A DNA stretch of 64,000 bases, taken from assembly GCA_050950285.1 (NCBI GenBank), contig JBMNHG010000004.1, positions 62,001 to 126,000 of the forward strand, written 5' to 3'. Under the pieces are notes generated by a model. The model made no database searches and had not been told where the DNA came from. It saw nothing but the letters and a program-made list of their open reading frames with translations. The stretch's first letter is position 1. Each line of letters begins with the position of its first letter. Below, piece after piece: positions 1 to 64,000 of this stretch. This stretch comes from Kiritimatiellia bacterium. Lineage in GTDB: Bacteria; Verrucomicrobiota; Kiritimatiellia; RFP12; JBMNHG01. Position numbers and translations under genes: made by a program.

Positions 1-315
1 CGAGGCGGATTCACGGCGGAAGTCGAGCTCGAAGATGTCGGTGTCGTAGCCGCACTGCATGGCGAGGAAATCGTAGAAGGTGCGTTGCTTGACGGGGTTG
101 AAGCCCGATTTGTTCACGGGGATCGTGCCGAAGTAGCAGGTTCGCACGACGTCGATATCATCGTCGATCTGCTCGCTGATGGCATGGGCGATGAGGCCCG
201 GGATTCCCGCGTAGTCTATTTCGAAGCCGGCTTCCTCGTTCAGCACGTCGAACAGCACCTGGCGACCGCGATACAACCAGCTTCCGTCGATGAAAATCAT
301 CGCTTTGAGTGACAT
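1..315 (-). CDS. NYN/LabA-like PIN-domain protein, 5' part (runs off window start)
   Basis: Manual translation MSLKAMIFIDGSWLY...IDY...TCYF; the FIDG motif is typical of NYN domains; GGAG RBS upstream of ATG at 315; not in the ORF track because it is truncated. Confidence 0.7.
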   Translation of the reverse strand, partial: MSLKAMIFIDGSWLYRGRQVLFDVLNEEAGFEIDYAGIPGLIAHAISEQIDDDIDVVRTCYFGTIPVNKSGFNPVKQRTFYDFLAMQCGYDTDIFELDFRRESAS

Positions 316-556
316 GGTTTTTGCTCCTGGAATCGTTTCGATCACGCACGGGCGAAGTCGAAGCCGAAACTGCGGTTTCGCACGTGCGGCATGTATTGTT
401 TGGACGGGGACCAGCGTATCATCCGGTCTGGATCGGCGCAACCGCTTTTTCCGGGCCGGGGGATGCCGGACCGGGGACCAGGCGGGTTCGGAGCCCGCTC
501 CGTGAGGCCGAAGAAAAGAGCCGCCGCACTCGCGGGAGTCCGGAAGGCGCGTGCCG

Positions 557-976
557 CTACTCGTCGGGGGAAACCGGTTTGCGGGCGGCCTTTTTTGCGG
601 AGTGGAGGCGCTTTCCGGCGAGGGTGATCGCACGCTGGCGCCGCGATTTCCGCCTTTTCCGGCGGCGCTCCTTCTCGATTTCCTGAATCTTCGCGGATTC
701 GCGGGATTTCATCTTTTCGAGAAGCTTCTCCGCGAGGCGGTCCCGGGCGAGCCAGCGGTTGTCTTCGCGCGAGCGCGTCCGCTGGCAGCGCGTGGACACC
801 CCCGTCGGCACATGCAGGAGGGCCACGCAGGAGGAGGTCTTGTTGATCTTCTGCCCCCCGCTTCCGGAACCCGTGATGAAACTCTCCCGGAGGTCTTCCT
901 CCCGGATTCCCGCCTTGACCATCTTGGTCTGGATACGGGCGATCGTGCTGGCGCGGACCGTCTGGCCATCGCTCAT
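557..976 (-). CDS. Peptidyl-tRNA hydrolase / ribosome rescue factor, ArfB(YaeJ)/C12orf65-like RF-1 domain protein
   Basis: FITGSGSGGQKINKTSSCV GGQ motif, short length, very basic C-terminal tail; start taken at MSDGQ. Confidence 0.8.
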   Translation of the reverse strand: MSDGQTVRASTIARIQTKMVKAGIREEDLRESFITGSGSGGQKINKTSSCVALLHVPTGVSTRCQRTRSREDNRWLARDRLAEKLLEKMKSRESAKIQEIEKERRRKRRKSRRQRAITLAGKRLHSAKKAARKPVSPDE

Positions 977-1004
977 GGCGCTCTCCTGGGTTGGGGGTTT
1001 GTTC

Positions 1005-2285
1005 CTAGATCCGGACGATGTCGGCGCCCAATGCGCGGAGTTCCTCCTCCACGCGCGCATGGCCGCGGTCGACGACCTCCGCATTGCGGATCACGCTTTC
1101 GCCCTTGGCGCAAAGGGCGGCGATCAGCAACGCCATCCCGGCGCGGATGTCGGGGCTCGCCACGGTCGTCCCGGCAAGGTCGCACGGCCCGGAGACGACC
1201 ACGCGATGCGGGTCGCACTGGACGATGTGCGCGCCCATGGCGATGAGCCTGTCGACGAAGTACAGGCGGCTTTCGAACATCTTCTCGAAGAAGAGCATGG
1301 TGCCTCGCGTGCGCGTGGCGAGCACCACGAGCGCGCTCATCAAGTCCGACGGGAAGGCCGGCCAGGGGCCGTCCTCGAATTTGGGGATGGCGTCGCCGAA
1401 GTCGTTGGTCGCGCGAAGCCGTTGCCCGGCCGGAAGGCAAAGCGCGCCGTCCTGCCAATGCCAGCGGGCGCCGAGCCGACGGAACGGGCGCCCCACGATT
1501 TCCCAGTCGATTCCGTCTTCGATGCCCTCCACGCGCAGGTCGCCGCCGGTGGCGAGGGCGGCCGCCACGAAGCTCCCCGCGTCGATCAGGTCGGGGCCGA
1601 CGCGGTGGGTCACCCCGCGCAACGCCTCGACGCCCTCGATGGAGAGGAAGTTGGTGCCGATTCCGTCGATGCGCGCACCCATGGCGTTGAGCATGCGGCA
1701 GAGATCCTGCACGTGGGGTTCGCATGCGGCGTTGTAGAGGGTGGTCTTTCCCTGCGCGAGCGTCGCGGCCATCACCAGGTTCTCGGTTCCGGTCACGCTG
1801 GCTTCGTCCAGCAGCAGCGACGCCCCCTGGAGACGCTTCGCGCGGAAGGTGTAGGTGGCGCCGCCTCGGACGGTGGCCCCCAGCGCGCGAAAGCCGTCGA
1901 TGTGCGTGTCCAGGCGGCGGCGTCCGATGCTGTCCCCGCCGGGCGGGAAGATCGAGGCCGCGCCGAAGCGCGCGAGAAGCGGGCCCGCGAAGAGGATGGA
2001 GGCGCGGATCCGGGAGCAGAGGTCGCGGCGCAGGCGCTGGAGCTTCACCGTGTCCGCCCGGAGGACCGCCCGGTGCGCCGCCTCGTCGAAGGATACGTCC
2101 ACGCCGAGCAAGGCGAGGAGTTCGCACATCACCCGCACGTCGTCGATCGGCGGCAGGTTCTCCAGCGCGACCGTTTCGTCCGTAAGCAGGCAGGCCGCCA
2201 GCATGGGCAGGGCGGCGTTCTTGTTGCCGGGCACCCGGTGGACACCCGAAAGGCGTTTTCCGCCACGAATCAGGAAATGCGACAT
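1005..2285 (-). CDS. murA: UDP-N-acetylglucosamine 1-carboxyvinyltransferase
   Basis: GNKNAALP, RASIL, SVTGTEN, EPHV, DIRAG motifs; 426 aa. Confidence 0.95.
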   Translation of the reverse strand: MSHFLIRGGKRLSGVHRVPGNKNAALPMLAACLLTDETVALENLPPIDDVRVMCELLALLGVDVSFDEAAHRAVLRADTVKLQRLRRDLCSRIRASILFAGPLLARFGAASIFPPGGDSIGRRRLDTHIDGFRALGATVRGGATYTFRAKRLQGASLLLDEASVTGTENLVMAATLAQGKTTLYNAACEPHVQDLCRMLNAMGARIDGIGTNFLSIEGVEALRGVTHRVGPDLIDAGSFVAAALATGGDLRVEGIEDGIDWEIVGRPFRRLGARWHWQDGALCLPAGQRLRATNDFGDAIPKFEDGPWPAFPSDLMSALVVLATRTRGTMLFFEKMFESRLYFVDRLIAMGAHIVQCDPHRVVVSGPCDLAGTTVASPDIRAGMALLIAALCAKGESVIRNAEVVDRGHARVEEELRALGADIVRI

Positions 2286-2513
2286 GTTTCACTCCGGAAT
2301 ATACCCGAAATACCAGGCGAGGCAAACCCGTATTTCCGGTTGGAGCGCGGAGATTCGGGAAGGCGCCGCGCCGTCTGGACGGATGCCCGGCATTCCGGGC
2401 GGGGAATGCGTCGGCTTGCTTTCCCCTTTGCGGATTCGATATCATGAGGCGACATACCGTCTGCAGCGTGGACGGTCCGACCGGGGTCTTCCGGCATAGA
2501 GGAGAGGTGTTGT

Positions 2514-4850
2514 ATGGCTTTCCGACAAAATTTCGACGACGGCTGGCGTTTTGCCAAATTCGGCGAGCAGGCCGGCGGCAATATCCTTCCCGAACCCGAT
2601 GGAGTGGAAAAGCCGGCCTTCGACGATGGTTCGTGGCGCATGGTGCGCCTTCCGCACGACTGGGCCGTCGAGGAAGGATTCACGATGAAGGCGGAAGCCC
2701 GGTGCGGACGTCTCCCGTATTACGGGATTGGCTGGTATCGGAAGACCTTCACGCTGCCGCCGGAAACGGCGGGCCGTTGCGTCTTTCTCGACATCGACGG
2801 CGCGATGTGCGATTCGACCGTCTTCGTGAACGGCCATCCGGCCGGCGGGCGCCCCTACGGCTACACGTCGTTCCGCACGGATCTCACCCCCCACCTGAAT
2901 CCGCCCGGAACGCCCAACGTCGTCGCCGTGCGTCTCCATGCCGTCCGCGAAAGCGCGCGCTGGTATCCCGGCGCCGGCATCTACCGCCACGTGTGGCTCG
3001 TGACCGCGAATCCGGTCCACGTCGCCTGGCAGGGTGTCCATGTGCACGTGGACGTCGCTCCGGACGGCTCCGCGACCGTTTCCGCCGACGTGGAGGTGGA
3101 AGGCCCGGGGGCGGAACGCGCGGAGGTCGCGCTCCGCATCGAGGGGGAGGAGGGGATGACGCTCCGCAATCCGCGGCGATGGAGCCCCGAAACGCCCGGA
3201 CTCTACACGTTGGTCGTCGAGGTGTCGCTCGACGGCGAGACGGTCGATGTGGTCGAACAGACCTTCGGCGTGCGCACGCTCGAGTACCGGCCAACCGAAG
3301 GCTTCTTCCTCAACGGCGTCCGCCGCCAGATGCGCGGCGTGTGCCTCCACCACGACCTCGGCGCGCTCGGCGCCGCCTTCAGCGAGGCCGCTTTCGCCCG
3401 CCAGGTACGCATCCTGAAAGAGATGGGATGCGATGCCATCCGCACCTCCCACAACCCCCCGGCCCCCGGGATGCTCGATCTCTGCGACCGCCTCGGCATG
3501 ATGGTGCTCGACGAGGCCTTCGACATGTGGGAGCACGCGAAGACCCCCGGCGACTACGCCCGATTCTTCCCGGAGTGGCATGAGCGCGACCTCGTGGATT
3601 TCCTGCGGCGCGACCGCAATCACCCGTGCATCGTGATGTGGTCCATCGGCAACGAGGTCAACGAGCACTGCGGCGGGCCGGATTCGCCCGTCGTCGCCGA
3701 CGGCATCCGCATCGGCACGAAACTGCGCGACATCGTCCGCCGCGAGGATCCCACGCGCCCGGTCACCTCCGGCTTCTGGTGTCCGGACGCCTTCTCGAAC
3801 GGCATCGAACAGGTCGTGGACATCTTCGGCGCGAACTACCTTCCGCAGCACTACGGCGCCTACACCGCCCGGACCGGCCGCGGCATCCTCGGCGCCGAGA
3901 CGTGCTCGATGGTCTCCTCGCGGGGCGAGTACGTCTTCCCGCTCACGGAGGGCTTCTTCCGCGAACGCAGCCCCCGCCCCTTCCCGGACGGCTGGCGCGA
4001 CGGGCAGGTTTCCAGCTACGACCTCTATCCCCTCCGCGGCGGCAACATCCCGCCGGAACTCGAATTCGAGGCGCAGGACCGCAATCCCCACTGCTACGGC
4101 GAGTTCGTCTGGACGGGCTTCGACTACCTCGGCGAGCCCGACCCCTTCGGACAGCCCGGCACCGCGTCCCGCAGCTCCTACTACGGCATCATCGACCTCT
4201 GCGGCTTTCCGAAGGACCGTTTCTACGGCTATCAGGCGCATTGGCGTCCGGATTTCCCGATGGCGCACATCCTCCCGCATTGGACCTGGCCCGGGCGCGA
4301 AGGGGAGGTCACCCCCGTGCATGTCTACACCAGCGGAGACGAGGCGGAGCTCTTCGTGAACGGCGTTTCGCAGGGACGCCGCCGCAAGGGCGGGTTCACC
4401 TACCGCCTGCGTTGGGACGGGGTGGTCTACCAGCCCGGCGAAGTGCGGGTTGTCGCCTGGAAAAACGGCGCGCCGTGGGCGGAAGCGCGCGTTGTCACGG
4501 CCGGCGCCCCCGCACGGATCGAGGCCGTCGCCGAGACGCCGGAACTGGCGGCGGACGGCCGCGATCTCGCCTACGTGCGGCTTCGCGTGCTGGACGCCGC
4601 GGGCGAACCGGTCCCCGACGCGGCCCTGCGGCTTCTGTTCGCGGTTGAAGGCCCCTTCGACCTCGCAGGCGTCTGCAACGGCGATCCGACCGACCACGAC
4701 TCCTTGCAAGGCTCGACCATCCGCACGTTCCACGGGCTGGCGCAAGCCATCGTCCGCTCGCGGGACGCCCGGCCCGGCACCGGATTCCTCCATGTCCGGG
4801 TCGCCGGCGACGCCCTGCCGCCGGTGCGGCTGCCGATCGTCTCGCGGTAG
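2514..4850 (+). CDS. Glycoside hydrolase family 2 (beta-galactosidase-like)
   Basis: LPHDWA, GWYRKTF, GVCLHHDLG, IRTSHNP, NHPCIVMWSIGNE, FVWTGFDYLGEP motifs. Confidence 0.93.
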   Translation: MAFRQNFDDGWRFAKFGEQAGGNILPEPDGVEKPAFDDGSWRMVRLPHDWAVEEGFTMKAEARCGRLPYYGIGWYRKTFTLPPETAGRCVFLDIDGAMCDSTVFVNGHPAGGRPYGYTSFRTDLTPHLNPPGTPNVVAVRLHAVRESARWYPGAGIYRHVWLVTANPVHVAWQGVHVHVDVAPDGSATVSADVEVEGPGAERAEVALRIEGEEGMTLRNPRRWSPETPGLYTLVVEVSLDGETVDVVEQTFGVRTLEYRPTEGFFLNGVRRQMRGVCLHHDLGALGAAFSEAAFARQVRILKEMGCDAIRTSHNPPAPGMLDLCDRLGMMVLDEAFDMWEHAKTPGDYARFFPEWHERDLVDFLRRDRNHPCIVMWSIGNEVNEHCGGPDSPVVADGIRIGTKLRDIVRREDPTRPVTSGFWCPDAFSNGIEQVVDIFGANYLPQHYGAYTARTGRGILGAETCSMVSSRGEYVFPLTEGFFRERSPRPFPDGWRDGQVSSYDLYPLRGGNIPPELEFEAQDRNPHCYGEFVWTGFDYLGEPDPFGQPGTASRSSYYGIIDLCGFPKDRFYGYQAHWRPDFPMAHILPHWTWPGREGEVTPVHVYTSGDEAELFVNGVSQGRRRKGGFTYRLRWDGVVYQPGEVRVVAWKNGAPWAEARVVTAGAPARIEAVAETPELAADGRDLAYVRLRVLDAAGEPVPDAALRLLFAVEGPFDLAGVCNGDPTDHDSLQGSTIRTFHGLAQAIVRSRDARPGTGFLHVRVAGDALPPVRLPIVSR

Positions 4851-4891
4851 GGCGCGAACCCTCGGGATGGGCGGACGGTGCGGCCCGCGCA

Positions 4892-5644
4892 TCACGCGCC
4901 GAAGGCGGCGCGGATCGAGCGCGCGCTGGCGGCGACGTGGGGAATCGGATCCTCGGGGTGCCCCTCGTACTCCACGATCACGTCGCCCGCGAATCCGGCC
5001 TCCGCGAGTTTGGCGGCAATCTGCGGGAGGTCGAGGTTCCCGGCGCCCGCCTCCGCGTTCACGAAGGTGCCGTCCGGGTTGAGGACGAGGTCTTTGACGT
5101 GCACGGCGTGGATGCGTCCCGCAAAGCGGTCGATGAACGCCGGTACGGTCGAGCCCACGAGAATGGCGCACCCGGTGTCGAGGCAGAGGCCCACCCGCGG
5201 CGAGGTGTGGCGGAAGATGTAGTCCAGCGCCTCGAATCCGCCGAACCAGCAGTTCCCGCCGTGGTTGTGGACGCCGAGCTTCACGTCGAACTCCTCGGAC
5301 AGCCGGTCCGCCATGCGGAAGGCCTCCGGATGCCCTTCCAGAGGGAAGGCGATGCTCATGTTGCGCGCGCCCGCAACCCGGAGGAAGGAGAAGAGCGGAC
5401 GCGTCGCCGCCTCATCCCCCGTAACCAGGTTCACGCCGGCGCCGGCCACCGACACGCCCCCCTTCGCCAGCGCCGACACGACGGGCGCATGGGAGGCCGT
5501 ATCCTGGAAGTCGACGTGGACGCCGCACAGTTCGAGGCGGTCGAGCCCGCACGCCCGCACCGCATCGGCCAGCGCGGGGAGTTCTTTGATTTCGCGGAAG
5601 CAGAAGCTTTGGACGGCGAAGGAAACGGCGTTTGCATCGGACAT
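4892..5644 (-). CDS. Sugar phosphate isomerase/epimerase (xylose isomerase-like TIM barrel)
   Basis: GVHNH, LCLDTG, VHVKD, IVEYE motifs; start taken at MSDANA. Confidence 0.85.
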   Translation of the reverse strand: MSDANAVSFAVQSFCFREIKELPALADAVRACGLDRLELCGVHVDFQDTASHAPVVSALAKGGVSVAGAGVNLVTGDEAATRPLFSFLRVAGARNMSIAFPLEGHPEAFRMADRLSEEFDVKLGVHNHGGNCWFGGFEALDYIFRHTSPRVGLCLDTGCAILVGSTVPAFIDRFAGRIHAVHVKDLVLNPDGTFVNAEAGAGNLDLPQIAAKLAEAGFAGDVIVEYEGHPEDPIPHVAASARSIRAAFGA

Positions 5645-5682
5645 GGGAAGTTCCTTTCGAGCGAGGTTGGGGGGAATGGGGA

Positions 5683-6339
5683 TCAGGGTGTGGCTGGATT
5701 GCCGAGCGAGGCGACAACGTCGGTCAGCGTCGCGAAGATGCGGCGGCCCGAATCCGCGAGGCGTCCGGGCGTCTGGTGGCCGCAGGAGACCAGGATGCAG
5801 CGGCATCCCAGGGCCTGCGCGACTTCGTGGTCGTGGAGCGTGTCGCCCACGAGCAACACGTCGGAGGGCGGAAGCGCCAGTTCCGCGAACAGGCGGCGGC
5901 CGACCTCAAGCTTCGACGCGCCGTCCAGGTTGTCCACGCCCCGCACGCGGTCGAAGCAGTCGAACACGCCGCATTCGCGCAGCTTGCGCTCGAGGAGCGA
6001 CTGCTCGCACAACGAAAGGATCGATTGCGGGATGCCCCGCGACCGGACGGCATGCAGGACGTCCGGTGCGTCGGGGCGGAGGCGGCTGTCGTCCACCTCG
6101 CGCAACGCCGCGTGGAATTCGCGGGCCAGGGCGTCCCAGTCCTCGTTCGGCAGGTCGAATCCCAGTTCCCGGTAGTAGTCGACAACCGGGAAGACGAAGC
6201 GCTCGCGATAGCCGGGAACGCCGGGGATGGTCTGCAGCCCGCGCGCCGAGAGAAGACAGTTGATGGCCGCCACGCAAACGTGCGCGTCGTCGAGCAAGGT
6301 GCCGTTCCAATCCCAGACGAGATGACGGACGGGATTCAT
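5683..6339 (-). CDS. HAD-family hydrolase (phosphoglycolate phosphatase-like)
   Basis: WDWNGTL motif I and GDTLHD motif IV. Confidence 0.88.
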   Translation of the reverse strand: MNPVRHLVWDWNGTLLDDAHVCVAAINCLLSARGLQTIPGVPGYRERFVFPVVDYYRELGFDLPNEDWDALAREFHAALREVDDSRLRPDAPDVLHAVRSRGIPQSILSLCEQSLLERKLRECGVFDCFDRVRGVDNLDGASKLEVGRRLFAELALPPSDVLLVGDTLHDHEVAQALGCRCILVSCGHQTPGRLADSGRRIFATLTDVVASLGNPATP

Positions 6340-6392
6340 GGGGGAACAGTATACGCATTCTGCGCACTCGCCGCCACCCCCCAGTCTGTCGC

Positions 6393-6510
6393 CCTGGGGA
6401 CCGCCGTCCCCGGCGGGCGGGATGCGTGGGCGGGCTTCCTGGGGACCGCCGTCCCCGGCGGGCTGGCTGGACGGCCTCCGTGTCGTCCGGCCGGGTTTTG
6501 CACGGGCCTC
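6393..6510. repeat. Degenerate copy of the REP-filled MITE-2 family: two direct copies of CCTGGGGACCGCCGTCCCCGGCGGGC plus a right-end-like GGGTTTTGCACGGGCCTC
   Basis: 26-bp direct repeats at 6393-6418 and 6438-6463; downstream sequence matches the 3' half of 9265-9404 and 26544-26640. Confidence 0.7.
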
Positions 6511-6515
6511 GCCTG

Positions 6516-6540
6516 AAAAAAAACGGCGCGCCGTTTTTTT
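6516..6540. terminator. A8-CGGCGCGCCG-T7 palindrome, probable bidirectional intrinsic terminator downstream of cinA
   Basis: Perfect palindrome flanked by A and T tracts, 20 bp past the cinA stop. Confidence 0.5.
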
Positions 6541-6560
6541 GGGGGGGCTGGCGGCGTTGC

Positions 6561-7058
6561 CTACGCGCCCGCCCCCAGCCGGTCGAGAAGGAGCGCGATG
6601 GCGGCGTCGACGGCTTGGCGGCGAACTTCCGGACGGTCGCCCGCGAAGTGGAAACAGGTCGCTGTGGCCGGGGCGTTTCCGCCGGAGAGGCCGATATGGA
6701 CGGTGCCCACGGGCTTGCCGGGCGTGGCGCCGCCCGGTCCGGCGATGCCCGTGGTGGACACCGCGAGATCCGCGCCGGTGCGGGCGCGGACGCCCTCGGC
6801 CATGGCGATGGCGGTTTCGGCGCTCACCGCGCCATGCGCGGCCAGCGTTTCTGCGGGGACCCGGAGCATCTCCCGCTTCACGCGGTTGTCGTAGGCGACG
6901 ACGCCTCCCAGGAAAACCGCGGAGGCGCCCGGGATGTCGGTGAGGCGCGCCGCGATCAGGCCGCCCGTGCAGGATTCCGCCGTGGCCAGCGTGAGCGAAC
7001 GCGACACGAGGCCGGAGACGAGCTTCGCGGCATCGGACGAACAGGGTGGATGGTCCAT
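6561..7058 (-). CDS. cinA: CinA C-terminal domain protein / NMN deamidase (PncC-like)
   Basis: ATAESCTGG, GASAVFLGGVVAY, GAVSAETA, TTGIAGPGG motifs; start taken at MDHPP. Confidence 0.88.
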   Translation of the reverse strand: MDHPPCSSDAAKLVSGLVSRSLTLATAESCTGGLIAARLTDIPGASAVFLGGVVAYDNRVKREMLRVPAETLAAHGAVSAETAIAMAEGVRARTGADLAVSTTGIAGPGGATPGKPVGTVHIGLSGGNAPATATCFHFAGDRPEVRRQAVDAAIALLLDRLGAGA

Positions 7059-7194
7059 GGTTGGAAACAGGGTTCCTCTTTGCGCCGACGGTATCGGCAA
7101 CGGCACGATACCATGTCCGCAGGCCGCGCGCAACGGGGATGCCGCCTTTGCCGGAGTCGGGTGGCGGGTGAAGGCGAAAAGGGGGGAAAGAACG

Positions 7195-7234
7195 AAAAAG
7201 CGGCGCGCCGCGAAAGATGCGGCGCGCCGTTTTT
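7195..7234. terminator. Intrinsic terminator downstream of the sialate O-acetylesterase gene
   Basis: 11-bp stem CGGCGCGCCGC/GCGGCGCGCCG with 7-nt loop, flanked by A and T runs. Confidence 0.75.
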
Positions 7235-7255
7235 CCCGGTTCCGGTGGAACGGGG

Positions 7256-8851
7256 CTACCAGTCGTCGGTGCGGAACGGGGAGGCGGGGAGGCCTTCCCG
7301 GTTGTAGAGGTTGCACTTGCCGAGCGGGTTCGCGCGGTAGGCGTAGCGCACGGCGACGGGGGCTTCGACCAGCGGGGAGGTCACGATCACGGTGTCGCCG
7401 TCGATCTGGGCGGTGGCCCATTGCCACTGGCGATCCTCGCCGGCGATGGCGAATCCCTCGATTTCGGTGCCTTCGGGGGCTTCGATCGGGGGGTCGTTGT
7501 CGAGGTGGTTCTTCATGCCGACCATCAGGCCGGAGCCGACGGAGTCGTCCTCGAAGGAGACGATGGCGCGGGCGCCGTCGATCTCGAGGCCCTTGAAGAG
7601 GGGTCCGGTGAAGACCACGTCCTGGCCGTAGTCTTTGGCGAGGGCCCACACGGCGAGGCGTTCGCCCACGTGCAGCTTCTCCTTCGGGTGGATGTCGCCG
7701 CCGTTGCCGATGTCGAGGGTCACGGCCATGCCGGTCTTCGGGACGCGGGCGAGGGTCTTGCGCTGGGCGTCGCGGATCCGGGCGTAGCCGTCGCCGCCGG
7801 CCGGGTTGTCGCTCTGGTTCATGAAGCTCGCGAGCTGCACGTAGTAGAAGGGGAAGTCGTACCCCCACACGGCGCGCCAGCCGAGGATGAGCGCCTCCAT
7901 CTTGTCGATGTACTCGTCGCCCTCGCCGCCGTTGGAGCAGCCCTGGTACCAGAGGGCGCCCTTGATGGCGTAGCGCACGAGCGGGGCGACCATCGCGTTG
8001 TACTGGGCGGTCCAGTCATGGCCGATCGAGGGGAATGCGGGCATCGCATCGGCCGGGCGGCCGCCGGCTTCGATGACGGGCCGGGTCTTCGCGACCCACT
8101 CCGCAATCGCGTCGAGGGTCTCCAGGGCCTTGGCACGGCCCGCCTCGGTGGCGGGGTCCGCGGCCTCGACGCCCGCGACGCGCGAGGCGATGTGCTCGGC
8201 TTCGACCGCCTTCATGCCCTCGACGCATGCGAACGGCTCGATGCGGCATCCGCTCCAGCTGTCGTCGATGAGCCCGATCGGCACGTCGAGTTCCTGGACG
8301 AGCTTGCGGGCGAAGAAGTAGCCGGTGGCGGTGACGCCGCCCCAGACGTCGGAGGCCTTGTTCCACTGGCGTTCGACGGGCGCCTCTTTCTGCGGGTAGT
8401 TGGCGATGACCTTCCGGATCTTCATGTTGCGGATGATGGGGAACCCGGCGGCCTCGGCCTGGAAGGTCTCCCCGCCGATGATGCCCCAGCCGAAGCTCAT
8501 CTCCATGTTCGACTGGCCGGAGCACAGCCAGACGTCGCCCACGAGAACGTTCTGCAGCGTCACCTCGTTCGCGGCGCCTTTGAGGAGGAGCGGACGATCC
8601 TCCTTCGAGGCGTCCATCGGCGCGAGGGTGACCTCCCAGTCGCCGGCGGCATCGGCTTCGGTGCGGACCGACTGCCCGTCGAAGACCACGGTGACGGGTT
8701 CGCCCGGATCGGCGGTACCCCAGATCTTGACCTCGCGGTCGCGCTGGAGGACCATGTTGTCGGAGAACATCGGCGAGGGTTTGACGGCGGCAAAGGCCGC
8801 TCCCGCGACGAACGAAAGGGCCACTGCGGCCGGGAACAGGCATTTCTTCAT
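7256..8851 (-). CDS. Exported sialate O-acetylesterase (SASA/SGNH family)
   Basis: Signal peptide MKKCLFPAAVAL; FSDNMVLQR, GDVWLCSGQSNM, LWYQG, DIHP, LYNREGLPASPFRTD motifs. Confidence 0.92.
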   Translation of the reverse strand: MKKCLFPAAVALSFVAGAAFAAVKPSPMFSDNMVLQRDREVKIWGTADPGEPVTVVFDGQSVRTEADAAGDWEVTLAPMDASKEDRPLLLKGAANEVTLQNVLVGDVWLCSGQSNMEMSFGWGIIGGETFQAEAAGFPIIRNMKIRKVIANYPQKEAPVERQWNKASDVWGGVTATGYFFARKLVQELDVPIGLIDDSWSGCRIEPFACVEGMKAVEAEHIASRVAGVEAADPATEAGRAKALETLDAIAEWVAKTRPVIEAGGRPADAMPAFPSIGHDWTAQYNAMVAPLVRYAIKGALWYQGCSNGGEGDEYIDKMEALILGWRAVWGYDFPFYYVQLASFMNQSDNPAGGDGYARIRDAQRKTLARVPKTGMAVTLDIGNGGDIHPKEKLHVGERLAVWALAKDYGQDVVFTGPLFKGLEIDGARAIVSFEDDSVGSGLMVGMKNHLDNDPPIEAPEGTEIEGFAIAGEDRQWQWATAQIDGDTVIVTSPLVEAPVAVRYAYRANPLGKCNLYNREGLPASPFRTDDW

Positions 8852-9095
8852 GGGGACATCCATCCAATCGGGTTCAATGCGCCACGGCACGCCGCGGAAG
8901 ACGGCATTCACCGGGGTGCGAAACTTTGGGGACAAGGATACGAAGACCGGGGCGGAATGTAAAGCGGCGAGTGTGTCTTTCCGGATTGGACGTCCTGCAA
9001 GAGAGCGCTGACGGCAGAGGCCGCGAAAACGTCCGACCAGTAATCGAGCGCACGGCGGTCGGTCTCCGCCGCCTGCACGGAATACCCAAGAAAGC

Positions 9096-9249
9096 TACTA
9101 ACTCGGCCACAATTCATACTGCAAAACAGGAGCACGGGTTTTCCAACCCGTGACACGGACAGGAATGTCCGTGCCCCTTTCCCAACTCCAAATTCCAGCT
9201 CCCAATGCCTAAATCCCCGCGCGCAGCGCTATTTGTGGCCGGGTTAGTA
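9096..9249. mobile_element. MITE-1 (154 bp including flanking TA), nested in unit E; further copies at 10863-11016, 12637-12790, 15976-16129 and 45595-45746
   Basis: Terminal inverted repeats TACTAACTCGGCCACAA / TTGTGGCCGGGTTAGTA (16/17 match); a solo copy occurs in unrelated context at 45595. Confidence 0.85.
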
Positions 9250-9264
9250 ATGGCAAAAAGAAAA

Positions 9265-9404
9265 GCGGCGCTTGCAGAACCCCTTGCGAAAACCGGTCGG
9301 GGCAGAGCCCGACCCTCCCGATCCCCCTTTGGGGACCGCCGTCCCCGGCGGGCTGGATGGAGGGACGACCTCCGTGTCGTCCGGCTGGGTTTTGCAAGAG
9401 CCTC
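9265..9404. mobile_element. MITE-2 (140-147 bp), nested in unit E; further copies at 11032-11178, 12806-12952 and 16145-16284, with a short solo copy at 26544-26640
   Basis: Imperfect TIRs GCGGCGCTTGCAGAACCC / GGGTTTTGCAAGAGCCTC (15/18); the same ends bound the 26544 copy; no target duplication seen. Confidence 0.65.
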
Positions 9405-9572
9405 GTTGGTGAAGCCGTCGCCGTCGGGATCGCCGTCCGCCCCGGTTTCCCGGTTTTCCGACGAAAGAGGAAACGGCTGGCCTGGCGAGTGGAGAGGGCA
9501 GTGCGGCGTGTGCGCAAGCAGACGCTGTGTTGCTGGCGTAGAGAGAGAGAGAATCGACGCAACCTGATACTG

Positions 9573-10508
9573 TCACATGGACAATGCTTCGCGCCAGATG
9601 ATCCACACTTGACCACTATCGATCCGACCCCCTAGACGATCTTGTTTTCTGATGATCGCAGCGGCGTTTTGTTTCACTGCCGTCCTGAACTCTTCGCGAT
9701 TCTCCGGCAACGCCCCCATTTTCTCTTTCATGGCCAGGCAGGCGGCAAGTGCGGATTTGCGGATTGAAAGGGTCGTGACCAACCATCCAACTTGGGCCGG
9801 ATCATAAGCAGCATAACACGCTTCGTAATCACCACCGGACCCGGGATAGACGGCGGACGTGCTGGCGTCCGCCTTGTCTTTCAAGAGCGTTTCAATGATC
9901 GCTGCAAGCCGGATGTAATCTGGATCGTTAGGGGTGCCGATGTTCGCGCTGTTGATCGGCTGCTTTTCCTGGTCGAGCATCTGTAGCCAATAGGCCGATG
10001 TCGGACTATCGCGGCAACATGCCTCGACACGCGGCCGAATCTGTTCAAGGTCACCGTCGGGAGCGGCCAGACTCCGCAACAAAAGGGTAACGGCGGTTTC
10101 TTCAGCGACAGATGCCAAGACAAGATTGCCATACGATTGCCTTTCCAGGCACCATGAACGGAGAGCCAGGGCATCATCGATGGCGTGAAGCTCCGAGCCG
10201 AACGGGAGCGCATTCAAGGAGGCGGTTTCTCTCAAAATGGCAAGGCCCAACTCTCGATCCTGCTGCACAAGCTTCCGTTTCTCCGGATCGGCAATCGCTT
10301 CGCAGGACTTGTTGCTTGGGATCGACAAGGGGGCCACGCGGTTTGTTTTGATCGCGTCAACAAAGCCCTTCAAGCCCTTGGCCTTCAGAAGTGCAAGTGT
10401 CGTGGCTCCCCCGTGATCGTTAGACCATGCATTGGCGCAAGCCAGCAGGAGAACCACGGCCGGCAACACGGCGGGCCTAAGGCAACGATATTCCAGACTT
10501 CTATTCAT
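9573..10508 (-). CDS. Hypothetical exported protein, 311 aa, copy 1 (possible immunity/partner protein)
   Basis: AAGGAG RBS, signal-peptide-like AVLPAVVLLLACANAWS, visibly lower GC than flanking genes, no recognisable motif. Confidence 0.8.
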   Translation of the reverse strand: MNRSLEYRCLRPAVLPAVVLLLACANAWSNDHGGATTLALLKAKGLKGFVDAIKTNRVAPLSIPSNKSCEAIADPEKRKLVQQDRELGLAILRETASLNALPFGSELHAIDDALALRSWCLERQSYGNLVLASVAEETAVTLLLRSLAAPDGDLEQIRPRVEACCRDSPTSAYWLQMLDQEKQPINSANIGTPNDPDYIRLAAIIETLLKDKADASTSAVYPGSGGDYEACYAAYDPAQVGWLVTTLSIRKSALAACLAMKEKMGALPENREEFRTAVKQNAAAIIRKQDRLGGRIDSGQVWIIWREALSM

Positions 10509-10520
10509 GTGAAGCTCCTT

Positions 10521-10739
10521 TCAGAAATCGTAATCCCAATCGCCAAATGTCTCTTGGAAAGTTACTCGGTCAAAGTATATGTTCCCGGCGTCACGTCCGG
10601 TGATACTTGGATCCCAGCCAATTTGAAGAACGGCCGCTTGGCCGGCAAAGCCACCGTCTTCGTAGTTGAAGTCATAGAGATCGTCTCAATGGTTGTTGAG
10701 CCATGCGGATTCCCATGTCCGAAAAGAAAAGCTGTTTGC
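10521..10739 (-). pseudogene. Headless C-terminal gene fragment upstream of the 311-aa gene, copy 1
   Basis: Reads ...WLNNH*DDLYDFNYEDGGFAGQAAVLQIGWDPSITGRDAGNIYFDRVTFQETFGDWDYDF*; its stop abuts the RBS of the next gene; cut off at unit E. Confidence 0.6.
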
Positions 10740-11267
10740 GTGTCTTTCCGGATTGGACGTCCTGCAAGAGAGCGCTGACGGCAGAGGCCGCAAAAACGTC
10801 CGACCAGTAATCGAGCGCACGGCGGTCGGTCTCCGCCGCCTGCACGGAATACCCAAGAAAGCTACTAACTCGGCCACAATTCATGCTGCAAAACAGGAGC
10901 ACGGGTTTTCCAACCCGTGACACGGACAGGAATGTCCGTGCCCCTTTCCCAACTCCAAATTCCAGCTCCCAATGCCTAAATCCCCGCGCGCAGCGCTATT
11001 TGTGGCCGGGTTAGTAATGGCAAAAAGAAAAGCGGCGCTTGCAGAACCCCCTTGCGCAAACCGGTCGGGGGCAGAGCAGAGCCCGACCCTCCCGATCCCC
11101 CTTTGGGGACCGCCGTCCCCGGCGGGCTGGATGGAGGGACGACCTCCGTGTCGTCCGGCTGGGTTTTGCAAGAGCCTCGTTGGTGAAGCCGTCGCCGTCG
11201 GGATCGCCGTCCGCCCCGGTTTCCCGGTTTTCCGACGAAAGAGGAAACGGCTGGCCTGGCGAGTGGA
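10740..11267. repeat. Composite repeat unit E, copy 2
   Basis: Near-identical to 8973-9493 with small indels and SNPs. Confidence 0.95.
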
Positions 11268-11346
11268 GAGGGCAGTGCGGCGTGTGCGCAAGCAGACGCT
11301 GTGTTGCTGGCGTAGAGAGAGAGAGAATCGACGCAACCTGATACTG

Positions 11347-12282
11347 TCACATGGACAATGCTTCGCGCCAGATGATCCACACTTGACCACTATCGATCCG
11401 ACCCCCTAGACGATCTTGTTTTCTGATGATCGCAGCGGCGTTTTGTTTCACTGCCGTCCTGAACTCTTCGCGATTCTCCGGCAACGCCCCCATTTTCTCT
11501 TTCATGGCCAGGCAGGCGGCAAGTGCGGATTTGCGGATTGAAAGGGTCGTGACCAACCATCCAACTTGGGCCGGATCATAAGCAGCATAACACGCTTCGT
11601 AATCACCACCGGACCCGGGATAGACGGCGGACGTGCTGGCGTCCGCCTTGTCTTTCAAGAGCGTTTCAATGATCGCTGCAAGCCGGATGTAATCTGGATC
11701 GTTAGGGGTGCCGATGTTCGCGCTGTTGATCGGCTGCTTTTCCTGGTCGAGCATCTGTAGCCAATAGGCCGATGTCGGACTATCGCGGCAACATGCCTCG
11801 ACACGCGGCCGAATCTGTTCAAGGTCACCGTCGGGAGCGGCCAGACTCCGCAACAAAAGGGTAACGGCGGTTTCTTCAGCGACAGATGCCAAGACAAGAT
11901 TGCCATACGATTGCCTTTCCAGGCACCATGAACGGAGAGCCAGGGCATCATCGATGGCGTGAAGCTCCGAGCCGAACGGGAGCGCATTCAAGGAGGCGGT
12001 TTCTCTCAAAATGGCAAGGCCCAACTCTCGATCCTGCTGCACAAGCTTCCGTTTCTCCGGATCGGCAATCGCTTCGCAGGACTTGTTGCTTGGGATCGAC
12101 AAGGGGGCCACGCGGTTTGTTTTGATCGCGTCAACAAAGCCCTTCAAGCCCTTGGCCTTCAGAAGTGCAAGTGTCGTGGCTCCCCCGTGATCGTTAGACC
12201 ATGCATTGGCGCAAGCCAGCAGGAGAACCACGGCCGGCAACACGGCGGGCCTAAGGCAACGATATTCCAGACTTCTATTCAT
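11347..12282 (-). CDS. Hypothetical exported protein, 311 aa, copy 2
   Basis: Translation identical to copy 1. Confidence 0.8.
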   Translation of the reverse strand: MNRSLEYRCLRPAVLPAVVLLLACANAWSNDHGGATTLALLKAKGLKGFVDAIKTNRVAPLSIPSNKSCEAIADPEKRKLVQQDRELGLAILRETASLNALPFGSELHAIDDALALRSWCLERQSYGNLVLASVAEETAVTLLLRSLAAPDGDLEQIRPRVEACCRDSPTSAYWLQMLDQEKQPINSANIGTPNDPDYIRLAAIIETLLKDKADASTSAVYPGSGGDYEACYAAYDPAQVGWLVTTLSIRKSALAACLAMKEKMGALPENREEFRTAVKQNAAAIIRKQDRLGGRIDSGQVWIIWREALSM

Positions 12283-12294
12283 GTGAAGCTCCTT

Positions 12295-12513
12295 TCAGAA
12301 ATCGTAATCCCAATCGCCAAATGTCTCTTGGAAAGTTACTCGGTCAAAGTATATGTTCCCGGCGTCACGTCCGGTGATACTTGGATCCCAGCCAATTTGA
12401 AGAACGGCCGCTTGGCCGGCAAAGCCACCGTCTTCGTAGTTGAAGTCATAGAGATCGTCTCAATGGTTGTTGAGCCATGCGGATTCCCATGTCCGAAAAG
12501 AAAAGCTGTTTGC
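12295..12513 (-). pseudogene. Headless C-terminal gene fragment, copy 2
   Basis: Same sequence as 10521-10739. Confidence 0.6.
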
Positions 12514-13041
12514 GTGTCTTTCCGGATTGGACGTCCTGCAAGAGAGCGCTGACGGCAGAGGCCGCAAAAACGTCCGACCAGTAATCGAGCGCACGGCGGT
12601 CGGTCTCCGCCGCCTGCACGGAATACCCAAGAAAGCTACTAACTCGGCCACAATTCATGCTGCAAAACAGGAGCACGGGTTTTCCAACCCGTGACACGGA
12701 CAGGAATGTCCGTGCCCCTTTCCCAACTCCAAATTCCAGCTCCCAATGCCTAAATCCCCGCGCGCAGCGCTATTTGTGGCCGGGTTAGTAATGGCAAAAA
12801 GAAAAGCGGCGCTTGCAGAACCCCCTTGCGCAAACCGGTCGGGGGCAGAGCAGAGCCCGACCCTCCCGATCCCCCTTTGGGGACCGCCGTCCCCGGCGGG
12901 CTGGATGGAGGGACGACCTCCGTGTCGTCCGGCTGGGTTTTGCAAGAGCCTCGTTGGTGAAGCCGTCGCCGTCGGGATCGCGGCCCGCCCCGGTTTCCCG
13001 GTTTTCCGACGAAAGACGAAACGGCTGGCCTGGCGAGTGGA
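12514..13041. repeat. Composite repeat unit E, copy 3
   Basis: Near-identical to the other copies. Confidence 0.95.
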
Positions 13042-13118
13042 GAGGGCAGTGCGGCGTGTGCGCAAGCAGACGCTGTGTTGCTGGCGTAGCGAGAGAGAAT
13101 CGACGCAACCTGATACTG

Positions 13119-14054
13119 TCACATGGACAATGCTTCGCGCCAGATGATCCACACTTGACCACTATCGATCCGACCCCCTAGACGATCTTGTTTTCTGATG
13201 ATCGCAGCGGCGTTTTGTTTCACTGCCGTCCTGAACTCTTCGCGATTCTCCGGCAACGCCCCCATTTTCTCTTTCATGGCCAGGCAGGCGGCAAGTGCGG
13301 ATTTGCGGATTGAAAGGGTCGTGACCAACCATCCAACTTGGGCCGGATCATAAGCAGCATAACACGCTTCGTAATCACCACCGGACCCGGGATAGACGGC
13401 GGACGTGCTGGCGTCCGCCTTGTCTTTCAAGAGCGTTTCAATGATCGCTGCAAGCCGGATGTAATCTGGATCGTTAGGGGTGCCGATGTTCGCGCTGTTG
13501 ATCGGCTGCTTTTCCTGGTCGAGCATCTGTAGCCAATAGGCCGATGTCGGACTATCGCGGCAACATGCCTCGACACGCGGCCGAATCTGTTCAAGGTCAC
13601 CGTCGGGAGCGGCCAGACTCCGCAACAAAAGGGTAACGGCGGTTTCTTCAGCGACAGATGCCAAGACAAGATTGCCATACGATTGCCTTTCCAGGCACCA
13701 TGAACGGAGAGCCAGGGCATCATCGATGGCGTGAAGCTCCGAGCCGAACGGGAGCGCATTCAAGGAGGCGGTTTCTCTCAAAATGGCAAGGCCCAACTCT
13801 CGCTCCTGCTGCACAAGCTTCCGTTTCTCCGGATCGGCAATCGCTTCGAAGGACTTGTTGCTTGGGATCGACAAGGGGGCCACGCGGTTTGTTTTGATCG
13901 CGTCAACAAAGCCCTTCAAGCCCTTGGCCTTCAGAAGTGCAAGTGTCGTGGCTCCCCCTTGATCGTTAGACCATGCATTGGCGCAAGCCAGCAGGAGAAC
14001 CACGGCCGGCAACACGGCGGGCCTAAGGCAACGATATTCCAGACTTCTATTCAT
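13119..14054 (-). CDS. Hypothetical exported protein, 311 aa, copy 3 (3 amino-acid substitutions)
   Basis: NDQGG, KSFEA and QQERE versus NDHGG, KSCEA and QQDRE in copies 1-2. Confidence 0.8.
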   Translation of the reverse strand: MNRSLEYRCLRPAVLPAVVLLLACANAWSNDQGGATTLALLKAKGLKGFVDAIKTNRVAPLSIPSNKSFEAIADPEKRKLVQQERELGLAILRETASLNALPFGSELHAIDDALALRSWCLERQSYGNLVLASVAEETAVTLLLRSLAAPDGDLEQIRPRVEACCRDSPTSAYWLQMLDQEKQPINSANIGTPNDPDYIRLAAIIETLLKDKADASTSAVYPGSGGDYEACYAAYDPAQVGWLVTTLSIRKSALAACLAMKEKMGALPENREEFRTAVKQNAAAIIRKQDRLGGRIDSGQVWIIWREALSM

Positions 14055-14066
14055 GTGAAGCTCCTT

Positions 14067-14285
14067 TCAGAAATCGTAATCCCAATCGCCAAATGTCTCT
14101 TGGAAAGTTACTCGGTCAAAGTATATGTTCCCGGCGTCACGTCCGGTGATACTTGGATCCCAGCCAATTTGAAGAACGGCCGCTTGGCCGGCAAAGCCAC
14201 CGTCTTCGTAGTTGAAGTCATAGAGATCGTCTCAATGGTTGTTGAGCCATGCGGATTCCCATGTCCGAAAAGAAAAGCTGTTTGC
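14067..14285 (-). pseudogene. Headless C-terminal gene fragment, copy 3
   Basis: Same sequence as 10521-10739. Confidence 0.6.
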
Positions 14286-14412
14286 GTGTCTTTCCGGATT
14301 GGACGTCCTGCAAGAGAGCGCTGACGGCAGAGGCCGCAAAAACGTCCGACCAGTAATCGAGCGCACGGCGGTCGGTCTCCGCCGCCTGCACGGAATACCC
14401 AAGAAAGCTACT

Positions 14413-15970
14413 CACTAGCATCCCATAGGCGGACCGGCAACCGGACGGTTCCCGCAGTTGGCACACTTTAGGGGCGGGGAGTTGCCTCTAAAGATTTTCA
14501 AAAAAGTGTCGGCTTCGGAGGCGTCTGCCTGTAACCTACAGGCATTATGAAAAAACGACTCCCCCAATTGCTTGGGTTCGCGCCTCCGAAACCGACGAAG
14601 ACAGTGTACACCGTGCTGCGGCAGCTCGTCCAGTGGATTCCCGCCGGGATGATCCAGCGGCTCGCCGAAGAGTATAAGCTCGACATCCGCAAGTGGTCGG
14701 CGGTGAGCCATGTGGTCGCGCTGATGTACGGCCAGCTCGCGGGCTGCGACAGCCTCAACGGGATCGTGGACGCGGCGCGCGTCCACGAGAGCGAGTGGCG
14801 CAACATCCGGGGGGCGCAGCCGCCGAAGCGCAACACGTTCTCCAACGCGAACCGGCACCGCGACGCGGCCATGGCCGAGCGGCTGTACTGGGAGGTCTTC
14901 GACCATCTGGTCACCGTCTGCCCGGGGTTCGGGCAGTACAAGAGGCACAAGGGCTTCCTCGCGCGGATGAAGCGCGGCATCTTCGCCATCGACTCCAGCA
15001 CGATCAAGCTGTGCCTGAACTGCATCGACTGGGCGCGGCACCGCAGGAAGAAGGCGGCGGCGAAGCTGCACATGAACCTCGACGTGGGCAGCCGCCTGCC
15101 CGCCGCCGTCGTCGTGGAGGACGCGGGCCACCACGACTCCACCCGCGCGAAGGCGCTCTGCGCCGGGCTGAAGGCGGGCGACGTGTGCCTCGCCGACCGT
15201 GCCTACACGGACTTCTCCTTCCTCGCCGACCTGCGGGCGCGCGGCATCTTCTTCGTGGTCAGGCAGAAAACGAACATGAAGTTCAAGCGCGTCAAGCGCC
15301 TGCCGGAGAGCCGGGACGCGGGCATCGTCGGCGACGAACTCGTCGAGCCCGCCCTCGCCCGCTCCAAAAAGCTCTATCCCGTCCCCCTGCGCCGCGTGAC
15401 CGCGAACGTCGAGGTGAACGGCAAGATGAAGGAGATGACTTTCCTGACGAACAACCTCGACTGGAGCGCGCGCACCATCGCGGAACTGTACCGGGCGCGG
15501 TGGGCCGTCGAGCTGTTCTTCAAGGAAATCAAGCAGACCTGCCAGATCCGCGACTTCGTAGGGTACAACGAGAACGCGGTCAAGTGGCAGATCTGGACGG
15601 GGATGCTCGTGCATCTCCTGCTGCGGTTCATGAGCCATGTCGCGGACTGGAAGCTGAGCTTCTCGCGCCTCGCGGGCGTCGCGCGCGCGGCGGTGTGGGT
15701 CAAGCGCGACCTGATTGAGATGCTCAAAATCTATGGGACAGCACCGCGGCCAAAACCGGGTGAATCCCGCGAAAAACCCCCGCCCATACAGGCCTTTTTC
15801 GATTTCTGGCGGCTCGACTATGGGACAGCAGGGCCGTAAAACCCAGTAAAAACGCGAAACGGCCGGTCGCTCCGGGAAAACCTCAAACCTGAAACCACAA
15901 AAAAGACATCAAAAACCCAAGCAAATCCGCATGGGTAAGGGTGAATTGTGCCGCCTATGGGATGCTAGTG
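14413..15970 (+). mobile_element. Complete IS4-family insertion sequence, 1558 bp
   Basis: Perfect 20-bp TIR CACTAGCATCCCATAGGCGG; 9-bp target duplication AAAGCTACT at 14404-14412 and 15971-15979. Confidence 0.95.
14547..15839 (+). CDS. IS4-family DDE transposase (DUF4372-type N-terminus)
   Basis: AIDSSTI, ADRAY and YRARWAVELFFKEIKQ (YREK) motifs. Confidence 0.95.
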   Translation: MKKRLPQLLGFAPPKPTKTVYTVLRQLVQWIPAGMIQRLAEEYKLDIRKWSAVSHVVALMYGQLAGCDSLNGIVDAARVHESEWRNIRGAQPPKRNTFSNANRHRDAAMAERLYWEVFDHLVTVCPGFGQYKRHKGFLARMKRGIFAIDSSTIKLCLNCIDWARHRRKKAAAKLHMNLDVGSRLPAAVVVEDAGHHDSTRAKALCAGLKAGDVCLADRAYTDFSFLADLRARGIFFVVRQKTNMKFKRVKRLPESRDAGIVGDELVEPALARSKKLYPVPLRRVTANVEVNGKMKEMTFLTNNLDWSARTIAELYRARWAVELFFKEIKQTCQIRDFVGYNENAVKWQIWTGMLVHLLLRFMSHVADWKLSFSRLAGVARAAVWVKRDLIEMLKIYGTAPRPKPGESREKPPPIQAFFDFWRLDYGTAGP

Positions 15971-16396
15971 AAAGCTACTAACTCGGCCACAATTCATGCT
16001 GCAAAACAGGAGCACGGGTTTTCCAACCCGTGACACGGACAGGAATGTCCGTGCCCCTTTCCCAACTCCAAATTCCAGCTCCCAATGCCTAAATCCCCGC
16101 GCGCAGCGCTATTTGTGGCCGGGTTAGTAATGGCAAAAAGAAAAGCGGCGCTTGCAGAACCCCTTGCGAAAACCGGTCGGGGCAGAGCCCGACCCTCCCG
16201 ATCCCCCTTTGGGGACCGCCGTCCCCGGCGGGCTGGATGGAGGGACGACCTCCGTGTCGTCCGGCTGGGTTTTGCAAGAGCCTCGTTGGTGAAGCCGTCG
16301 CCGTCGGGATCGCGGCCCGCCCCGGTTTCCCGGTTTTCCGACGAAAGACGAAACGGCTGGCCTGGCGAGTGGAAGAGGGGCATAATGCATCCCGCC

Positions 16397-17143
16397 ATGA
16401 ACGTCCTTGTTTTTCTTCCGGCATTCAACGAGGGGGCGAGCTTGCGGCTTGTGCTGCCCGAACTCGCCCGCGAAGTCCCGGGAATGGACGTGCTGGTGGT
16501 GAGCGACGGGTCGACCGACGAGACCGTCGCGGTCGCCCGCCGGGCCGGGGTGCGCGTGCTGGACCTCCCGGTGAACCTCGGCGTGGGCGGCGCCGTCCAG
16601 GCCGGATTCTCCTATGCCTATCGTCACGGGTACGACTACGCGATCCGGATCGATGCGGACGGCCAGCACCCGCCTTCGGAGATCCCGCGCCTGTTGGAAG
16701 CATTGCGCGCGGGCGATGCGGACGTGGTGACCGCCTCCCGGTTCCTGGGCCATTCCGAGCGGGTGTCGAGTCGTTTCCGTTCGCTGGGGATCGCCTTGCT
16801 CGCGAATTTCCTGTCGGCGATCTGCCGTGCGTCGGTCACCGATCCCACCTCCGGATTCCAGGGGGTGAACCGGCTTGCGATGGCGCTCTTCGCGAGTTCT
16901 TATCCCCACGACTATCCCGAACCCGAGGCGCTTGCCCTGCTGAGTCGCCTGGGCTTTCGCTTCCGCGAGACGGGCGCCGTCTTCCGGCCTCGGCTGGCCG
17001 GCACATCCACGATCGGGGAGTTGGAGACGCTCTTTTTCGCCTTCAAGGTTTTTCTCGCCCTTTGCGTGGGGCGGGCGCGCAATCTGGACGAGGGGCTTTC
17101 CCGTTCCTGCCTGGCGCGCCAGCTGCAGGAGGGACGCTCATGA
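16397..17143 (+). CDS. Glycosyltransferase family 2 (DPM synthase-like)
   Basis: PAFNE, DGSTDET, NLGVGGA, DADGQH, DPTSGF motifs; alternative start at 16385. Confidence 0.92.
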   Translation: MNVLVFLPAFNEGASLRLVLPELAREVPGMDVLVVSDGSTDETVAVARRAGVRVLDLPVNLGVGGAVQAGFSYAYRHGYDYAIRIDADGQHPPSEIPRLLEALRAGDADVVTASRFLGHSERVSSRFRSLGIALLANFLSAICRASVTDPTSGFQGVNRLAMALFASSYPHDYPEPEALALLSRLGFRFRETGAVFRPRLAGTSTIGELETLFFAFKVFLALCVGRARNLDEGLSRSCLARQLQEGRS

Positions 17144-17748
17144 ATCCCGTCGACGACCCCCATCTTTCTGCGGACACCATCGTACGGCTCACCACCGGCT
17201 GGGACGAGAGTTACGGCTGGCGGGCGCTGGCGGGGCTGATCTGCGTGGGGCTGCTGGTTTGGGTTGTCCGCGCCTTCCGCCGTCGCTGTCCCCGGTTGCT
17301 GTGCGTCTTCGCGGTGTGCGTCGCCGTCGCGTGCGGGCTGTTCGCGGCGTGTCCGCAAGCCACGGTGGATTGGATGACGGGTATCCCCTATCTCATGCGG
17401 GCACGTTCTTTTGCGGGTGTGCTTGGCGCGGTGATGCTGCTTTCCACGCTGGCGTGCGTGCGGCACGGCCGCTTGCGCGAGCGCTATGCGGTGTTGTGGG
17501 TGGCGACCGGGGCGATTCTGATCGTGGCTGCGGCCTTCCCGGCGCTGGTCGCGCTCCTGCGCGTGTTCACGGGGATGACCTACACGGCTGCGATTGCCAG
17601 CATGATCGCGGCTTTCGTCCTCCTGTTGCTCTTCCACTTCTCCGTGGTGCTTTCCAAGGCGCTGGGCAACCAGTCGCGCCTGGCGCAACGCATCGCGCAA
17701 CTCGAAGCGGAGTTGGATCTTCTTCGCGACCGCGACCGCGAGGGGTGA
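17140..17748 (+). CDS. DUF2304-like membrane protein
   Basis: ATGA overlap with the GT2 gene; hydrophobic helices; RLRERYAVLW and C-terminal RLAQRIAQLE coiled coil. Confidence 0.7.
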   Translation: MNPVDDPHLSADTIVRLTTGWDESYGWRALAGLICVGLLVWVVRAFRRRCPRLLCVFAVCVAVACGLFAACPQATVDWMTGIPYLMRARSFAGVLGAVMLLSTLACVRHGRLRERYAVLWVATGAILIVAAAFPALVALLRVFTGMTYTAAIASMIAAFVLLLLFHFSVVLSKALGNQSRLAQRIAQLEAELDLLRDRDREG

Positions 17749-17773
17749 GGCGCCGGGGTCCGGCGGGGTGGGG

Positions 17774-18298
17774 CTAGCGCCACTGCCGGGCTGCTCGGCG
17801 GACCGCGGGGGCTTCGGGGAGTTCCGCGAGAAGGCGCGCGACGGTGCGGTCGAATCCCGGGAGCAGCAGGCCGGGACGAAGGTCGGCCAGCGGCTGGCAG
17901 ACGAAGCGGCGCGCCGCGATTTGGGGGTGGGGGAGGCGCAGGCGGGGTTCGTCGCTGGTTTCGCCGCCAAAGTAGAGCAGGTCGATGTCGATGGTCCGCG
18001 GGGCGTGCCGTGCGGGGCCGCGGACGCGTCCAAGCGCGTCTTCCACGCCGTGCATGAGCCGGGAGAAGCGGTGCAGGGGCAGCGTGGTTTCGAGGATGAG
18101 CACGGCGTTCAGGTAGGCGAGATGGCGCCATTCTCCGGCGACGTCCACCGGCTCGGTCTCGTACACGGGCGATGCGGCGACGATGCGGGTGCCGGGCAGG
18201 GCGCCGAGAGCCTCGCGCGCGGCGTAGAGCATGGCGAGGCGGTCGCCGAGGTTCGACCCGAGTGACAGTCCGGCTTCGATGGGGCGGGGGAGGGGCAT
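17774..18298 (-). CDS. folK: 2-amino-4-hydroxy-6-hydroxymethyldihydropteridine diphosphokinase
   Basis: LSLGSNLGDR, YETEP, PRTIDIDLL, LPHP motifs. Confidence 0.95.
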   Translation of the reverse strand: MPLPRPIEAGLSLGSNLGDRLAMLYAAREALGALPGTRIVAASPVYETEPVDVAGEWRHLAYLNAVLILETTLPLHRFSRLMHGVEDALGRVRGPARHAPRTIDIDLLYFGGETSDEPRLRLPHPQIAARRFVCQPLADLRPGLLLPGFDRTVARLLAELPEAPAVRRAARQWR

Positions 18299-18319
18299 GG
18301 GTTCTCCGGTTTGGCCTTC

Positions 18320-20503
18320 CTAGACGATTCCGCATTTGCGGCGGAGCGCCCATTCGGCGATGCAGGCGGCGAGAAGGATGGCGGGGAAGAGGAGGGACGC
18401 GGTGGCGGCGGCGCGCCGTTCGCGCCGGGTGGAACGACACCAGGCCGCCACGGTTGCGGCGAGCTCGCCGGCGCCCGATTCGACGCGGTATGCGCCGGAG
18501 GTCTTCGCGGCGAGGGCGCGGAGGGCGGCGTCTTTGCGGGAGAGATCCCAGCCTTCCTCCTGGAGCGGGGTCAGGTCGAATCGTTTTTCGAAGGCGTCGA
18601 GGGGCTCGCCGCCGCGTTCGGCCGAAAGGCGGAAGAGGCGCGTTCCGCCCTCCGGGAGGTCCATGGCCGCAATCCATCGGCCGGGCGATTCGCCGGGCAG
18701 GACGGGGAGGGCGTGTTCGCCGGCGTCGTCCCGGATCGCGGCGCGCAGGGAGACGCCTTCGGGTTCGTCCACGCGGATGTGGGCTTCGAGGCGGCTTCCC
18801 GGCCGGGGTTCGGCGGGGTTCCACGTGATGTGGAGGTGTTGCCCGCCTTCGGTGCGTCCTGCGGCGGCACGGACCATCTGGCGCCAGAAGCGGCGGTAGA
18901 AGGCGGCGGGGGCGCCTCCCTTGCGCGCCCAGAGCCAGGAGGTGTTCGACGCGACGGCGCCCGAGCGCCCGGCGCCGGTGCGGAGCATCGCCGCCAGCGG
19001 CGCGCGGCCTTCGGGGGTTTCCACTTGGAGGAGGAGTTGCGCGGCGGGCTTGAGGGCGGGGATCGCATTGACCGATTCGAGGGAGAGGGGTTCGCCGTCC
19101 TCCGCGCAACGGGCGAGGAGTTCGCCGAGCCCGGCCACGGCGGGCTCCATCGCGGCGGCGGCGGGAAGGGACACGGGGAAGTCGCCGCGCCGCAGCGTGC
19201 CGCCTTCGCCCGTCATGCGCCAGGGGAAGAGCGGTTCGAGCGAGGAACGCTCGTATCCGCCGCCTTCGAAGCTTTCCTCGCCGCCAAGCCAGAGCAGGCC
19301 GCCGCCGCCGTCCACGTAGTCCAGCAGGGCGGCTTCCTGGGCGGGGGCGAGCGCGTCCGCCGCGAACGAGCCAAGCAGGATGCAGTCGAAGCGCCGCAGC
19401 AGGGCGGCCGATTCGGGGAGTCCGCCCTCCAGGAGCTTCGTCCGTTCCGGGTCGTCGCCCTGCACGGCGAAGCGTGCCCCGCCCACGCGGTAGGCGGCGG
19501 TGAAGGCGATGGCGGGATCGGCGGAGAGTTCCTGGCGGAGCATTTTGAGGTCGGCGCCGAGCCGGCAGGAGAAATAGAGCACGTTCAGGATGTCGCGCCG
19601 GATCTCCACGCGGGCGCCGCGGGCGTTGTCGAGCGGCGAGAGTTCGCCGGGCGCTTCGTCGATGCGGACGCGGTAGGTGGCGGGTCCGGGAAGGGATCGG
19701 GAGGCGGAGAAGGCGAGGCTGGCCGTGCCGCCCGCGAGGGAGGCGGCCTGTTCGTCGACCTGCGACCAGACGCCCCTTCCCTCGTGGATTTCGAGCGACA
19801 CGCGAAGCGCGTCCAGGCGATCGAGGAAGGCGCGGGAGCCTGTGGCTTCGAGGGTGGCTTCGAGGGTGAAGAGCGCGTCCTGCTCCGCCGTGCCGGGGGC
19901 TTCCAGGCGGGCGATGCGCACATTGTCCCAGGTGTCGGAATCGGTGCCGAGGCCCAGGACGGCGACGGGCGCGCGGGGGATGCGCGCGGGGCGGATGGGG
20001 CCGTCGCCTCCGTCGGTGGCGAGCACGAAGGCGGTCTGTCCGTCCTCTTGGTCGGCTGCTGCGGCGACGGCGTCGGCGACGGACGAATCGAAGGGGACGA
20101 CCTCGACCTCCGCATGGCGGGGCAGGGCGGCGCGCAGGGATTCGACGAAGGCGTCGGCGCGGTCGGCGCGGGTGGCGGCGCCGGGGCCGTCCGGGACGTC
20201 CATGGACGCGGAGCGGTCCATCAGGATGCGGATGCGGGGGGGCGTGGCGTCCTTGTCCGCCACGCGGCAGGAGGGATCGAGCAGGGCGAGGAAGACGAGC
20301 AGGAGCACGAGGGTTCGCGCGGCGAGGATGGGCAGGCTCTTGCGCGCGCCGCACCGGGCGCGAAGGCGTTTCGCCGCGAAGAGGACGCTTGCGGCCATCG
20401 CAAGGAAAAGGAGGCCCAGGAGAAGCGCCGGGGCGGCGGGATTCCACAGGACCGCCGCGAGGGGGGCGCCGGCGAAATCGCAGGGATGTCCGAAGGGCGG
20501 CAT
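18320..20503 (-). CDS. Membrane protein with vWA-like and glutamine-amidotransferase-like domains
   Basis: N-terminal TM segments, MDRSASM and TDG (vWA-like), YVDGGGGLLWLGGEESF, C-terminal TM ending EWALRRK. Confidence 0.7.
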   Translation of the reverse strand: MPPFGHPCDFAGAPLAAVLWNPAAPALLLGLLFLAMAASVLFAAKRLRARCGARKSLPILAARTLVLLLVFLALLDPSCRVADKDATPPRIRILMDRSASMDVPDGPGAATRADRADAFVESLRAALPRHAEVEVVPFDSSVADAVAAAADQEDGQTAFVLATDGGDGPIRPARIPRAPVAVLGLGTDSDTWDNVRIARLEAPGTAEQDALFTLEATLEATGSRAFLDRLDALRVSLEIHEGRGVWSQVDEQAASLAGGTASLAFSASRSLPGPATYRVRIDEAPGELSPLDNARGARVEIRRDILNVLYFSCRLGADLKMLRQELSADPAIAFTAAYRVGGARFAVQGDDPERTKLLEGGLPESAALLRRFDCILLGSFAADALAPAQEAALLDYVDGGGGLLWLGGEESFEGGGYERSSLEPLFPWRMTGEGGTLRRGDFPVSLPAAAAMEPAVAGLGELLARCAEDGEPLSLESVNAIPALKPAAQLLLQVETPEGRAPLAAMLRTGAGRSGAVASNTSWLWARKGGAPAAFYRRFWRQMVRAAAGRTEGGQHLHITWNPAEPRPGSRLEAHIRVDEPEGVSLRAAIRDDAGEHALPVLPGESPGRWIAAMDLPEGGTRLFRLSAERGGEPLDAFEKRFDLTPLQEEGWDLSRKDAALRALAAKTSGAYRVESGAGELAATVAAWCRSTRRERRAAATASLLFPAILLAACIAEWALRRKCGIV

Positions 20504-20515
20504 GGCGGAGGGCGG

Positions 20516-21484
20516 TCAGCGGCGGAAACAGCGGCAGGAGCGGGCGGGGCATTCCGCGGAGGCCGCGAGCGCGGGGGTCGCGCGGGCGCATTCCGGCGTG
20601 GCCTCGGGGCAACGGGGGTGGAAGCGGCATCCGGGCGGGAAGTCGAGGGCGGAGGGAACCTGGCCGGGGATGGTGGCGAGGCGTTTCCCTCGGGTCTCGA
20701 GGGACGGCAATGCGGCGAGCAGGGCGCGGGTGTAGGGGTGGCATGGGCGGGCGAAGAGTTCGTCCGCCGGGGCGGTCTCGACGATTTGCCCGGCGTACAT
20801 CACGGCCACGCGGGTGGCCATCTTCCGCACGACGCCCATGTCGTGGGTGATGAGGAGCAGGGCGGAGTCGCGCCGATACAGGTGGAGCATCAGTTCGAGC
20901 ACCTGGGCCTGGGTGGTGGCGTCGAGCGCGGTGGTGGGCTCGTCGGCGATGACGAGGTCCGGATCGAGCAGCAGGGCCATGGCGATCATCACGCGCTGCT
21001 GCATCCCGCCGGAGAGTTCGTGGGGGAGGGCCTGCGCGTATTGCTCCGGGGAGGGAATGCCGACCTTCGCGAGCCATTCGAGGGAGCGGCGCCGCATCTC
21101 GGCGCGCGGGAGGTCGCGGTCGTGCAGGAGCTGCACTTCGTCGAGCTGGTCGCCGATGCGATGGAGGGGCGAGAGGGAGGTCATCGGGTCCTGGAAGATG
21201 ACGCCGATGCGCCGTCCTCGCAGGGAGCGCAGTTCCTTCACGGGAATACGGAGCAGGTCGATTCCATCGAAGCGGATTGCGTCGGCGGAAATCGATGCCG
21301 CGGGGATGTGGAGGAGGCGCGGGATCGCCATTGCCGTGGCGGACTTCCCGCAGCCGGATTCGCCCAGGAGGCCCAGGATCTCCCCGCGTTCGAGGGAAAG
21401 CGAGACGCCGTCCACGGCATGCACTTCGCCGTCGTCCGAGGCGAAACGGACGTGGAGGTTTTCGATGTCCAGAAGGGCGGGCAT
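20516..21484 (-). CDS. Oligopeptide/dipeptide ABC transporter ATP-binding protein (OppD/DppD-like)
   Basis: GESGCGKS, IFQDP, LSGGMQQR, DEPTTALD, HPYT and C-terminal GCRFHPRC. Confidence 0.93.
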   Translation of the reverse strand: MPALLDIENLHVRFASDDGEVHAVDGVSLSLERGEILGLLGESGCGKSATAMAIPRLLHIPAASISADAIRFDGIDLLRIPVKELRSLRGRRIGVIFQDPMTSLSPLHRIGDQLDEVQLLHDRDLPRAEMRRRSLEWLAKVGIPSPEQYAQALPHELSGGMQQRVMIAMALLLDPDLVIADEPTTALDATTQAQVLELMLHLYRRDSALLLITHDMGVVRKMATRVAVMYAGQIVETAPADELFARPCHPYTRALLAALPSLETRGKRLATIPGQVPSALDFPPGCRFHPRCPEATPECARATPALAASAECPARSCRCFRR

Positions 21485-21552
21485 GTCCGCTTTCCCTGGG
21501 GGATTCAAGGGGATTCCACCGCGGCGGCGCGCCGCCGCGGTCCGTCCGTTGT

Positions 21553-24270
21553 CTATCCGTTCGCAGCGGCCCGGAGTCCGGCGAGGAGGTTCCGCAGGCG
21601 GGCGAGGGTGGCGTCGTTCTCGGCCTTCTTCGCGCGTTGCTGCTCGACGACGGCCGCCGGGGCGCGGGAGACGAATCCCTCGTTGGAGAGCTTGGCCTCG
21701 ATGCCCTTCTGGAAGCCTTCGAGCTTCGCGATTTCACCGGCGACGCGCTTCGTCTCCGCCGCGACATCCACCACGCCGTCGAGGGGGAGGTAGACCGTTC
21801 CAAGTTTCACGACGGCGCTGGGCATGGCGCGTGTCGCGCCGTCCATGGAAACCTCGAGCGGGTCGGCGCGCAGGAAGGTGGCGATGCCGGGGCGGTCGCG
21901 CTCCAGAAGGGCGGCGGCGGCCGCGTCCGCGGCATGGACGATCATGCGGACGGATTTCGAGGGGGGGACGTTGAAGTCGGAGCGCAGGGCGCGCGCGGCG
22001 CCGATGAGCTCGTGCTTGGCTTCGACGTAGGCGACCACGTCGTCCGTGATGCCCCATGCGGCGACCTTCGCGGGGTCGGTTCCGACGGGCCATGGGGCGG
22101 TCATGATGGAATCGTCCGCGCCGCAGAAGCCCATCTGGTGCCAGAGTTCCTCGGTGAGGAAGGGCATGAAGGGGTGCAGCACGCGCAACGAGACGCCGAG
22201 CACGTGGTAGAGGATCGCGAGTTTCTGGCGGCGGGCGGCTTCGTCCTCGCCGTAGAGCGTGGCCTTCGATTCCTCCACGTACCAGTCGCAGAACTCCGAC
22301 CAGACGAAGTCGTAGATGGCGAGCGCGGCGTCCTGGAAGCGGTATTTCTCGAGGGCGGTGGTGACCGTGGCGGTCATCCGGTCGCAGAGCGCGAGGATGT
22401 GCCGGTCGTCGTCCGACAGCAGCGGGACGTCGAGGGCGAGGCCGTCGCGGGCGATGGCTGCGGCGTCGATGCCGGGGGACTTTTCGGCGGAGAGGTTGAT
22501 GAAACGCGAGGCGTTCCAAATTTTCGTCCCGAAGTTGCGGCCGATTTCGAACTTGTTCATCGAGATGTAGACGTCCACGCCGGGCGAGGTCGTCTGCATG
22601 AGCGAAAAGCGGAGGGAGTCGGCGGAGTATTCCCCGATGATTTCGAGCGGGTCGATGGAGTTGCCGAGGGACTTCGACATCTTGCGGCCCTGGTCGTCGC
22701 GCACGACGCCGTGGAGGACGACGTTGCGGAAGGGGACGTCGCCCATGAACTTGCATCCGGCCATGATCATGCGGGCGACCCAGAAGAAGATGATGTCCGG
22801 GGCGGTGCAGAGGTCGCAGGTCGGGTAGTAGCGGGCGAGGTCGTCGGTCTTTTCGGGCCAGCCCAGCGTGGAGAAGGGCCAGAGCCAGGAGCTGAACCAC
22901 GTGTCCAGCACGTCGGGATCCTGCGTGATGGCGTCTTCTTCCGCGCCGCACGCGGGGCAGGCCGCGGGTTTTTCGGGGGCGGCCCATTCGTGGCCGCAGG
23001 CGCAGGTGTAGACGGGGATGCGGTGGCCCCACCAGATCTGGCGCGAGATGCACCAGTCGCGGATGTTCTCCAGCCAGTTGAAGTAGGTGCTTTCGTAGCG
23101 TTTGGGCGAGAAGGCGATGGCGCCGGACTTCACGGCTTCGATGGCCTTGACGGCAAGGGGCTGCATGCGCACGAACCACTGCGGGGAGAGGCGCGACTCG
23201 ATCACGGTGTCGCAACGGTAGCAGTGGCCGACCTGGTTGTCGTAGTCTTCGATGTGGTCGAGGAAGCCGCCGGCCTCGAGGTCGGCGACGATCTTGTCGC
23301 GGCATTCGAAGCGGTCGAGACCCGCATAGGCGGCGCCGGCCAGCTCGTTCATGGTGCCGTCGCCGTCCATGATGTTGATCTCCTCCAGGCCGTGGCGTTT
23401 CCCGACCAGGAAGTCGTTCGGGTCGTGGGCGGGGGTGATCTTCACGATGCCGGTGCCGAACTCCTTCTCGACATAGTCGTCGGCGAGGACGGGGAGTTCG
23501 CGGCCGCTTAGCGGGAGGATCACGGTCTGGCCGAGGAGATGGCGGTAGCGCTCGTCCTTCGGATTCACGGCCACGGCGGTGTCGCCGGGGATCGTCTCGG
23601 GACGGGTGGTGGCGACCATGATGTAGTCCCGGAAGGGTTCCCCCTTCACGCCGGAGGCCGATCCGGAGACCGGATAGCGAACGTACCACAGCTTGCCGTG
23701 GTTCGGCTCGTGGTCGACTTCGTCATCGGCGAGGGCCGTCCCGCAGCGCGGGCACCAGTTCACGATGTAGTTTCCGCGGTAGATGAGATCTTCGTCGTAC
23801 ATCGTGCAGAAGACCTCGGCGACGGCCCTGGAGAGGCCTTCGTCCATGGTGAAGCGTTCGCGCGACCAGTCGCAGGAGCAGCCCAGCGAACGAAGCTGGC
23901 GGACGATGGTGCCGCCGTACCGCTCGCGCCACTCCCACACGCGCTCGACGAACTTCTCGCGACCGAGGTCCTGACGCCGCACGCCTTCCTTGCGGAGCGC
24001 GGTTTCGACGACGTTCTGCGTGGCGATGCCCGCGTGGTCGGTTCCGGGGACCCAAAGCACGTCGCGCCCCTGCATGCGGCGCCAGCGGGCGAGGACGTCC
24101 TGGATGGTGTCGTTGAGGGCGTGGCCCATGTGGAGGATTCCGGTGACGTTCGGCGGCGGGATGACCATGCTCCACGGCTCGCCCCGTCCGGAAGGCTTGA
24201 ACTTGCCGGTCTGTTCCCACCACGGGTACCACTTGGCCTCGATGGCATGAGGATCGTAATGCTTGTCCAT
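21553..24270 (-). CDS. valS: Valine--tRNA ligase
   Basis: PPPNVTGILHMGH, DWCISRQIWWGHRIP, KMSKS, C-terminal coiled coil; start taken at MDKHYD. Confidence 0.97.
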   Translation of the reverse strand: MDKHYDPHAIEAKWYPWWEQTGKFKPSGRGEPWSMVIPPPNVTGILHMGHALNDTIQDVLARWRRMQGRDVLWVPGTDHAGIATQNVVETALRKEGVRRQDLGREKFVERVWEWRERYGGTIVRQLRSLGCSCDWSRERFTMDEGLSRAVAEVFCTMYDEDLIYRGNYIVNWCPRCGTALADDEVDHEPNHGKLWYVRYPVSGSASGVKGEPFRDYIMVATTRPETIPGDTAVAVNPKDERYRHLLGQTVILPLSGRELPVLADDYVEKEFGTGIVKITPAHDPNDFLVGKRHGLEEINIMDGDGTMNELAGAAYAGLDRFECRDKIVADLEAGGFLDHIEDYDNQVGHCYRCDTVIESRLSPQWFVRMQPLAVKAIEAVKSGAIAFSPKRYESTYFNWLENIRDWCISRQIWWGHRIPVYTCACGHEWAAPEKPAACPACGAEEDAITQDPDVLDTWFSSWLWPFSTLGWPEKTDDLARYYPTCDLCTAPDIIFFWVARMIMAGCKFMGDVPFRNVVLHGVVRDDQGRKMSKSLGNSIDPLEIIGEYSADSLRFSLMQTTSPGVDVYISMNKFEIGRNFGTKIWNASRFINLSAEKSPGIDAAAIARDGLALDVPLLSDDDRHILALCDRMTATVTTALEKYRFQDAALAIYDFVWSEFCDWYVEESKATLYGEDEAARRQKLAILYHVLGVSLRVLHPFMPFLTEELWHQMGFCGADDSIMTAPWPVGTDPAKVAAWGITDDVVAYVEAKHELIGAARALRSDFNVPPSKSVRMIVHAADAAAAALLERDRPGIATFLRADPLEVSMDGATRAMPSAVVKLGTVYLPLDGVVDVAAETKRVAGEIAKLEGFQKGIEAKLSNEGFVSRAPAAVVEQQRAKKAENDATLARLRNLLAGLRAAANG

Positions 24271-24302
24271 ATGTCGGGAAACTCCTGCGAAACAAAAAAA
24301 CC

Positions 24303-24331
24303 AACATACCATGGACCGCCCATGGATTCAA
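24303..24331 (-). promoter_or_regulatory. Sigma70-type promoter of valS
   Basis: Minus strand TTGAAT-17 bp-TATGTT, 32 bp upstream of the ATG; the spacer is CCATGG-N5-CCATGG. Confidence 0.6.
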
Positions 24332-24382
24332 TTCCGCAATCGCGATCGGTTGGGGACGGGTGTGATTCAAAATAGTTGATGG

Positions 24383-25812
24383 TTAGGCGGCAGGGAGGTG
24401 GGAGCGGAAGCGGGCGGTGAGGGCGCAGATGGCGGCGGCGTTGTGGAAGCGCCAGTGCATGCCCGACTGCTTGCATCGCCTCGCGACGTCGGTTCGGCAC
24501 GCCGCTTCGACGACGCCCGAGCCGATGTAGAGCCCCTGTTTGCGGTACTCGCCGTAGCGCATGTTGTCCTTGCGCTTCTCGAAGTATTCCAGCTCCTTCC
24601 AGGCGGGGTGGTCCGGCGGCAGGGCTCCGTGTCGCTTGCGCAGGTGCTTGACCAGCGACGCGCCGCCGTGGCGGCGCAGGACGGCGCGCGCGGTGCCGAA
24701 GGCTTTCTTCACGTCCTCCTGCGGGAGCGCGAGCCCGAGGAAGGCCCGCAGGTGCTCGCAGGCGTGGTAGAAGTCGCAGGTGAAGACGACGTCCGCCCCG
24801 GGGAAGGCGTCGCGGACGATGCTGGCGATCCAGTCGGCGCCGTCTCCGACGACCTGTATCCTGAAGCGCCCGGAGCCGAGTCCGCGGCTGAACGCGAGGC
24901 GCCTGAGCAGCGAGCCGAACTCCGCGGCGGTCTCCGGCGAGACGACGTGCGACTCGCAGCCGGGGTCGCGGACCGGCCTGCCCTTGCGGTCGATCCGCCT
25001 GTAGGTGCCCACGACGCCGACCTTGACCTCCCGGGTCCTGGCCTTCCCGTCCCCGCCCTTGCCCTTGACGCCCCTCACGTCTTTTTTGACGCACGGCACG
25101 CCGGTGCCGTCGAGCATGATGTAGAGCGTGGGCGCGACCGGCGCGGTCGCCGCCAGCAGCCAGGCGGGCAGGAGCGGTTCGGGGATCCACGCGGCGGGGT
25201 TCTTCTGCGCCTCCAGCGCACGGGCGCCCGCGGCGAGCGCCCGGCGCCGGAAGGTGGACCCGGACATGCGCACGCCCGAGAGCAGCGCGAGCAGGTCCGC
25301 CCCCTCTGCGAAGGATCCCGCGGCCACGGCCGCGCGCTGGAGGCGGCCGGCGAGCGCCGGCGTCATGCCGTCGCGCAGCCCGAGCGCCTCCTTGAGCGGG
25401 AAGGCCGACGCCGCGTCCCCCTTGCGGGGGAACTTCCCGTTCTTGGCCTGCCGCCTGCCTTTGGCCGCCGCCCGCTCCCGGGCCCGCCGGGCCTGCCTTG
25501 TCATCCGTTCCGGCGCGGGGCCGTAGTAGGCGCACGTGAAGCGCACGTGCCCGAAAAGCGTGTCCGCCCCGGTCTCGCGCCAGCCGTCGGGCGCGCCGTG
25601 GGGCGCGGCCTTCCCGACGGCGCAGAGGACGAGGGAGAGCAGCGCGGCAAGGTCCTTGGCGGCGGCCCGGGCAAGCCGCTCGTCGAGCCGGTCGAGACAG
25701 GGAGGGGTTTCGCCGGGGCCGCATCCGGCATCGGCTCGCCGGAGCCCCCGCAAAACCTCTCCCAGATTCGCGAAGGCGACCTCGGGAAGCGAGGGGATCA
25801 GGCTTTTTTTTT
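24383..25812 (-). CDS. ISKra4-family transposase catalytic ORF (probably expressed as a -1 frameshift fusion with the upstream ORF)
   Basis: YIMLDGTGVP, VGDGADWI, DFYHACEHL, IGSGVVEAAC, RCKQSGMHW motifs; no good start of its own. Confidence 0.88.
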
Positions 25813-26151
25813 GAAGCGCAGCGCAAGGCGGGCGCCGAGCTTCTCGTAGCGGGACGCCAGCTCCCGGTACTTGCGCCCGTTCTCCAGCAGGCGCCGGACT
25901 TCCCCGACCTTGTCGCGCGGGATGCGGCAGTACCTGCGTTTCCCCGTCCCGTCGTTGTATTGCAGGATGGGCGAGGTCGGATACTCGGAGACGGTCCCGT
26001 CCTTCTTCACGTACCTCGTCTTCGGGTTCTCCTTCAAGCTGCCCTCGAGGCAGGGCCCGAGCGCCAGTATCTCCCTGGCGATCCCGTCCATCTCCCGTTC
26101 GATCCCGTCCGCGTCCCTGTCGATTTGCCCTGTTTTCCTGTCCATGTCCAT
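25798..26151 (-). CDS. ISKra4 upstream ORF (putative DNA-binding N-terminal part)
   Basis: AGGA RBS, 117 aa, ends FKKKA* over an A9 run. Confidence 0.75.
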   Translation of the reverse strand: MDMDRKTGQIDRDADGIEREMDGIAREILALGPCLEGSLKENPKTRYVKKDGTVSEYPTSPILQYNDGTGKRRYCRIPRDKVGEVRRLLENGRKYRELASRYEKLGARLALRFKKKA

Positions 26152-26543
26152 GGTTTTCCTCGGCTTGATTAGTGTACTCGTATTTGAGTACACCAATATT
26201 GGCGCATCGTTTCGGGGAAAGCAAGTGCAAAACCAACAAAACCACGCGCTTTTTTTCGGCCGGACGAAACACTCCCGCCAGATTGCCGCTACACTATCAG
26301 CTATTTTGAATCACACCTTTGGGGACCGGGACGGGGGGTATGGCTGATGGTTGGGGGTGGATGGCGGGCACACGAGGGACGAGCGGGCGCTCGTCCTTAA
26401 TCCGGCCCCTGACGCACCCCTGCCACGCGAATTCGGCCCAGGCATCCATGACGATGACATGCCGCGGAATGGAAGCCGGGGTATCGAGGGGCATTGATTT
26501 TTGCTCCCGCACCACCGATAATCACACCGCGACGATTAACCCT

Positions 26544-26640
26544 GAGGCGCTTGCAAACCCCTTGCCCCTGGAGTCCCCGGCGGGCCGGGTGGATGGAGGG
26601 ACGACCTCCGTGTCGTCCGTCTGGGTTTTGCGGGAGCCTC
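26544..26640. mobile_element. Short solo copy of MITE-2
   Basis: GAGGCGCTTGCAAACCCC ... GGGTTTTGCGGGAGCCTC ends; contains GGAGGGACGACCTCCGTGTCGTCC. Confidence 0.65.
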
Positions 26641-26660
26641 GAATGCCTTGGGAGGCGCCG

Positions 26661-28842
26661 ATGAACGCGACGCGCGAAGTGACGATCGAAAACCGCCTGA
26701 TGAAGCTGGTCATCGCCGGCGACGGGACGGTCTCAAGCCTGGTCTTCAAGCCGACCCGTACCGAATGCCTGGCCGCGGGGAAACGGGTGCCGGTCAGCAC
26801 GATCACCGAGCCGCGCCCCTATCAGAACGAGGTCAAGCTGGCCTATCCCAACCGGCGGACCACCTTCAAGGCCAACGCGGTGCGGATGGAGGGCGACACG
26901 CTGGTCATCGGCTACGAACTGGTTCCCTGGGAGGCCATCGTCCGCGTGAAGGACGCCGGGGACTACATCGCCTTTTCGCTGGAGGGGTTCACGCTGACCG
27001 AACCCTCCGTCATGCCCGAGCCGCCGATCTTGGAGATGTGGTTCCTGCGCCTGCCGTTGCGCGAGCGGGGACACTGGGGCGACTGGCTGAACGTGGTCTG
27101 GGACGATGACGTGGCCATCGCGCTGGTGGCGGCGGACCCCTGCGCCAACGCCGATTCGGAGGAGGGCGAGGGATGCCGCATCCTCTCCGCGGGGAGCGAC
27201 GCGGCCGTGCGGCTCGCCGGGGTCACCGCCGCCCTGATCGTCTGCGCCACCGGCGAGCTACTGGACAAGGTCGCAACCGTCGAGGAGGACTACGGACTGC
27301 CCCGCGGGGTGGCCAGCCGTCGGCACAGCCTCTGCACGGCCTCGTACTACTGGACGTGCACCGTCACGCCGGACACCGTCGACGAGCACATCGCCTACGC
27401 CAAAAAGGGCGGATTCCGCCTCATGAACATCTACTACCCGGCCTTTCTCGAAGGCAACGGCTACCTGCGGATCGGCGACTACGACGCCTTCCGGCCGGAG
27501 TATCCCAACGGCAAGGCCGACCTGCGGGCGATGCTCGCCAGAATCAAGCAGGCGGGAATCACGCCGGGCTGCCACTTCCTCCACAGCCACCTCGGCCGGG
27601 AGAGCCGCTATGTCACGCCGGTTCCCGACCACCGGCTGAACCTGTTGCGTATCTTCACCCTGGCCCGGCCGCTCGGCCCGGCCGACACCACGGTGTTTGT
27701 CGAGCAGAATCCCCTGCACGCCACGATGGAGGCGAAACGGCGGGTGCTCAAGATCGGGACCGAGCTGCTCTCGTACACGGGCTACACCACGACGCCGCCC
27801 TACGCCTTCACCGGCTGCGTACGCGGCATCGACAGGACGACACCCGCCGCCCAGCCCGCGGGGCTCCTGTTCGGGCTGCTGGACGTCAGCGAGTTCGGCG
27901 CGACCAGCGTCTACATCGACCAGTGCTCCGGGCTGCAGGACGAGATCGCCGACCAGATCGCCGACCTCTGGAGCGCCGGCTTCGAGTTCTTCTACTTCGA
28001 CGGATCGGAAGGGGTCAATCCTCCCTTCTGGCACCACGTCGCCAACGCGCAGTACCGGGTGTTCCGAAAACTGCAGCCGCAACCCCTCTTCGCGGAGGGC
28101 GCCGCCAAAACCCATTTCAGCTGGCACATGCTGACGGGCGGCAACGCCTTCGACGTGTTTCCCCCCGAAACGATCAAGGAGGAGACCGTCCGCCATCCGC
28201 TGCGGGAGGCCCCCCGGATGCGGGACAACTTCACCCGCCTGAACTTCGGCTGGCTGGGATATTTCCTGCCCGACGAAAAGACGGTCGGCACGCAGCCCGA
28301 CCAGATCGAGTTCGTCACCAGCAAGGCGGCGGCATGGGACTGCCCCGTTTCGCTCCAGGCCGAGCCGGACACGCTGGCGCGCCATCCGCGGACGGACGAC
28401 ATCCTGGAAGTCTTCCGCCGCTGGGAAGAGGTGCGGGCGTGCAAGTGGCTGACCGGGGAACAGAAGCAGATGCTGCGCGATCCCGCACAGGAGTTCATCC
28501 TGCTGCTGGACGAAAAAGGGGCGTTCGAGCTGGTTCCCTACGAGCGGGTCGCGACCGTCGCCGGCGGCAGCCGGGAGGTGATCGCCTACCTTTTCGAACG
28601 GAAAGGGGCGCTGTATGCGGTCTACAACCACATCTCCGCCGACAAGCGGCTGGAACTCCCGCTGGATCCGGACGGGCTGTCCGTGCTGGAAAACCTGGGC
28701 GATGCGCGCGCCGCCGCCGCCGGGGAGCGGGGCGATACGGCCGTCGTGCCGATCGGCAAGCGCCGCTACCCTCAAAACGGGCATCCCGCGGCGGACCGAA
28801 TTGACCAGGGCGTTCGCTCGCGCGCGCATCCTGGACCCGTGA
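26661..28842 (+). pseudogene. Putative glycoside hydrolase-like protein (~726 aa) with a +1 frameshift near the 3' end
   Basis: TIM-barrel-like core (SYYW, FEFFYFDGSEG); removing one C at 28769-28771 gives a natural end KRRYLKTGIPRRTELTRAFARARILDP*. Confidence 0.6.
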
Positions 28843-28929
28843 GCGGAACTTTTGCAGGAAGCCGGCCCGCCAACGCGCGAGACATTCGCAGAACCCAAGC
28901 ATACGCCCCGCGACGGACTACGGCACCCG

Positions 28930-29813
28930 GCATCGTCTACGGGCTGATGACCGATACCGACGGCCGGCCGGTCGCGGTGCGGGACCAGATCGACCGGCTG
29001 CGCGGCGGCTTCGGCATTGCGCGGTTCGTCTTCGTGGGTGACCGCGGCATGCTGACGAACACGCAGATCGACCGCCTGCAAGGTCGCCAAGCACTTCAGG
29101 CTGGACATCGCCGACAACCGCTTCGGCTGGGAGCGCGACACGGAATCCATCGCCCGCGAGGCCGCCCTGGACGGCATCTGCGTCGTGCGCACCAGCGAGA
29201 CGCCCGAGTCGCTTTCCGCGCCGGACGCGGTGCGCGCATACAAGAGGCTGGGCGACGTCGAACAGGCCTTCAGGACATCCAAGGGTGTCGATCTGCTCGT
29301 CCGCCCGGTCTACCACCGCCTGGAGGACCGTGTGCGCGCGCACGTGTTGCTGTGCATGCTGGCCTATTACGTGGAATGGCACATGCGCCAGGCCCTGGCC
29401 CCGCTGCTCTACGCCGACGAGGAACTGGAAGCCGCCCGCGCCAGCCGCGATCCCGTCGCCAAGGCGCAGCCCTCGGAAAACCTCAAGCGCAAGCGCGCCC
29501 GGAAACGCACGCAGGACGAACTGCGGCTCCGGCGATGGGACGGGCTGCTTGGCGCGCTCTCGACACAGGTGCGCAACACATGCTGTTTCGGAGAAGGCAG
29601 AACCGCCGTGCGCTTTACCCGCGACACGATGCCGAACGCCTTCCAGGCCAAAGCCTTCCAACTGCTCGAGGCGGACCACGCCTGCTGGCGGAACAACAAG
29701 GGCGTTTCCATGTAAGCGGAACGGGAAAATGGCGCCAGAAAGCGCGTAGAACACTTGCCCGCAAGTGGTTGTGCATAAAATGGATGCCGAAAGCCGCTGG
29801 AACTTCGGTCTAG
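28930..29813 (+). mobile_element. IS1634-family remnant: internally deleted transposase (central and C-terminal parts) plus right end
   Basis: IVYGLMTDTDGRPVAV, VGDRGM, KVAKHF, AYKRLGDVEQAFR, VRAHVLLCMLAYYVEWHMR; end AGCCGCTGGAACTTCGGTCTAG. Confidence 0.88.
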
Positions 29814-29848
29814 AAGCCCTTGGATGCACGAACCAAAAGCCGTCACGC

Positions 29849-30158
29849 TGGAGACCGCCGTCCTCGGCGGGTGTCCGTGCTCCGCGAGGACGGCGGTCCC
29901 CAGCGGTGCGGCTCTGGGTTCGCGGGGCGTGGGCGGGGTTGAAGAGAGGTCTGGCCCAAGAGCCTGGGCGCAGGAAGAGGGTAAAAAACCAAGGGCAAGC
30001 CCCAAGGGCGGGATTGCGCGAACCATTCGCCACGAGAAAGAGGCGGCACGCGGCACGCGGGACGCTTGCCCCTCCTTCCGAGGCGCTGCGGCGCGCCGCG
30101 TCCCAAGCGCGGACGAGTGGGCGGAGGCGGCAAAACGCGGCGGGGACGCCGCGTCCAC
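29849..30158. repeat. Cluster of REP-like palindromes
   Basis: Inverted doublet TGGAGACCGCCGTCCTCG / CGAGGACGGCGGTCCCCA (29849-29902); ACGCGGCG-ggga-CGCCGCGT (30135-30154). Confidence 0.65.
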
Positions 30159-30330
30159 TGCGCCGCGCGAAATCGAGGATCGGTCGGATCGGTCGAATCT
30201 TGAAACGTGACAAAGTTCGCGACAAAGCTTTCGAAAAGGGAAAACGAGCGACTGGCGGCTTGAAAGCTGTCAAATCCACCGATGCCCCTATATCACTGTA
30301 AAATTCGCGCTAAACCAATTCGCGCCGGGG

Positions 30331-30360
30331 TTGACAATGCCTCGCTTGTTTTGATAAAAC
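30331..30360 (+). promoter_or_regulatory. Candidate sigma70 promoter for the large exported-protein operon
   Basis: TTGACA-18 bp-TAAAAC with an extended TG, in AT-rich DNA 70 bp upstream of the ATG. Confidence 0.4.
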
Positions 30361-30431
30361 CATGTCATTCAATGGAAAAGCGTTTTGCGTCGTTCCATCG
30401 CCAACCACAATCCATGAAAAGGAATCCGTCT

Positions 30432-33400
30432 ATGAAGCCGATCATTCATCTGTTTTCTCGGAAAGTTGGAAGTTTGAAAGCGTGTCTTCTGATCCTGGGG
30501 CTCGTGCTTGCCGCGGACAGCGCGCAGGCGAAGCTCGTGAACCTGGCCGATTGGATGGAGGCGCGGCTCGGGTCGCGCGCGGCCGTTTACAACGAATGCG
30601 TCTCGGCGACGGGGACGACAAGCGGCTATTCGCCGAACACGCTTTTCGACGGCGTCAGCTATACGCGGTCGTCGGGGACGGGCGTCGAGTGGCATGTGTC
30701 GTCGGGGAACCTCCCGAACGCCTCCGTCACCTTCAAAATCCCCGATTCGGTGGCAGATGCCGACCTGCCGCCGCTGGATCGATACTTGATGCATCGGATG
30801 TGTGTCGACACGTATACATGGCAGGCGTCGCCGACGAAGTGGGCCGTCTTCGGGCGGAATGCCGACGACGAGGACTGGACGGAGATCCAGCGCGTGGACA
30901 ACGGGTTTTTCTTCTGCCGTGAGGGCGATCAGTTTTCGCCGCCCTGCGAGTGCGCGCACGAGAACGAGCTGCCCGGGCGCGTCACATACCGCCAGTACAA
31001 GTTCGAATTCTACAAGACGCGCCAGAGCTACAACTACCATGCGCTGCGCCTCGTCGAGCTCCAGCTCGTCGTGGACGATGGTACGCCAGGAAATGTGTTC
31101 CGTGTGTCGCCGGATGGAACGGGCGACGGGTCGAGCTGGGCGCAAGCGGCGAACCTCCAGACGGCGTTATCAGCGGTCGGCCGCGAGGACGAGATTTGGC
31201 TGAAGGCCGGCGACTACACGCTCGCGCAGGAGCTGACGGCGCCGACGGCATGCGCGATCCGCGGCGGTTTCGCGGGGACGGAAACGTCGCCCGACCAGCG
31301 GACCGGCACGGCGCGTTCCGTCTTCGACGCCACGGCCGTCAACAACGCATTCGTGCTGACGGACACCTCGTTCTGCGACTACACGCTCGAAAACATCGCG
31401 ATCACCAACGCCATCCTCCGGGCGATCAAGATGGGCGCATTCGGGGACAGCAGCGGCATGGTTCCGAAATCCGGCGCGGGGCTGCATGCCACGAACTGCC
31501 TTTTCGCGCACAACGGCACGACGACGACCGAGACGACGGTGCATGGACGCGGGGCGTGGATCTACACGGTAAAGGGCGCACCCGTCACGTTCGTCGATTG
31601 CGTCTTCGACCGCAACCAGAACCTCTACGGCGGCGGGGGACGTGTGGGGGCGCAGAACGGGATGGGCGGCATTGCGATCCACTTCGGCGCGTTGACGCTG
31701 ACGCGCTGCACGTTCACGGACAACGGCATCCGCCAATCGGTGGTGCAGTCTGCCGACGGTCGCGACGGCTCGTCCGGCGCGGCGATTTACGCCGATCATG
31801 CGTCCGTGACGGCGACTGACTGCCTGTTCCGCGGCAACCGCATCGTCAGCAACAACCCGTATCGAGATGGTTCGACCATCCACTTCGGCGGCAATCCGGA
31901 AGGCACGAATACGTTTGTCGGCTGCCGTTTCGTGGGCAACTCCTATGCCCAGTTCGGCCCCAGCCCTTCGCCCACGATCCGCTTCAACCCCGCGCAGTCT
32001 GCAAACGGCGCGGAGCGGATGGCACTCGCGATCGACCGCTGCACGTTCGCCTACAACCTGGGCACGACGTGCGGCGGCGTGCGGATGGACGACGGCGACC
32101 TGCGCGTCCGCAACTCGATCTTTTATGGGAATTTCATGACGACGGCAAGCGGCGTCGCCTCCGACATCGAGCTCGCCGGAAGCGCGTCGACGGCGGACAT
32201 CGACTATTCGCTCTTTGCGAGCGCGGCTTCGATCGGCGGCGCGGGCGCCGCCACGCGCGGGGCGAACCTCGTCTATGGCGATCCGAAGTTCCTGACGCCG
32301 CTGGCGACCGTGCAGCCCCAGGTCCTTTCGACGCCCGTCTCGTACCCGACGCTGACCGCGCCCGGTCGTTTCGCCGCCGACTACGACTTGTCGTTGATCA
32401 ACGTGCATGTGCAGGATCGCCTGTCGCCGGCGATCGACGCCGGTGATCCGGCGGCACCGTATGCGAACGAGCCCGAACCAAACGGCGGGCGCATGAACAT
32501 CGGTTGCTATGCCAACACGGGCGAAGCCGCCATCAGCTCGGAGGCGATGCCGGAGATCACCGCCGCGTCCGTTGCGCTCGGCAACGACTACACGAAGCTG
32601 TTTGCCAACGTAACACTCGCGACGAGCGCCGAGGATTACGTGGCCGATATTCTGCTCTGCTACGGGTACGAAAAGAGCCAGGGCGCGGCCGACGCCGGGT
32701 GGGCCTTTGTCGATACGATCGCGCGCGACGTGCATCCCGGCGCGGCCCTGACGGATCTCCCCGCGAAGCGCTACCTCGAAACGGGGCGGACGATCTACTG
32801 GCGGATCGTCGTGAAAACGGTGAACGCGACCGTGTCGCACGACGGCCCGGCGGCGGGTTTGGCAGTGACGGGCGACCTCCCGCCGCATTGGGGCAAGGGG
32901 CTCGGCGCCGGGTACATCCATGTCCGGGGCGATGCGACCGGCGCCGGAGACGGCACGAGCTGGCTCGACGCGGCGCCGACGATGGCCGAGGCCTACGCGC
33001 TCGTCTCCCCAACGCTCACGAACATCGTCGTAGCCGGCACGGTGCCGGTGCGGGGGGCGTTGTCAACGTTGACGACGCCGGTTTCGATCGTCGGCGGTTT
33101 CACCGGCATGGAAATGACATTTGACGAGCGGACGACCGCGCTGTCGACGATCGACGGCGAGGAGCTCCATGCCTGCCTCGACATCGCCAATGCATCGGGA
33201 TGCACGACGGTCGATGGCATCTGCTTCACGCGGTCGGTCTTCTCGGCGGTGACGAAAACGGGGGCAGGCGACGCCGTGTTCTCGAATTGCCGGTTCTTCG
33301 CCTGCGGGGCACTGACTTCCGCCTGCGCCGGACGGTCGCTCAACGCGGACGGCGCGTCGTCCGCAACGCTCACGATCACCAACTGCGTCTTCGACCGCAA

Positions 33401-34433
33401 CTGGGTGCGCAGCGGCGCTCCGTCCGGTGGAGACGACGTGTTCACGGGGACGGCGGGGAATTTCGCGAACTTCAAGGCGGTCGTGATTTCCGATACGCTC
33501 TACGCGACCAACGGCTTCGAACACACGACGGGCGCGACCAACGGACGCGATTCGACGTCGGCGGGGACGCTCGCGCTCGACAACGCACCGCTGACGATGA
33601 CGGGCTGCCGCTTCATCGGCAACCGCCACACGGTCCACAACGACTTCCGAACGCAGTGCACGATGCTGGTTTCCGGGAATTCGCCGACCGTGCTGAAGAA
33701 CTGCCTTTTCACGGGGAACGCCGGCTACACCTTCGAAGATTCGACGACGCTCCTCCAGAAGACGGGGACGCTGGTTGTCAACCTGAACGCGTCGTCGACG
33801 CCGGTCCAGATCGAAAACTGCACGTTCGCCTACAACCTGGCGAGCCGGGGCGTCTGCTCCGGCGTCCAGGTCTTGAAGGGCGATGTGACGGTCAAGAACT
33901 CGATCCTCTACCGCAACCAGTACAACACGAATTTCGTCGGTTCGACGTTTGGCGGCGACTTGCGCGTCCAGGCGGACGGACGCGCGACGGTGTCGCATTC
34001 GATCCTGACCGGACAGGAGGCGCCGTGGGTCCTCGCGGAAGCGGGGACGCTGACCTGGGGCGACGGCGTCCAGGCGGTCGATCCGCTCTTCGTGACGACG
34101 ACCGCCGACTTCGAGGCCTCCATCGAGAGCCGGGCCTTCACGGGCTACAACACCTCCTCCCCCCTTCCGGGCATGCGCTTCTACACGGCATCGCCGTTCT
34201 TCACGCACCACGTCCTCGGTCGCGGCGGCTATCTCGACGAGGCGACGGGCGAGGTCGTCGAGCTCGGCGCCGTGCCTGAATCGCCGGCGATCGACGCCGG
34301 CGATCCGACATCGGATGCATCGCGCGAGCCGGCGACGACCCGGAAGCCCCGCATCAACCTGGGGTTCTACGGCAATACGCCGTGGGCGACCCGGTACCAC
34401 AATCCGTTTGGCACGACGCTGATCCTCCGATGA
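30432..34433 (+). CDS. Large exported protein: discoidin/F5-8-like N-domain plus two right-handed beta-helix (pectin-lyase-like) modules
   Basis: Signal peptide; two modules each with GDG(S/T)SW, GGFxGxE, repeated NCxFxxN and SPAIDAGDP...R(M/I)N(I/L)GxYxNT. Confidence 0.8.
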   Translation: MKPIIHLFSRKVGSLKACLLILGLVLAADSAQAKLVNLADWMEARLGSRAAVYNECVSATGTTSGYSPNTLFDGVSYTRSSGTGVEWHVSSGNLPNASVTFKIPDSVADADLPPLDRYLMHRMCVDTYTWQASPTKWAVFGRNADDEDWTEIQRVDNGFFFCREGDQFSPPCECAHENELPGRVTYRQYKFEFYKTRQSYNYHALRLVELQLVVDDGTPGNVFRVSPDGTGDGSSWAQAANLQTALSAVGREDEIWLKAGDYTLAQELTAPTACAIRGGFAGTETSPDQRTGTARSVFDATAVNNAFVLTDTSFCDYTLENIAITNAILRAIKMGAFGDSSGMVPKSGAGLHATNCLFAHNGTTTTETTVHGRGAWIYTVKGAPVTFVDCVFDRNQNLYGGGGRVGAQNGMGGIAIHFGALTLTRCTFTDNGIRQSVVQSADGRDGSSGAAIYADHASVTATDCLFRGNRIVSNNPYRDGSTIHFGGNPEGTNTFVGCRFVGNSYAQFGPSPSPTIRFNPAQSANGAERMALAIDRCTFAYNLGTTCGGVRMDDGDLRVRNSIFYGNFMTTASGVASDIELAGSASTADIDYSLFASAASIGGAGAATRGANLVYGDPKFLTPLATVQPQVLSTPVSYPTLTAPGRFAADYDLSLINVHVQDRLSPAIDAGDPAAPYANEPEPNGGRMNIGCYANTGEAAISSEAMPEITAASVALGNDYTKLFANVTLATSAEDYVADILLCYGYEKSQGAADAGWAFVDTIARDVHPGAALTDLPAKRYLETGRTIYWRIVVKTVNATVSHDGPAAGLAVTGDLPPHWGKGLGAGYIHVRGDATGAGDGTSWLDAAPTMAEAYALVSPTLTNIVVAGTVPVRGALSTLTTPVSIVGGFTGMEMTFDERTTALSTIDGEELHACLDIANASGCTTVDGICFTRSVFSAVTKTGAGDAVFSNCRFFACGALTSACAGRSLNADGASSATLTITNCVFDRNWVRSGAPSGGDDVFTGTAGNFANFKAVVISDTLYATNGFEHTTGATNGRDSTSAGTLALDNAPLTMTGCRFIGNRHTVHNDFRTQCTMLVSGNSPTVLKNCLFTGNAGYTFEDSTTLLQKTGTLVVNLNASSTPVQIENCTFAYNLASRGVCSGVQVLKGDVTVKNSILYRNQYNTNFVGSTFGGDLRVQADGRATVSHSILTGQEAPWVLAEAGTLTWGDGVQAVDPLFVTTTADFEASIESRAFTGYNTSSPLPGMRFYTASPFFTHHVLGRGGYLDEATGEVVELGAVPESPAIDAGDPTSDASREPATTRKPRINLGFYGNTPWATRYHNPFGTTLILR

Positions 34434-37400
34434 GGCGGCCGCCCATGAAAGCGGCCGTCGCCTGCCTGCTCGCGGCCGCTAGCGCCGCGAGCGCTGCCGC
34501 CCCTGTCGAACCCGTGGTCGAGCGCGAGCGCGACAGCGCCGACCGCCACGCGATTCTCCGCTGGTACGATTGGGGGAACAAAGGCGAGGACGGGAAATTC
34601 GAGAAATGCGAAGGGCGCCTCGATTACGACATCGACGTGCCGGCGTCGGGCTGGTACGCCCTCGAACAGGTGGGCATGCCGTGCGAATGGGATCGGACGA
34701 TCCTTCTCGACGGCGCGGCCGTGCGCAAGCGGCTCACGACGATCGAGGGCGATCTTCCGCCGGGCGTCCGCAAGGACGCGGCGTGGCGCAAGGAGCTCAA
34801 CCTCTGGATCGAAAGGGGCAGGCACACGCTTTCCTATGAACGAACGGGCTTCCCCGGACATTTCCCCGTGCGCTGGCGGCTCGTGCCTTCGGACGGCACG
34901 GCGCGCGGCACGATCCGCGTCGATCTCGCGGTGGACGCCGTCCGCGCGGGCGACGAGGTTCGTCTGGAGGCGTTGCTGGGGACGGATCGGCCGATGCGCT
35001 ACGAACTCGTCGCGGTCGGGCTTTCGAACGACGAGACGAACACGCTCGCCGTCGTGGAGACGGACGCCGTCCGCGAGCCCGTCCGCCGCACGGTGCGGGC
35101 GACGGCGCCGATGCGGGAAGGCGTCTATCGCGTGACGGTGCGCGAGGACGGCGTCGTCGGCTGGAAGGCCGACACGTCGTCCGCCGACCTCGTCGTCGTC
35201 GCCACGGAGGCGCCCGCGCCCGGCGCGTCGCTCGCGAAGACGCTCGTCGTGGACATCGACTGCGTGGCGACTGCGCCCTACGTCGAGCGCGACGGCGCGA
35301 CGCGCATCGTGGAGGCCGACTTTGGCTCCTACCGCGAGTCGTCCGGGGCGGCGATCCACCCGGAATGGGCGCTCGACGGCTTCAGCTACAACTACCAGAT
35401 TCCCGACATCCACCACACGTATCTGCTGGAAGTGACGTATCCCGACGACAAGTTCCGGTCGGTCGGCTTCTGGTCCAACGACGGCGGCGTGGCGGGCCAG
35501 AAGGGGCAGAGCCGCGACGGGGGGCAAATCCTGACCGGCGGCGTGGAGACGGGCGGGCAGTACCGCAACACGATGACGATGCTCACGCACGAGGCGTTCT
35601 TCTATCCGACGGGCACGAACATCGTCCTCGCCGTCGTCAATCTCAACCGCGGCAGCCGCGCGGCGGCGAGCCGCATCCGCGTCCATCGCATCGACGGCCC
35701 GCTCCCGGCGGCGCCCGAGGGTGCGCGGCGCGGGCGCCTGGCGGGCGGTTTCTTCGAGGAGCACGGGCGCTGGAAGCGCTTCTTCGGCCTGGGGAACGAC
35801 CCGCATCCGAAGGCGTGCGAGACGTTTGAAAACCTGCGGACGATGAATCGCTGGGGCGAGTGGAACCGCTTCGCCGGCGTGAACACGATGTCGCCCGCCG
35901 TCGTCGCCTACGGGACGGTGCTGTATCCTTCGACGGTCATCGACGCCTGGCACGTCAGCGAACAGGACGAACTGCGCATGCTGGCGCTCGTCGCGGAGAA
36001 GTACGGCAACGTCTTCATTCCGCACGTCACGCTTCATCTCGACCAGTCGCTCGATGCGCGCCTGGGCATTTCGATGAAGACCGTGGACGATCCGAAGGCG
36101 AAGGGCGGCAAGCGTTCGGTCCCCGTCTTCGCCGATCCCGATGTCGTCGAATGGTCGAACGACGGCTCGACCGAGATCCCCTGGCGCGCCTGGAGCTACA
36201 ACTGCCTCCATCCAAAGGTGCAGGCGTACCTCATCGACGTCGTCGGCGAGATCGCCGACAGGGTCGGCGACACGAAGAGCTTTGGCGGCGTGTCGCTCCG
36301 CATTCCGCTCTCCTGGCAGTTCTCCGGCATCACCGGCCTCAACAACGCGAAGTACGGCTACGGGGACTGGACGGTGGGCGAATTCTCCAAGGACACGGGC
36401 GTCGCCGTGCCCGGCGAGGCGGGCGATCCGAAGCGGTTCCGCCGGCGCTACGAGTTCCTGATGTCCGACGCGATGCGTCCGACGTGGCTCCAGTGGCGGA
36501 ACGACCGCGTCAAGGACTACTACCGCCGCGTGCGCGCGCGGCTGAATGCGGACGGCGGCGACCGCGAGCTCTACTTCATGTGGTGGGCGTCGTCGCACGC
36601 GGACGACGAGATGAACGAGTGCGGCATCGATCCGGACGGCTGGAAGGACGAACCCGGGATTTCGTTCTATGGCATGCAGTTCTTCTTCGGGCGTCGCTTC
36701 TTCGCGCCGCGTTCGCTCTTCGCCCAGCAGAACCGGCTGTATTCGGAGCGGGTGCTGAAGATGTCCCGCGCGGGGCGGCGGGCGGTCGGCATTTATTCGG
36801 ATTATTACGAGCCGAACAACAAGACGTTCGAGTGGGCCAGGTTCGGCGGGGCGGATTACGTCGCGTTCGACGCGCTCGAACCGGCGGGCGAGTACGAACG
36901 CCAGAATTTTGCCGTGCCGCTCGCGCAGCTCGACGCGGGGGTGTATTTCAGCGGCGGCAACGGCTGGATCTTCGGCACGCCCGCGAAGACGCGCGACTTC
37001 ATGCGCGCGTTCCTCGCGCTGCCGCCCGATCGGTTCGAGCCCGTCCCCGACGCCCCGCAGGATCCCGTGGCCGTGCGCGAATGCGTGACGGACGAAGGGC
37101 GCTTCGTCTATTTCGTCAACGGCATCGACGCGCCGGCCCGCGTCGCGTTCACGCTCGATGGGCGCGGCGAGCTCGTGTCGGCGGCGACCGGCGAGCCGGC
37201 GGCCGCCGACTTCACGCTCGACGCCTTCGGCCTGAAGAGCTTTCTCGTGAAGAAGCCGCGGTTTGGCGCGCCGGCTCGCGTCAGGGACGTGTCGGTCGAA
37301 GTCGATTCCGCCGTGGGCGCGGCCTACGCGCCGCAGGTCGCCGCGATCGACGCGATGCGCCGCCTCGCGGCGGCGCGCAAGATCGGCGTCGAGCTGCGCA

Positions 37401-38755
37401 AGGACATCTACGACGACGCGATGGCCGCGGCGGAACAGGCCGTCCAAGGTGCGGCGGAAGGGAAGTTTCTCCAGGTCGCGGGCGCGGTCTGCAACCCCAA
37501 GCTCGTCTATCTCTACGACCTCGCCGGCCGCTACCCGCCGGGGCTCTTCCAGTCGCCGTCCGGGATCATCGGCGGCTACCCCGCGCCGGCGGCGGACAAG
37601 CCGACGCTCGCGTTCCGCCGCGCATGGGGCGGCGATCCCGAAGAAGGGCCGGCGCCGGGCGCGGCGGTGTGGTCGGCGACGGACGGCACGCGCACCTGGC
37701 TCTCGTTTGCCGCCGGTGCGCGCGGGCAGCTTCGCGAATACGTCGATGGCGCGTACCGACGGAGCGGCGTCCTGACCTGGTTCGGCGATGACGCGTACAA
37801 CACCGGCGACTCGTGGCACGGATACCTGCGCGATCCGGCCTATCTTGAGGGCGGGGCGATCGTCTGGACGAACGGCTTCCTCTATGCGGCGCACGGTTCC
37901 GAGACGCCGAAGTACGACGTCGACGACCACTTCCGGCAGGGCGTAGGCGGGTTTGGCGAGAAAGTCGCCATGCCGCGGCGCCCGGCGCCCGTCCCCGTCG
38001 ATCTCAAGCCGCTGTCCGGGAATTTCGCAACGCCGTCGCAGTTGAAGACCTTTGGCGGCAAGATTTACTTCCAGGGGGCGGACGGCGTTTACACGTTCGA
38101 TCCGGCGGATGGACGCCGCGAGCGCGTCCTGGAGAAAAAGGGCGGCTTCGTCTTCGACGTGACGCCGCAGGGGAAGATCGTCACGGCGCCCGTCACGGGC
38201 GGAAACGGCTGGGAGCAGACGGATCTGCTGGCGGGTGACGACGGTTCGATCATCCGGCGCGTCGATCCGTGGGATCGGCTCAAGTTCGAGAAGGTCGCCG
38301 CCGACGGCGCGACGGAGCCCGTCTTCGATTTCGACTATCGCGACTTCCGCCAGGGCAACCGCTTCGGCTTCTGCCGCGGCGCGGACGGCGTCGTCTACGT
38401 CGCCGGCGCGGGGTCGCGCCGCGTCGCGGCGTTCCGTGCGGACGGTTCGCTCCTGTGGGAGCGGAAGTGGCGTCCGGCGCAGGCGACCGAGCTTGGCGAC
38501 ATCCCGATCCGATGCCCCTCGTCGTGTGCCGTCGACGGGAAGGGGCGGCTCTGGGTCGCCGATTTCGCGGCGGACAAGCTGGTGGCCTTCGACGCGGCGG
38601 ACGGCCGCTTCCTCGGCACGTGGGGCGTTTCCGGGACGGTGGACGACAAGACCGGCTTCGGCTTCAGCGCGATCACGGGGCTCGCCGTGCTCGGCGACAC
38701 GCTCTACGTCCTCGACAGCGGCAACCTGCGGCTCCTTGCCTTCGACTGCCCGTGA
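34430..38755 (+). CDS. Large exported protein with a putative glycoside hydrolase-like TIM barrel and C-terminal NHL/beta-propeller
   Basis: ATGA overlap, signal peptide MKAAVACLLAAASA; YNCLHPKVQ (GHL10-like); C-terminal AVDGKGRLWVAD and LYVLDSGNLRL NHL-type repeats. Confidence 0.72.
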   Translation: MRRPPMKAAVACLLAAASAASAAAPVEPVVERERDSADRHAILRWYDWGNKGEDGKFEKCEGRLDYDIDVPASGWYALEQVGMPCEWDRTILLDGAAVRKRLTTIEGDLPPGVRKDAAWRKELNLWIERGRHTLSYERTGFPGHFPVRWRLVPSDGTARGTIRVDLAVDAVRAGDEVRLEALLGTDRPMRYELVAVGLSNDETNTLAVVETDAVREPVRRTVRATAPMREGVYRVTVREDGVVGWKADTSSADLVVVATEAPAPGASLAKTLVVDIDCVATAPYVERDGATRIVEADFGSYRESSGAAIHPEWALDGFSYNYQIPDIHHTYLLEVTYPDDKFRSVGFWSNDGGVAGQKGQSRDGGQILTGGVETGGQYRNTMTMLTHEAFFYPTGTNIVLAVVNLNRGSRAAASRIRVHRIDGPLPAAPEGARRGRLAGGFFEEHGRWKRFFGLGNDPHPKACETFENLRTMNRWGEWNRFAGVNTMSPAVVAYGTVLYPSTVIDAWHVSEQDELRMLALVAEKYGNVFIPHVTLHLDQSLDARLGISMKTVDDPKAKGGKRSVPVFADPDVVEWSNDGSTEIPWRAWSYNCLHPKVQAYLIDVVGEIADRVGDTKSFGGVSLRIPLSWQFSGITGLNNAKYGYGDWTVGEFSKDTGVAVPGEAGDPKRFRRRYEFLMSDAMRPTWLQWRNDRVKDYYRRVRARLNADGGDRELYFMWWASSHADDEMNECGIDPDGWKDEPGISFYGMQFFFGRRFFAPRSLFAQQNRLYSERVLKMSRAGRRAVGIYSDYYEPNNKTFEWARFGGADYVAFDALEPAGEYERQNFAVPLAQLDAGVYFSGGNGWIFGTPAKTRDFMRAFLALPPDRFEPVPDAPQDPVAVRECVTDEGRFVYFVNGIDAPARVAFTLDGRGELVSAATGEPAAADFTLDAFGLKSFLVKKPRFGAPARVRDVSVEVDSAVGAAYAPQVAAIDAMRRLAAARKIGVELRKDIYDDAMAAAEQAVQGAAEGKFLQVAGAVCNPKLVYLYDLAGRYPPGLFQSPSGIIGGYPAPAADKPTLAFRRAWGGDPEEGPAPGAAVWSATDGTRTWLSFAAGARGQLREYVDGAYRRSGVLTWFGDDAYNTGDSWHGYLRDPAYLEGGAIVWTNGFLYAAHGSETPKYDVDDHFRQGVGGFGEKVAMPRRPAPVPVDLKPLSGNFATPSQLKTFGGKIYFQGADGVYTFDPADGRRERVLEKKGGFVFDVTPQGKIVTAPVTGGNGWEQTDLLAGDDGSIIRRVDPWDRLKFEKVAADGATEPVFDFDYRDFRQGNRFGFCRGADGVVYVAGAGSRRVAAFRADGSLLWERKWRPAQATELGDIPIRCPSSCAVDGKGRLWVADFAADKLVAFDAADGRFLGTWGVSGTVDDKTGFGFSAITGLAVLGDTLYVLDSGNLRLLAFDCP

Positions 38756-38786
38756 CGCCGATCCGTTTCCATCAACACAAGGGACA

Positions 38787-40097
38787 ATGCCCATCATGAC
38801 CAAACGCATTCTCTGCCTCCTGCCCGCGGCGTGCGCCGTTTTCGCCGCTGAAACCGTTTTCGAGGTAAAAGGGCCGCTGACGGACAAGACGCCGGGCATC
38901 CGTTTCGGCAACGTCGTCTTCACGGACAACGACCGCGTCTGCGCGCGATTCGAGGCGGCCGAGCTGGACGACAAGATCCCCGGACGCCTGACGACGGACA
39001 AGCTCCGCCTGCCAAACAAGGAGCCGGGCAAAGGCGCCTATTTCAAGTTCTCGTTCGACGCGCAATACACCTTCGCGTCCGGAAAAGGCGGTCCGCCGCA
39101 GCGTTGCAACCAGGGCGTGTTCTTCTACGACGAAAAGGGTCGCGTCCTGCCGGACTGCTACGACACGATGTATCCGGGCGACGCGCCGCACCACTACGAA
39201 CGCGTGCTCTACGCCTGGGACGAGGTCGATTCGCTGGAGATTTTCTTCCAGAAGCCCTGGAACATGCGCACGGAGAACGGCGACACGTGCACGCTCAACG
39301 TCTCGAACCTCAAGGTCGAGACGGCGACCTGGGAGGATGCGGCGCGCTTCTGCGATGCGACCTACGCGAAGCTGCCCCCGCTCGAGTTCACGCCGACGGA
39401 GGATTTCACCCGCCTCCTGCCGCGCACGATGGAGGCGTTCCAGACGGGGCGGCCCTGGCGCGTCGTGATGCTCGGCGATTCGATCGTCCAGGACACGTTC
39501 CATTCCCAGTTCCATGCGCTCGTCAAGCGGGCGTTCCCGCAGTCGAATGTCGAATGGATCCTGTCCATGCGTGGCGGCACGGGCTGCTGGTACTACATCC
39601 TCGCGGACAACTTCTATTCGTACGTGGTGGACCACCGGCCGGACCTGCTCATCATCGGCGGCATCTCGAACGCGCGCAAGCACGACGAGACGCCGCTCGG
39701 GCGCGACGTCGGGCCGACGGGCCCGGAGGCGATGGTGCGCGTGGCGAAGCTCGCGCGCGAACGGCTCGGCTGCGAAGCGCTGATCGTCAACAATCCGCTG
39801 GCGGTCGACTACCGTCCGTACGACGCGGCCGACCCCGACGCGCCGCTCCCGAAGATGAGCTTCAACGTACACCACTTCGAAATGATCCGAGACCAGGGCT
39901 GGGACTACGGCAGGCTCAAGAATCTCTGCGACGGGGCGGGCATCCCCTGGTGGGACGCCTTCGTGCCCTGCTACGATTGGTTGTTCCGTTCGGAGCTGCC
40001 GTTTGGCCACTTCAGTCGCGACGCCGTCCATTCCGGCGAGCTCGGCAAGCAGATCATCGGGCACGTGATGCTCCGGTACTTCACCTCCGGGAAATAG
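38787..40097 (+). CDS. Exported SGNH/GDSL hydrolase
   Basis: Signal peptide; MLGDS block I, PDLLIIGGISN, DAVH block V. Confidence 0.8.
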   Translation: MPIMTKRILCLLPAACAVFAAETVFEVKGPLTDKTPGIRFGNVVFTDNDRVCARFEAAELDDKIPGRLTTDKLRLPNKEPGKGAYFKFSFDAQYTFASGKGGPPQRCNQGVFFYDEKGRVLPDCYDTMYPGDAPHHYERVLYAWDEVDSLEIFFQKPWNMRTENGDTCTLNVSNLKVETATWEDAARFCDATYAKLPPLEFTPTEDFTRLLPRTMEAFQTGRPWRVVMLGDSIVQDTFHSQFHALVKRAFPQSNVEWILSMRGGTGCWYYILADNFYSYVVDHRPDLLIIGGISNARKHDETPLGRDVGPTGPEAMVRVAKLARERLGCEALIVNNPLAVDYRPYDAADPDAPLPKMSFNVHHFEMIRDQGWDYGRLKNLCDGAGIPWWDAFVPCYDWLFRSELPFGHFSRDAVHSGELGKQIIGHVMLRYFTSGK

Positions 40098-40106
40098 GGA
40101 CAAGGC

Positions 40107-43100
40107 ATGAATCGCACCAACCACCTGAAAAGCCTTTCGTTGCTTGCAGCCACTGCCACGACGACGGCGTTCGCCTTTGCCGCGCAGGGCGGCGAAACGG
40201 TGTTCTCGGGTCCCTTCTGGAAGCCGGACGGGCATTACGGCGATGGCCGGCAGTCGAGCGAGGACTGCCTCAAGACGCCGGACAAGCCCCCTCACGGCCA
40301 CATCATTTCCTATGCGCTCGATATCCCGGCGACGGGCTGGTACGCGCCGTTCTTCAAGGGGCAAATCGGCGATCAGGATTTCTTCGTCGACGACCGGCTC
40401 GTGGCGCAGCAGCGCGTGTTGGGGCCGGTCGGGGCGGATGGCTTCAGCCAGGGCGTCGCCCTCCATTTGGAGAAGGGGCGTCACGACCTGCGGTTGGAGC
40501 GTCCCGGCCGTCGCGGATTCCCGATGCAGATGTTCGAGCGGATCGAGGTGCGCTCTCTTGCGCCGTCGGCAGCGAACTGGTTTTTCGCCGACAAGTCGGG
40601 GCACGATGTCGTTCGGCTCGGCGAAAGCGTGTCGTTCGAGGTGACGGCGGGGCTGCCCGACCGCCCCGTCCGCTACGAATTCAAGGCGATCCCCCAGTAC
40701 GGGCCGGAGGCGGGCCGTCCGGTGGCGCTCGGTGCGCTCGAGTTCCCGGCGACCCCGCGTCCCGTGACGCAGACGGTGTCGTTGACGCTGCCGCAGGAGA
40801 TGATGTACACGGTCGCGGCGTTTGCGGACGGCGGCGAGCTGCCGGTGAACGCCTTCCCGCGGTTCGAGGTCGTGGCGGTCGACGTGAACGAGCGCGGCGC
40901 CGTTTCGGCGGCGTTCGAGTTCGAACCTGTCGTGGACATCGATTGCGTGGCGGTGGCGCCCGACGCCGAGGCGAACGGCGCCTCGCAGGTCGTGAGACGC
41001 GGGGCGCTCACGTACCGCGAATCGCACGACTGCTCGAAGGAGACGAACGAGCCGTACGATGGCAACGACAGCGAGAACCTCTCCTGCTTCGCGTATCGCG
41101 TGAAGGTCCCCGCCGCGCAGGTGCCGTATCTCCTGGAAGTCGAGTTTCCCGACGACGCGCGCCGCTCGGTCTGCATCCGGCACGACTGGATGAAGGAAGG
41201 CACGATGGAGTACCTTGCGGGCAACCACGGGTATCAGACGAAGAGCTTCGAGACCGGCGGATTCTTCCCGATTTCCGGCGAGATGAAGCGCCAGGGGCAG
41301 ATCATCTGGCCGCTTTCCACCGAAGGGTGCGTCACCGTGATCAACCAGAGCGCCGGCACGCGCGCGGCGGTCGCCCGCATCCGCCTCTCGCGCTTCGCCG
41401 GCGACCAGCCCCCGGCGCAGGGGGTCACGCGCCCGGGCGGGCGCACCTACGCCTACTGGAGCGAGGAGGGCGACAGCTTTGGCATCATGCTCGGCGCGGG
41501 CGGCGGCGTGCACACGGATGCCGGGAAGATTCCGTATCTCGAGGCGGGGAAGCGCTGGTGCCAGATGATCCGCTTCTACGGCGGCAACGCGATGAGCGGC
41601 TGCGGCGTCGCCTACCAGGGGGCGTACTGGCATTCGAAGGCGCTCAAGGGCGTCGGCCTGCGCCCGTTCTCGGCGCTTCGCATGTTCGCGCTGCTCGGCG
41701 AGAAGTACGAGATGGGCTTCATCCCCGAATGGTTCAACACGCAGTGGTACATGGATCGGGTTGATTATCCCGCGCGCGCGGGCGGCCTGGAGAACTCGCA
41801 GGCGCAGAACGCCTCGGGAAGCCTGGCGGGCGGCGGCGTGAACGCGCTCTGCCCCGCCGTGCAGGAGACGATCCTCGCGGCGATGCGCGAGATTCACGAG
41901 GAGATCGGCGATTCGCCCGCGTTCAAGGGGCTCACCGTCCGCGCCGATCCCTGGCAGTACCGCGGCGAGTTCTGCTTCAAGTCCCTGTACTGGGGCTACA
42001 ACGAATCCATCGTTCGCGCCTTCGAAAAGGAGACCGGCGTCGCCGTGCCGGCGGGGACGGCGACCGACTACTTCCATTTCCTGACGAGCCCCGGCGTGAA
42101 GGATCGCTGGGTGGCGTGGCGTTGCGCGCGGATCGCCGACTACCACCGGCGCATCCTCGCGGCGCTCCGAGGCGGCATGCGCGACGACGTTTTCTTCGGC
42201 ATGGCCGGCCAGTTCGACCAGGAGGATCTGTACCGCCGCGAGGAGACGTTCGCGGCGCGCGCGCTGGGCTGCGGCGTCGATTCCGAGGCGTATCGCGAGT
42301 CGGACGGCCTTGCGATCATGCCGATCGCCCGTTACGGTTCGCGGACGCCGTCCGCCGAGGACCGCCGAATCTACGACGAGTTCTTCCGCCCCGATTCAAC
42401 CGAGGGCGGCATGTGCACGCCGCGCGCGTTTGCGAGCTACATGACGTACATGGAGCTCGCCTGGGGCTGGCCGGCGGCGCAGCTCGGCTTCGACCTCAAG
42501 CAGAAGGGCGGCAAGCCGCCGTACCACTGCTCGGGCGTGATCGCCGCCGGACGCGCCGGGCTCGAAAAGTACGCGGTCGTCCTCGCCGAGCAGGACACCG
42601 CCTATTTCCGCGAAGGCGGCAACTGCGACTCGTTCGGTTCGCCGGAGGTTTTCGGCCCGTGGTTCGCCAAGTACGAGCGTTTGCCCGCCGAGAAGTTCGA
42701 CCGCGTGCCGGGCGTGAACGATCCCGTCGCCGTCTGGCAGAAGACGACGGGCGGACGTCTCTGGTACTACGCCGTCAACAAGGAATCGTTCGCGACGGAG
42801 GCGACGCTTGTGTTTTCGGACGGCGCGACGCGCACGGTCGCGCTCGAACCGTGGGGGCTCGAGGTCTTCGACGAGGACGCCGGGCGGACGCTGGCGTCCG
42901 CGACGAGCGTCTATCCCGAGGAGGAGCGCCTGAAGGTGCGCGCGTTGCTCGCCTTTGCGCAGTCGCTGGAAGGCGCCGTGCGCGACCTGGATTACGCCGA
43001 CGGCCTCGCCCGCGCGTGGCGGGCCGCCGAAGCGGGGAAGTGGTGGCGCGCGCGCGTCGTCCTCAACAGCGCGCCCCTGTATCGCGGCTACGCCGCGGCG

Positions 43101-44936
43101 GGGAACCTTCCGGGCGACGTGCTGCGCACGCCGTTCCCCGACAAGCTCGACACCCAGAGCCCGAAGAACGGACACTGGCAGCTTTGCACGCCGACGCTGC
43201 CCGTGGCGACGCTCGATTACGACAAGGCGACGGCTCGGGTCGTCGAGTCGCGCGAGATCAACGGCGCCTGGCGGGGCGACAAGGTGCTCTGGAGCGAAAG
43301 GGGGGAAATCGCCTTTGCGCTTGCGGTGCCGGCCGAGGGGCGCTACGATCTCGTGCTGGGCGCGGTCGGCGCCGCGAAGGGCGTCGCGTCCGTGACGGTC
43401 AATGGCAAGATTCTCGATGACGTCTGCCTGTTTCGGAAGGCGAAGGAGCCGATGACGGCGACGTTCCGCGGCATCGCGCTCGCGCCGGGGGAGGCGGTCG
43501 TGAAAATCGCCGCCGCATCGGGCGTGGGCGTCTATGGCGTCCGCTTCCTGCCGGCGATGAAGCCGATCCCCGGCACGGACTGGGCCGTGGCCGGGCCGTT
43601 CCCGCCGTTCCGGGGGGCGGTGGCGGGGAAGGGCGACGAACGCCTCAAGGCCGGTTTCGACGAGCTGATGAAGACCGATCTTGCGTCCGTCGATTGGAAG
43701 CTGGCCGCGCCGGGCGTGCGGGACAATCTTTGGGATCGCGGCGTGCAGATGCCGCTCCGGATCGCCTCGACGGGCAACGACCGCCTCATCGCGCGCACGA
43801 CCGTGATGTCCGAACGCGACCGCACGGCGACGCTGATCATCGCCGTCGACTGGTGGTGCCGCGCCACGCTGAACGGCGAACTTGCCAGGACCGACGTCGT
43901 CGGCGGCGGGAGCGAGGTCAACGGCTGCAACTTCTGGGGCTGGTATCCGATGTACACGGGCGTCGTCAACCTGAAGCAGGGCGCGAACGACCTCGTCCTC
44001 TACGTGAACGGCGGCTCGCTCGGCAGCGCGATCGCGGGATGGATTTCGGACGGCGACGACATCCTCACGACGCTCCACCCGCCGCGGCGGGATCTGCGGC
44101 TGGAGAACGACCGGGTGGTCGCCGAGGTCGACGCCACGCACGGCGGACGCGTCCTCGCGTTCGGCCCGAAGGGCGGACGCAACTGGCTGTGGCGCAACGA
44201 GGCCGTGCGGGCGAATGCCGATCCGGATGCGTGGACGAACATCGGCGGCGAGAAGACGTGGGTCGGCGCGATCGGCGACTGGGCGGGCCAGTTCGGACTC
44301 GCGAGAGACTGGCCTCCGCCGGCGTGGTTCGACCGCTCGGCGTTTTCGGTCGAGCGCGTGGCACGGGACGCCGTCTCGCTCCGGAGCCGCGTTTCGCCCG
44401 GCGATTGCTGGAAGGTCGTCCTCAACCGGCGGATTTCCCTGGATGGCGACGCATTGGTCGTTCGTTCGACGCTCGAGACGAAGGCGGCGACGGACGAGGC
44501 GCCCGAGCGGATGTGGAACTGGTCGGTGGCGCAGGCGCCCGAGGCGAAGCGCCTGGCGGTCCGCCTCGTCGGCCGCAAGCGCGCGATGTGGGGCCATGCG
44601 ACGGGCGAGGCCGTGAAGCCGATCGGCCATGAAGGCGATTGGGCCTTCTACAACTTCGAGGACTTCGGCCTGTCCGGCGTTATGAATTTCGATGCCGACG
44701 CGGTTGCGGCGGAATACGACGACGGATGGCTTGTGGTTCGCCACCGTGCCGACCCTGCCACGGTCGAGCCCTTCGAGAAACCCCGTTGCGCGGTCTTCCG
44801 CACCGGTCTCGGCAAGGACATGGACGGCGATCCGTCGCAGATGTACATCGAACTCGAATTCCTCTGCTACGGCCCCGACACCTCGATGGAGGTCGAGCTG
44901 TCGGTTGTTGAGTCGCTGAAGAGTTTTGTCGATTAG
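40107..44936 (+). CDS. Large exported protein, paralog of 34430-38755, with a different C-terminus (beta-sandwich plus aldose-epimerase/DUF4380-like domain)
   Basis: Signal peptide; shared motifs VVDIDCVA, YLLEVx(Y/F)PDD, ETGG, TGVAVP, DPVAV; C-terminal HGGRVLAF...NWLW...NIGGEKTW. Confidence 0.72.
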   Translation: MNRTNHLKSLSLLAATATTTAFAFAAQGGETVFSGPFWKPDGHYGDGRQSSEDCLKTPDKPPHGHIISYALDIPATGWYAPFFKGQIGDQDFFVDDRLVAQQRVLGPVGADGFSQGVALHLEKGRHDLRLERPGRRGFPMQMFERIEVRSLAPSAANWFFADKSGHDVVRLGESVSFEVTAGLPDRPVRYEFKAIPQYGPEAGRPVALGALEFPATPRPVTQTVSLTLPQEMMYTVAAFADGGELPVNAFPRFEVVAVDVNERGAVSAAFEFEPVVDIDCVAVAPDAEANGASQVVRRGALTYRESHDCSKETNEPYDGNDSENLSCFAYRVKVPAAQVPYLLEVEFPDDARRSVCIRHDWMKEGTMEYLAGNHGYQTKSFETGGFFPISGEMKRQGQIIWPLSTEGCVTVINQSAGTRAAVARIRLSRFAGDQPPAQGVTRPGGRTYAYWSEEGDSFGIMLGAGGGVHTDAGKIPYLEAGKRWCQMIRFYGGNAMSGCGVAYQGAYWHSKALKGVGLRPFSALRMFALLGEKYEMGFIPEWFNTQWYMDRVDYPARAGGLENSQAQNASGSLAGGGVNALCPAVQETILAAMREIHEEIGDSPAFKGLTVRADPWQYRGEFCFKSLYWGYNESIVRAFEKETGVAVPAGTATDYFHFLTSPGVKDRWVAWRCARIADYHRRILAALRGGMRDDVFFGMAGQFDQEDLYRREETFAARALGCGVDSEAYRESDGLAIMPIARYGSRTPSAEDRRIYDEFFRPDSTEGGMCTPRAFASYMTYMELAWGWPAAQLGFDLKQKGGKPPYHCSGVIAAGRAGLEKYAVVLAEQDTAYFREGGNCDSFGSPEVFGPWFAKYERLPAEKFDRVPGVNDPVAVWQKTTGGRLWYYAVNKESFATEATLVFSDGATRTVALEPWGLEVFDEDAGRTLASATSVYPEEERLKVRALLAFAQSLEGAVRDLDYADGLARAWRAAEAGKWWRARVVLNSAPLYRGYAAAGNLPGDVLRTPFPDKLDTQSPKNGHWQLCTPTLPVATLDYDKATARVVESREINGAWRGDKVLWSERGEIAFALAVPAEGRYDLVLGAVGAAKGVASVTVNGKILDDVCLFRKAKEPMTATFRGIALAPGEAVVKIAAASGVGVYGVRFLPAMKPIPGTDWAVAGPFPPFRGAVAGKGDERLKAGFDELMKTDLASVDWKLAAPGVRDNLWDRGVQMPLRIASTGNDRLIARTTVMSERDRTATLIIAVDWWCRATLNGELARTDVVGGGSEVNGCNFWGWYPMYTGVVNLKQGANDLVLYVNGGSLGSAIAGWISDGDDILTTLHPPRRDLRLENDRVVAEVDATHGGRVLAFGPKGGRNWLWRNEAVRANADPDAWTNIGGEKTWVGAIGDWAGQFGLARDWPPPAWFDRSAFSVERVARDAVSLRSRVSPGDCWKVVLNRRISLDGDALVVRSTLETKAATDEAPERMWNWSVAQAPEAKRLAVRLVGRKRAMWGHATGEAVKPIGHEGDWAFYNFEDFGLSGVMNFDADAVAAEYDDGWLVVRHRADPATVEPFEKPRCAVFRTGLGKDMDGDPSQMYIELEFLCYGPDTSMEVELSVVESLKSFVD

Positions 44937-45005
44937 CGGCTAGCGGCCAGCGGCCAGGGAGCCGGAGGGCGGCTTTGTCGCGAGCCGCGAAGGGGTGCCC
45001 TCGCC

Positions 45006-45236
45006 CTAGCCCGAAGTTCCAGCGGCTCTTTCAGGCCGAAACGGCCATATTTCCTTGATTTAGCGGCATTCCGGCACCCCTCCAGCGGGGAAATCCGTTC
45101 CATTTGCGCCCATGTAATTGACAGAGTGCCGAACCGCAAATCACCGCCCGCAGTCCTGCTGCGCGAGAGCTGCCGCGAGGGCGGGCGCACCGTCAAGCGC
45201 ACGCTTGTCAACCTGTCGATGCTGTCGGCCGAGGCG
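45006..45236 (+). mobile_element. IS1634-family remnant: left end and degraded transposase N-terminus
   Basis: CTAGCCCGAAGTTCCAGCGGCT matches the reverse complement of 29792-29813 at 21/22; ATG-TA-ATT... gives M(Y)IDRVPNRKSPPAVLLRESCREGGRTVKRTLVNLS. Confidence 0.85.
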
Positions 45237-45542
45237 GACGGTGCGCAGCCATTTGCCGACGCCGTAGAGGACGCCGCGCGGGTCATTGCCGCGGATCCGC
45301 ACCTCTCCGGGCGTGCCGTCGGCGATCTCGAACCCCTCGTCGCCGATTCCCGGCTGAACGGCCAGGATGAGGCGTAGACCGGCCTGGGCGCGCGGGACGA
45401 AACGCACGCCGCTGCGTGCGGCGAGTTCGCGTCTGAGGATACGCGCGGCCTGGCGCACGATGGGGTCGGCGGCGCGGTCCGTGATGATCGCGACGGTGGC
45501 GCTGAGGATGTCTTCCGAAGTTTTCTTTTCCGTTTCACTCAT
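45237..45542 (-). pseudogene. Truncated gene: N-terminal domain of GH20/GH67/GH115-like type, cut at the IS1634 remnant
   Basis: DEGFEI...VRIRGNDPRGVLYGVGKWLR motif, then runs into IS sequence. Confidence 0.65.
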
Positions 45543-45594
45543 GGGTCACTGTGGCCGTTCGCGGTGTTCAATGGCGCATGCCGCCTGTTTGTCT

Positions 45595-45746
45595 TACTAA
45601 CTCGGCCACAATTCATACCGCAAAACAGGGGCATGGGTTTTCCAACCCGTGACACGGACAGGAATGTCCGTGCCCCTTTCCCAACTCCAAATTCCAGCTC
45701 CCAATGCCTGAATCTCCGTGCGGCGCTATTTGTGGCCGGGTTAGTA
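45595..45746. mobile_element. Solo copy of MITE-1
   Basis: Same TIRs and interior as 9096-9249 with a few differences; inserted at a TA. Confidence 0.88.
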
Positions 45747-46916
45747 AATGGCTCCGGACGGCGGAAAGACGACGTCGGAGGTGCTTGTGAGCCAGTCTTC
45801 GCTGACGAGCGACAGGCAGGCGGCCGTCGCGCCATCCGGAAGGCGCGCGCTGACCATGCGGCGTTCCGGGTCGGTTCCGGCCGGCAAAACGAACCACTCG
45901 CGTTCGGGCCAGCCGCCGGAATCGGGGGTTGCGAGCAGGCGGGCGGCGCGGAGTTTGCGTTCCGGGCCGTAGGCCGCGCTCAGCACGCCGTCCGCCAGCA
46001 CGGGCGGGGCGAGGGAGATCAGCGGCGTGCCGTTCAGCAGGCAGGCGTCGGCGAAGGCGAACAACTCGCGCGCGGATTCCGCCGCCGGCATGTGCCCGTG
46101 GGGCCAGCGCACCTTCAGGCAGAGCTGGCGCGGTCCCCCTGTCGATGCGGCGGAACGCTGCCAGATCGGCGGCGTGAAGGCGAAGTCGTTGGTGCCGTTG
46201 AGCCACAGCATGGGGCACCGGGCACGCGGGAGCCAGGCGGCGGGATCCCACGTCTCGCGCCAGAAGCCGAGCAGATCGGGATTCCGCGCCAGGGTGTCCG
46301 CCCAGGCCGGGGATTCGAGAATCGAGCCGCAGCCATAGACAGGCATGACGCAACGCAGGCGGGGATCGAGGCCGGCGGCGAGGCACGCCAGGAAGCCGCC
46401 CCAGGAGATGCCCGTGGCGCCGATGCGGCCGGGATCGACCCCGGGCTGCGCCGCGAGCAGGGTGTGTGCCTTGACGATCGCGGCGGCGGCGTGGAAGGCC
46501 CATTGATCTTCCGGCGGACGGTCGCACTGGTCGAACCCGCCCCAGCCCGGAGGCCCCGAAAAGCTGTGGCGCGGCCAAGAGGCGGGGCCCGGCGCGCCGG
46601 TGTCCGGCAGGGGAATCGCCCCGCATGTGTCCATCGCGATGGCGGCGTAGCCCCGCGCGTTCCATATCCGCACCCAGCGCGCAAACGCCGTGCCGCCGCC
46701 GCCGTGGATGAGAATCATTCCGGGAACCGGATGGTCGGGTGTCGCCCCCTCGGGCATGCCGATCCAGGCAAAGACGCGCGTCGCCCGCCCCTGGCAGGGG
46801 ACGCTCTCGAACATGACAGCCTGCAGCCCCGCTTCGTGCAGGTGGCCGACCGCATGAGTCCGCGGAACCATCTGCATCCATGCATCCAGGTGACGGGTGA
46901 CAATTTCAATACTCAT
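45741..46916 (-). CDS. Alpha/beta hydrolase (acetylxylan esterase / dienelactone hydrolase-like)
   Basis: IHGGGG, GISWGG nucleophile elbow, GTND, PHGH. Confidence 0.85.
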   Translation of the reverse strand: MSIEIVTRHLDAWMQMVPRTHAVGHLHEAGLQAVMFESVPCQGRATRVFAWIGMPEGATPDHPVPGMILIHGGGGTAFARWVRIWNARGYAAIAMDTCGAIPLPDTGAPGPASWPRHSFSGPPGWGGFDQCDRPPEDQWAFHAAAAIVKAHTLLAAQPGVDPGRIGATGISWGGFLACLAAGLDPRLRCVMPVYGCGSILESPAWADTLARNPDLLGFWRETWDPAAWLPRARCPMLWLNGTNDFAFTPPIWQRSAASTGGPRQLCLKVRWPHGHMPAAESARELFAFADACLLNGTPLISLAPPVLADGVLSAAYGPERKLRAARLLATPDSGGWPEREWFVLPAGTDPERRMVSARLPDGATAACLSLVSEDWLTSTSDVVFPPSGAIY

Positions 46917-46995
46917 GGCGATGACGCTTCCTTTCGGGGATGCCAGTGTATCATCCCGGTACGGACGTCATCCAATCGTTTACCGTGCCAAGTCG

Positions 46996-47034
46996 GTGCT
47001 TTGACTTGTCCTTTGGGCGTCAAAGCGCTATGAT
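46996..47034 (+). promoter_or_regulatory. Promoter with overlapping operator-like inverted repeat upstream of the GH4 gene
   Basis: TTGTCC-17-TATGAT; GCTTTGAC-N13-GTCAAAGC perfect 8-bp inverted repeat. Confidence 0.5.
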
Positions 47035-47082
47035 CCGCGCGTTTTTCATCTTCTCCCATCAACTCCAAGGAGCAATCGCATC

Positions 47083-48642
47083 ATGGCCATCAAGATCGCC
47101 ATCATCGGCGCGGGCAGCCTCGGCTTCACCCGCTGTCTCGCCCACGACGTCCTGGCAGTGCCCGAACTGCGCGACACCACGTTCGCCCTGCACGACATCG
47201 ACGCCCGCAACCTCTCGATGATCACGAAGATCCTCGAGCGCGACGTCGCCGCCAACAACCTTCCGGCCACGATTCTTTCCACGCTCGACCGTCGCGAAGC
47301 GCTGATGGACGCCGATTACATCATCAACACCGCCCGTGTCGGCGGGCTCGACGCCTTCAAGCTGGACATCGACATCCCGTTGAAGTACGGCGTGGACCAG
47401 TGCGTGGGCGACACCCTCTGCGCCGGCGGCATCCTCTACGGCCAACGCGGCATCGCCTGTCTCGCCGAGTGGTGCCAGGACATTCACGAGGTCGCCAAGC
47501 CGAATGCGCTCATGCTCAGCTACGGCAATCCCAACGCCATGCTCACCTGGGCCGCCAACGAGTACTTCGACGTCCCGACCCTCGGCCTCTGCCATGGCGT
47601 GCAGGGCGGACACTGGCAAATCTGCAAGGTGATCGAGCTCCTCGTGAACAAGGGGAAGAAGCCCGGTTCGAAGGGCTATCGCGAGGTCAACCAGGCGGAC
47701 GTGGACATCACGGCCGCCGGCATCAACCACCAGACCTGGTACACCCGCGCGATTTTCGACGGCGAGGACTGGGCGGAGGATTGGGAGCGTCTCGCCCGCG
47801 GCTTCGAAGCCCATCCGGAATACAGCAAGACCGAAAAGGTGCGCATCGACGTGCTGCGCCGCTTCGGCCTCTACTCGACGGAGTCCAACGGCCACCTCTC
47901 CGAGTACCTGCCCTGGTATCGCAAGCGCCCCGACGAGATCAAGAACTGGATCGACATGGGCAGCTGGATCAACGGCGAGACCGGCGGCTATCTCCGCGTC
48001 TGCACCGAGGGCCGCAACTGGTTCAAGACCGAGTTCCCGAAGCTGCTCAAGGAAGAGCCCTGGAAACTCGAAGGCTTCCATCGTTCCCAGGAGCACGGCT
48101 CCTACATCATCGAGGCCCTTGAAACCGGCCGCATCTACCGCGGCCACTTCAACGTCGTGAACGGCAACTGCATCCCCAACCTCCCCGAGGACGCGATTGT
48201 CGAGGTGCCCTGCTTTGTCGACAAGAACGGCGTGGGCGTGCCCGCCCTCGATCCGCTGCCCGACGGTTGCGCCGCGATCTGCCAGCAGTCCATCAACGTC
48301 CAGCGTCTCGCGGTGAAGGCGGCCGTCTTCGGCGACCTCTACACCCTCAAGCAGGCCATGATGCTCGATCCGCTCGTCGGCGCAGCCTGCACGACCCCCG
48401 AAATCTCGCAGATGACCGACGAAATGGTCGTGGCGCAGGCCCGCTGGCTCCCGCAGTACAAGCACGAGCTCGCCGCCGCCAGGAAGCGCCTCGCCACCGA
48501 GAAGCGTCTCGGCACCCGCGGCACGGAGGGCGCCTGCCGCAAGGAGATGGCCGACGTGGCGACCGTCGCCGCCCGCACCGCCAAGACCGCCGCCAAGCGC
48601 AAGGCCGGCAAGAAGATTGACATCGCCGAGCCGGAAGGCTGA
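47083..48642 (+). CDS. melA: Alpha-galactosidase/alpha-glucosidase, glycoside hydrolase family 4
   Basis: IAIIGAGS, DIDIPLKYG, GDT, NP, GLCHGV, GINHQTW, TESNGHLSEY motifs. Confidence 0.88.
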   Translation: MAIKIAIIGAGSLGFTRCLAHDVLAVPELRDTTFALHDIDARNLSMITKILERDVAANNLPATILSTLDRREALMDADYIINTARVGGLDAFKLDIDIPLKYGVDQCVGDTLCAGGILYGQRGIACLAEWCQDIHEVAKPNALMLSYGNPNAMLTWAANEYFDVPTLGLCHGVQGGHWQICKVIELLVNKGKKPGSKGYREVNQADVDITAAGINHQTWYTRAIFDGEDWAEDWERLARGFEAHPEYSKTEKVRIDVLRRFGLYSTESNGHLSEYLPWYRKRPDEIKNWIDMGSWINGETGGYLRVCTEGRNWFKTEFPKLLKEEPWKLEGFHRSQEHGSYIIEALETGRIYRGHFNVVNGNCIPNLPEDAIVEVPCFVDKNGVGVPALDPLPDGCAAICQQSINVQRLAVKAAVFGDLYTLKQAMMLDPLVGAACTTPEISQMTDEMVVAQARWLPQYKHELAAARKRLATEKRLGTRGTEGACRKEMADVATVAARTAKTAAKRKAGKKIDIAEPEG

Positions 48643-48649
48643 TCCCGCC

Positions 48650-49063
48650 ATGTCGCACGAACTCGAAGAATCGAACGAGCTCCGGCTGGACTTCTCCAAG
48701 ATCGCCAGGATTGCGGAGACCTGCAAGGACGCCATCCCCGTGGCCGTGCAGCATGCCGACACGAAGGAGGTCATCCTCGTGGCGTACACCAACGAGTACG
48801 CCATGAGGGAGTCCTTCGCGAAGCGGAAGCTCATCCTGTGGTCCACCTCCCGCAACAAGCTTTGGTTCAAGGGCGAGACCAGCGGAGAGACCTTCGATTT
48901 GCTGGAGGCGTACGTGAACTGCGAGCAGAACTCGCTGCTCTACGTGGTGCGTCCCTGCCGCGGAGGCATCTGCCACACGAAGAACCAGGCCGGCGTGCCG
49001 CGCAACTGCTACTACCGGCGCATCGACTTCGACACGCTTGCGCTGTCGAACATCGACCCCTGA
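48650..49063 (+). CDS. hisI: Phosphoribosyl-AMP cyclohydrolase
   Basis: WSTSRNKLWFKGETSG, NCEQNSLL, ICH and NCYY motifs. Confidence 0.88.
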   Translation: MSHELEESNELRLDFSKIARIAETCKDAIPVAVQHADTKEVILVAYTNEYAMRESFAKRKLILWSTSRNKLWFKGETSGETFDLLEAYVNCEQNSLLYVVRPCRGGICHTKNQAGVPRNCYYRRIDFDTLALSNIDP

Positions 49064-49173
49064 CATTGCGCCGTCCGCGAATTGCGCCCGGCCGCCGCAT
49101 CGGCCGGGCGCATCCCCATCTCGCCGAGGCTCCGGCACGGCGCCGAGGGCCCGGCTCTTTCGGATCCATTCCT

Positions 49174-50001
49174 ATGTACAAGCGTTTGTTGACCATCCAG
49201 GACGTCTCCTGCGTGGGCCAGTGTTCCCTTACCGTGGCCCTTCCCGTGATTTCCGCATGCGGCGTGGAAACCGCCATCCTCCCCGCCGCCGTGCTCTCCA
49301 CCCACACGGGCGGCTTCAAGCACTATACCTTCTGTGACCTCACTCCCGAAATCGCCAGGATCGAGGAGAGCTGGAAGAAGGAAGGGATCCGCTTCGACGC
49401 CTTCTACACCGGATACGTGTGTCCCGAGCAAATCGATCCGATCCTGGGCCTCTTCGAAAGCTGCGCCGCGCCTGGAGCCGTCCGCGTGATCGATCCCGTG
49501 ATGGCGGACCATGGCGTACTCTATCCCGGCTTCGGCCCCGATTTCCCCGCGCAAATGGCGCGCCTCTGCCGCAGTGCCGACTACGTTCTCCCGAATCTGA
49601 CCGAAGCCGCCTTCTTGCTCGGCCGCGAGCCCGTGCTTTCGGGGTACGATCCGGGCTTCATCGAGCAGCTCGTCCGCGACCTTGCGGATGTCCTCGGCGC
49701 ACGGAACGTCGTGCTCACCGGCGTCTCCTTCGACCCCGCGCAGTTGGGCCTGGCCATCTTCGACGGCGAAACGGTCCGCTACGACTTCAATCCCCGCATC
49801 GAACGCATGTCGCACGGGACGGGCGACCTCTTCGCTTCGGTCTTCGCCGGCGCCCTTCTGCGCGGGTGGACGGCCTTCGATGCCGCCGCGCTCGCCGCCG
49901 ACATCGTCTGTTCCGCCATCAACGCCACGCCCGAGGAGCACTGGTACGGCGTGGCCTTCGAGAAGGTCCTCCCCGAACTGGTGGAGCGCCTCTCCCGCTG
50001 A
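49174..50001 (+). CDS. pdxK: Pyridoxal/pyridoxamine kinase
   Basis: QDVSCVGQCSL, LSTHTGG, IDPVMADHG, PNLTEA, HGTGDLFAS motifs. Confidence 0.88.
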   Translation: MYKRLLTIQDVSCVGQCSLTVALPVISACGVETAILPAAVLSTHTGGFKHYTFCDLTPEIARIEESWKKEGIRFDAFYTGYVCPEQIDPILGLFESCAAPGAVRVIDPVMADHGVLYPGFGPDFPAQMARLCRSADYVLPNLTEAAFLLGREPVLSGYDPGFIEQLVRDLADVLGARNVVLTGVSFDPAQLGLAIFDGETVRYDFNPRIERMSHGTGDLFASVFAGALLRGWTAFDAAALAADIVCSAINATPEEHWYGVAFEKVLPELVERLSR

Positions 50002-50009
50002 CAGGCGAA

Positions 50010-50366
50010 TCACGTTTCCGCGAAGACCCGGATCCGCTCGAGGGTCTCGGCGCTCAGGATGTGTTCCATCAGGCAGGCGTCGCGCCCGGCAATCTCCTCC
50101 GGCACTCCCAGCTTCACCAGGAAATCCCGGAGAAGGTGGTGGCGGGCGAGAATCTCCTTGGCGCGAGCCTCGCCGGAGCGCGTGAGCCGGATGTCCCCAT
50201 ACGGTTCCTGCTCGACGAGGCCCGCCGCCTTGAGTTCCTGCACGGCCTTGATGACCGACGGCATCTTCACGCCGAGCGACGACGCGACGTCGCGGACGCG
50301 CGCGCGCTTCCGCTCCCGGATGAGCACGTAGATCGTCTCGAGATAGTCTTCCAGGCTTTGGGTCAT
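50010..50366 (-). CDS. DtxR/MntR-family metal-dependent transcriptional regulator
   Basis: SLEDYLETIY, PSV, LTxxG, RHHLL, DACLMEH motifs; alternative start at 50381. Confidence 0.92.
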   Translation of the reverse strand: MTQSLEDYLETIYVLIRERKRARVRDVASSLGVKMPSVIKAVQELKAAGLVEQEPYGDIRLTRSGEARAKEILARHHLLRDFLVKLGVPEEIAGRDACLMEHILSAETLERIRVFAET

Positions 50367-50431
50367 GGCGATGGGGGTCATGGGAATGGGGGCAGGGGGC
50401 AATGCGATCGGGCCGGGACGAGGCGCCGTTG

Positions 50432-52585
50432 CTACACGATTTCGATGCGGTGGCGGCGTCCGTAGGCCCAGAAGGCGGCGAACATCGCCACGAGGATGCC
50501 GACGCCGATGGAGAACCACATCAGGCTGTGCGAGACGGTGACGGCGTGGTAGATCGTGGCGACCGACCACCCAAAGAGCGTCAGGTACGCCACGAAGATG
50601 CAGCCGTACACGGTTCCGATTTCCTTGAAGACGACCGCTGTCGCCCCGACGCACGGCACGTAGAGCAGAATGAAGAGAAGATACGCGAAGGCCTGGTGGA
50701 AGCCCTTCGGGAAATGGCGGCGCATTTCGTCGCCCAACCCTCCGTTCCCCTTGCGTTCTCCGTCTTCCTGTGCCGGACGGGCGCGTTCGGCCTCCTGGCC
50801 GTAGAGTCCCTCCAGCGTCCCGATCACCGATTCTTTCGCGAAGAGTCCGGTGAAGATCGCGACGGAAGCGGGCCAGTTTTCCGGCTCGACGCCGATGGGG
50901 CCGAACGCCGGGGTAAGCGCCTTGCCGGCCGCCGCGAGGATCGTCTCCCCGGAGATGGCCCCGTCGCGGTGCACCCTGCCGTGCACATCGAAGCTGTTGA
51001 GCAGCCCCAGGACGATCATCATCGGAACGATAAACTTGCCGGCCCGGAAGAGAAAGCACTTCAGGCGTTCGAACGTGTGGAGGAGGATGTGGCGGAGGCG
51101 CGGCAGGTGGTAGGGCGGAAGCTCCATGATGAAATGGCCGGGCGTGCCTCGGAAGAGCGTCTTCTTGAGCAGAAGGCTGGTGGCCACGCCCAGCACGATG
51201 CCCGCGAGATACAGCATCAGCATCATCTTGCCGGGAGACTCCGGGGAGAAGGCCACCGCGAAGGCCGCATAGACGGGGAGTTTCGCGCCGCAGCTCATGA
51301 ACGGGATCATGAAGACGGTGAGCAGGCGATCCCGCTTCGACTCGAGCGTGCGCGTCGCCATGATTGCCGGTACCGAGCATCCGAAGCCCACCAGCAGCGG
51401 CACGAGGCTCTTCCCGGGAAGCCCCATGCCCCGCATGAAGCGGTCTGCCAGGAACGCCGCGCGCGCCATGTAGCCGGAGTCCTCGAGAATCGACAGCGCA
51501 AGGAACATGGAGAAGATGACGGGCACGAACGAGAACAGGACGGTGAGCGCACTGCCGACTCCGCCCGAAAAGATGACGACGAATCCCGCGGGGAGATGGC
51601 AGATGTCCGCGAGGAACTTCTCCGGGAGCGTCTGGAAGAGAAGCCTCCCCATCCATTCGAACGCTTTCGTCGGCGCGCCGGTGGCAAGTTGGACGAGGAA
51701 GAAGACCGTCGCCATGATCGCCAGGAAGATCGGGATGCCAAGAACGCGGTTGAGGACAAAGCGATCCAGGATGTCCGAGACGTACGTCTTCGACGTCCGC
51801 ACGCGGACGACGTCGCGAACGAGGCCGGCGATGACGCCGTAGCGGGCTTCGGCCAATTCGATGTCGGGAGGGTCGCCGAGGACCTCGGTGACCCGCGCGA
51901 TCGCGCCTTCGATCAGCTCCGGCGCCATGTCGTGGTAGGCGATGAGGGCCTTGGTCACGAGCGGCTCCCCCTCCAGCGCCTTCAGGGCCACCCATTCGCG
52001 GCTCACCCGCAGCGCTTCGGCCGTCTTGACCGTACCGGAAGCAAGGATGTCGATCTCCTGCTCGAGCTCGTTGCCATACGCGAGCTTGATCGACGGGACC
52101 TTCGCGTCGCACAGGTTCGCCAGGATCTTCCGGATGTCGAGCGGGTTGTGCCCGTTGACGCCCAGCACGGGGACGCCCAGATGGTCCGAGAGGTGGTCGA
52201 GGTCGATCTCGATGCCCCGCTGGCGGGCGATGTCCATCATGGTCACGACAACGATCATCGGAACCTTCATCTCGGCGAGGAGAAGGGTCAGGTAGAGGTT
52301 CCGTTCGAGGGTGGTGGCGTCGAGGAGATTGATGTACAGGTCGGCCTCGTGCGAGAGCACGTATTCGAGCGTGATGCGCTCGTCCTCGCTGGTCGCGGAG
52401 AGGGAATAGACGCCGGGCAGGTCGACAACCCGCACGCACGTGCCGTCGGGGAGCGTCGCGACACCCTCCTTTTTCTCCACGGTTACGCCCGGCCAGTTCC
52501 CGATGGACTGTTTCGAACCGGTGAGGCCGTTGAAGACCGTGGTCTTCCCGCAGTTTGGATTTCCAATCAGGCCAACGGTCAGCAT
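50432..52585 (-). CDS. feoB: Ferrous iron transport protein B
   Basis: GNPNCGKTT, GNWPGVTVE, DLPGVYSL, LEDSGYMARAAF, LYVPC motifs. Confidence 0.96.
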   Translation of the reverse strand: MLTVGLIGNPNCGKTTVFNGLTGSKQSIGNWPGVTVEKKEGVATLPDGTCVRVVDLPGVYSLSATSEDERITLEYVLSHEADLYINLLDATTLERNLYLTLLLAEMKVPMIVVVTMMDIARQRGIEIDLDHLSDHLGVPVLGVNGHNPLDIRKILANLCDAKVPSIKLAYGNELEQEIDILASGTVKTAEALRVSREWVALKALEGEPLVTKALIAYHDMAPELIEGAIARVTEVLGDPPDIELAEARYGVIAGLVRDVVRVRTSKTYVSDILDRFVLNRVLGIPIFLAIMATVFFLVQLATGAPTKAFEWMGRLLFQTLPEKFLADICHLPAGFVVIFSGGVGSALTVLFSFVPVIFSMFLALSILEDSGYMARAAFLADRFMRGMGLPGKSLVPLLVGFGCSVPAIMATRTLESKRDRLLTVFMIPFMSCGAKLPVYAAFAVAFSPESPGKMMLMLYLAGIVLGVATSLLLKKTLFRGTPGHFIMELPPYHLPRLRHILLHTFERLKCFLFRAGKFIVPMMIVLGLLNSFDVHGRVHRDGAISGETILAAAGKALTPAFGPIGVEPENWPASVAIFTGLFAKESVIGTLEGLYGQEAERARPAQEDGERKGNGGLGDEMRRHFPKGFHQAFAYLLFILLYVPCVGATAVVFKEIGTVYGCIFVAYLTLFGWSVATIYHAVTVSHSLMWFSIGVGILVAMFAAFWAYGRRHRIEIV

Positions 52586-52839
52586 GTGCGGCTATCCTTC
52601 GCTTGTTTTGCCGAGATGGGGCGTACTTTGACGACCTTGGCCTCGTCCCTTCGGAGCGAGAGATGGTATCCGCGGACAGCGAGTTCCATGGGATCGCCCA
52701 GCGGCGCTACGTTGACGACCTTGATCCGCACGCCGCTTGTGAGGCCCAGGGCGAGCAGCTTGGCCCGGTAGGCCGCATTGCCCAGCGTATATCCGGTGAT
52801 TTCCGCGATTTGCCCTGTCTTGAGATCCGCCATCGTCAT
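52579..52839 (-). CDS. feoA: Ferrous iron transport protein A
   Basis: LLALGLTSG, APLGDP, LSLRRDEA motifs. Confidence 0.93.
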   Translation of the reverse strand: MTMADLKTGQIAEITGYTLGNAAYRAKLLALGLTSGVRIKVVNVAPLGDPMELAVRGYHLSLRRDEAKVVKVRPISAKQAKDSRTC

Positions 52840-52853
52840 GAAACCGAAATCCT

Positions 52854-52916
52854 GTTTGCCAAAAGGGGCGTTTGTTAGTTTTGGCAAACTTTATCGGCGG
52901 GGGCCTGTTTCGTCAA
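52854..52916 (-). promoter_or_regulatory. feoAB promoter with candidate metal-repressor operator
   Basis: Minus strand TTGACG-17-TAAAGT; perfect 11-bp inverted repeat GTTTGCCAAAA-N14-TTTTGGCAAAC overlapping the -10/start region. Confidence 0.6.
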
Positions 52917-53021
52917 GAGGGGAATCCGCAGAAAGATTCGGATGGGCGAAACGGGCTCTGTGCACGACGTCGCGCAACGGGGCGCGGCGGCGGGCGGAAT
53001 CATCCGGAACTCGGGGAATGG

Positions 53022-54425
53022 CTAGCGGACGACCAGGTTCTCGACGTGTTCGTTTTTCCGGATGACGGCCTGGGAAAGCGGCGCGCCGCGAAGGGTGATG
53101 TTTTCCAGCAGGACGTCGCGGGTCTTGTGGCCGGGGTCGTTGCCGCGGATTTCGACGATGGGGTCGAGTTCGCCGTTCACCGACACGTTCCGCACGGTCA
53201 CGCCTTCGATGCGTCCGGTACGGGAGTCGGTGGACCAGCAGTCCTTGTCGTTGTCGATCTTGAGGATGACGCGGCCGCCGCCTTCGGCGAGCGAACTCCG
53301 GGGGTATTCGAGGGTGATGTTTTCGAAGAGGATGTCCCGGACGGTGCCGCCGTCGGCCACGTGAACGCCCAGGGCCCAGTGGCGGCTGAAGAGCATGTCG
53401 CAGTTCCGGTAGACGACGTCCGAGATGTCCGCGCGGGTTTCGTAGGTGACGCCGAAGGCATAGCCCCAGTCGTCCCAGGCCACGCAGCGTTCGTAGCGGA
53501 TGCCGTGGGACGGCTTGTCCGCGGAGGTGGTTTTCACGGCGAAGCTGTCGTCATGCGTCCGGACGAAGGTGTCATGGACGAAGACATCGCGCGAGTTCAC
53601 GCAGTTCACGCCGTCGCTGTTGAGGCGTCCGCTGATGCAGCAGAGGCCGTCCACCTCCACGTGGTCGGAATCGAAGATGGGGAGGTGCCAGTTGGGGGAG
53701 TTCCGGAGGATGATGCCTTCGATGCGGACGTTGCGGGCGCGTTGGAGATGGACGAGGTTGAAGGAGGGGTGGGGCATCTGGGTGCCGTCGAGGATGCCCC
53801 GGCCGCGGACGACCACGTTTTCCGCCTCGCGCGCGGAGACGACTGCGCCGCTGTAGTTGACGAGATCGAGCACGCCGCCCCGCACGCCCTGGATGCCGGC
53901 GGGAAGGACGGCGCGCACGATGGCCTCCGGATGGAGGTAGAGCGTCTGCCCGCTTTCCAGCGGGATGGAGTTCACCCAATGTTCGCCGGGGCCGAAGTAG
54001 ACCACGTCCGGGTCGTCGGGGGAGGGGACGTCCGTTTCGGGGCGGTGGGTGAAGAAGTGGAGGGGTTCGGAGTCCTGGCCATCGAGCACGAGAGTGACCG
54101 GGCGGGGTTCCGTCATCGTGAAGGCGATGGAGCGGCCGGAGACTGCGGCCTGGATGCCGGCGGAGCGGGGGAGGATTTCGGCCGTCGAAAAATCGCGGGA
54201 GACGGTCACCGTCACGGCGGCTTCGCCTTCGAAATCGAAGCGGGCGAAGCCGGCCCATTCCGTGCGCCCGTTGAGCATGTGGGTCCAGCCCGCGTCGTGG
54301 GGACGGTGGATCTCCTCGCGGACGCGCGCCGACCAGACGGGAATCTCCACGCCGTTGGCAGCGACGTCGTACAGGGGGAAGGGTTTTTCGGAGAGGGGGA
54401 GGGGCCAGGTGACGAGCGTGCTCAT
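53022..54425 (-). CDS. GH28-like right-handed beta-helix glycoside hydrolase
   Basis: VYFGPGEH, GRGILDG, NSDG, THDDSFAVK motifs. Confidence 0.82.
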   Translation of the reverse strand: MSTLVTWPLPLSEKPFPLYDVAANGVEIPVWSARVREEIHRPHDAGWTHMLNGRTEWAGFARFDFEGEAAVTVTVSRDFSTAEILPRSAGIQAAVSGRSIAFTMTEPRPVTLVLDGQDSEPLHFFTHRPETDVPSPDDPDVVYFGPGEHWVNSIPLESGQTLYLHPEAIVRAVLPAGIQGVRGGVLDLVNYSGAVVSAREAENVVVRGRGILDGTQMPHPSFNLVHLQRARNVRIEGIILRNSPNWHLPIFDSDHVEVDGLCCISGRLNSDGVNCVNSRDVFVHDTFVRTHDDSFAVKTTSADKPSHGIRYERCVAWDDWGYAFGVTYETRADISDVVYRNCDMLFSRHWALGVHVADGGTVRDILFENITLEYPRSSLAEGGGRVILKIDNDKDCWSTDSRTGRIEGVTVRNVSVNGELDPIVEIRGNDPGHKTRDVLLENITLRGAPLSQAVIRKNEHVENLVVR

Positions 54426-54447
54426 GGCGTCCGGCGTGGTGCAAGGG

Positions 54448-54999
54448 CTAGGGGAGAAGGGCCGCAAGGAGCCTGGCGCGGTTTTCCTCGGCGTCGCGCA
54501 GGGCCTCCATGAGGGCGCGGGAGGAGACGGTCGCGGCGGTGATCGCCTCGATCGGGCCGCCGTCCTTCGTGACGGTCCAGTCCGAGGGGAAGGAGGCGTT
54601 TCGGATGCGTTCGTGCATGGGCTCCTTGTCCACCTTCGATCCGAGGCCGGGGGTCTCGTTCATCTGGAGCACCTGGTACTCCATGACCTTCCCCCCGGCG
54701 TCGAAGGCCACGAGGATGCGGAGGTCGCCGCCGTAGCCATTGGCGGACATCCCCTGGACGGCGATGCCGCCGATGGCGCCGGAGGCGTCGCGGACGGCGA
54801 AGCCGGAGAGGGTTCCGTCGGGCGTCCCGACCTTTTCGGCGGAGTCGGTGGAGAGCAGGGTGGCGGCGGCCTTGAGTTCGCGCGCGGCGGCACCTTCGGC
54901 GATCGGGCCTTTCGTCTTTGCGTTCACGAAGCCCAGCAATGCCGCGCACACGGCGCAGATGAGGGTGGGAACGAGCATCAGCCTGAAAAATTCGTTCAT
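54448..54999 (-). CDS. rnfG: Rnf electron transport complex subunit G
   Basis: GYGGD, ETPGLG and FMN-binding ITAATVSS motifs. Confidence 0.9.
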   Translation of the reverse strand: MNEFFRLMLVPTLICAVCAALLGFVNAKTKGPIAEGAAARELKAAATLLSTDSAEKVGTPDGTLSGFAVRDASGAIGGIAVQGMSANGYGGDLRILVAFDAGGKVMEYQVLQMNETPGLGSKVDKEPMHERIRNASFPSDWTVTKDGGPIEAITAATVSSRALMEALRDAEENRARLLAALLP

Positions 55000-55042
55000 G
55001 TCGGGATCCGTTGGATGGGGCGAGTGCGTGTCTTGCGAAACG

Positions 55043-56041
55043 TTACTTGGCGGCGTAGGGCTTCCGGTATCCGAAGACCTTGGGTCGGAAGAGGCGGTCG
55101 ATGAGCGGCGAGAAGGCGTTCATGATGAGGATGGCGAAGCTCACGCCTTCGGGGTAGGCGCCGGATGGGACGGTGCGGAAGACCATCGTGAGCACGCCGC
55201 AGCCCACGCCGAAGAGGAACTGGCCCTTGCGGGAGATGGGGGTTGTCACCATGTCCGTCGCCATGAAAAAGGCGCCGAGCAGGAGGCCGCCGGAGAGAAG
55301 GTGGAAGAGGGGCGGGAGCGAGGCGTCCGGCAGGGCCCGTTGGAAGATGGCGGCGTAGAGGGCCACGGTGCCGAGGTATGCGACGGGCGTGTGCCAGGAG
55401 ATGACGCCGCGGTAGAGCATGTACGCGCCGCCGAGAAGGATCGCGAGGGCGGAGGTTTCGCCGAGGCATCCGTTCCGGTCGCCGAGGAAGAAGCGCCACG
55501 CCATGGTGCCGTCGAAGGTGAACGGCACGGCCTGTGCGGCGCGGAAGGCTTCCTTGGAGAGTCCGAGCGGGGTGGCGGTGGTGATGGCGTCCGCGGCGGC
55601 GGGATTCCATCCGGAGGCGGTCCAGGTGGTCATCGCGCCGGCGAAGGAGACGAGCAGGAACGCGCGGCCGATGAGGGCGGGGTTGAAGGGGTTGAGCCCG
55701 AGGCCGCCGAAGACCTGCTTGGCGATGGCGATGGCGACGACCGAACCGACGACCGCCATCCATCCCGGCAGTTCGGGCGGGAGGTTGAAGGCGAGAAGCA
55801 CGCCGGTGACCGTCGCGGAGAGGTCGCCCAGCGTGTTGTCGCGCTTCATCATCTTCCGGCAGATCCATTCGGTGGCGAGACAGGAGGCCACGCAGATGGC
55901 GACAAGGCGCGGAGCGTTCCAGCCGAAGAACCAGCAGGCGGCGGCGAAGGCCGGAACGAGGGCGATCAGCACGTCCAGCATCACGCGCCGGACGGTGTTG
56001 CCGCTGTGGATGTGCGGGGAGGAACTGACGATGGGCTTCAT
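55043..56041 (-). CDS. rnfD: Rnf electron transport complex subunit D
   Basis: SSPHI, FGGLGLNPFNPAL, TTATPL, FFMATD motifs. Confidence 0.94.
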   Translation of the reverse strand: MKPIVSSSPHIHSGNTVRRVMLDVLIALVPAFAAACWFFGWNAPRLVAICVASCLATEWICRKMMKRDNTLGDLSATVTGVLLAFNLPPELPGWMAVVGSVVAIAIAKQVFGGLGLNPFNPALIGRAFLLVSFAGAMTTWTASGWNPAAADAITTATPLGLSKEAFRAAQAVPFTFDGTMAWRFFLGDRNGCLGETSALAILLGGAYMLYRGVISWHTPVAYLGTVALYAAIFQRALPDASLPPLFHLLSGGLLLGAFFMATDMVTTPISRKGQFLFGVGCGVLTMVFRTVPSGAYPEGVSFAILIMNAFSPLIDRLFRPKVFGYRKPYAAK

Positions 56042-56103
56042 GGGCGGACGGGGGAGGGGAGGTGGTGGGGAAGGCGATTCGCGCGTGGCGGCGGGTGAAG
56101 CGG

Positions 56104-57477
56104 TCATCCCTTGGCGGGGGGCTTCGCGGCGGCCTGGGCGGCGCGCCGCTGGTTTTCCAGGATAACCTTGGCGCGCCGGAAATGCTGGACGAGGGGACGG
56201 GATGCGGGGCATACATAGGCGCAGGAACCGCACTCGAAGCAGTTCATGACGCCGAGCTCGCCGGCGACGGAGATGTTGTCGGCTTCGATGGCCTGGCTCA
56301 TCTCGGAGGGGGAGAGCTTCATGGGGCAAGCGTCGAGGCAGCGCCCGCAGGAGAGGCAGGGCTGGGAGGTGAATTGCTGGACGAGGCGGGGCGAAAAGAG
56401 GAGGAGGCCGGACGATGTCTTCGTCATCGGCGTGTCGAGGCTGGGCTGTGCGAATCCCATCATCGGGCCGCCGGCGATGATCTTGGCGATGGGGCCCTTC
56501 GCGCCGCCGCAGGCGTCTGCGAGGTCGGCGAAGGTTGTCCCGATGGGGGCGACGAGATTGTCGGGCTGCGCCACGGCGTCGCCGCTCACGGTGATGGCGC
56601 GGTGGGTGAGGGGGCGGCCGTGGACCACGGCCTGCTGGATGGCGTAGAGGGTCGAGGGGTTGTCCACGACGCATCCGATGTCCATCGGGAGCCCGCCTGC
56701 GGGGACGGCCCGGCGGGTCACGGTGTAGATGATCTGCTTTTCGCTGCCCTGGGGGTAGCGCACGGGAAGCTTCACGAGCACCGCGCCTTCGCCGATGTCT
56801 TTCGCCTTCATCGCGGCCTCCATGGCGTCGATGGCTTCGGGCTTGTTGGTCTCGATGGCGACGGCCACGCGATAGGCGCCGAGGATTTTGCGGGCGATGA
56901 GGCAGCCCTCCCAGATTTCGGCGGCGCGCTCGGCCATCATGCGATGGTCGCAGGTGAGGTACGGCTCGCACTCGGCGCCGTTGAGGATCAGGGTGTCGAT
57001 CGGCTTGCCGGGGGGAGGGGAGAGTTTGACCCGCGTGGGGAAGCCGGCGCCGCCCATGCCGCAGACGCCGCCGGCGCCGATGCGATCGAGGAGTTCCGGA
57101 TCGTCGCGTGCCTCCCAGTCGGGCATGGGCGGCAGGCCGCTGTCGTAGGCGTCGGTTCCGTCGGGTTCGAGGACGATGGCCTGGGCCTCGCGGCCCGCGG
57201 CGGTGGGGACGGTCGCGAACGCCGCGATCTTCCCGGCTACGGGCGCGTGGACGTTCGCCGAAACCGTGCCTGCGGCTTCGCCGATGAGTTGTCCGCCGAC
57301 CACGGTGTCGCCCACGGCCACGACGGGCTTCGCCGGGGCGCCAAGATGCTGCGAGAGGGAGAGCAGCAGCTTCGCGGGAACGGGAATCTCGCGCAGGGGG
57401 CGGTTGGCGCTCTTCTCCTTGTCGTAGCGGGGATGGATGCCGCCGTGGAAACGGAATTTCGAGTGGATGGTCTGCAT
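56104..57477 (-). CDS. rnfC: Rnf electron transport complex subunit C
   Basis: GMGGAGFPT, NGAECEPYLT, YPQGSEK and two 4Fe-4S Cys motifs. Confidence 0.95.
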   Translation of the reverse strand: MQTIHSKFRFHGGIHPRYDKEKSANRPLREIPVPAKLLLSLSQHLGAPAKPVVAVGDTVVGGQLIGEAAGTVSANVHAPVAGKIAAFATVPTAAGREAQAIVLEPDGTDAYDSGLPPMPDWEARDDPELLDRIGAGGVCGMGGAGFPTRVKLSPPPGKPIDTLILNGAECEPYLTCDHRMMAERAAEIWEGCLIARKILGAYRVAVAIETNKPEAIDAMEAAMKAKDIGEGAVLVKLPVRYPQGSEKQIIYTVTRRAVPAGGLPMDIGCVVDNPSTLYAIQQAVVHGRPLTHRAITVSGDAVAQPDNLVAPIGTTFADLADACGGAKGPIAKIIAGGPMMGFAQPSLDTPMTKTSSGLLLFSPRLVQQFTSQPCLSCGRCLDACPMKLSPSEMSQAIEADNISVAGELGVMNCFECGSCAYVCPASRPLVQHFRRAKVILENQRRAAQAAAKPPAKG

Positions 57478-57504
57478 GGCGTGGATCTCGTCGAAAGGAT
57501 GGAA

Positions 57505-58290
57505 TCAGGCCGGACGGATGCATTTGCCCGGGCATTTCTCGATGATCGCATCGGCGTTCGCGGGCGGATTCGCATAGTCGAGCACGGCGAGGGCGCCCTC
57601 CATCGAGAAGGATTCCGGAGCCATCCTGGCGCAGAGCGAGCATCCGAGGCAGCCGGCGGTGCATTGCTTGCGGACGTCGGGCCCTTTCGCCTTCGACTTG
57701 CAGAGGAGCACGACGGGGGCGTCCAGCGGGACGAGCGCGATCAGGTGGCGCGGGCAGGCGGCGACGCACTTCCCGCAACCGATGCAGGCTGCGGGGTTCA
57801 CGCGGGCGAGCCCATCCTCGATCGTGATGGCATGGACTGGGCAAACCCGCACGCACGAGCCGTAGCCGAGGCAGCCGTAGGTGCAGGCCTTGTCCCCGCC
57901 GGCCGTGGCGTGGGCGCTGGCGCAGTCGATGAGCCCGTTGTAGTCGAAGCGGCGCTTCGAGGCGGTGTGGGTGCCGAGGCACTGCACCACGGCGCGGCGG
58001 CGGATGACCTCCCCGGCGGCGACGCCCATGATGGCGGAGATTTGTTGGATCCCCTCGGCGCTGCACGCCATGCAGAGGTTCGTGGCGGCGCCCTGCTCGA
58101 CGATGGCCTTCGCGTAGTCCGCGCACCCCGCAAAGCCGCAGCCGCCGCAGTTTGCCCCGGGAAGGAGTCCTTCGACCTCGGCAATCCGCGGATCCTCCTC
58201 CACGCTGAAATATCGCGCCGCGATCGCGAGCGCGGCACCGCAAAGCAGCCCGAGGCCGCCAATCCACAAGGTGGGAACCAGAAGATCCAT
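57505..58290 (-). CDS. rnfB: Rnf electron transport complex subunit B
   Basis: LPGANCGGCGFAGC and several ferredoxin motifs. Confidence 0.94.
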   Translation of the reverse strand: MDLLVPTLWIGGLGLLCGAALAIAARYFSVEEDPRIAEVEGLLPGANCGGCGFAGCADYAKAIVEQGAATNLCMACSAEGIQQISAIMGVAAGEVIRRRAVVQCLGTHTASKRRFDYNGLIDCASAHATAGGDKACTYGCLGYGSCVRVCPVHAITIEDGLARVNPAACIGCGKCVAACPRHLIALVPLDAPVVLLCKSKAKGPDVRKQCTAGCLGCSLCARMAPESFSMEGALAVLDYANPPANADAIIEKCPGKCIRPA

Positions 58291-58305
58291 GGCCGTACTC
58301 CGCGA

Positions 58306-58890
58306 CTATTTGACCAGGCCGTTGAAGCCCATGAAGGCCAGGCTCAGGAGCCCGGCGGTAACGAGCGAAAGCGCGACACCCTTGAAGGCGTGGGGCGGAT
58401 TCGCGTGCTCGAGCTTCTCGCGAATCCCCGTGAAGATGATCAGGGCGAGCGCGAAACCGGTCGCCGCCGAGAAACCGAAGACCACGGACTTGAGGAGCGA
58501 ATCGGCGAATTCCCCCTTCGTGTTCATCACGGCCACGCCGAGTACCGCGCAGTTCGTGGTGATGAGCGGGAGGAAGATGCCCAGGGCGCCGTGCAATGCC
58601 GGGAGGAACTTCTTCATGAGGAGGTCGATGAACTGCACGAAGGCCGCGATCACGAGGATGAAGGCGATGGTCTGGAGGTACTCGAGATCGTTCGGCACAA
58701 GGATATATTTGTTCACGCACCAGGTCACGGCGGAGGCGGCGGTAATCACGAAGATGACGGCGCCGGACATCCCGAGCGCCGTGTCCAGCTTCTTCGACAC
58801 GCCGAGGAACGGGCAGCATCCGAGGAACCGGTTCAACACGAAGTTGTGGACGAGGATGTTGCCGATGATCATCAGAAGATAGGATGCCAT
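58306..58890 (-). CDS. rnfA: Rnf electron transport complex subunit A
   Basis: NFVLNRFLGCCPFLGVS, LGIFLPLITTNCAVLG, SLAFMGF motifs. Confidence 0.94.
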   Translation of the reverse strand: MASYLLMIIGNILVHNFVLNRFLGCCPFLGVSKKLDTALGMSGAVIFVITAASAVTWCVNKYILVPNDLEYLQTIAFILVIAAFVQFIDLLMKKFLPALHGALGIFLPLITTNCAVLGVAVMNTKGEFADSLLKSVVFGFSAATGFALALIIFTGIREKLEHANPPHAFKGVALSLVTAGLLSLAFMGFNGLVK

Positions 58891-59113
58891 GTTCCGGAGT
58901 TCCTTTCGATGGGTTGGCAATCGAGTATACGCTCTTGCGGTCCCAGGCGCAAGCAATCGGGGATTGTGCGGCGCACGCGGGCGCACGCATTTCGACGCAC
59001 CTTGCGATCGGTTCCGAAAGAAGCGCTTCGCGCAACCCCGCTTGACCGTCCCCCCGTTCCCTGCTACCGTTTGCGCACCCGTATCCGCAGCCCCTTCGAC
59101 CACCAGGACCGCC

Positions 59114-59872
59114 ATGGACACAACGCATCAGGAGCCCGAGAAAGACGTCATCGTCAGCGCGCATGACATCAAAAAATGTTTCCTCCTGGGCGACGAGGAG
59201 GTCTGGGCGCTCAAAGGCATCACGCTGGACATCTACCGCGGCGAGTTCCTCTCCATCATGGGGCCCTCGGGCTCCGGGAAGTCGACCTTTTTCAACCAGA
59301 TCGGCGCGCTGGACGAGCCCACCTCGGGACAGATTTTCTTCGAAGGCAAGTCCCTTCTCGAATGCTCCGAGCCCGAGCAGGCCTGGATCCGCTGCAACAA
59401 GATCGGCTACATCTTCCAGACCTTCAACCTCATCAACGTCATGAGCGCGCTCCAGAACGTGATGCTGCCCATGACCTTCCAGGGCGCCTCGAACGAGGAG
59501 GCCACGGCGCGCGCCACCCAAATCCTCGATCGGGTGGGGCTCGGCCACCGCCTCCACCACAAGCCGGACGAACTCTCCGGCGGCCAGCAGCAACGCTGCG
59601 CCATCGCCCGGTCTCTCGCGAACACGCCCGACCTGATTCTCGCGGACGAACCCACCGGCAACCTCGACACCCAGACCGGCAACGAAATCATCGAGCTCCT
59701 CCGAAGCCTGAATCGCGAAAAGGGCGTCACCGTCATCTGCTCCACCCACGACTCCAAGATGCTCGCCGCCTCCGACCGCGTCTGTTGGATCCGCGACGGC
59801 CTCATCGAACGCATCGCCACCGGCCACGAGTTCCGCCTGGAGGAAATGGCTGCGGACACCACCGGCCGCTGA
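59114..59872 (+). CDS. ABC transporter ATP-binding protein (LolD/MacB-like)
   Basis: GPSGSGKST, FQTFNL, LSGGQQQR, DEPTGNLD motifs. Confidence 0.92.
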   Translation: MDTTHQEPEKDVIVSAHDIKKCFLLGDEEVWALKGITLDIYRGEFLSIMGPSGSGKSTFFNQIGALDEPTSGQIFFEGKSLLECSEPEQAWIRCNKIGYIFQTFNLINVMSALQNVMLPMTFQGASNEEATARATQILDRVGLGHRLHHKPDELSGGQQQRCAIARSLANTPDLILADEPTGNLDTQTGNEIIELLRSLNREKGVTVICSTHDSKMLAASDRVCWIRDGLIERIATGHEFRLEEMAADTTGR

Positions 59873-59932
59873 TCTTTTCCCCATACCCCCCCCCTGTTCC
59901 CCACCGTACCTTCCCGACGAAAGGATTCCGAC

Positions 59933-60826
59933 ATGGCCAAGCGCTCCCCTTGCCTGTTCCCCCGCACCACCGTGGGCGGCGTCTCCCTCTCCCGCATGAT
60001 CATCGGCACGAACTGGATGCTCGGCTGGAGCCATCGCACCCCCGCCGCCGACAAGATGATCAAGGACTACCACCGTTCCCCGAAGAACGTCGCCGACCTG
60101 CTCGAGGTCTTCCTCCGCGAAGGCATCGACACCATCATGGGGCTCTTCGACAACAAGCCCGCCATGATGCGCGGCATGCGCATGGCCGAGGAGCGCGCGA
60201 ACCGCAAGCTCATCCTGGTCGACACGCCGATCATCAACGTCCATGACAACGCCGGGGCGCGCAAGGAGGCCGAGGCGCGCATCCGCCTGTCCAAGAAGCT
60301 CGGCGCCACCTTCTGCCTCATCCACCACTCCTCCGCCGAACAGCTCGTGAACAAGAACAAGGGTACGCTGGAGCGTCTGCCCGACTATCTCGACATGATC
60401 CGGCAGAACGGCATGGTTCCGGGACTCTCCGCCCACATGCCCGAACTGGTGCTGTACAGCGACGCCAACGGCTACGATGTCGAGACCTACATCCAAATCT
60501 ACAACTGCATGGGCTTCCTCATGCAGGTCGAGATCGAGTACATCAACAAGGTCATCTGGAACGCGAAGAAGCCGGTCATGACCATCAAGCCCATGGCCGC
60601 AGGCCGCGTCACGCCCTTCGTCGGCCTCAACTTCGCCTGGGCCACCATCCGCCCGCAGGACATGGTCACCGTGGGCTGCTTCCGTCCCTCCGAGGCCGTC
60701 GAGGACATCGAGATCTCCCGCGCAGCCTTCGAACACCGTGCTCCGAACCTCGAAGGCCGTGCAAGCCCCAACAAGACCGCCGCCCTTTCCGCCGGCAGCA
60801 AGAAGCCGGTGAAAACGGCGAAATAG
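59933..60826 (+). CDS. Hypothetical protein, aldo/keto-reductase-like TIM barrel
   Basis: Clean codon bias; LSRMIIGTN, GLSAH and IKPMAAGR resemble AKR-fold proteins. Confidence 0.6.
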   Translation: MAKRSPCLFPRTTVGGVSLSRMIIGTNWMLGWSHRTPAADKMIKDYHRSPKNVADLLEVFLREGIDTIMGLFDNKPAMMRGMRMAEERANRKLILVDTPIINVHDNAGARKEAEARIRLSKKLGATFCLIHHSSAEQLVNKNKGTLERLPDYLDMIRQNGMVPGLSAHMPELVLYSDANGYDVETYIQIYNCMGFLMQVEIEYINKVIWNAKKPVMTIKPMAAGRVTPFVGLNFAWATIRPQDMVTVGCFRPSEAVEDIEISRAAFEHRAPNLEGRASPNKTAALSAGSKKPVKTAK

Positions 60827-61095
60827 CCATTCGCTTTTCCGCGTTTGACCATCGTCTCCTGCGTACCCGATCCCCTGTCGTGGCAGGCTCGATGCTGCTT
60901 CCCCGCGAGGCATTTATTGTGCGAGCCACCCCGATAAAAAACCTTACATTTCGTGCTTGCATCCCGTCTTTGGAAAAGGGATGATGGGCGCGCGCTGAGG
61001 GGACTTCCCTCACGACTTGGATTGGCGCCTTCGCTCCATGGGGCTGCGGTTCAGGATGTCTACTTGTCTTCCACATGGGCACATGAGGTCAGAGC

Positions 61096-61413
61096 ATGGA
61101 TATCTACGTCGGCAACCTTCCGTATGCAGTTACGGACGCCGATCTTCAAGGGCTGTTCGAGCAGTACGGTGAGGTCAAAGCCGCCCGCGTGGTGACGGAT
61201 CGCGTCACCGGTCGCGCCAAGGGTTTTGGATTCGTCGAAATGCCTGACCGTGCCCAGGCCGAAGCGGCCATCGCCGCCACCAATGGGCAGGATTTCATGG
61301 GCCGCGCCCTTCGCGTGAACGAGTCCCAGCCGAAGCCCCGCGAGGAACGTCGTGGTGGTTTTGGCGGAGGTCATGGCGGCCATGGCGGCCCGCGCGGCGG
61401 CAAGCGCTGGTAA
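61096..61413 (+). CDS. RRM RNA-binding protein with Gly-rich tail
   Basis: RNP2 IYVGNL and RNP1 KGFGFVEM. Confidence 0.95.
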   Translation: MDIYVGNLPYAVTDADLQGLFEQYGEVKAARVVTDRVTGRAKGFGFVEMPDRAQAEAAIAATNGQDFMGRALRVNESQPKPREERRGGFGGGHGGHGGPRGGKRW

Positions 61414-61440
61414 TCCCAGGGTTTCCGCCCCTTGTCGATC

Positions 61441-61478
61441 AAGCCGTCCCGTTCCGGCGGGACGGCTTTTTTCGTTTC
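61441..61478 (+). terminator. Intrinsic terminator after the RRM gene
   Basis: AAGCCGTCCCG-ttccgg-CGGGACGGCTT followed by a T tract. Confidence 0.85.
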
Positions 61479-61554
61479 TGCACCGTCGCGACGGCTGGCG
61501 TCCGGGAATCCCCGTGCTTGCCGTCGGCGACGGGAATGCCGTACAGTGTACCCC

Positions 61555-63918
61555 ATGGGCAAGGAAGACCGGAAACATCCCCTGAGGGAGGATTCATCGA
61601 AAAAACGGCGCGCCGCTTTTGGATGGGCGGCGGCGCTGGCGGGGGGGGTGTGCCTTTGGGCGCTCTTCACCTGGCCCGTCCCGCGCCTCTTTGCATCGGG
61701 CATTCCGTCGAGCCATCGCACGGAGGACGTGCGCGTGGACCGTGTGCTGGTCCCGGGCGACCACCTCCAGCTTCTCTACCACTTCTGGCTGGCGCGCGAC
61801 ATGATCGTCGGCGGCACGCCCGCCTTCGCGAATGTGTACGAGTTCAACACCGACTCCACCGATCCGGCGGAGGAGGTCCGTCGCGTCCGCCGCATCGATC
61901 CCTTCTACGCGCCCTTCTCGCTGGTCTACGCCGCAATCTCCCCCTGGGCGGGCGATGCGGCGGGCTGGAACAGCGCGGCGCTTCTCTCCGTGCTGCTGGG
62001 CGTGGCCGGGCTCTTCGCCCTCGCAAGGCGGTACACGGCTTCGAGCACCTCCGCCTTCCTGGCCACGCTGGTCGCCACCGCCTTTCCCTACCGCTGGATC
62101 ACGCTGCTCGCCGGCAGTCCGACCGGTTTCGCCATGGGGCTTGCCCCGTTCGTGCCGCTTGGGCTGGACATCGCCGTGCGCGACCGGCGCATGCTGGGCG
62201 GGTGGCTGGCGGGCGTCGCGCTGCTGCTGTGCTATTGCTCGGATTTGCACGTCTATTATTTCTCCGCCCTGTCCGCGCCCCTGTGGTGCCTTTTTTCGTG
62301 GTTGTGCCGCCATGGCGGCGACGCCTCCCATGAAGCGCGCGAAGCCCCTGCGGGCCTCGCCGCTTTCCTTCGTTCCCTCCTCCCGGCGCTGCGCGCCCTT
62401 TTGCCGGCGATCGGCCTGGCGCTGCTGACGGTGGTGGCGGGAGCGTGGATGAACCGGCAGTTCGCCGGAACGGACATGTCGGGCGGACGCACCTGGAACG
62501 AGGTGATGCTCTATTCCGCAAAGGCGGCCAACCTCTTCGTGCAGGGCGGGAAAGGGATGGGCAGCCACCTTTTCCTGACGGTTTCGCTCGGCGCCCTGCT
62601 TGCCCTCTGTCTCGGTTGCGCGCTCGCCTATCCGCGGGATCTTCGCGCCAACTGCCTCGCACCGCGCACGAACCCCTATGTTCTTGTCGCGCTCCTTTTC
62701 GTGGCGATGGCGGGGGTGGTCTGCCTCGCGCTCGGTTCGAACGGCCCGGCGGGCGGCCTCGCGATGAAGCTGGCGCGGGCGGTTGTCCCCAAATACACGA
62801 TGATCCGGCAGGCGGTGAAGATCTATTGCCTGATGCCTGCCCTCATCGCCGTGGCGCTTGCGCTTCTGCTGCCACGCCGCCGCCAGCATCCGGGCGTGTT
62901 TCTTGTGGCGCTCCTCCTTTCCGTCCTGATGGTGCAAGAGGCGAAGTCCGGCATTCGCCCCGCCCTTTCGCTCCTGCCGCGCGAACAGGCCGCCTACCGG
63001 GCCATTGCGGAGGACGCGGCGAAACGGGGCGTCGTCCCCCACGCCCTCTGCCTTCCGCTCTGGCCGGGGGATTCGCATTGGTCGTCGCTGAACCTCCATG
63101 GGGCGATGAACACGCGCGTGCGCCTCGTGAACGGATACAATCCCGCCCGCCGCGACGAATATGTGGAGACGGTCTTCCGCTTCTACGAGAGCGCGAACGA
63201 AGGCTTCCTTTCCGACGAGCAGCTCGACCGGCTGCTCGCTTCGGGCGTGGACTACATCGTGCTCCACGAGGACGCCTTCCCCGAGAAGGTCTCCCCTTGG
63301 CCGGCTTCCGTCACGCTCCGCCGCCTTTTCGAAAATCGCCGCCTTGTCCCCATGCCGTACGCCGCAGGAGGCAGGGCCTGGACCTTCCGGATCGCGGGAC
63401 ATCCGTCGCCGGAAGGCGCGGACCGGACGCTGTGGACGCCGACCGTCCTCTCCGCCTCGCCGGGCTGCCGCAAGAAGTCCCCAGACGATCCTCCGCCCCT
63501 TCCGGACGAATCCGGACGCTACGTCTTCGCGGCGGCCGACCTCTTCCACGCCGGCGAAACCGTCCCCGAAGACGGTTCGGTCCGCCTCGATCCGGATCGC
63601 GACCCTGTCGGGGCCATCGTCTACGGACCCCACCGCGCGGTGCGTCCCGGCCGTTATCACGTCGAACTGGACTTCGCGGTGGACGCTTCCGTCCCCGCCG
63701 GGGAGAGGGTGGGGGAGCTCCGGGTGCGCATGGCCGAAGGCGACGTGCTCGCGTCGGAGCCCGTCGTTTCGGGGCGGCGCTGCGTCACGCCCGCCGCGAC
63801 TCTCGACGACGCTCCGCTGCGTCTGGAGTTCCTCTACGGATGCCCGGTGCGGGAGGGTGCGCTGCGCCCCGTCGCGCCGATCGTACTGCGCACCTTTTCC
63901 CTGGTCCCGGCGGACTGA
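61555..63918 (+). CDS. Polytopic membrane protein, GT-C/YfhO-like glycosyltransferase
   Basis: Many TM helices, GDHLQLLYHFW loop, RLVNGYNP, GVDYIVLH; start taken at MGKED. Confidence 0.65.
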   Translation: MGKEDRKHPLREDSSKKRRAAFGWAAALAGGVCLWALFTWPVPRLFASGIPSSHRTEDVRVDRVLVPGDHLQLLYHFWLARDMIVGGTPAFANVYEFNTDSTDPAEEVRRVRRIDPFYAPFSLVYAAISPWAGDAAGWNSAALLSVLLGVAGLFALARRYTASSTSAFLATLVATAFPYRWITLLAGSPTGFAMGLAPFVPLGLDIAVRDRRMLGGWLAGVALLLCYCSDLHVYYFSALSAPLWCLFSWLCRHGGDASHEAREAPAGLAAFLRSLLPALRALLPAIGLALLTVVAGAWMNRQFAGTDMSGGRTWNEVMLYSAKAANLFVQGGKGMGSHLFLTVSLGALLALCLGCALAYPRDLRANCLAPRTNPYVLVALLFVAMAGVVCLALGSNGPAGGLAMKLARAVVPKYTMIRQAVKIYCLMPALIAVALALLLPRRRQHPGVFLVALLLSVLMVQEAKSGIRPALSLLPREQAAYRAIAEDAAKRGVVPHALCLPLWPGDSHWSSLNLHGAMNTRVRLVNGYNPARRDEYVETVFRFYESANEGFLSDEQLDRLLASGVDYIVLHEDAFPEKVSPWPASVTLRRLFENRRLVPMPYAAGGRAWTFRIAGHPSPEGADRTLWTPTVLSASPGCRKKSPDDPPPLPDESGRYVFAAADLFHAGETVPEDGSVRLDPDRDPVGAIVYGPHRAVRPGRYHVELDFAVDASVPAGERVGELRVRMAEGDVLASEPVVSGRRCVTPAATLDDAPLRLEFLYGCPVREGALRPVAPIVLRTFSLVPAD

Positions 63919-63967
63919 GGCGTCCCGGCCGCCATTCCACGCCGTCTTCCCGCTCTTTGCTTGCATC

Positions 63968-64000
63968 ATGGAATCCTTCCGACACCTCATCGAATACGCT
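63968..64000 (+). CDS. Start of a CDS running off the window end (MESFRHLIEYA)
   Basis: ATG followed by 11 open codons only. Confidence 0.3.
   Translation, partial: MESFRHLIEYA

Follow-up and report, generated by a model that had tools for sequence, protein, structure and literature searches.

The window, a 64,000-nucleotide stretch of a Kiritimatiellia bacterium contig (C4), contains an array of three 1.77-kb units plus a fourth copy of a repeat, E, in the order E-G-E-G-E-G-E. The array probably arose by tandem amplification, to approximately 3.3 copies, of one 1.77-kb fragment from a collapsed polymorphic toxin/immunity locus, in which the single gene left intact would have the role of an orphan immunity gene. 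It belongs to known kinds, an orphan immunity gene and a direct-repeat amplification, and is not a new type of mobile cassette.

Structure of the array

The initial annotation had described alternating E repeats and G cassettes between divergent ordinary genes, and this layout was borne out (Table 1). Unit lengths are 1767, 1774 and 1772 bp, of which G contributes 1241 bp. The flanking genes encode, on the minus strand, an acetylesterase of the SASA type (PF03629) and, on the plus strand, a glycosyltransferase of the GT2 type (PF00535). The cassettes are, as first noted, low in GC and foreign-looking, G having a GC fraction of 0.549, E one of 0.618 and the flanking genes 0.67-0.68. The repeating unit lacks a transposase, as had also been stated, and E holds no transposase open reading frame (ORF). 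A length of approximately 520 bp applies to the first three E copies, but the fourth is split by a complete insertion sequence that had been overlooked, the sole such element in the array. It has the features of the IS4 family, i.e. a DDE transposase above the family cut-off (NF033592, 243 bits against 115), perfect terminal inverted repeats and a 9-bp target duplication (14404-14412 and 15971-15979). Such a duplication was found at three of the four copies of the element checked, and the genome holds four further copies at 96-99.9% identity.

Table 1. Features of the array, in window coordinates
Feature	Position	Strand	Remarks
Word m, 8 bp, left joint	8966..8973	+	Apparent duplication of the insertion site
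E1	8973..9498		Predicted terminal redundancy: immunity-gene remnant, MITE, REP-like element, TSP3-type fragment and motif start
i2, remnant of an internally deleted immunity-like gene	8973..9093	-	In copies 2-4 runs on into G, to 10705 and equivalents
MITE, ~155 bp	9094..9250		Terminal inverted repeats; TA at both ends
REP/REPIN-like palindromic composite	9260..9405		67 matches in genome
DPDGDG (TSP3-type) repeat fragment of secreted toxin-like gene	9406..9444	-
Decayed non-coding downstream motif	9467..9563	-	Spans the E|G border at 9498; in other genomes trails genes of toxin/immunity-type loci
311-aa ORF, copy 1	9573..10508	-	Intact; signal-peptide-like N-terminus, all-helical; candidate immunity protein
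DxYD-domain (possibly colicin M-like) secreted protein gene, last 54 codons	10524..10685	-	No start codon
End of another toxin-like gene	10672..10715	-	Joined to the DxYD stub via 13-of-14-nt microhomology
E2	10740..11272
311-aa ORF, copy 2	11347..12282	-	Identical to copy 1
E3	12514..13046
311-aa ORF, copy 3	13119..14054	-	Substitutions H32Q, C69F and D84E
E4, left part	14286..14412
IS4-family insertion sequence, 1558 bp	14413..15970	+	Transposase 14547-15839, 430 aa
E4, right part	15971..16379		Mosaic, with variants of both the E1 and E3 types

The 8-bp word at the left joint recurs at 9484, 11258, 13032 and 16364, the right ends of all four E copies. Calculated post hoc, the probability that the final 31 bases of E4 would contain the 8-mer of the joint is 0.0009 for one offset and 0.0045 for five. 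The right end of E4 imperfectly matches the region upstream of the glycosyltransferase, and approximately 20 nt of the left flank loosely resemble the continuation of the donor. A promoter scan gave two sites against 0.7 expected, and as one of these lies within the 311-aa ORF, no promoter was assigned to that gene; a promoter-like site for the acetylesterase is present at 8935-8963.

Composition of the repeat unit

Judged by homology, the unit is an assemblage of scraps of several genes joined at microhomologies, together with one MITE, one REP-like element, a 54-codon toxin stub and one intact gene. The initial reading of E as a non-coding MITE/REP composite holds in that both elements are present, but gene or motif remnants that run on into G make up approximately 120 bp on the left and approximately 90 bp on the right. 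At the left, i2 matches a 328-aa gene (P0028, locus L025 of genome G272) in two parts approximately 775 nt apart, at 90.9% over 88 nt and 89.6% over 77 nt, and the right end of G plus the left end of E align to this locus as a single stretch with 91% nucleotide identity, placing the left E|G border inside one gene. The right border is crossed by the alignment of the downstream motif, which has 78-82% identity to copies in genomes G300, G155 and G166. Among the smaller remnants, the TSP3-type fragment has 94.9% and 89.7% identity over 39 nt to two such genes (C3:29039 and C3:39952), the toxin-like gene end has 89% over 47 nt to C3:38695-38741, and the deletion joints within the unit carry microhomology.

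Judged against L025, the MITE entered i2 at a TA close to codon 10. It has 95 matches in the genome, 51 of them full-length, and a scan for pairs of its terminal inverted repeats at 400-4000 bp found no longer pair that could represent an autonomous partner. The fold of the REP-like composite has a z of -3.3, with one of 200 shuffles as good. In the genome, full E, and even the MITE+REP core (over 175 nt), occur only as the four copies of this array. Because of this, and because both E|G borders cross older continuous sequence, E is, on present comparisons, the terminal redundancy of a circularly permuted unit and not a portable site. A MITE-flanked composite element was also considered and rejected, as the MITE is internal to E, the borders of the cargo do not lie at MITE ends and the four matches of the core (175 nt) include no other cargo or sites.

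The 311-aa protein and its putative toxin partner

The 311-aa protein (model pLDDT 89.7) matched no entry in Pfam, NCBIfam or PDB and had no usable match in the ESM Atlas. Foldseek returned nothing specific for the model (best E 0.28), and the best Z of 9.8, to designed helical repeats, is not meaningful for a helical bundle. A profile comparison between its family and i2 was weak (probability 7%); a larger profile matched i2 at E 1.1e-5. In 18 of 30 loci, a relative of the gene immediately follows a DxYD-domain ORF, four of these 18 loci having contributed to the profile, and 12 of the 30 have no toxin ORF within the flanks examined. The family is tandemly repeated in 7 of 28 distinct places, and the genome that holds the array carries distant paralogues behind intact DLYDF genes, three on contig C6 and two on C8. 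The 54-codon stub has 83%, 83% and 74% amino acid identity to the C-termini of long ORFs upstream of homologues in loci L020, L022 and L021, respectively. The array therefore has the arrangement of an orphan toxin/immunity module, i.e. a start-less toxin C-terminus followed by an intact partner gene that elsewhere, at the 18 loci, stands behind full-length genes. From this gene order, the 311-aa protein may act in the periplasm as an orphan immunity protein directed at a colicin M-like toxin that attacks cell-wall precursors.

Colicin M-family proteins, whose signature is given as DxYDx5HR, are described as having ColM domains that recruit unrelated periplasmic or membrane immunity proteins (PMC5821083). 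The partner domain shares with them the DxYD, invariant in 14 aligned sequences, and its first 13 Foldseek rows were structures of this family, led by ColM, PaeM, pectocin M and syringacin M, none at E<=0.001 (best 2.7e-3). Unlike the family as described there (PMC5821083), the domain lacks the HR at the signature spacing and its 311-aa partner has no match in the databases searched. The fold match is weak (TM 0.27, Z 5.1-6.2, tied with unrelated folds; model pLDDT 64), with pectocin M2 at Z 6.2 and rmsd 3.8 over 111 aligned residues and CdiA-CT tied at Z 6.1, and colicin M structures were not at the top of a wide search. Pfam and NCBIfam gave no name for the domain and a PDB sequence-profile search gave no matches. 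The DxYD domain and its helical, exported 311-aa partner apparently constitute an undescribed toxin/partner family.

Origin of the array

The amplification of a collapsed locus may have proceeded as follows. A stretch with several toxin-immunity pairs gained the MITE and REP-like element and shrank by deletions at 5-14-nt microhomologies until only the 311-aa partner gene was left intact; homology shows these events, and their order is the presumed one. The remaining piece could then have taken tandem or circular form, making both E|G joints native to it. Slightly more than one round may have inserted between the promoters of the acetylesterase and the glycosyltransferase via short imperfect homologies at both ends, duplicating the 8-bp word and leaving the extra part-round as E. 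This entry is put forward conditionally, as the 8-bp match was noticed post hoc and no empty site or single-copy allele was seen, either in 40 relatives searched for an empty site or among the run-contig matches listed, where contigs break at the MITE. In the congeneric genome G001, other neighbours are present on both sides of the flanking genes. The resulting 520-bp direct repeats would permit unequal homologous recombination and gene conversion, changing copy number and shuffling variants, and the IS4 element evidently inserted into E4 later.

An alternative using the same parts and amplification mechanism, with no circular or tandem donor, is that a whole toxin/immunity island inserted here, decayed in place and was duplicated as G-E-G-E, with the first G then deleted and the left 8-bp word being a motif leftover or chance. 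Every joint is of the microhomology type, ordinary duplication and deletion would suffice, and tandem arrays, including other near-identical ones, are common in the genome. However, two breakpoints 8 bp apart would be needed at the left end and no trace of an island lies between the acetylesterase promoter-like site and position 8966. This history is considered unlikely.

A more elaborate possibility involves the downstream motif, to which the duplicated 8-bp word belongs. Parts of the motif occur in 21 of 301 genomes of the class, it is conserved at 83-98% in pieces across several families, and a co-oriented ORF ends between -260 and +60 nt from it in 18 of 23 loci. The motif could serve as a recombination site for an undescribed system by which immunity modules are excised and re-integrated. 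The array would then be such a cassette, reduced to its immunity gene, inserted at a degenerate site and afterwards amplified, under the pressure of a colicin M-like toxin family, to give copy-number-tuned immunity; this is very unlikely. That the motif is an rAID- or integron-like site, and that an excised unit integrated at a degenerate site before amplification, is likewise highly improbable. Against such integration, the motif is modular, with variable ends and a REP mosaic-like character, and adjoins only 1 of 30 loci of the 311-aa family, while its copy in the window has decayed and shows no folding beyond that of shuffled sequences (z 0.07). At the left joint G is missing, although a clean cassette integration would retain it, and there is no recombinase nearby, the only two PF00589 matches in the genome, sought as a linked tyrosine recombinase, being on C1 and C3. 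Rfam gave no matches at E<=1 in four loci. An attC reading of the motif was dropped after comparison by eye with the attC consensus, the core ends of which did not match.

Copy number and variation

The copies were described in the initial annotation as differing from each other, but they do so in only 19 of 1774 alignment columns, and G1 and G2 are identical, all six variable G columns being private to G3. All three copy-3 substitutions alter the protein, including one at C69, which is nearly invariant in alignment A1, and would agree with relaxed selection. The array was seen in digester, bioreactor and landfill samples, and its multi-copy state is backed by contigs of all four runs examined, those with raised G depth coming from three studies. 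G stands at approximately 1.6-3.3 times flank depth across runs, contig depth being a crude copy measure and two runs being shallow. The G/flank depths were 97.7/38 (ratio 2.6) in X11, the deepest run and possibly the source sample, 15.7/4.73 (3.3) in X13 and approximately 10.2/5-6.4 (approximately 1.6-2) in X14; contigs of X16 do not cover the flank. Copy-specific variants are recombined differently in X13, X14 and X16, and within E4, E1-type and E3-type variants form a mosaic, supporting the earlier suggestion that the direct repeats allow expansion and contraction as a possible process.

These data also bear on whether the assembly joined strain variants carrying one or two copies into an array of three. 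The identity of G1 and G2, the absence of G3-type variants from the X11 contig and the lower ratio in X14 would fit such inflation, but the ratios in X11 and X13, the G-to-E junction in contigs of X14 and X16, and an E-left depth of 3.4 times the flank in X11 do not. Little credence is therefore given to it, in agreement with the initial view that the array is not a simple assembly duplication.

Relationship to known systems and significance

Gene duplication-amplification between direct repeats leaves n units plus one terminal repeat, with mosaic copies and varying copy number. The array has this form, with copy number apparently differing between populations, but unlike the usual case the repeat would have been made by the insertion itself and not by a resident IS or rRNA operon. 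The likeness to IS26 translocatable units or integron cassettes drawn in the initial annotation stands for layout only. IS26 arrays, as described (PMC7986276), share the repeat-gene-repeat-gene-repeat order and the possibility of direct-repeat amplification, whereas E is not an IS, lacks a transposase and common terminal repeats, and is found nowhere else. The model of E as a portable, non-autonomous MITE/REP site that captured G, in favour of which stand the layout, the abundance of the MITE and another array, on C11, that ends exactly at a MITE end, is largely refuted and hardly tenable, as a whole-genome search found E only in this array (an outcome that the initial annotation itself had named as counting against it), its borders cut a gene and motif common to G, and the ends of the MITE, 120 and 250 bp within E, do not coincide with breakpoints.

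CDI/Rhs orphan modules, as described (PMC3150448, PMC3967940), resemble the array in having an intact partner gene behind a start-less toxin C-terminus, in being disrupted by IS elements, and in showing duplication and recombination within the locus. Unlike those modules (PMC3150448, PMC3967940), the toxin is here reduced to 54 codons away from any full-length toxin gene, the module is repeated as near-identical copies, and the carriers are TSP3-repeat exported proteins, not CdiA or Rhs. The AID and rAID-1 systems of Bacteroidales (10.1101/471110) likewise comprise relocated orphan immunity genes with skewed GC and a repeated intergenic sequence. They hold many different genes (10.1101/471110), whereas the array repeats one gene, its immunity role being predicted, and, unlike rAID-1, has no XerD-like recombinase at its head. 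Literature searches found no earlier report of this array type, and nothing on toxins in Kiritimatiellia.

The claim of a mobile-DNA discovery does not hold, with E apparently generated as a side effect when the unit inserted and was amplified. The remaining result is modest but testable: one orphan immunity-like gene has been amplified recently, with its copies still being shuffled, and it comes from a DxYD/311-aa family whose partner gene has been repeatedly multiplied in tandem in this class. The three gene copies may raise the dose of the 311-aa protein, with drift as the alternative explanation. If the 311-aa partner protects in a dose-dependent manner, the array would be a natural case of interbacterial defence tuned by amplification.

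Array structure and origin of the repeats

The array follows the arrangement given in the initial annotation, with copies of the ~520-bp direct repeat E (E1 to E4) alternating with copies of the 1241-bp stretch G (G1 to G3), except that the fourth repeat is interrupted by an IS4-family element (see table). Also borne out were its accounts of a lower GC content in the cassettes (0.549 in G, 0.618 in E and 0.67-0.68 in the flanking genes), of divergently transcribed flanks, here a SASA acetylesterase and a GT2 glycosyltransferase, and of copies that are not all alike, as 19 of the 1774 columns in the unit alignment vary among the three units, though G1 and G2 are identical and six columns are private to G3.

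Features of the array and of related loci in the same genome (contigs C2-C11) and in another genome (G040)
Feature	Position	Size or period	Content
Unit 1	start 8973	1767 bp	
Unit 2	start 10740	1774 bp	
Unit 3	start 12514	1772 bp	
Fourth E (E4)	start 14286		
IS4-family element	14413-15970		inside E4; intact 430-aa transposase, 9-bp target duplication
REP-like cluster	6395-6511		2.5 kb upstream of array; related to REP-like element in E
Polymorphic toxin-like loci	C6:48270-56026; C8:544207-548553; C8:160-172 kb; C3:25-41 kb; C2:801-815 kb		TSP3-repeat exported proteins, variable C-termini, tandem partner genes
Gene repeats	C2:801-814 kb	4.9 kb	near-identical
Tandem array (L017)	C11:239124-241129	559 bp, about 3.6 copies	array-type MITE and inverted REP-like element in each copy; array end exactly MITE end
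Partial-MITE tandem copies	C6:188999-189730	121 bp, six copies	100% identical
Tandem repeats	C8:817274-824963	about 1939 bp	reverse-transcriptase-like ORFs, by eye resembling group II intron proteins
IS4-type ends directly adjoining MITE ends	C2:854115; C3:58281		
MITE in another family of the order (L005)	G040:C37:1421-1571		97% identical

In minus-strand order, each 1.77-kb unit comprises a 39-nt DPDGDG fragment like those in secreted toxin-like genes on contig C3, a REP-like element, a MITE, a deleted gene related to a 328-aa gene of another genome (G272), 44 nt resembling the terminus of a toxin-like gene on C3, the final 54 codons of a further long gene, an intact ORF of 311 aa and a conserved non-coding motif. 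The proposal that E is a portable site that captured G did not hold. A search of all 12 contigs of the 4.05-Mb genome gave four copies each of the opening 120 bp and closing ~50 bp of E and three copies of G, every one within the array, and no further E copy was found outside it; MITEs (95 matches, of which 51 are full-length) and REP-like elements (67 matches) are dispersed, with their combination restricted to the four E copies. The two borders weigh more heavily. At the left E|G border (10740), positions 10705-10792 span the joint and align with the 3' end of the G272 gene at 90.9% identity, and 10788-10864 align with its 5' end at 89.6%. The left of E and the right of G are thus together one gene, internally deleted by ~775 nt at a 5-nt microhomology, with the MITE inserted at a TA near codon 10. 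At the right border, 9484-9563 matches the motif in three other genomes (G300, G155 and G166) at 78-82%, and this match continues across the border (9498) to about 9467. Since both borders lie within older continuous sequence, E was never a unit, and is better read as the overlap that an insertion of complete 1.77-kb rounds plus a small extra part of a round would leave.

Copy number and variant combinations in sequencing runs

Contigs of four public runs were aligned to positions 7900-10739. In X11, possibly the source sample, G lies on one error-free contig with a depth of 97.7 vs 38 for the flank contig, a ratio of 2.6. In two runs from other studies, contig depths were 15.7 vs 4.73 (X13, ratio 3.3) and ~10.2 vs 5-6.4 (X14, ratio 1.6-2), while X16 contigs did not cover the flank. 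These values do no more than suggest that populations differ in copy number, because contig depth is crude and two of the runs are shallow. The G-to-E junction is present in X14 and X16, and single-copy marker variants of the window are combined differently in the runs: an E1-type right end joins a G3-type start in X13, an E3-type right end joins a G1-type start in X14, and two G3 substitutions occur in X16. Within the window, E4 also mixes E1-type and E3-type variants. These combinations support amplification between direct repeats.

Formation of the array

The simplest and most likely reading of the sequence is that a donor in tandem or circular form would have been inserted, to the extent of at least 1.3 rounds, through short imperfect homologies that spared a promoter-like site belonging to the acetylesterase gene. 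The E copies would then have undergone homologous recombination with one another, and the IS4 insertion would have come last. The left joint falls exactly where an 8-bp word (8966-8973) stops, and each E copy carries this word again at its right end (chance 0.001-0.005, computed post hoc). Past the word, the right flank is similar to the beginning of G save for two one-base gaps, and the left flank matches the donor continuation loosely over about 20 nt. No empty site was found in 40 relatives or in the contigs of the four runs, and the flank neighbours in G001, another genome, differ. A history in which the sequence decayed where it lay and lost a first G is a less probable alternative. The genome holds many other tandem arrays of near-identical copies, so that no special machinery is needed, and both tyrosine recombinases are on contigs other than that of the window.

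A cassette system built on the downstream motif is very improbable. This modular, GC-rich, non-coding motif (L029:1350-1590, loci L035-L063 and window 9467-9563), with pieces 83-98% conserved across several families, was found in 21 of 301 class genomes. In 18 of 23 loci an ORF of the same orientation immediately precedes it, frequently within toxin/immunity regions of Rhs or TSP3 type. The motif includes GTAG and is possibly REP-like; an Rfam search of four loci gave no match, and at two loci what we take, by eye, to be a REP-associated transposase starts downstream.

The IS4-family element has four further copies elsewhere in the genome (96-99.9% identity). In E4 it lies at the left end of the MITE, like the two junctions on C2 and C3, and may favour MITE ends. 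The MITE itself may have spread horizontally in recent times, as its 97% identical copy in another family of the order suggests.

The amplified gene and its family

For the 311-aa protein, a candidate immunity protein, sequence searches gave 10 close relatives (35-100%) and, at E<=0.001, 80 representative clusters; 19 of 401 class genomes contain a match. At 18 of 30 loci (28 distinct places; own-genome loci and one duplicate excluded), the directly upstream ORF has the same C-terminal domain as the gene of the 54-codon remnant, with DxYD visible in 17; four of these positive loci contributed to profile building, and several of the 12 negative loci were curtailed by 1.5-kb flanks. Two or more family members stand in tandem at 7 of the 28 places, and locus L098 has the order toxin, partner, broken toxin fragment, partner. 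Within the genome itself, distant paralogues (E 8e-7 to 0.075) follow intact DLYDF genes, three on C6 and two on C8. This gene order is shared with polymorphic toxin/immunity pairs and orphan modules (PMC3150448).

The 311-aa protein is confidently modelled as all-helical, and fold searches with this model gave no specific structural match. For the upstream domain, modelled less confidently (pLDDT 64), Foldseek rows 1-13 were all structures of the colicin M family, the best at E 2.7e-3; Z reached 6.2, a level shared by unrelated folds. DxYD is retained and the HR of the DxYDx5HR signature is absent. The domain may act as ColM-type enzymes do, but was not assigned to the colicin M family.

No paper on the 311-aa family was found in the literature on Kiritimatiellia and toxins, and this immunity-like family is apparently undescribed. 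Each of the three changes in copy 3 of the ORF replaces an amino acid, in one case a conserved cysteine, which hints at relaxed constraint, while the survival of the partner gene alone through the collapse hints at selection, both on numbers too small to favour either. The array is best interpreted as an amplified orphan immunity-like gene, in which the toxin and immunity roles are putative.
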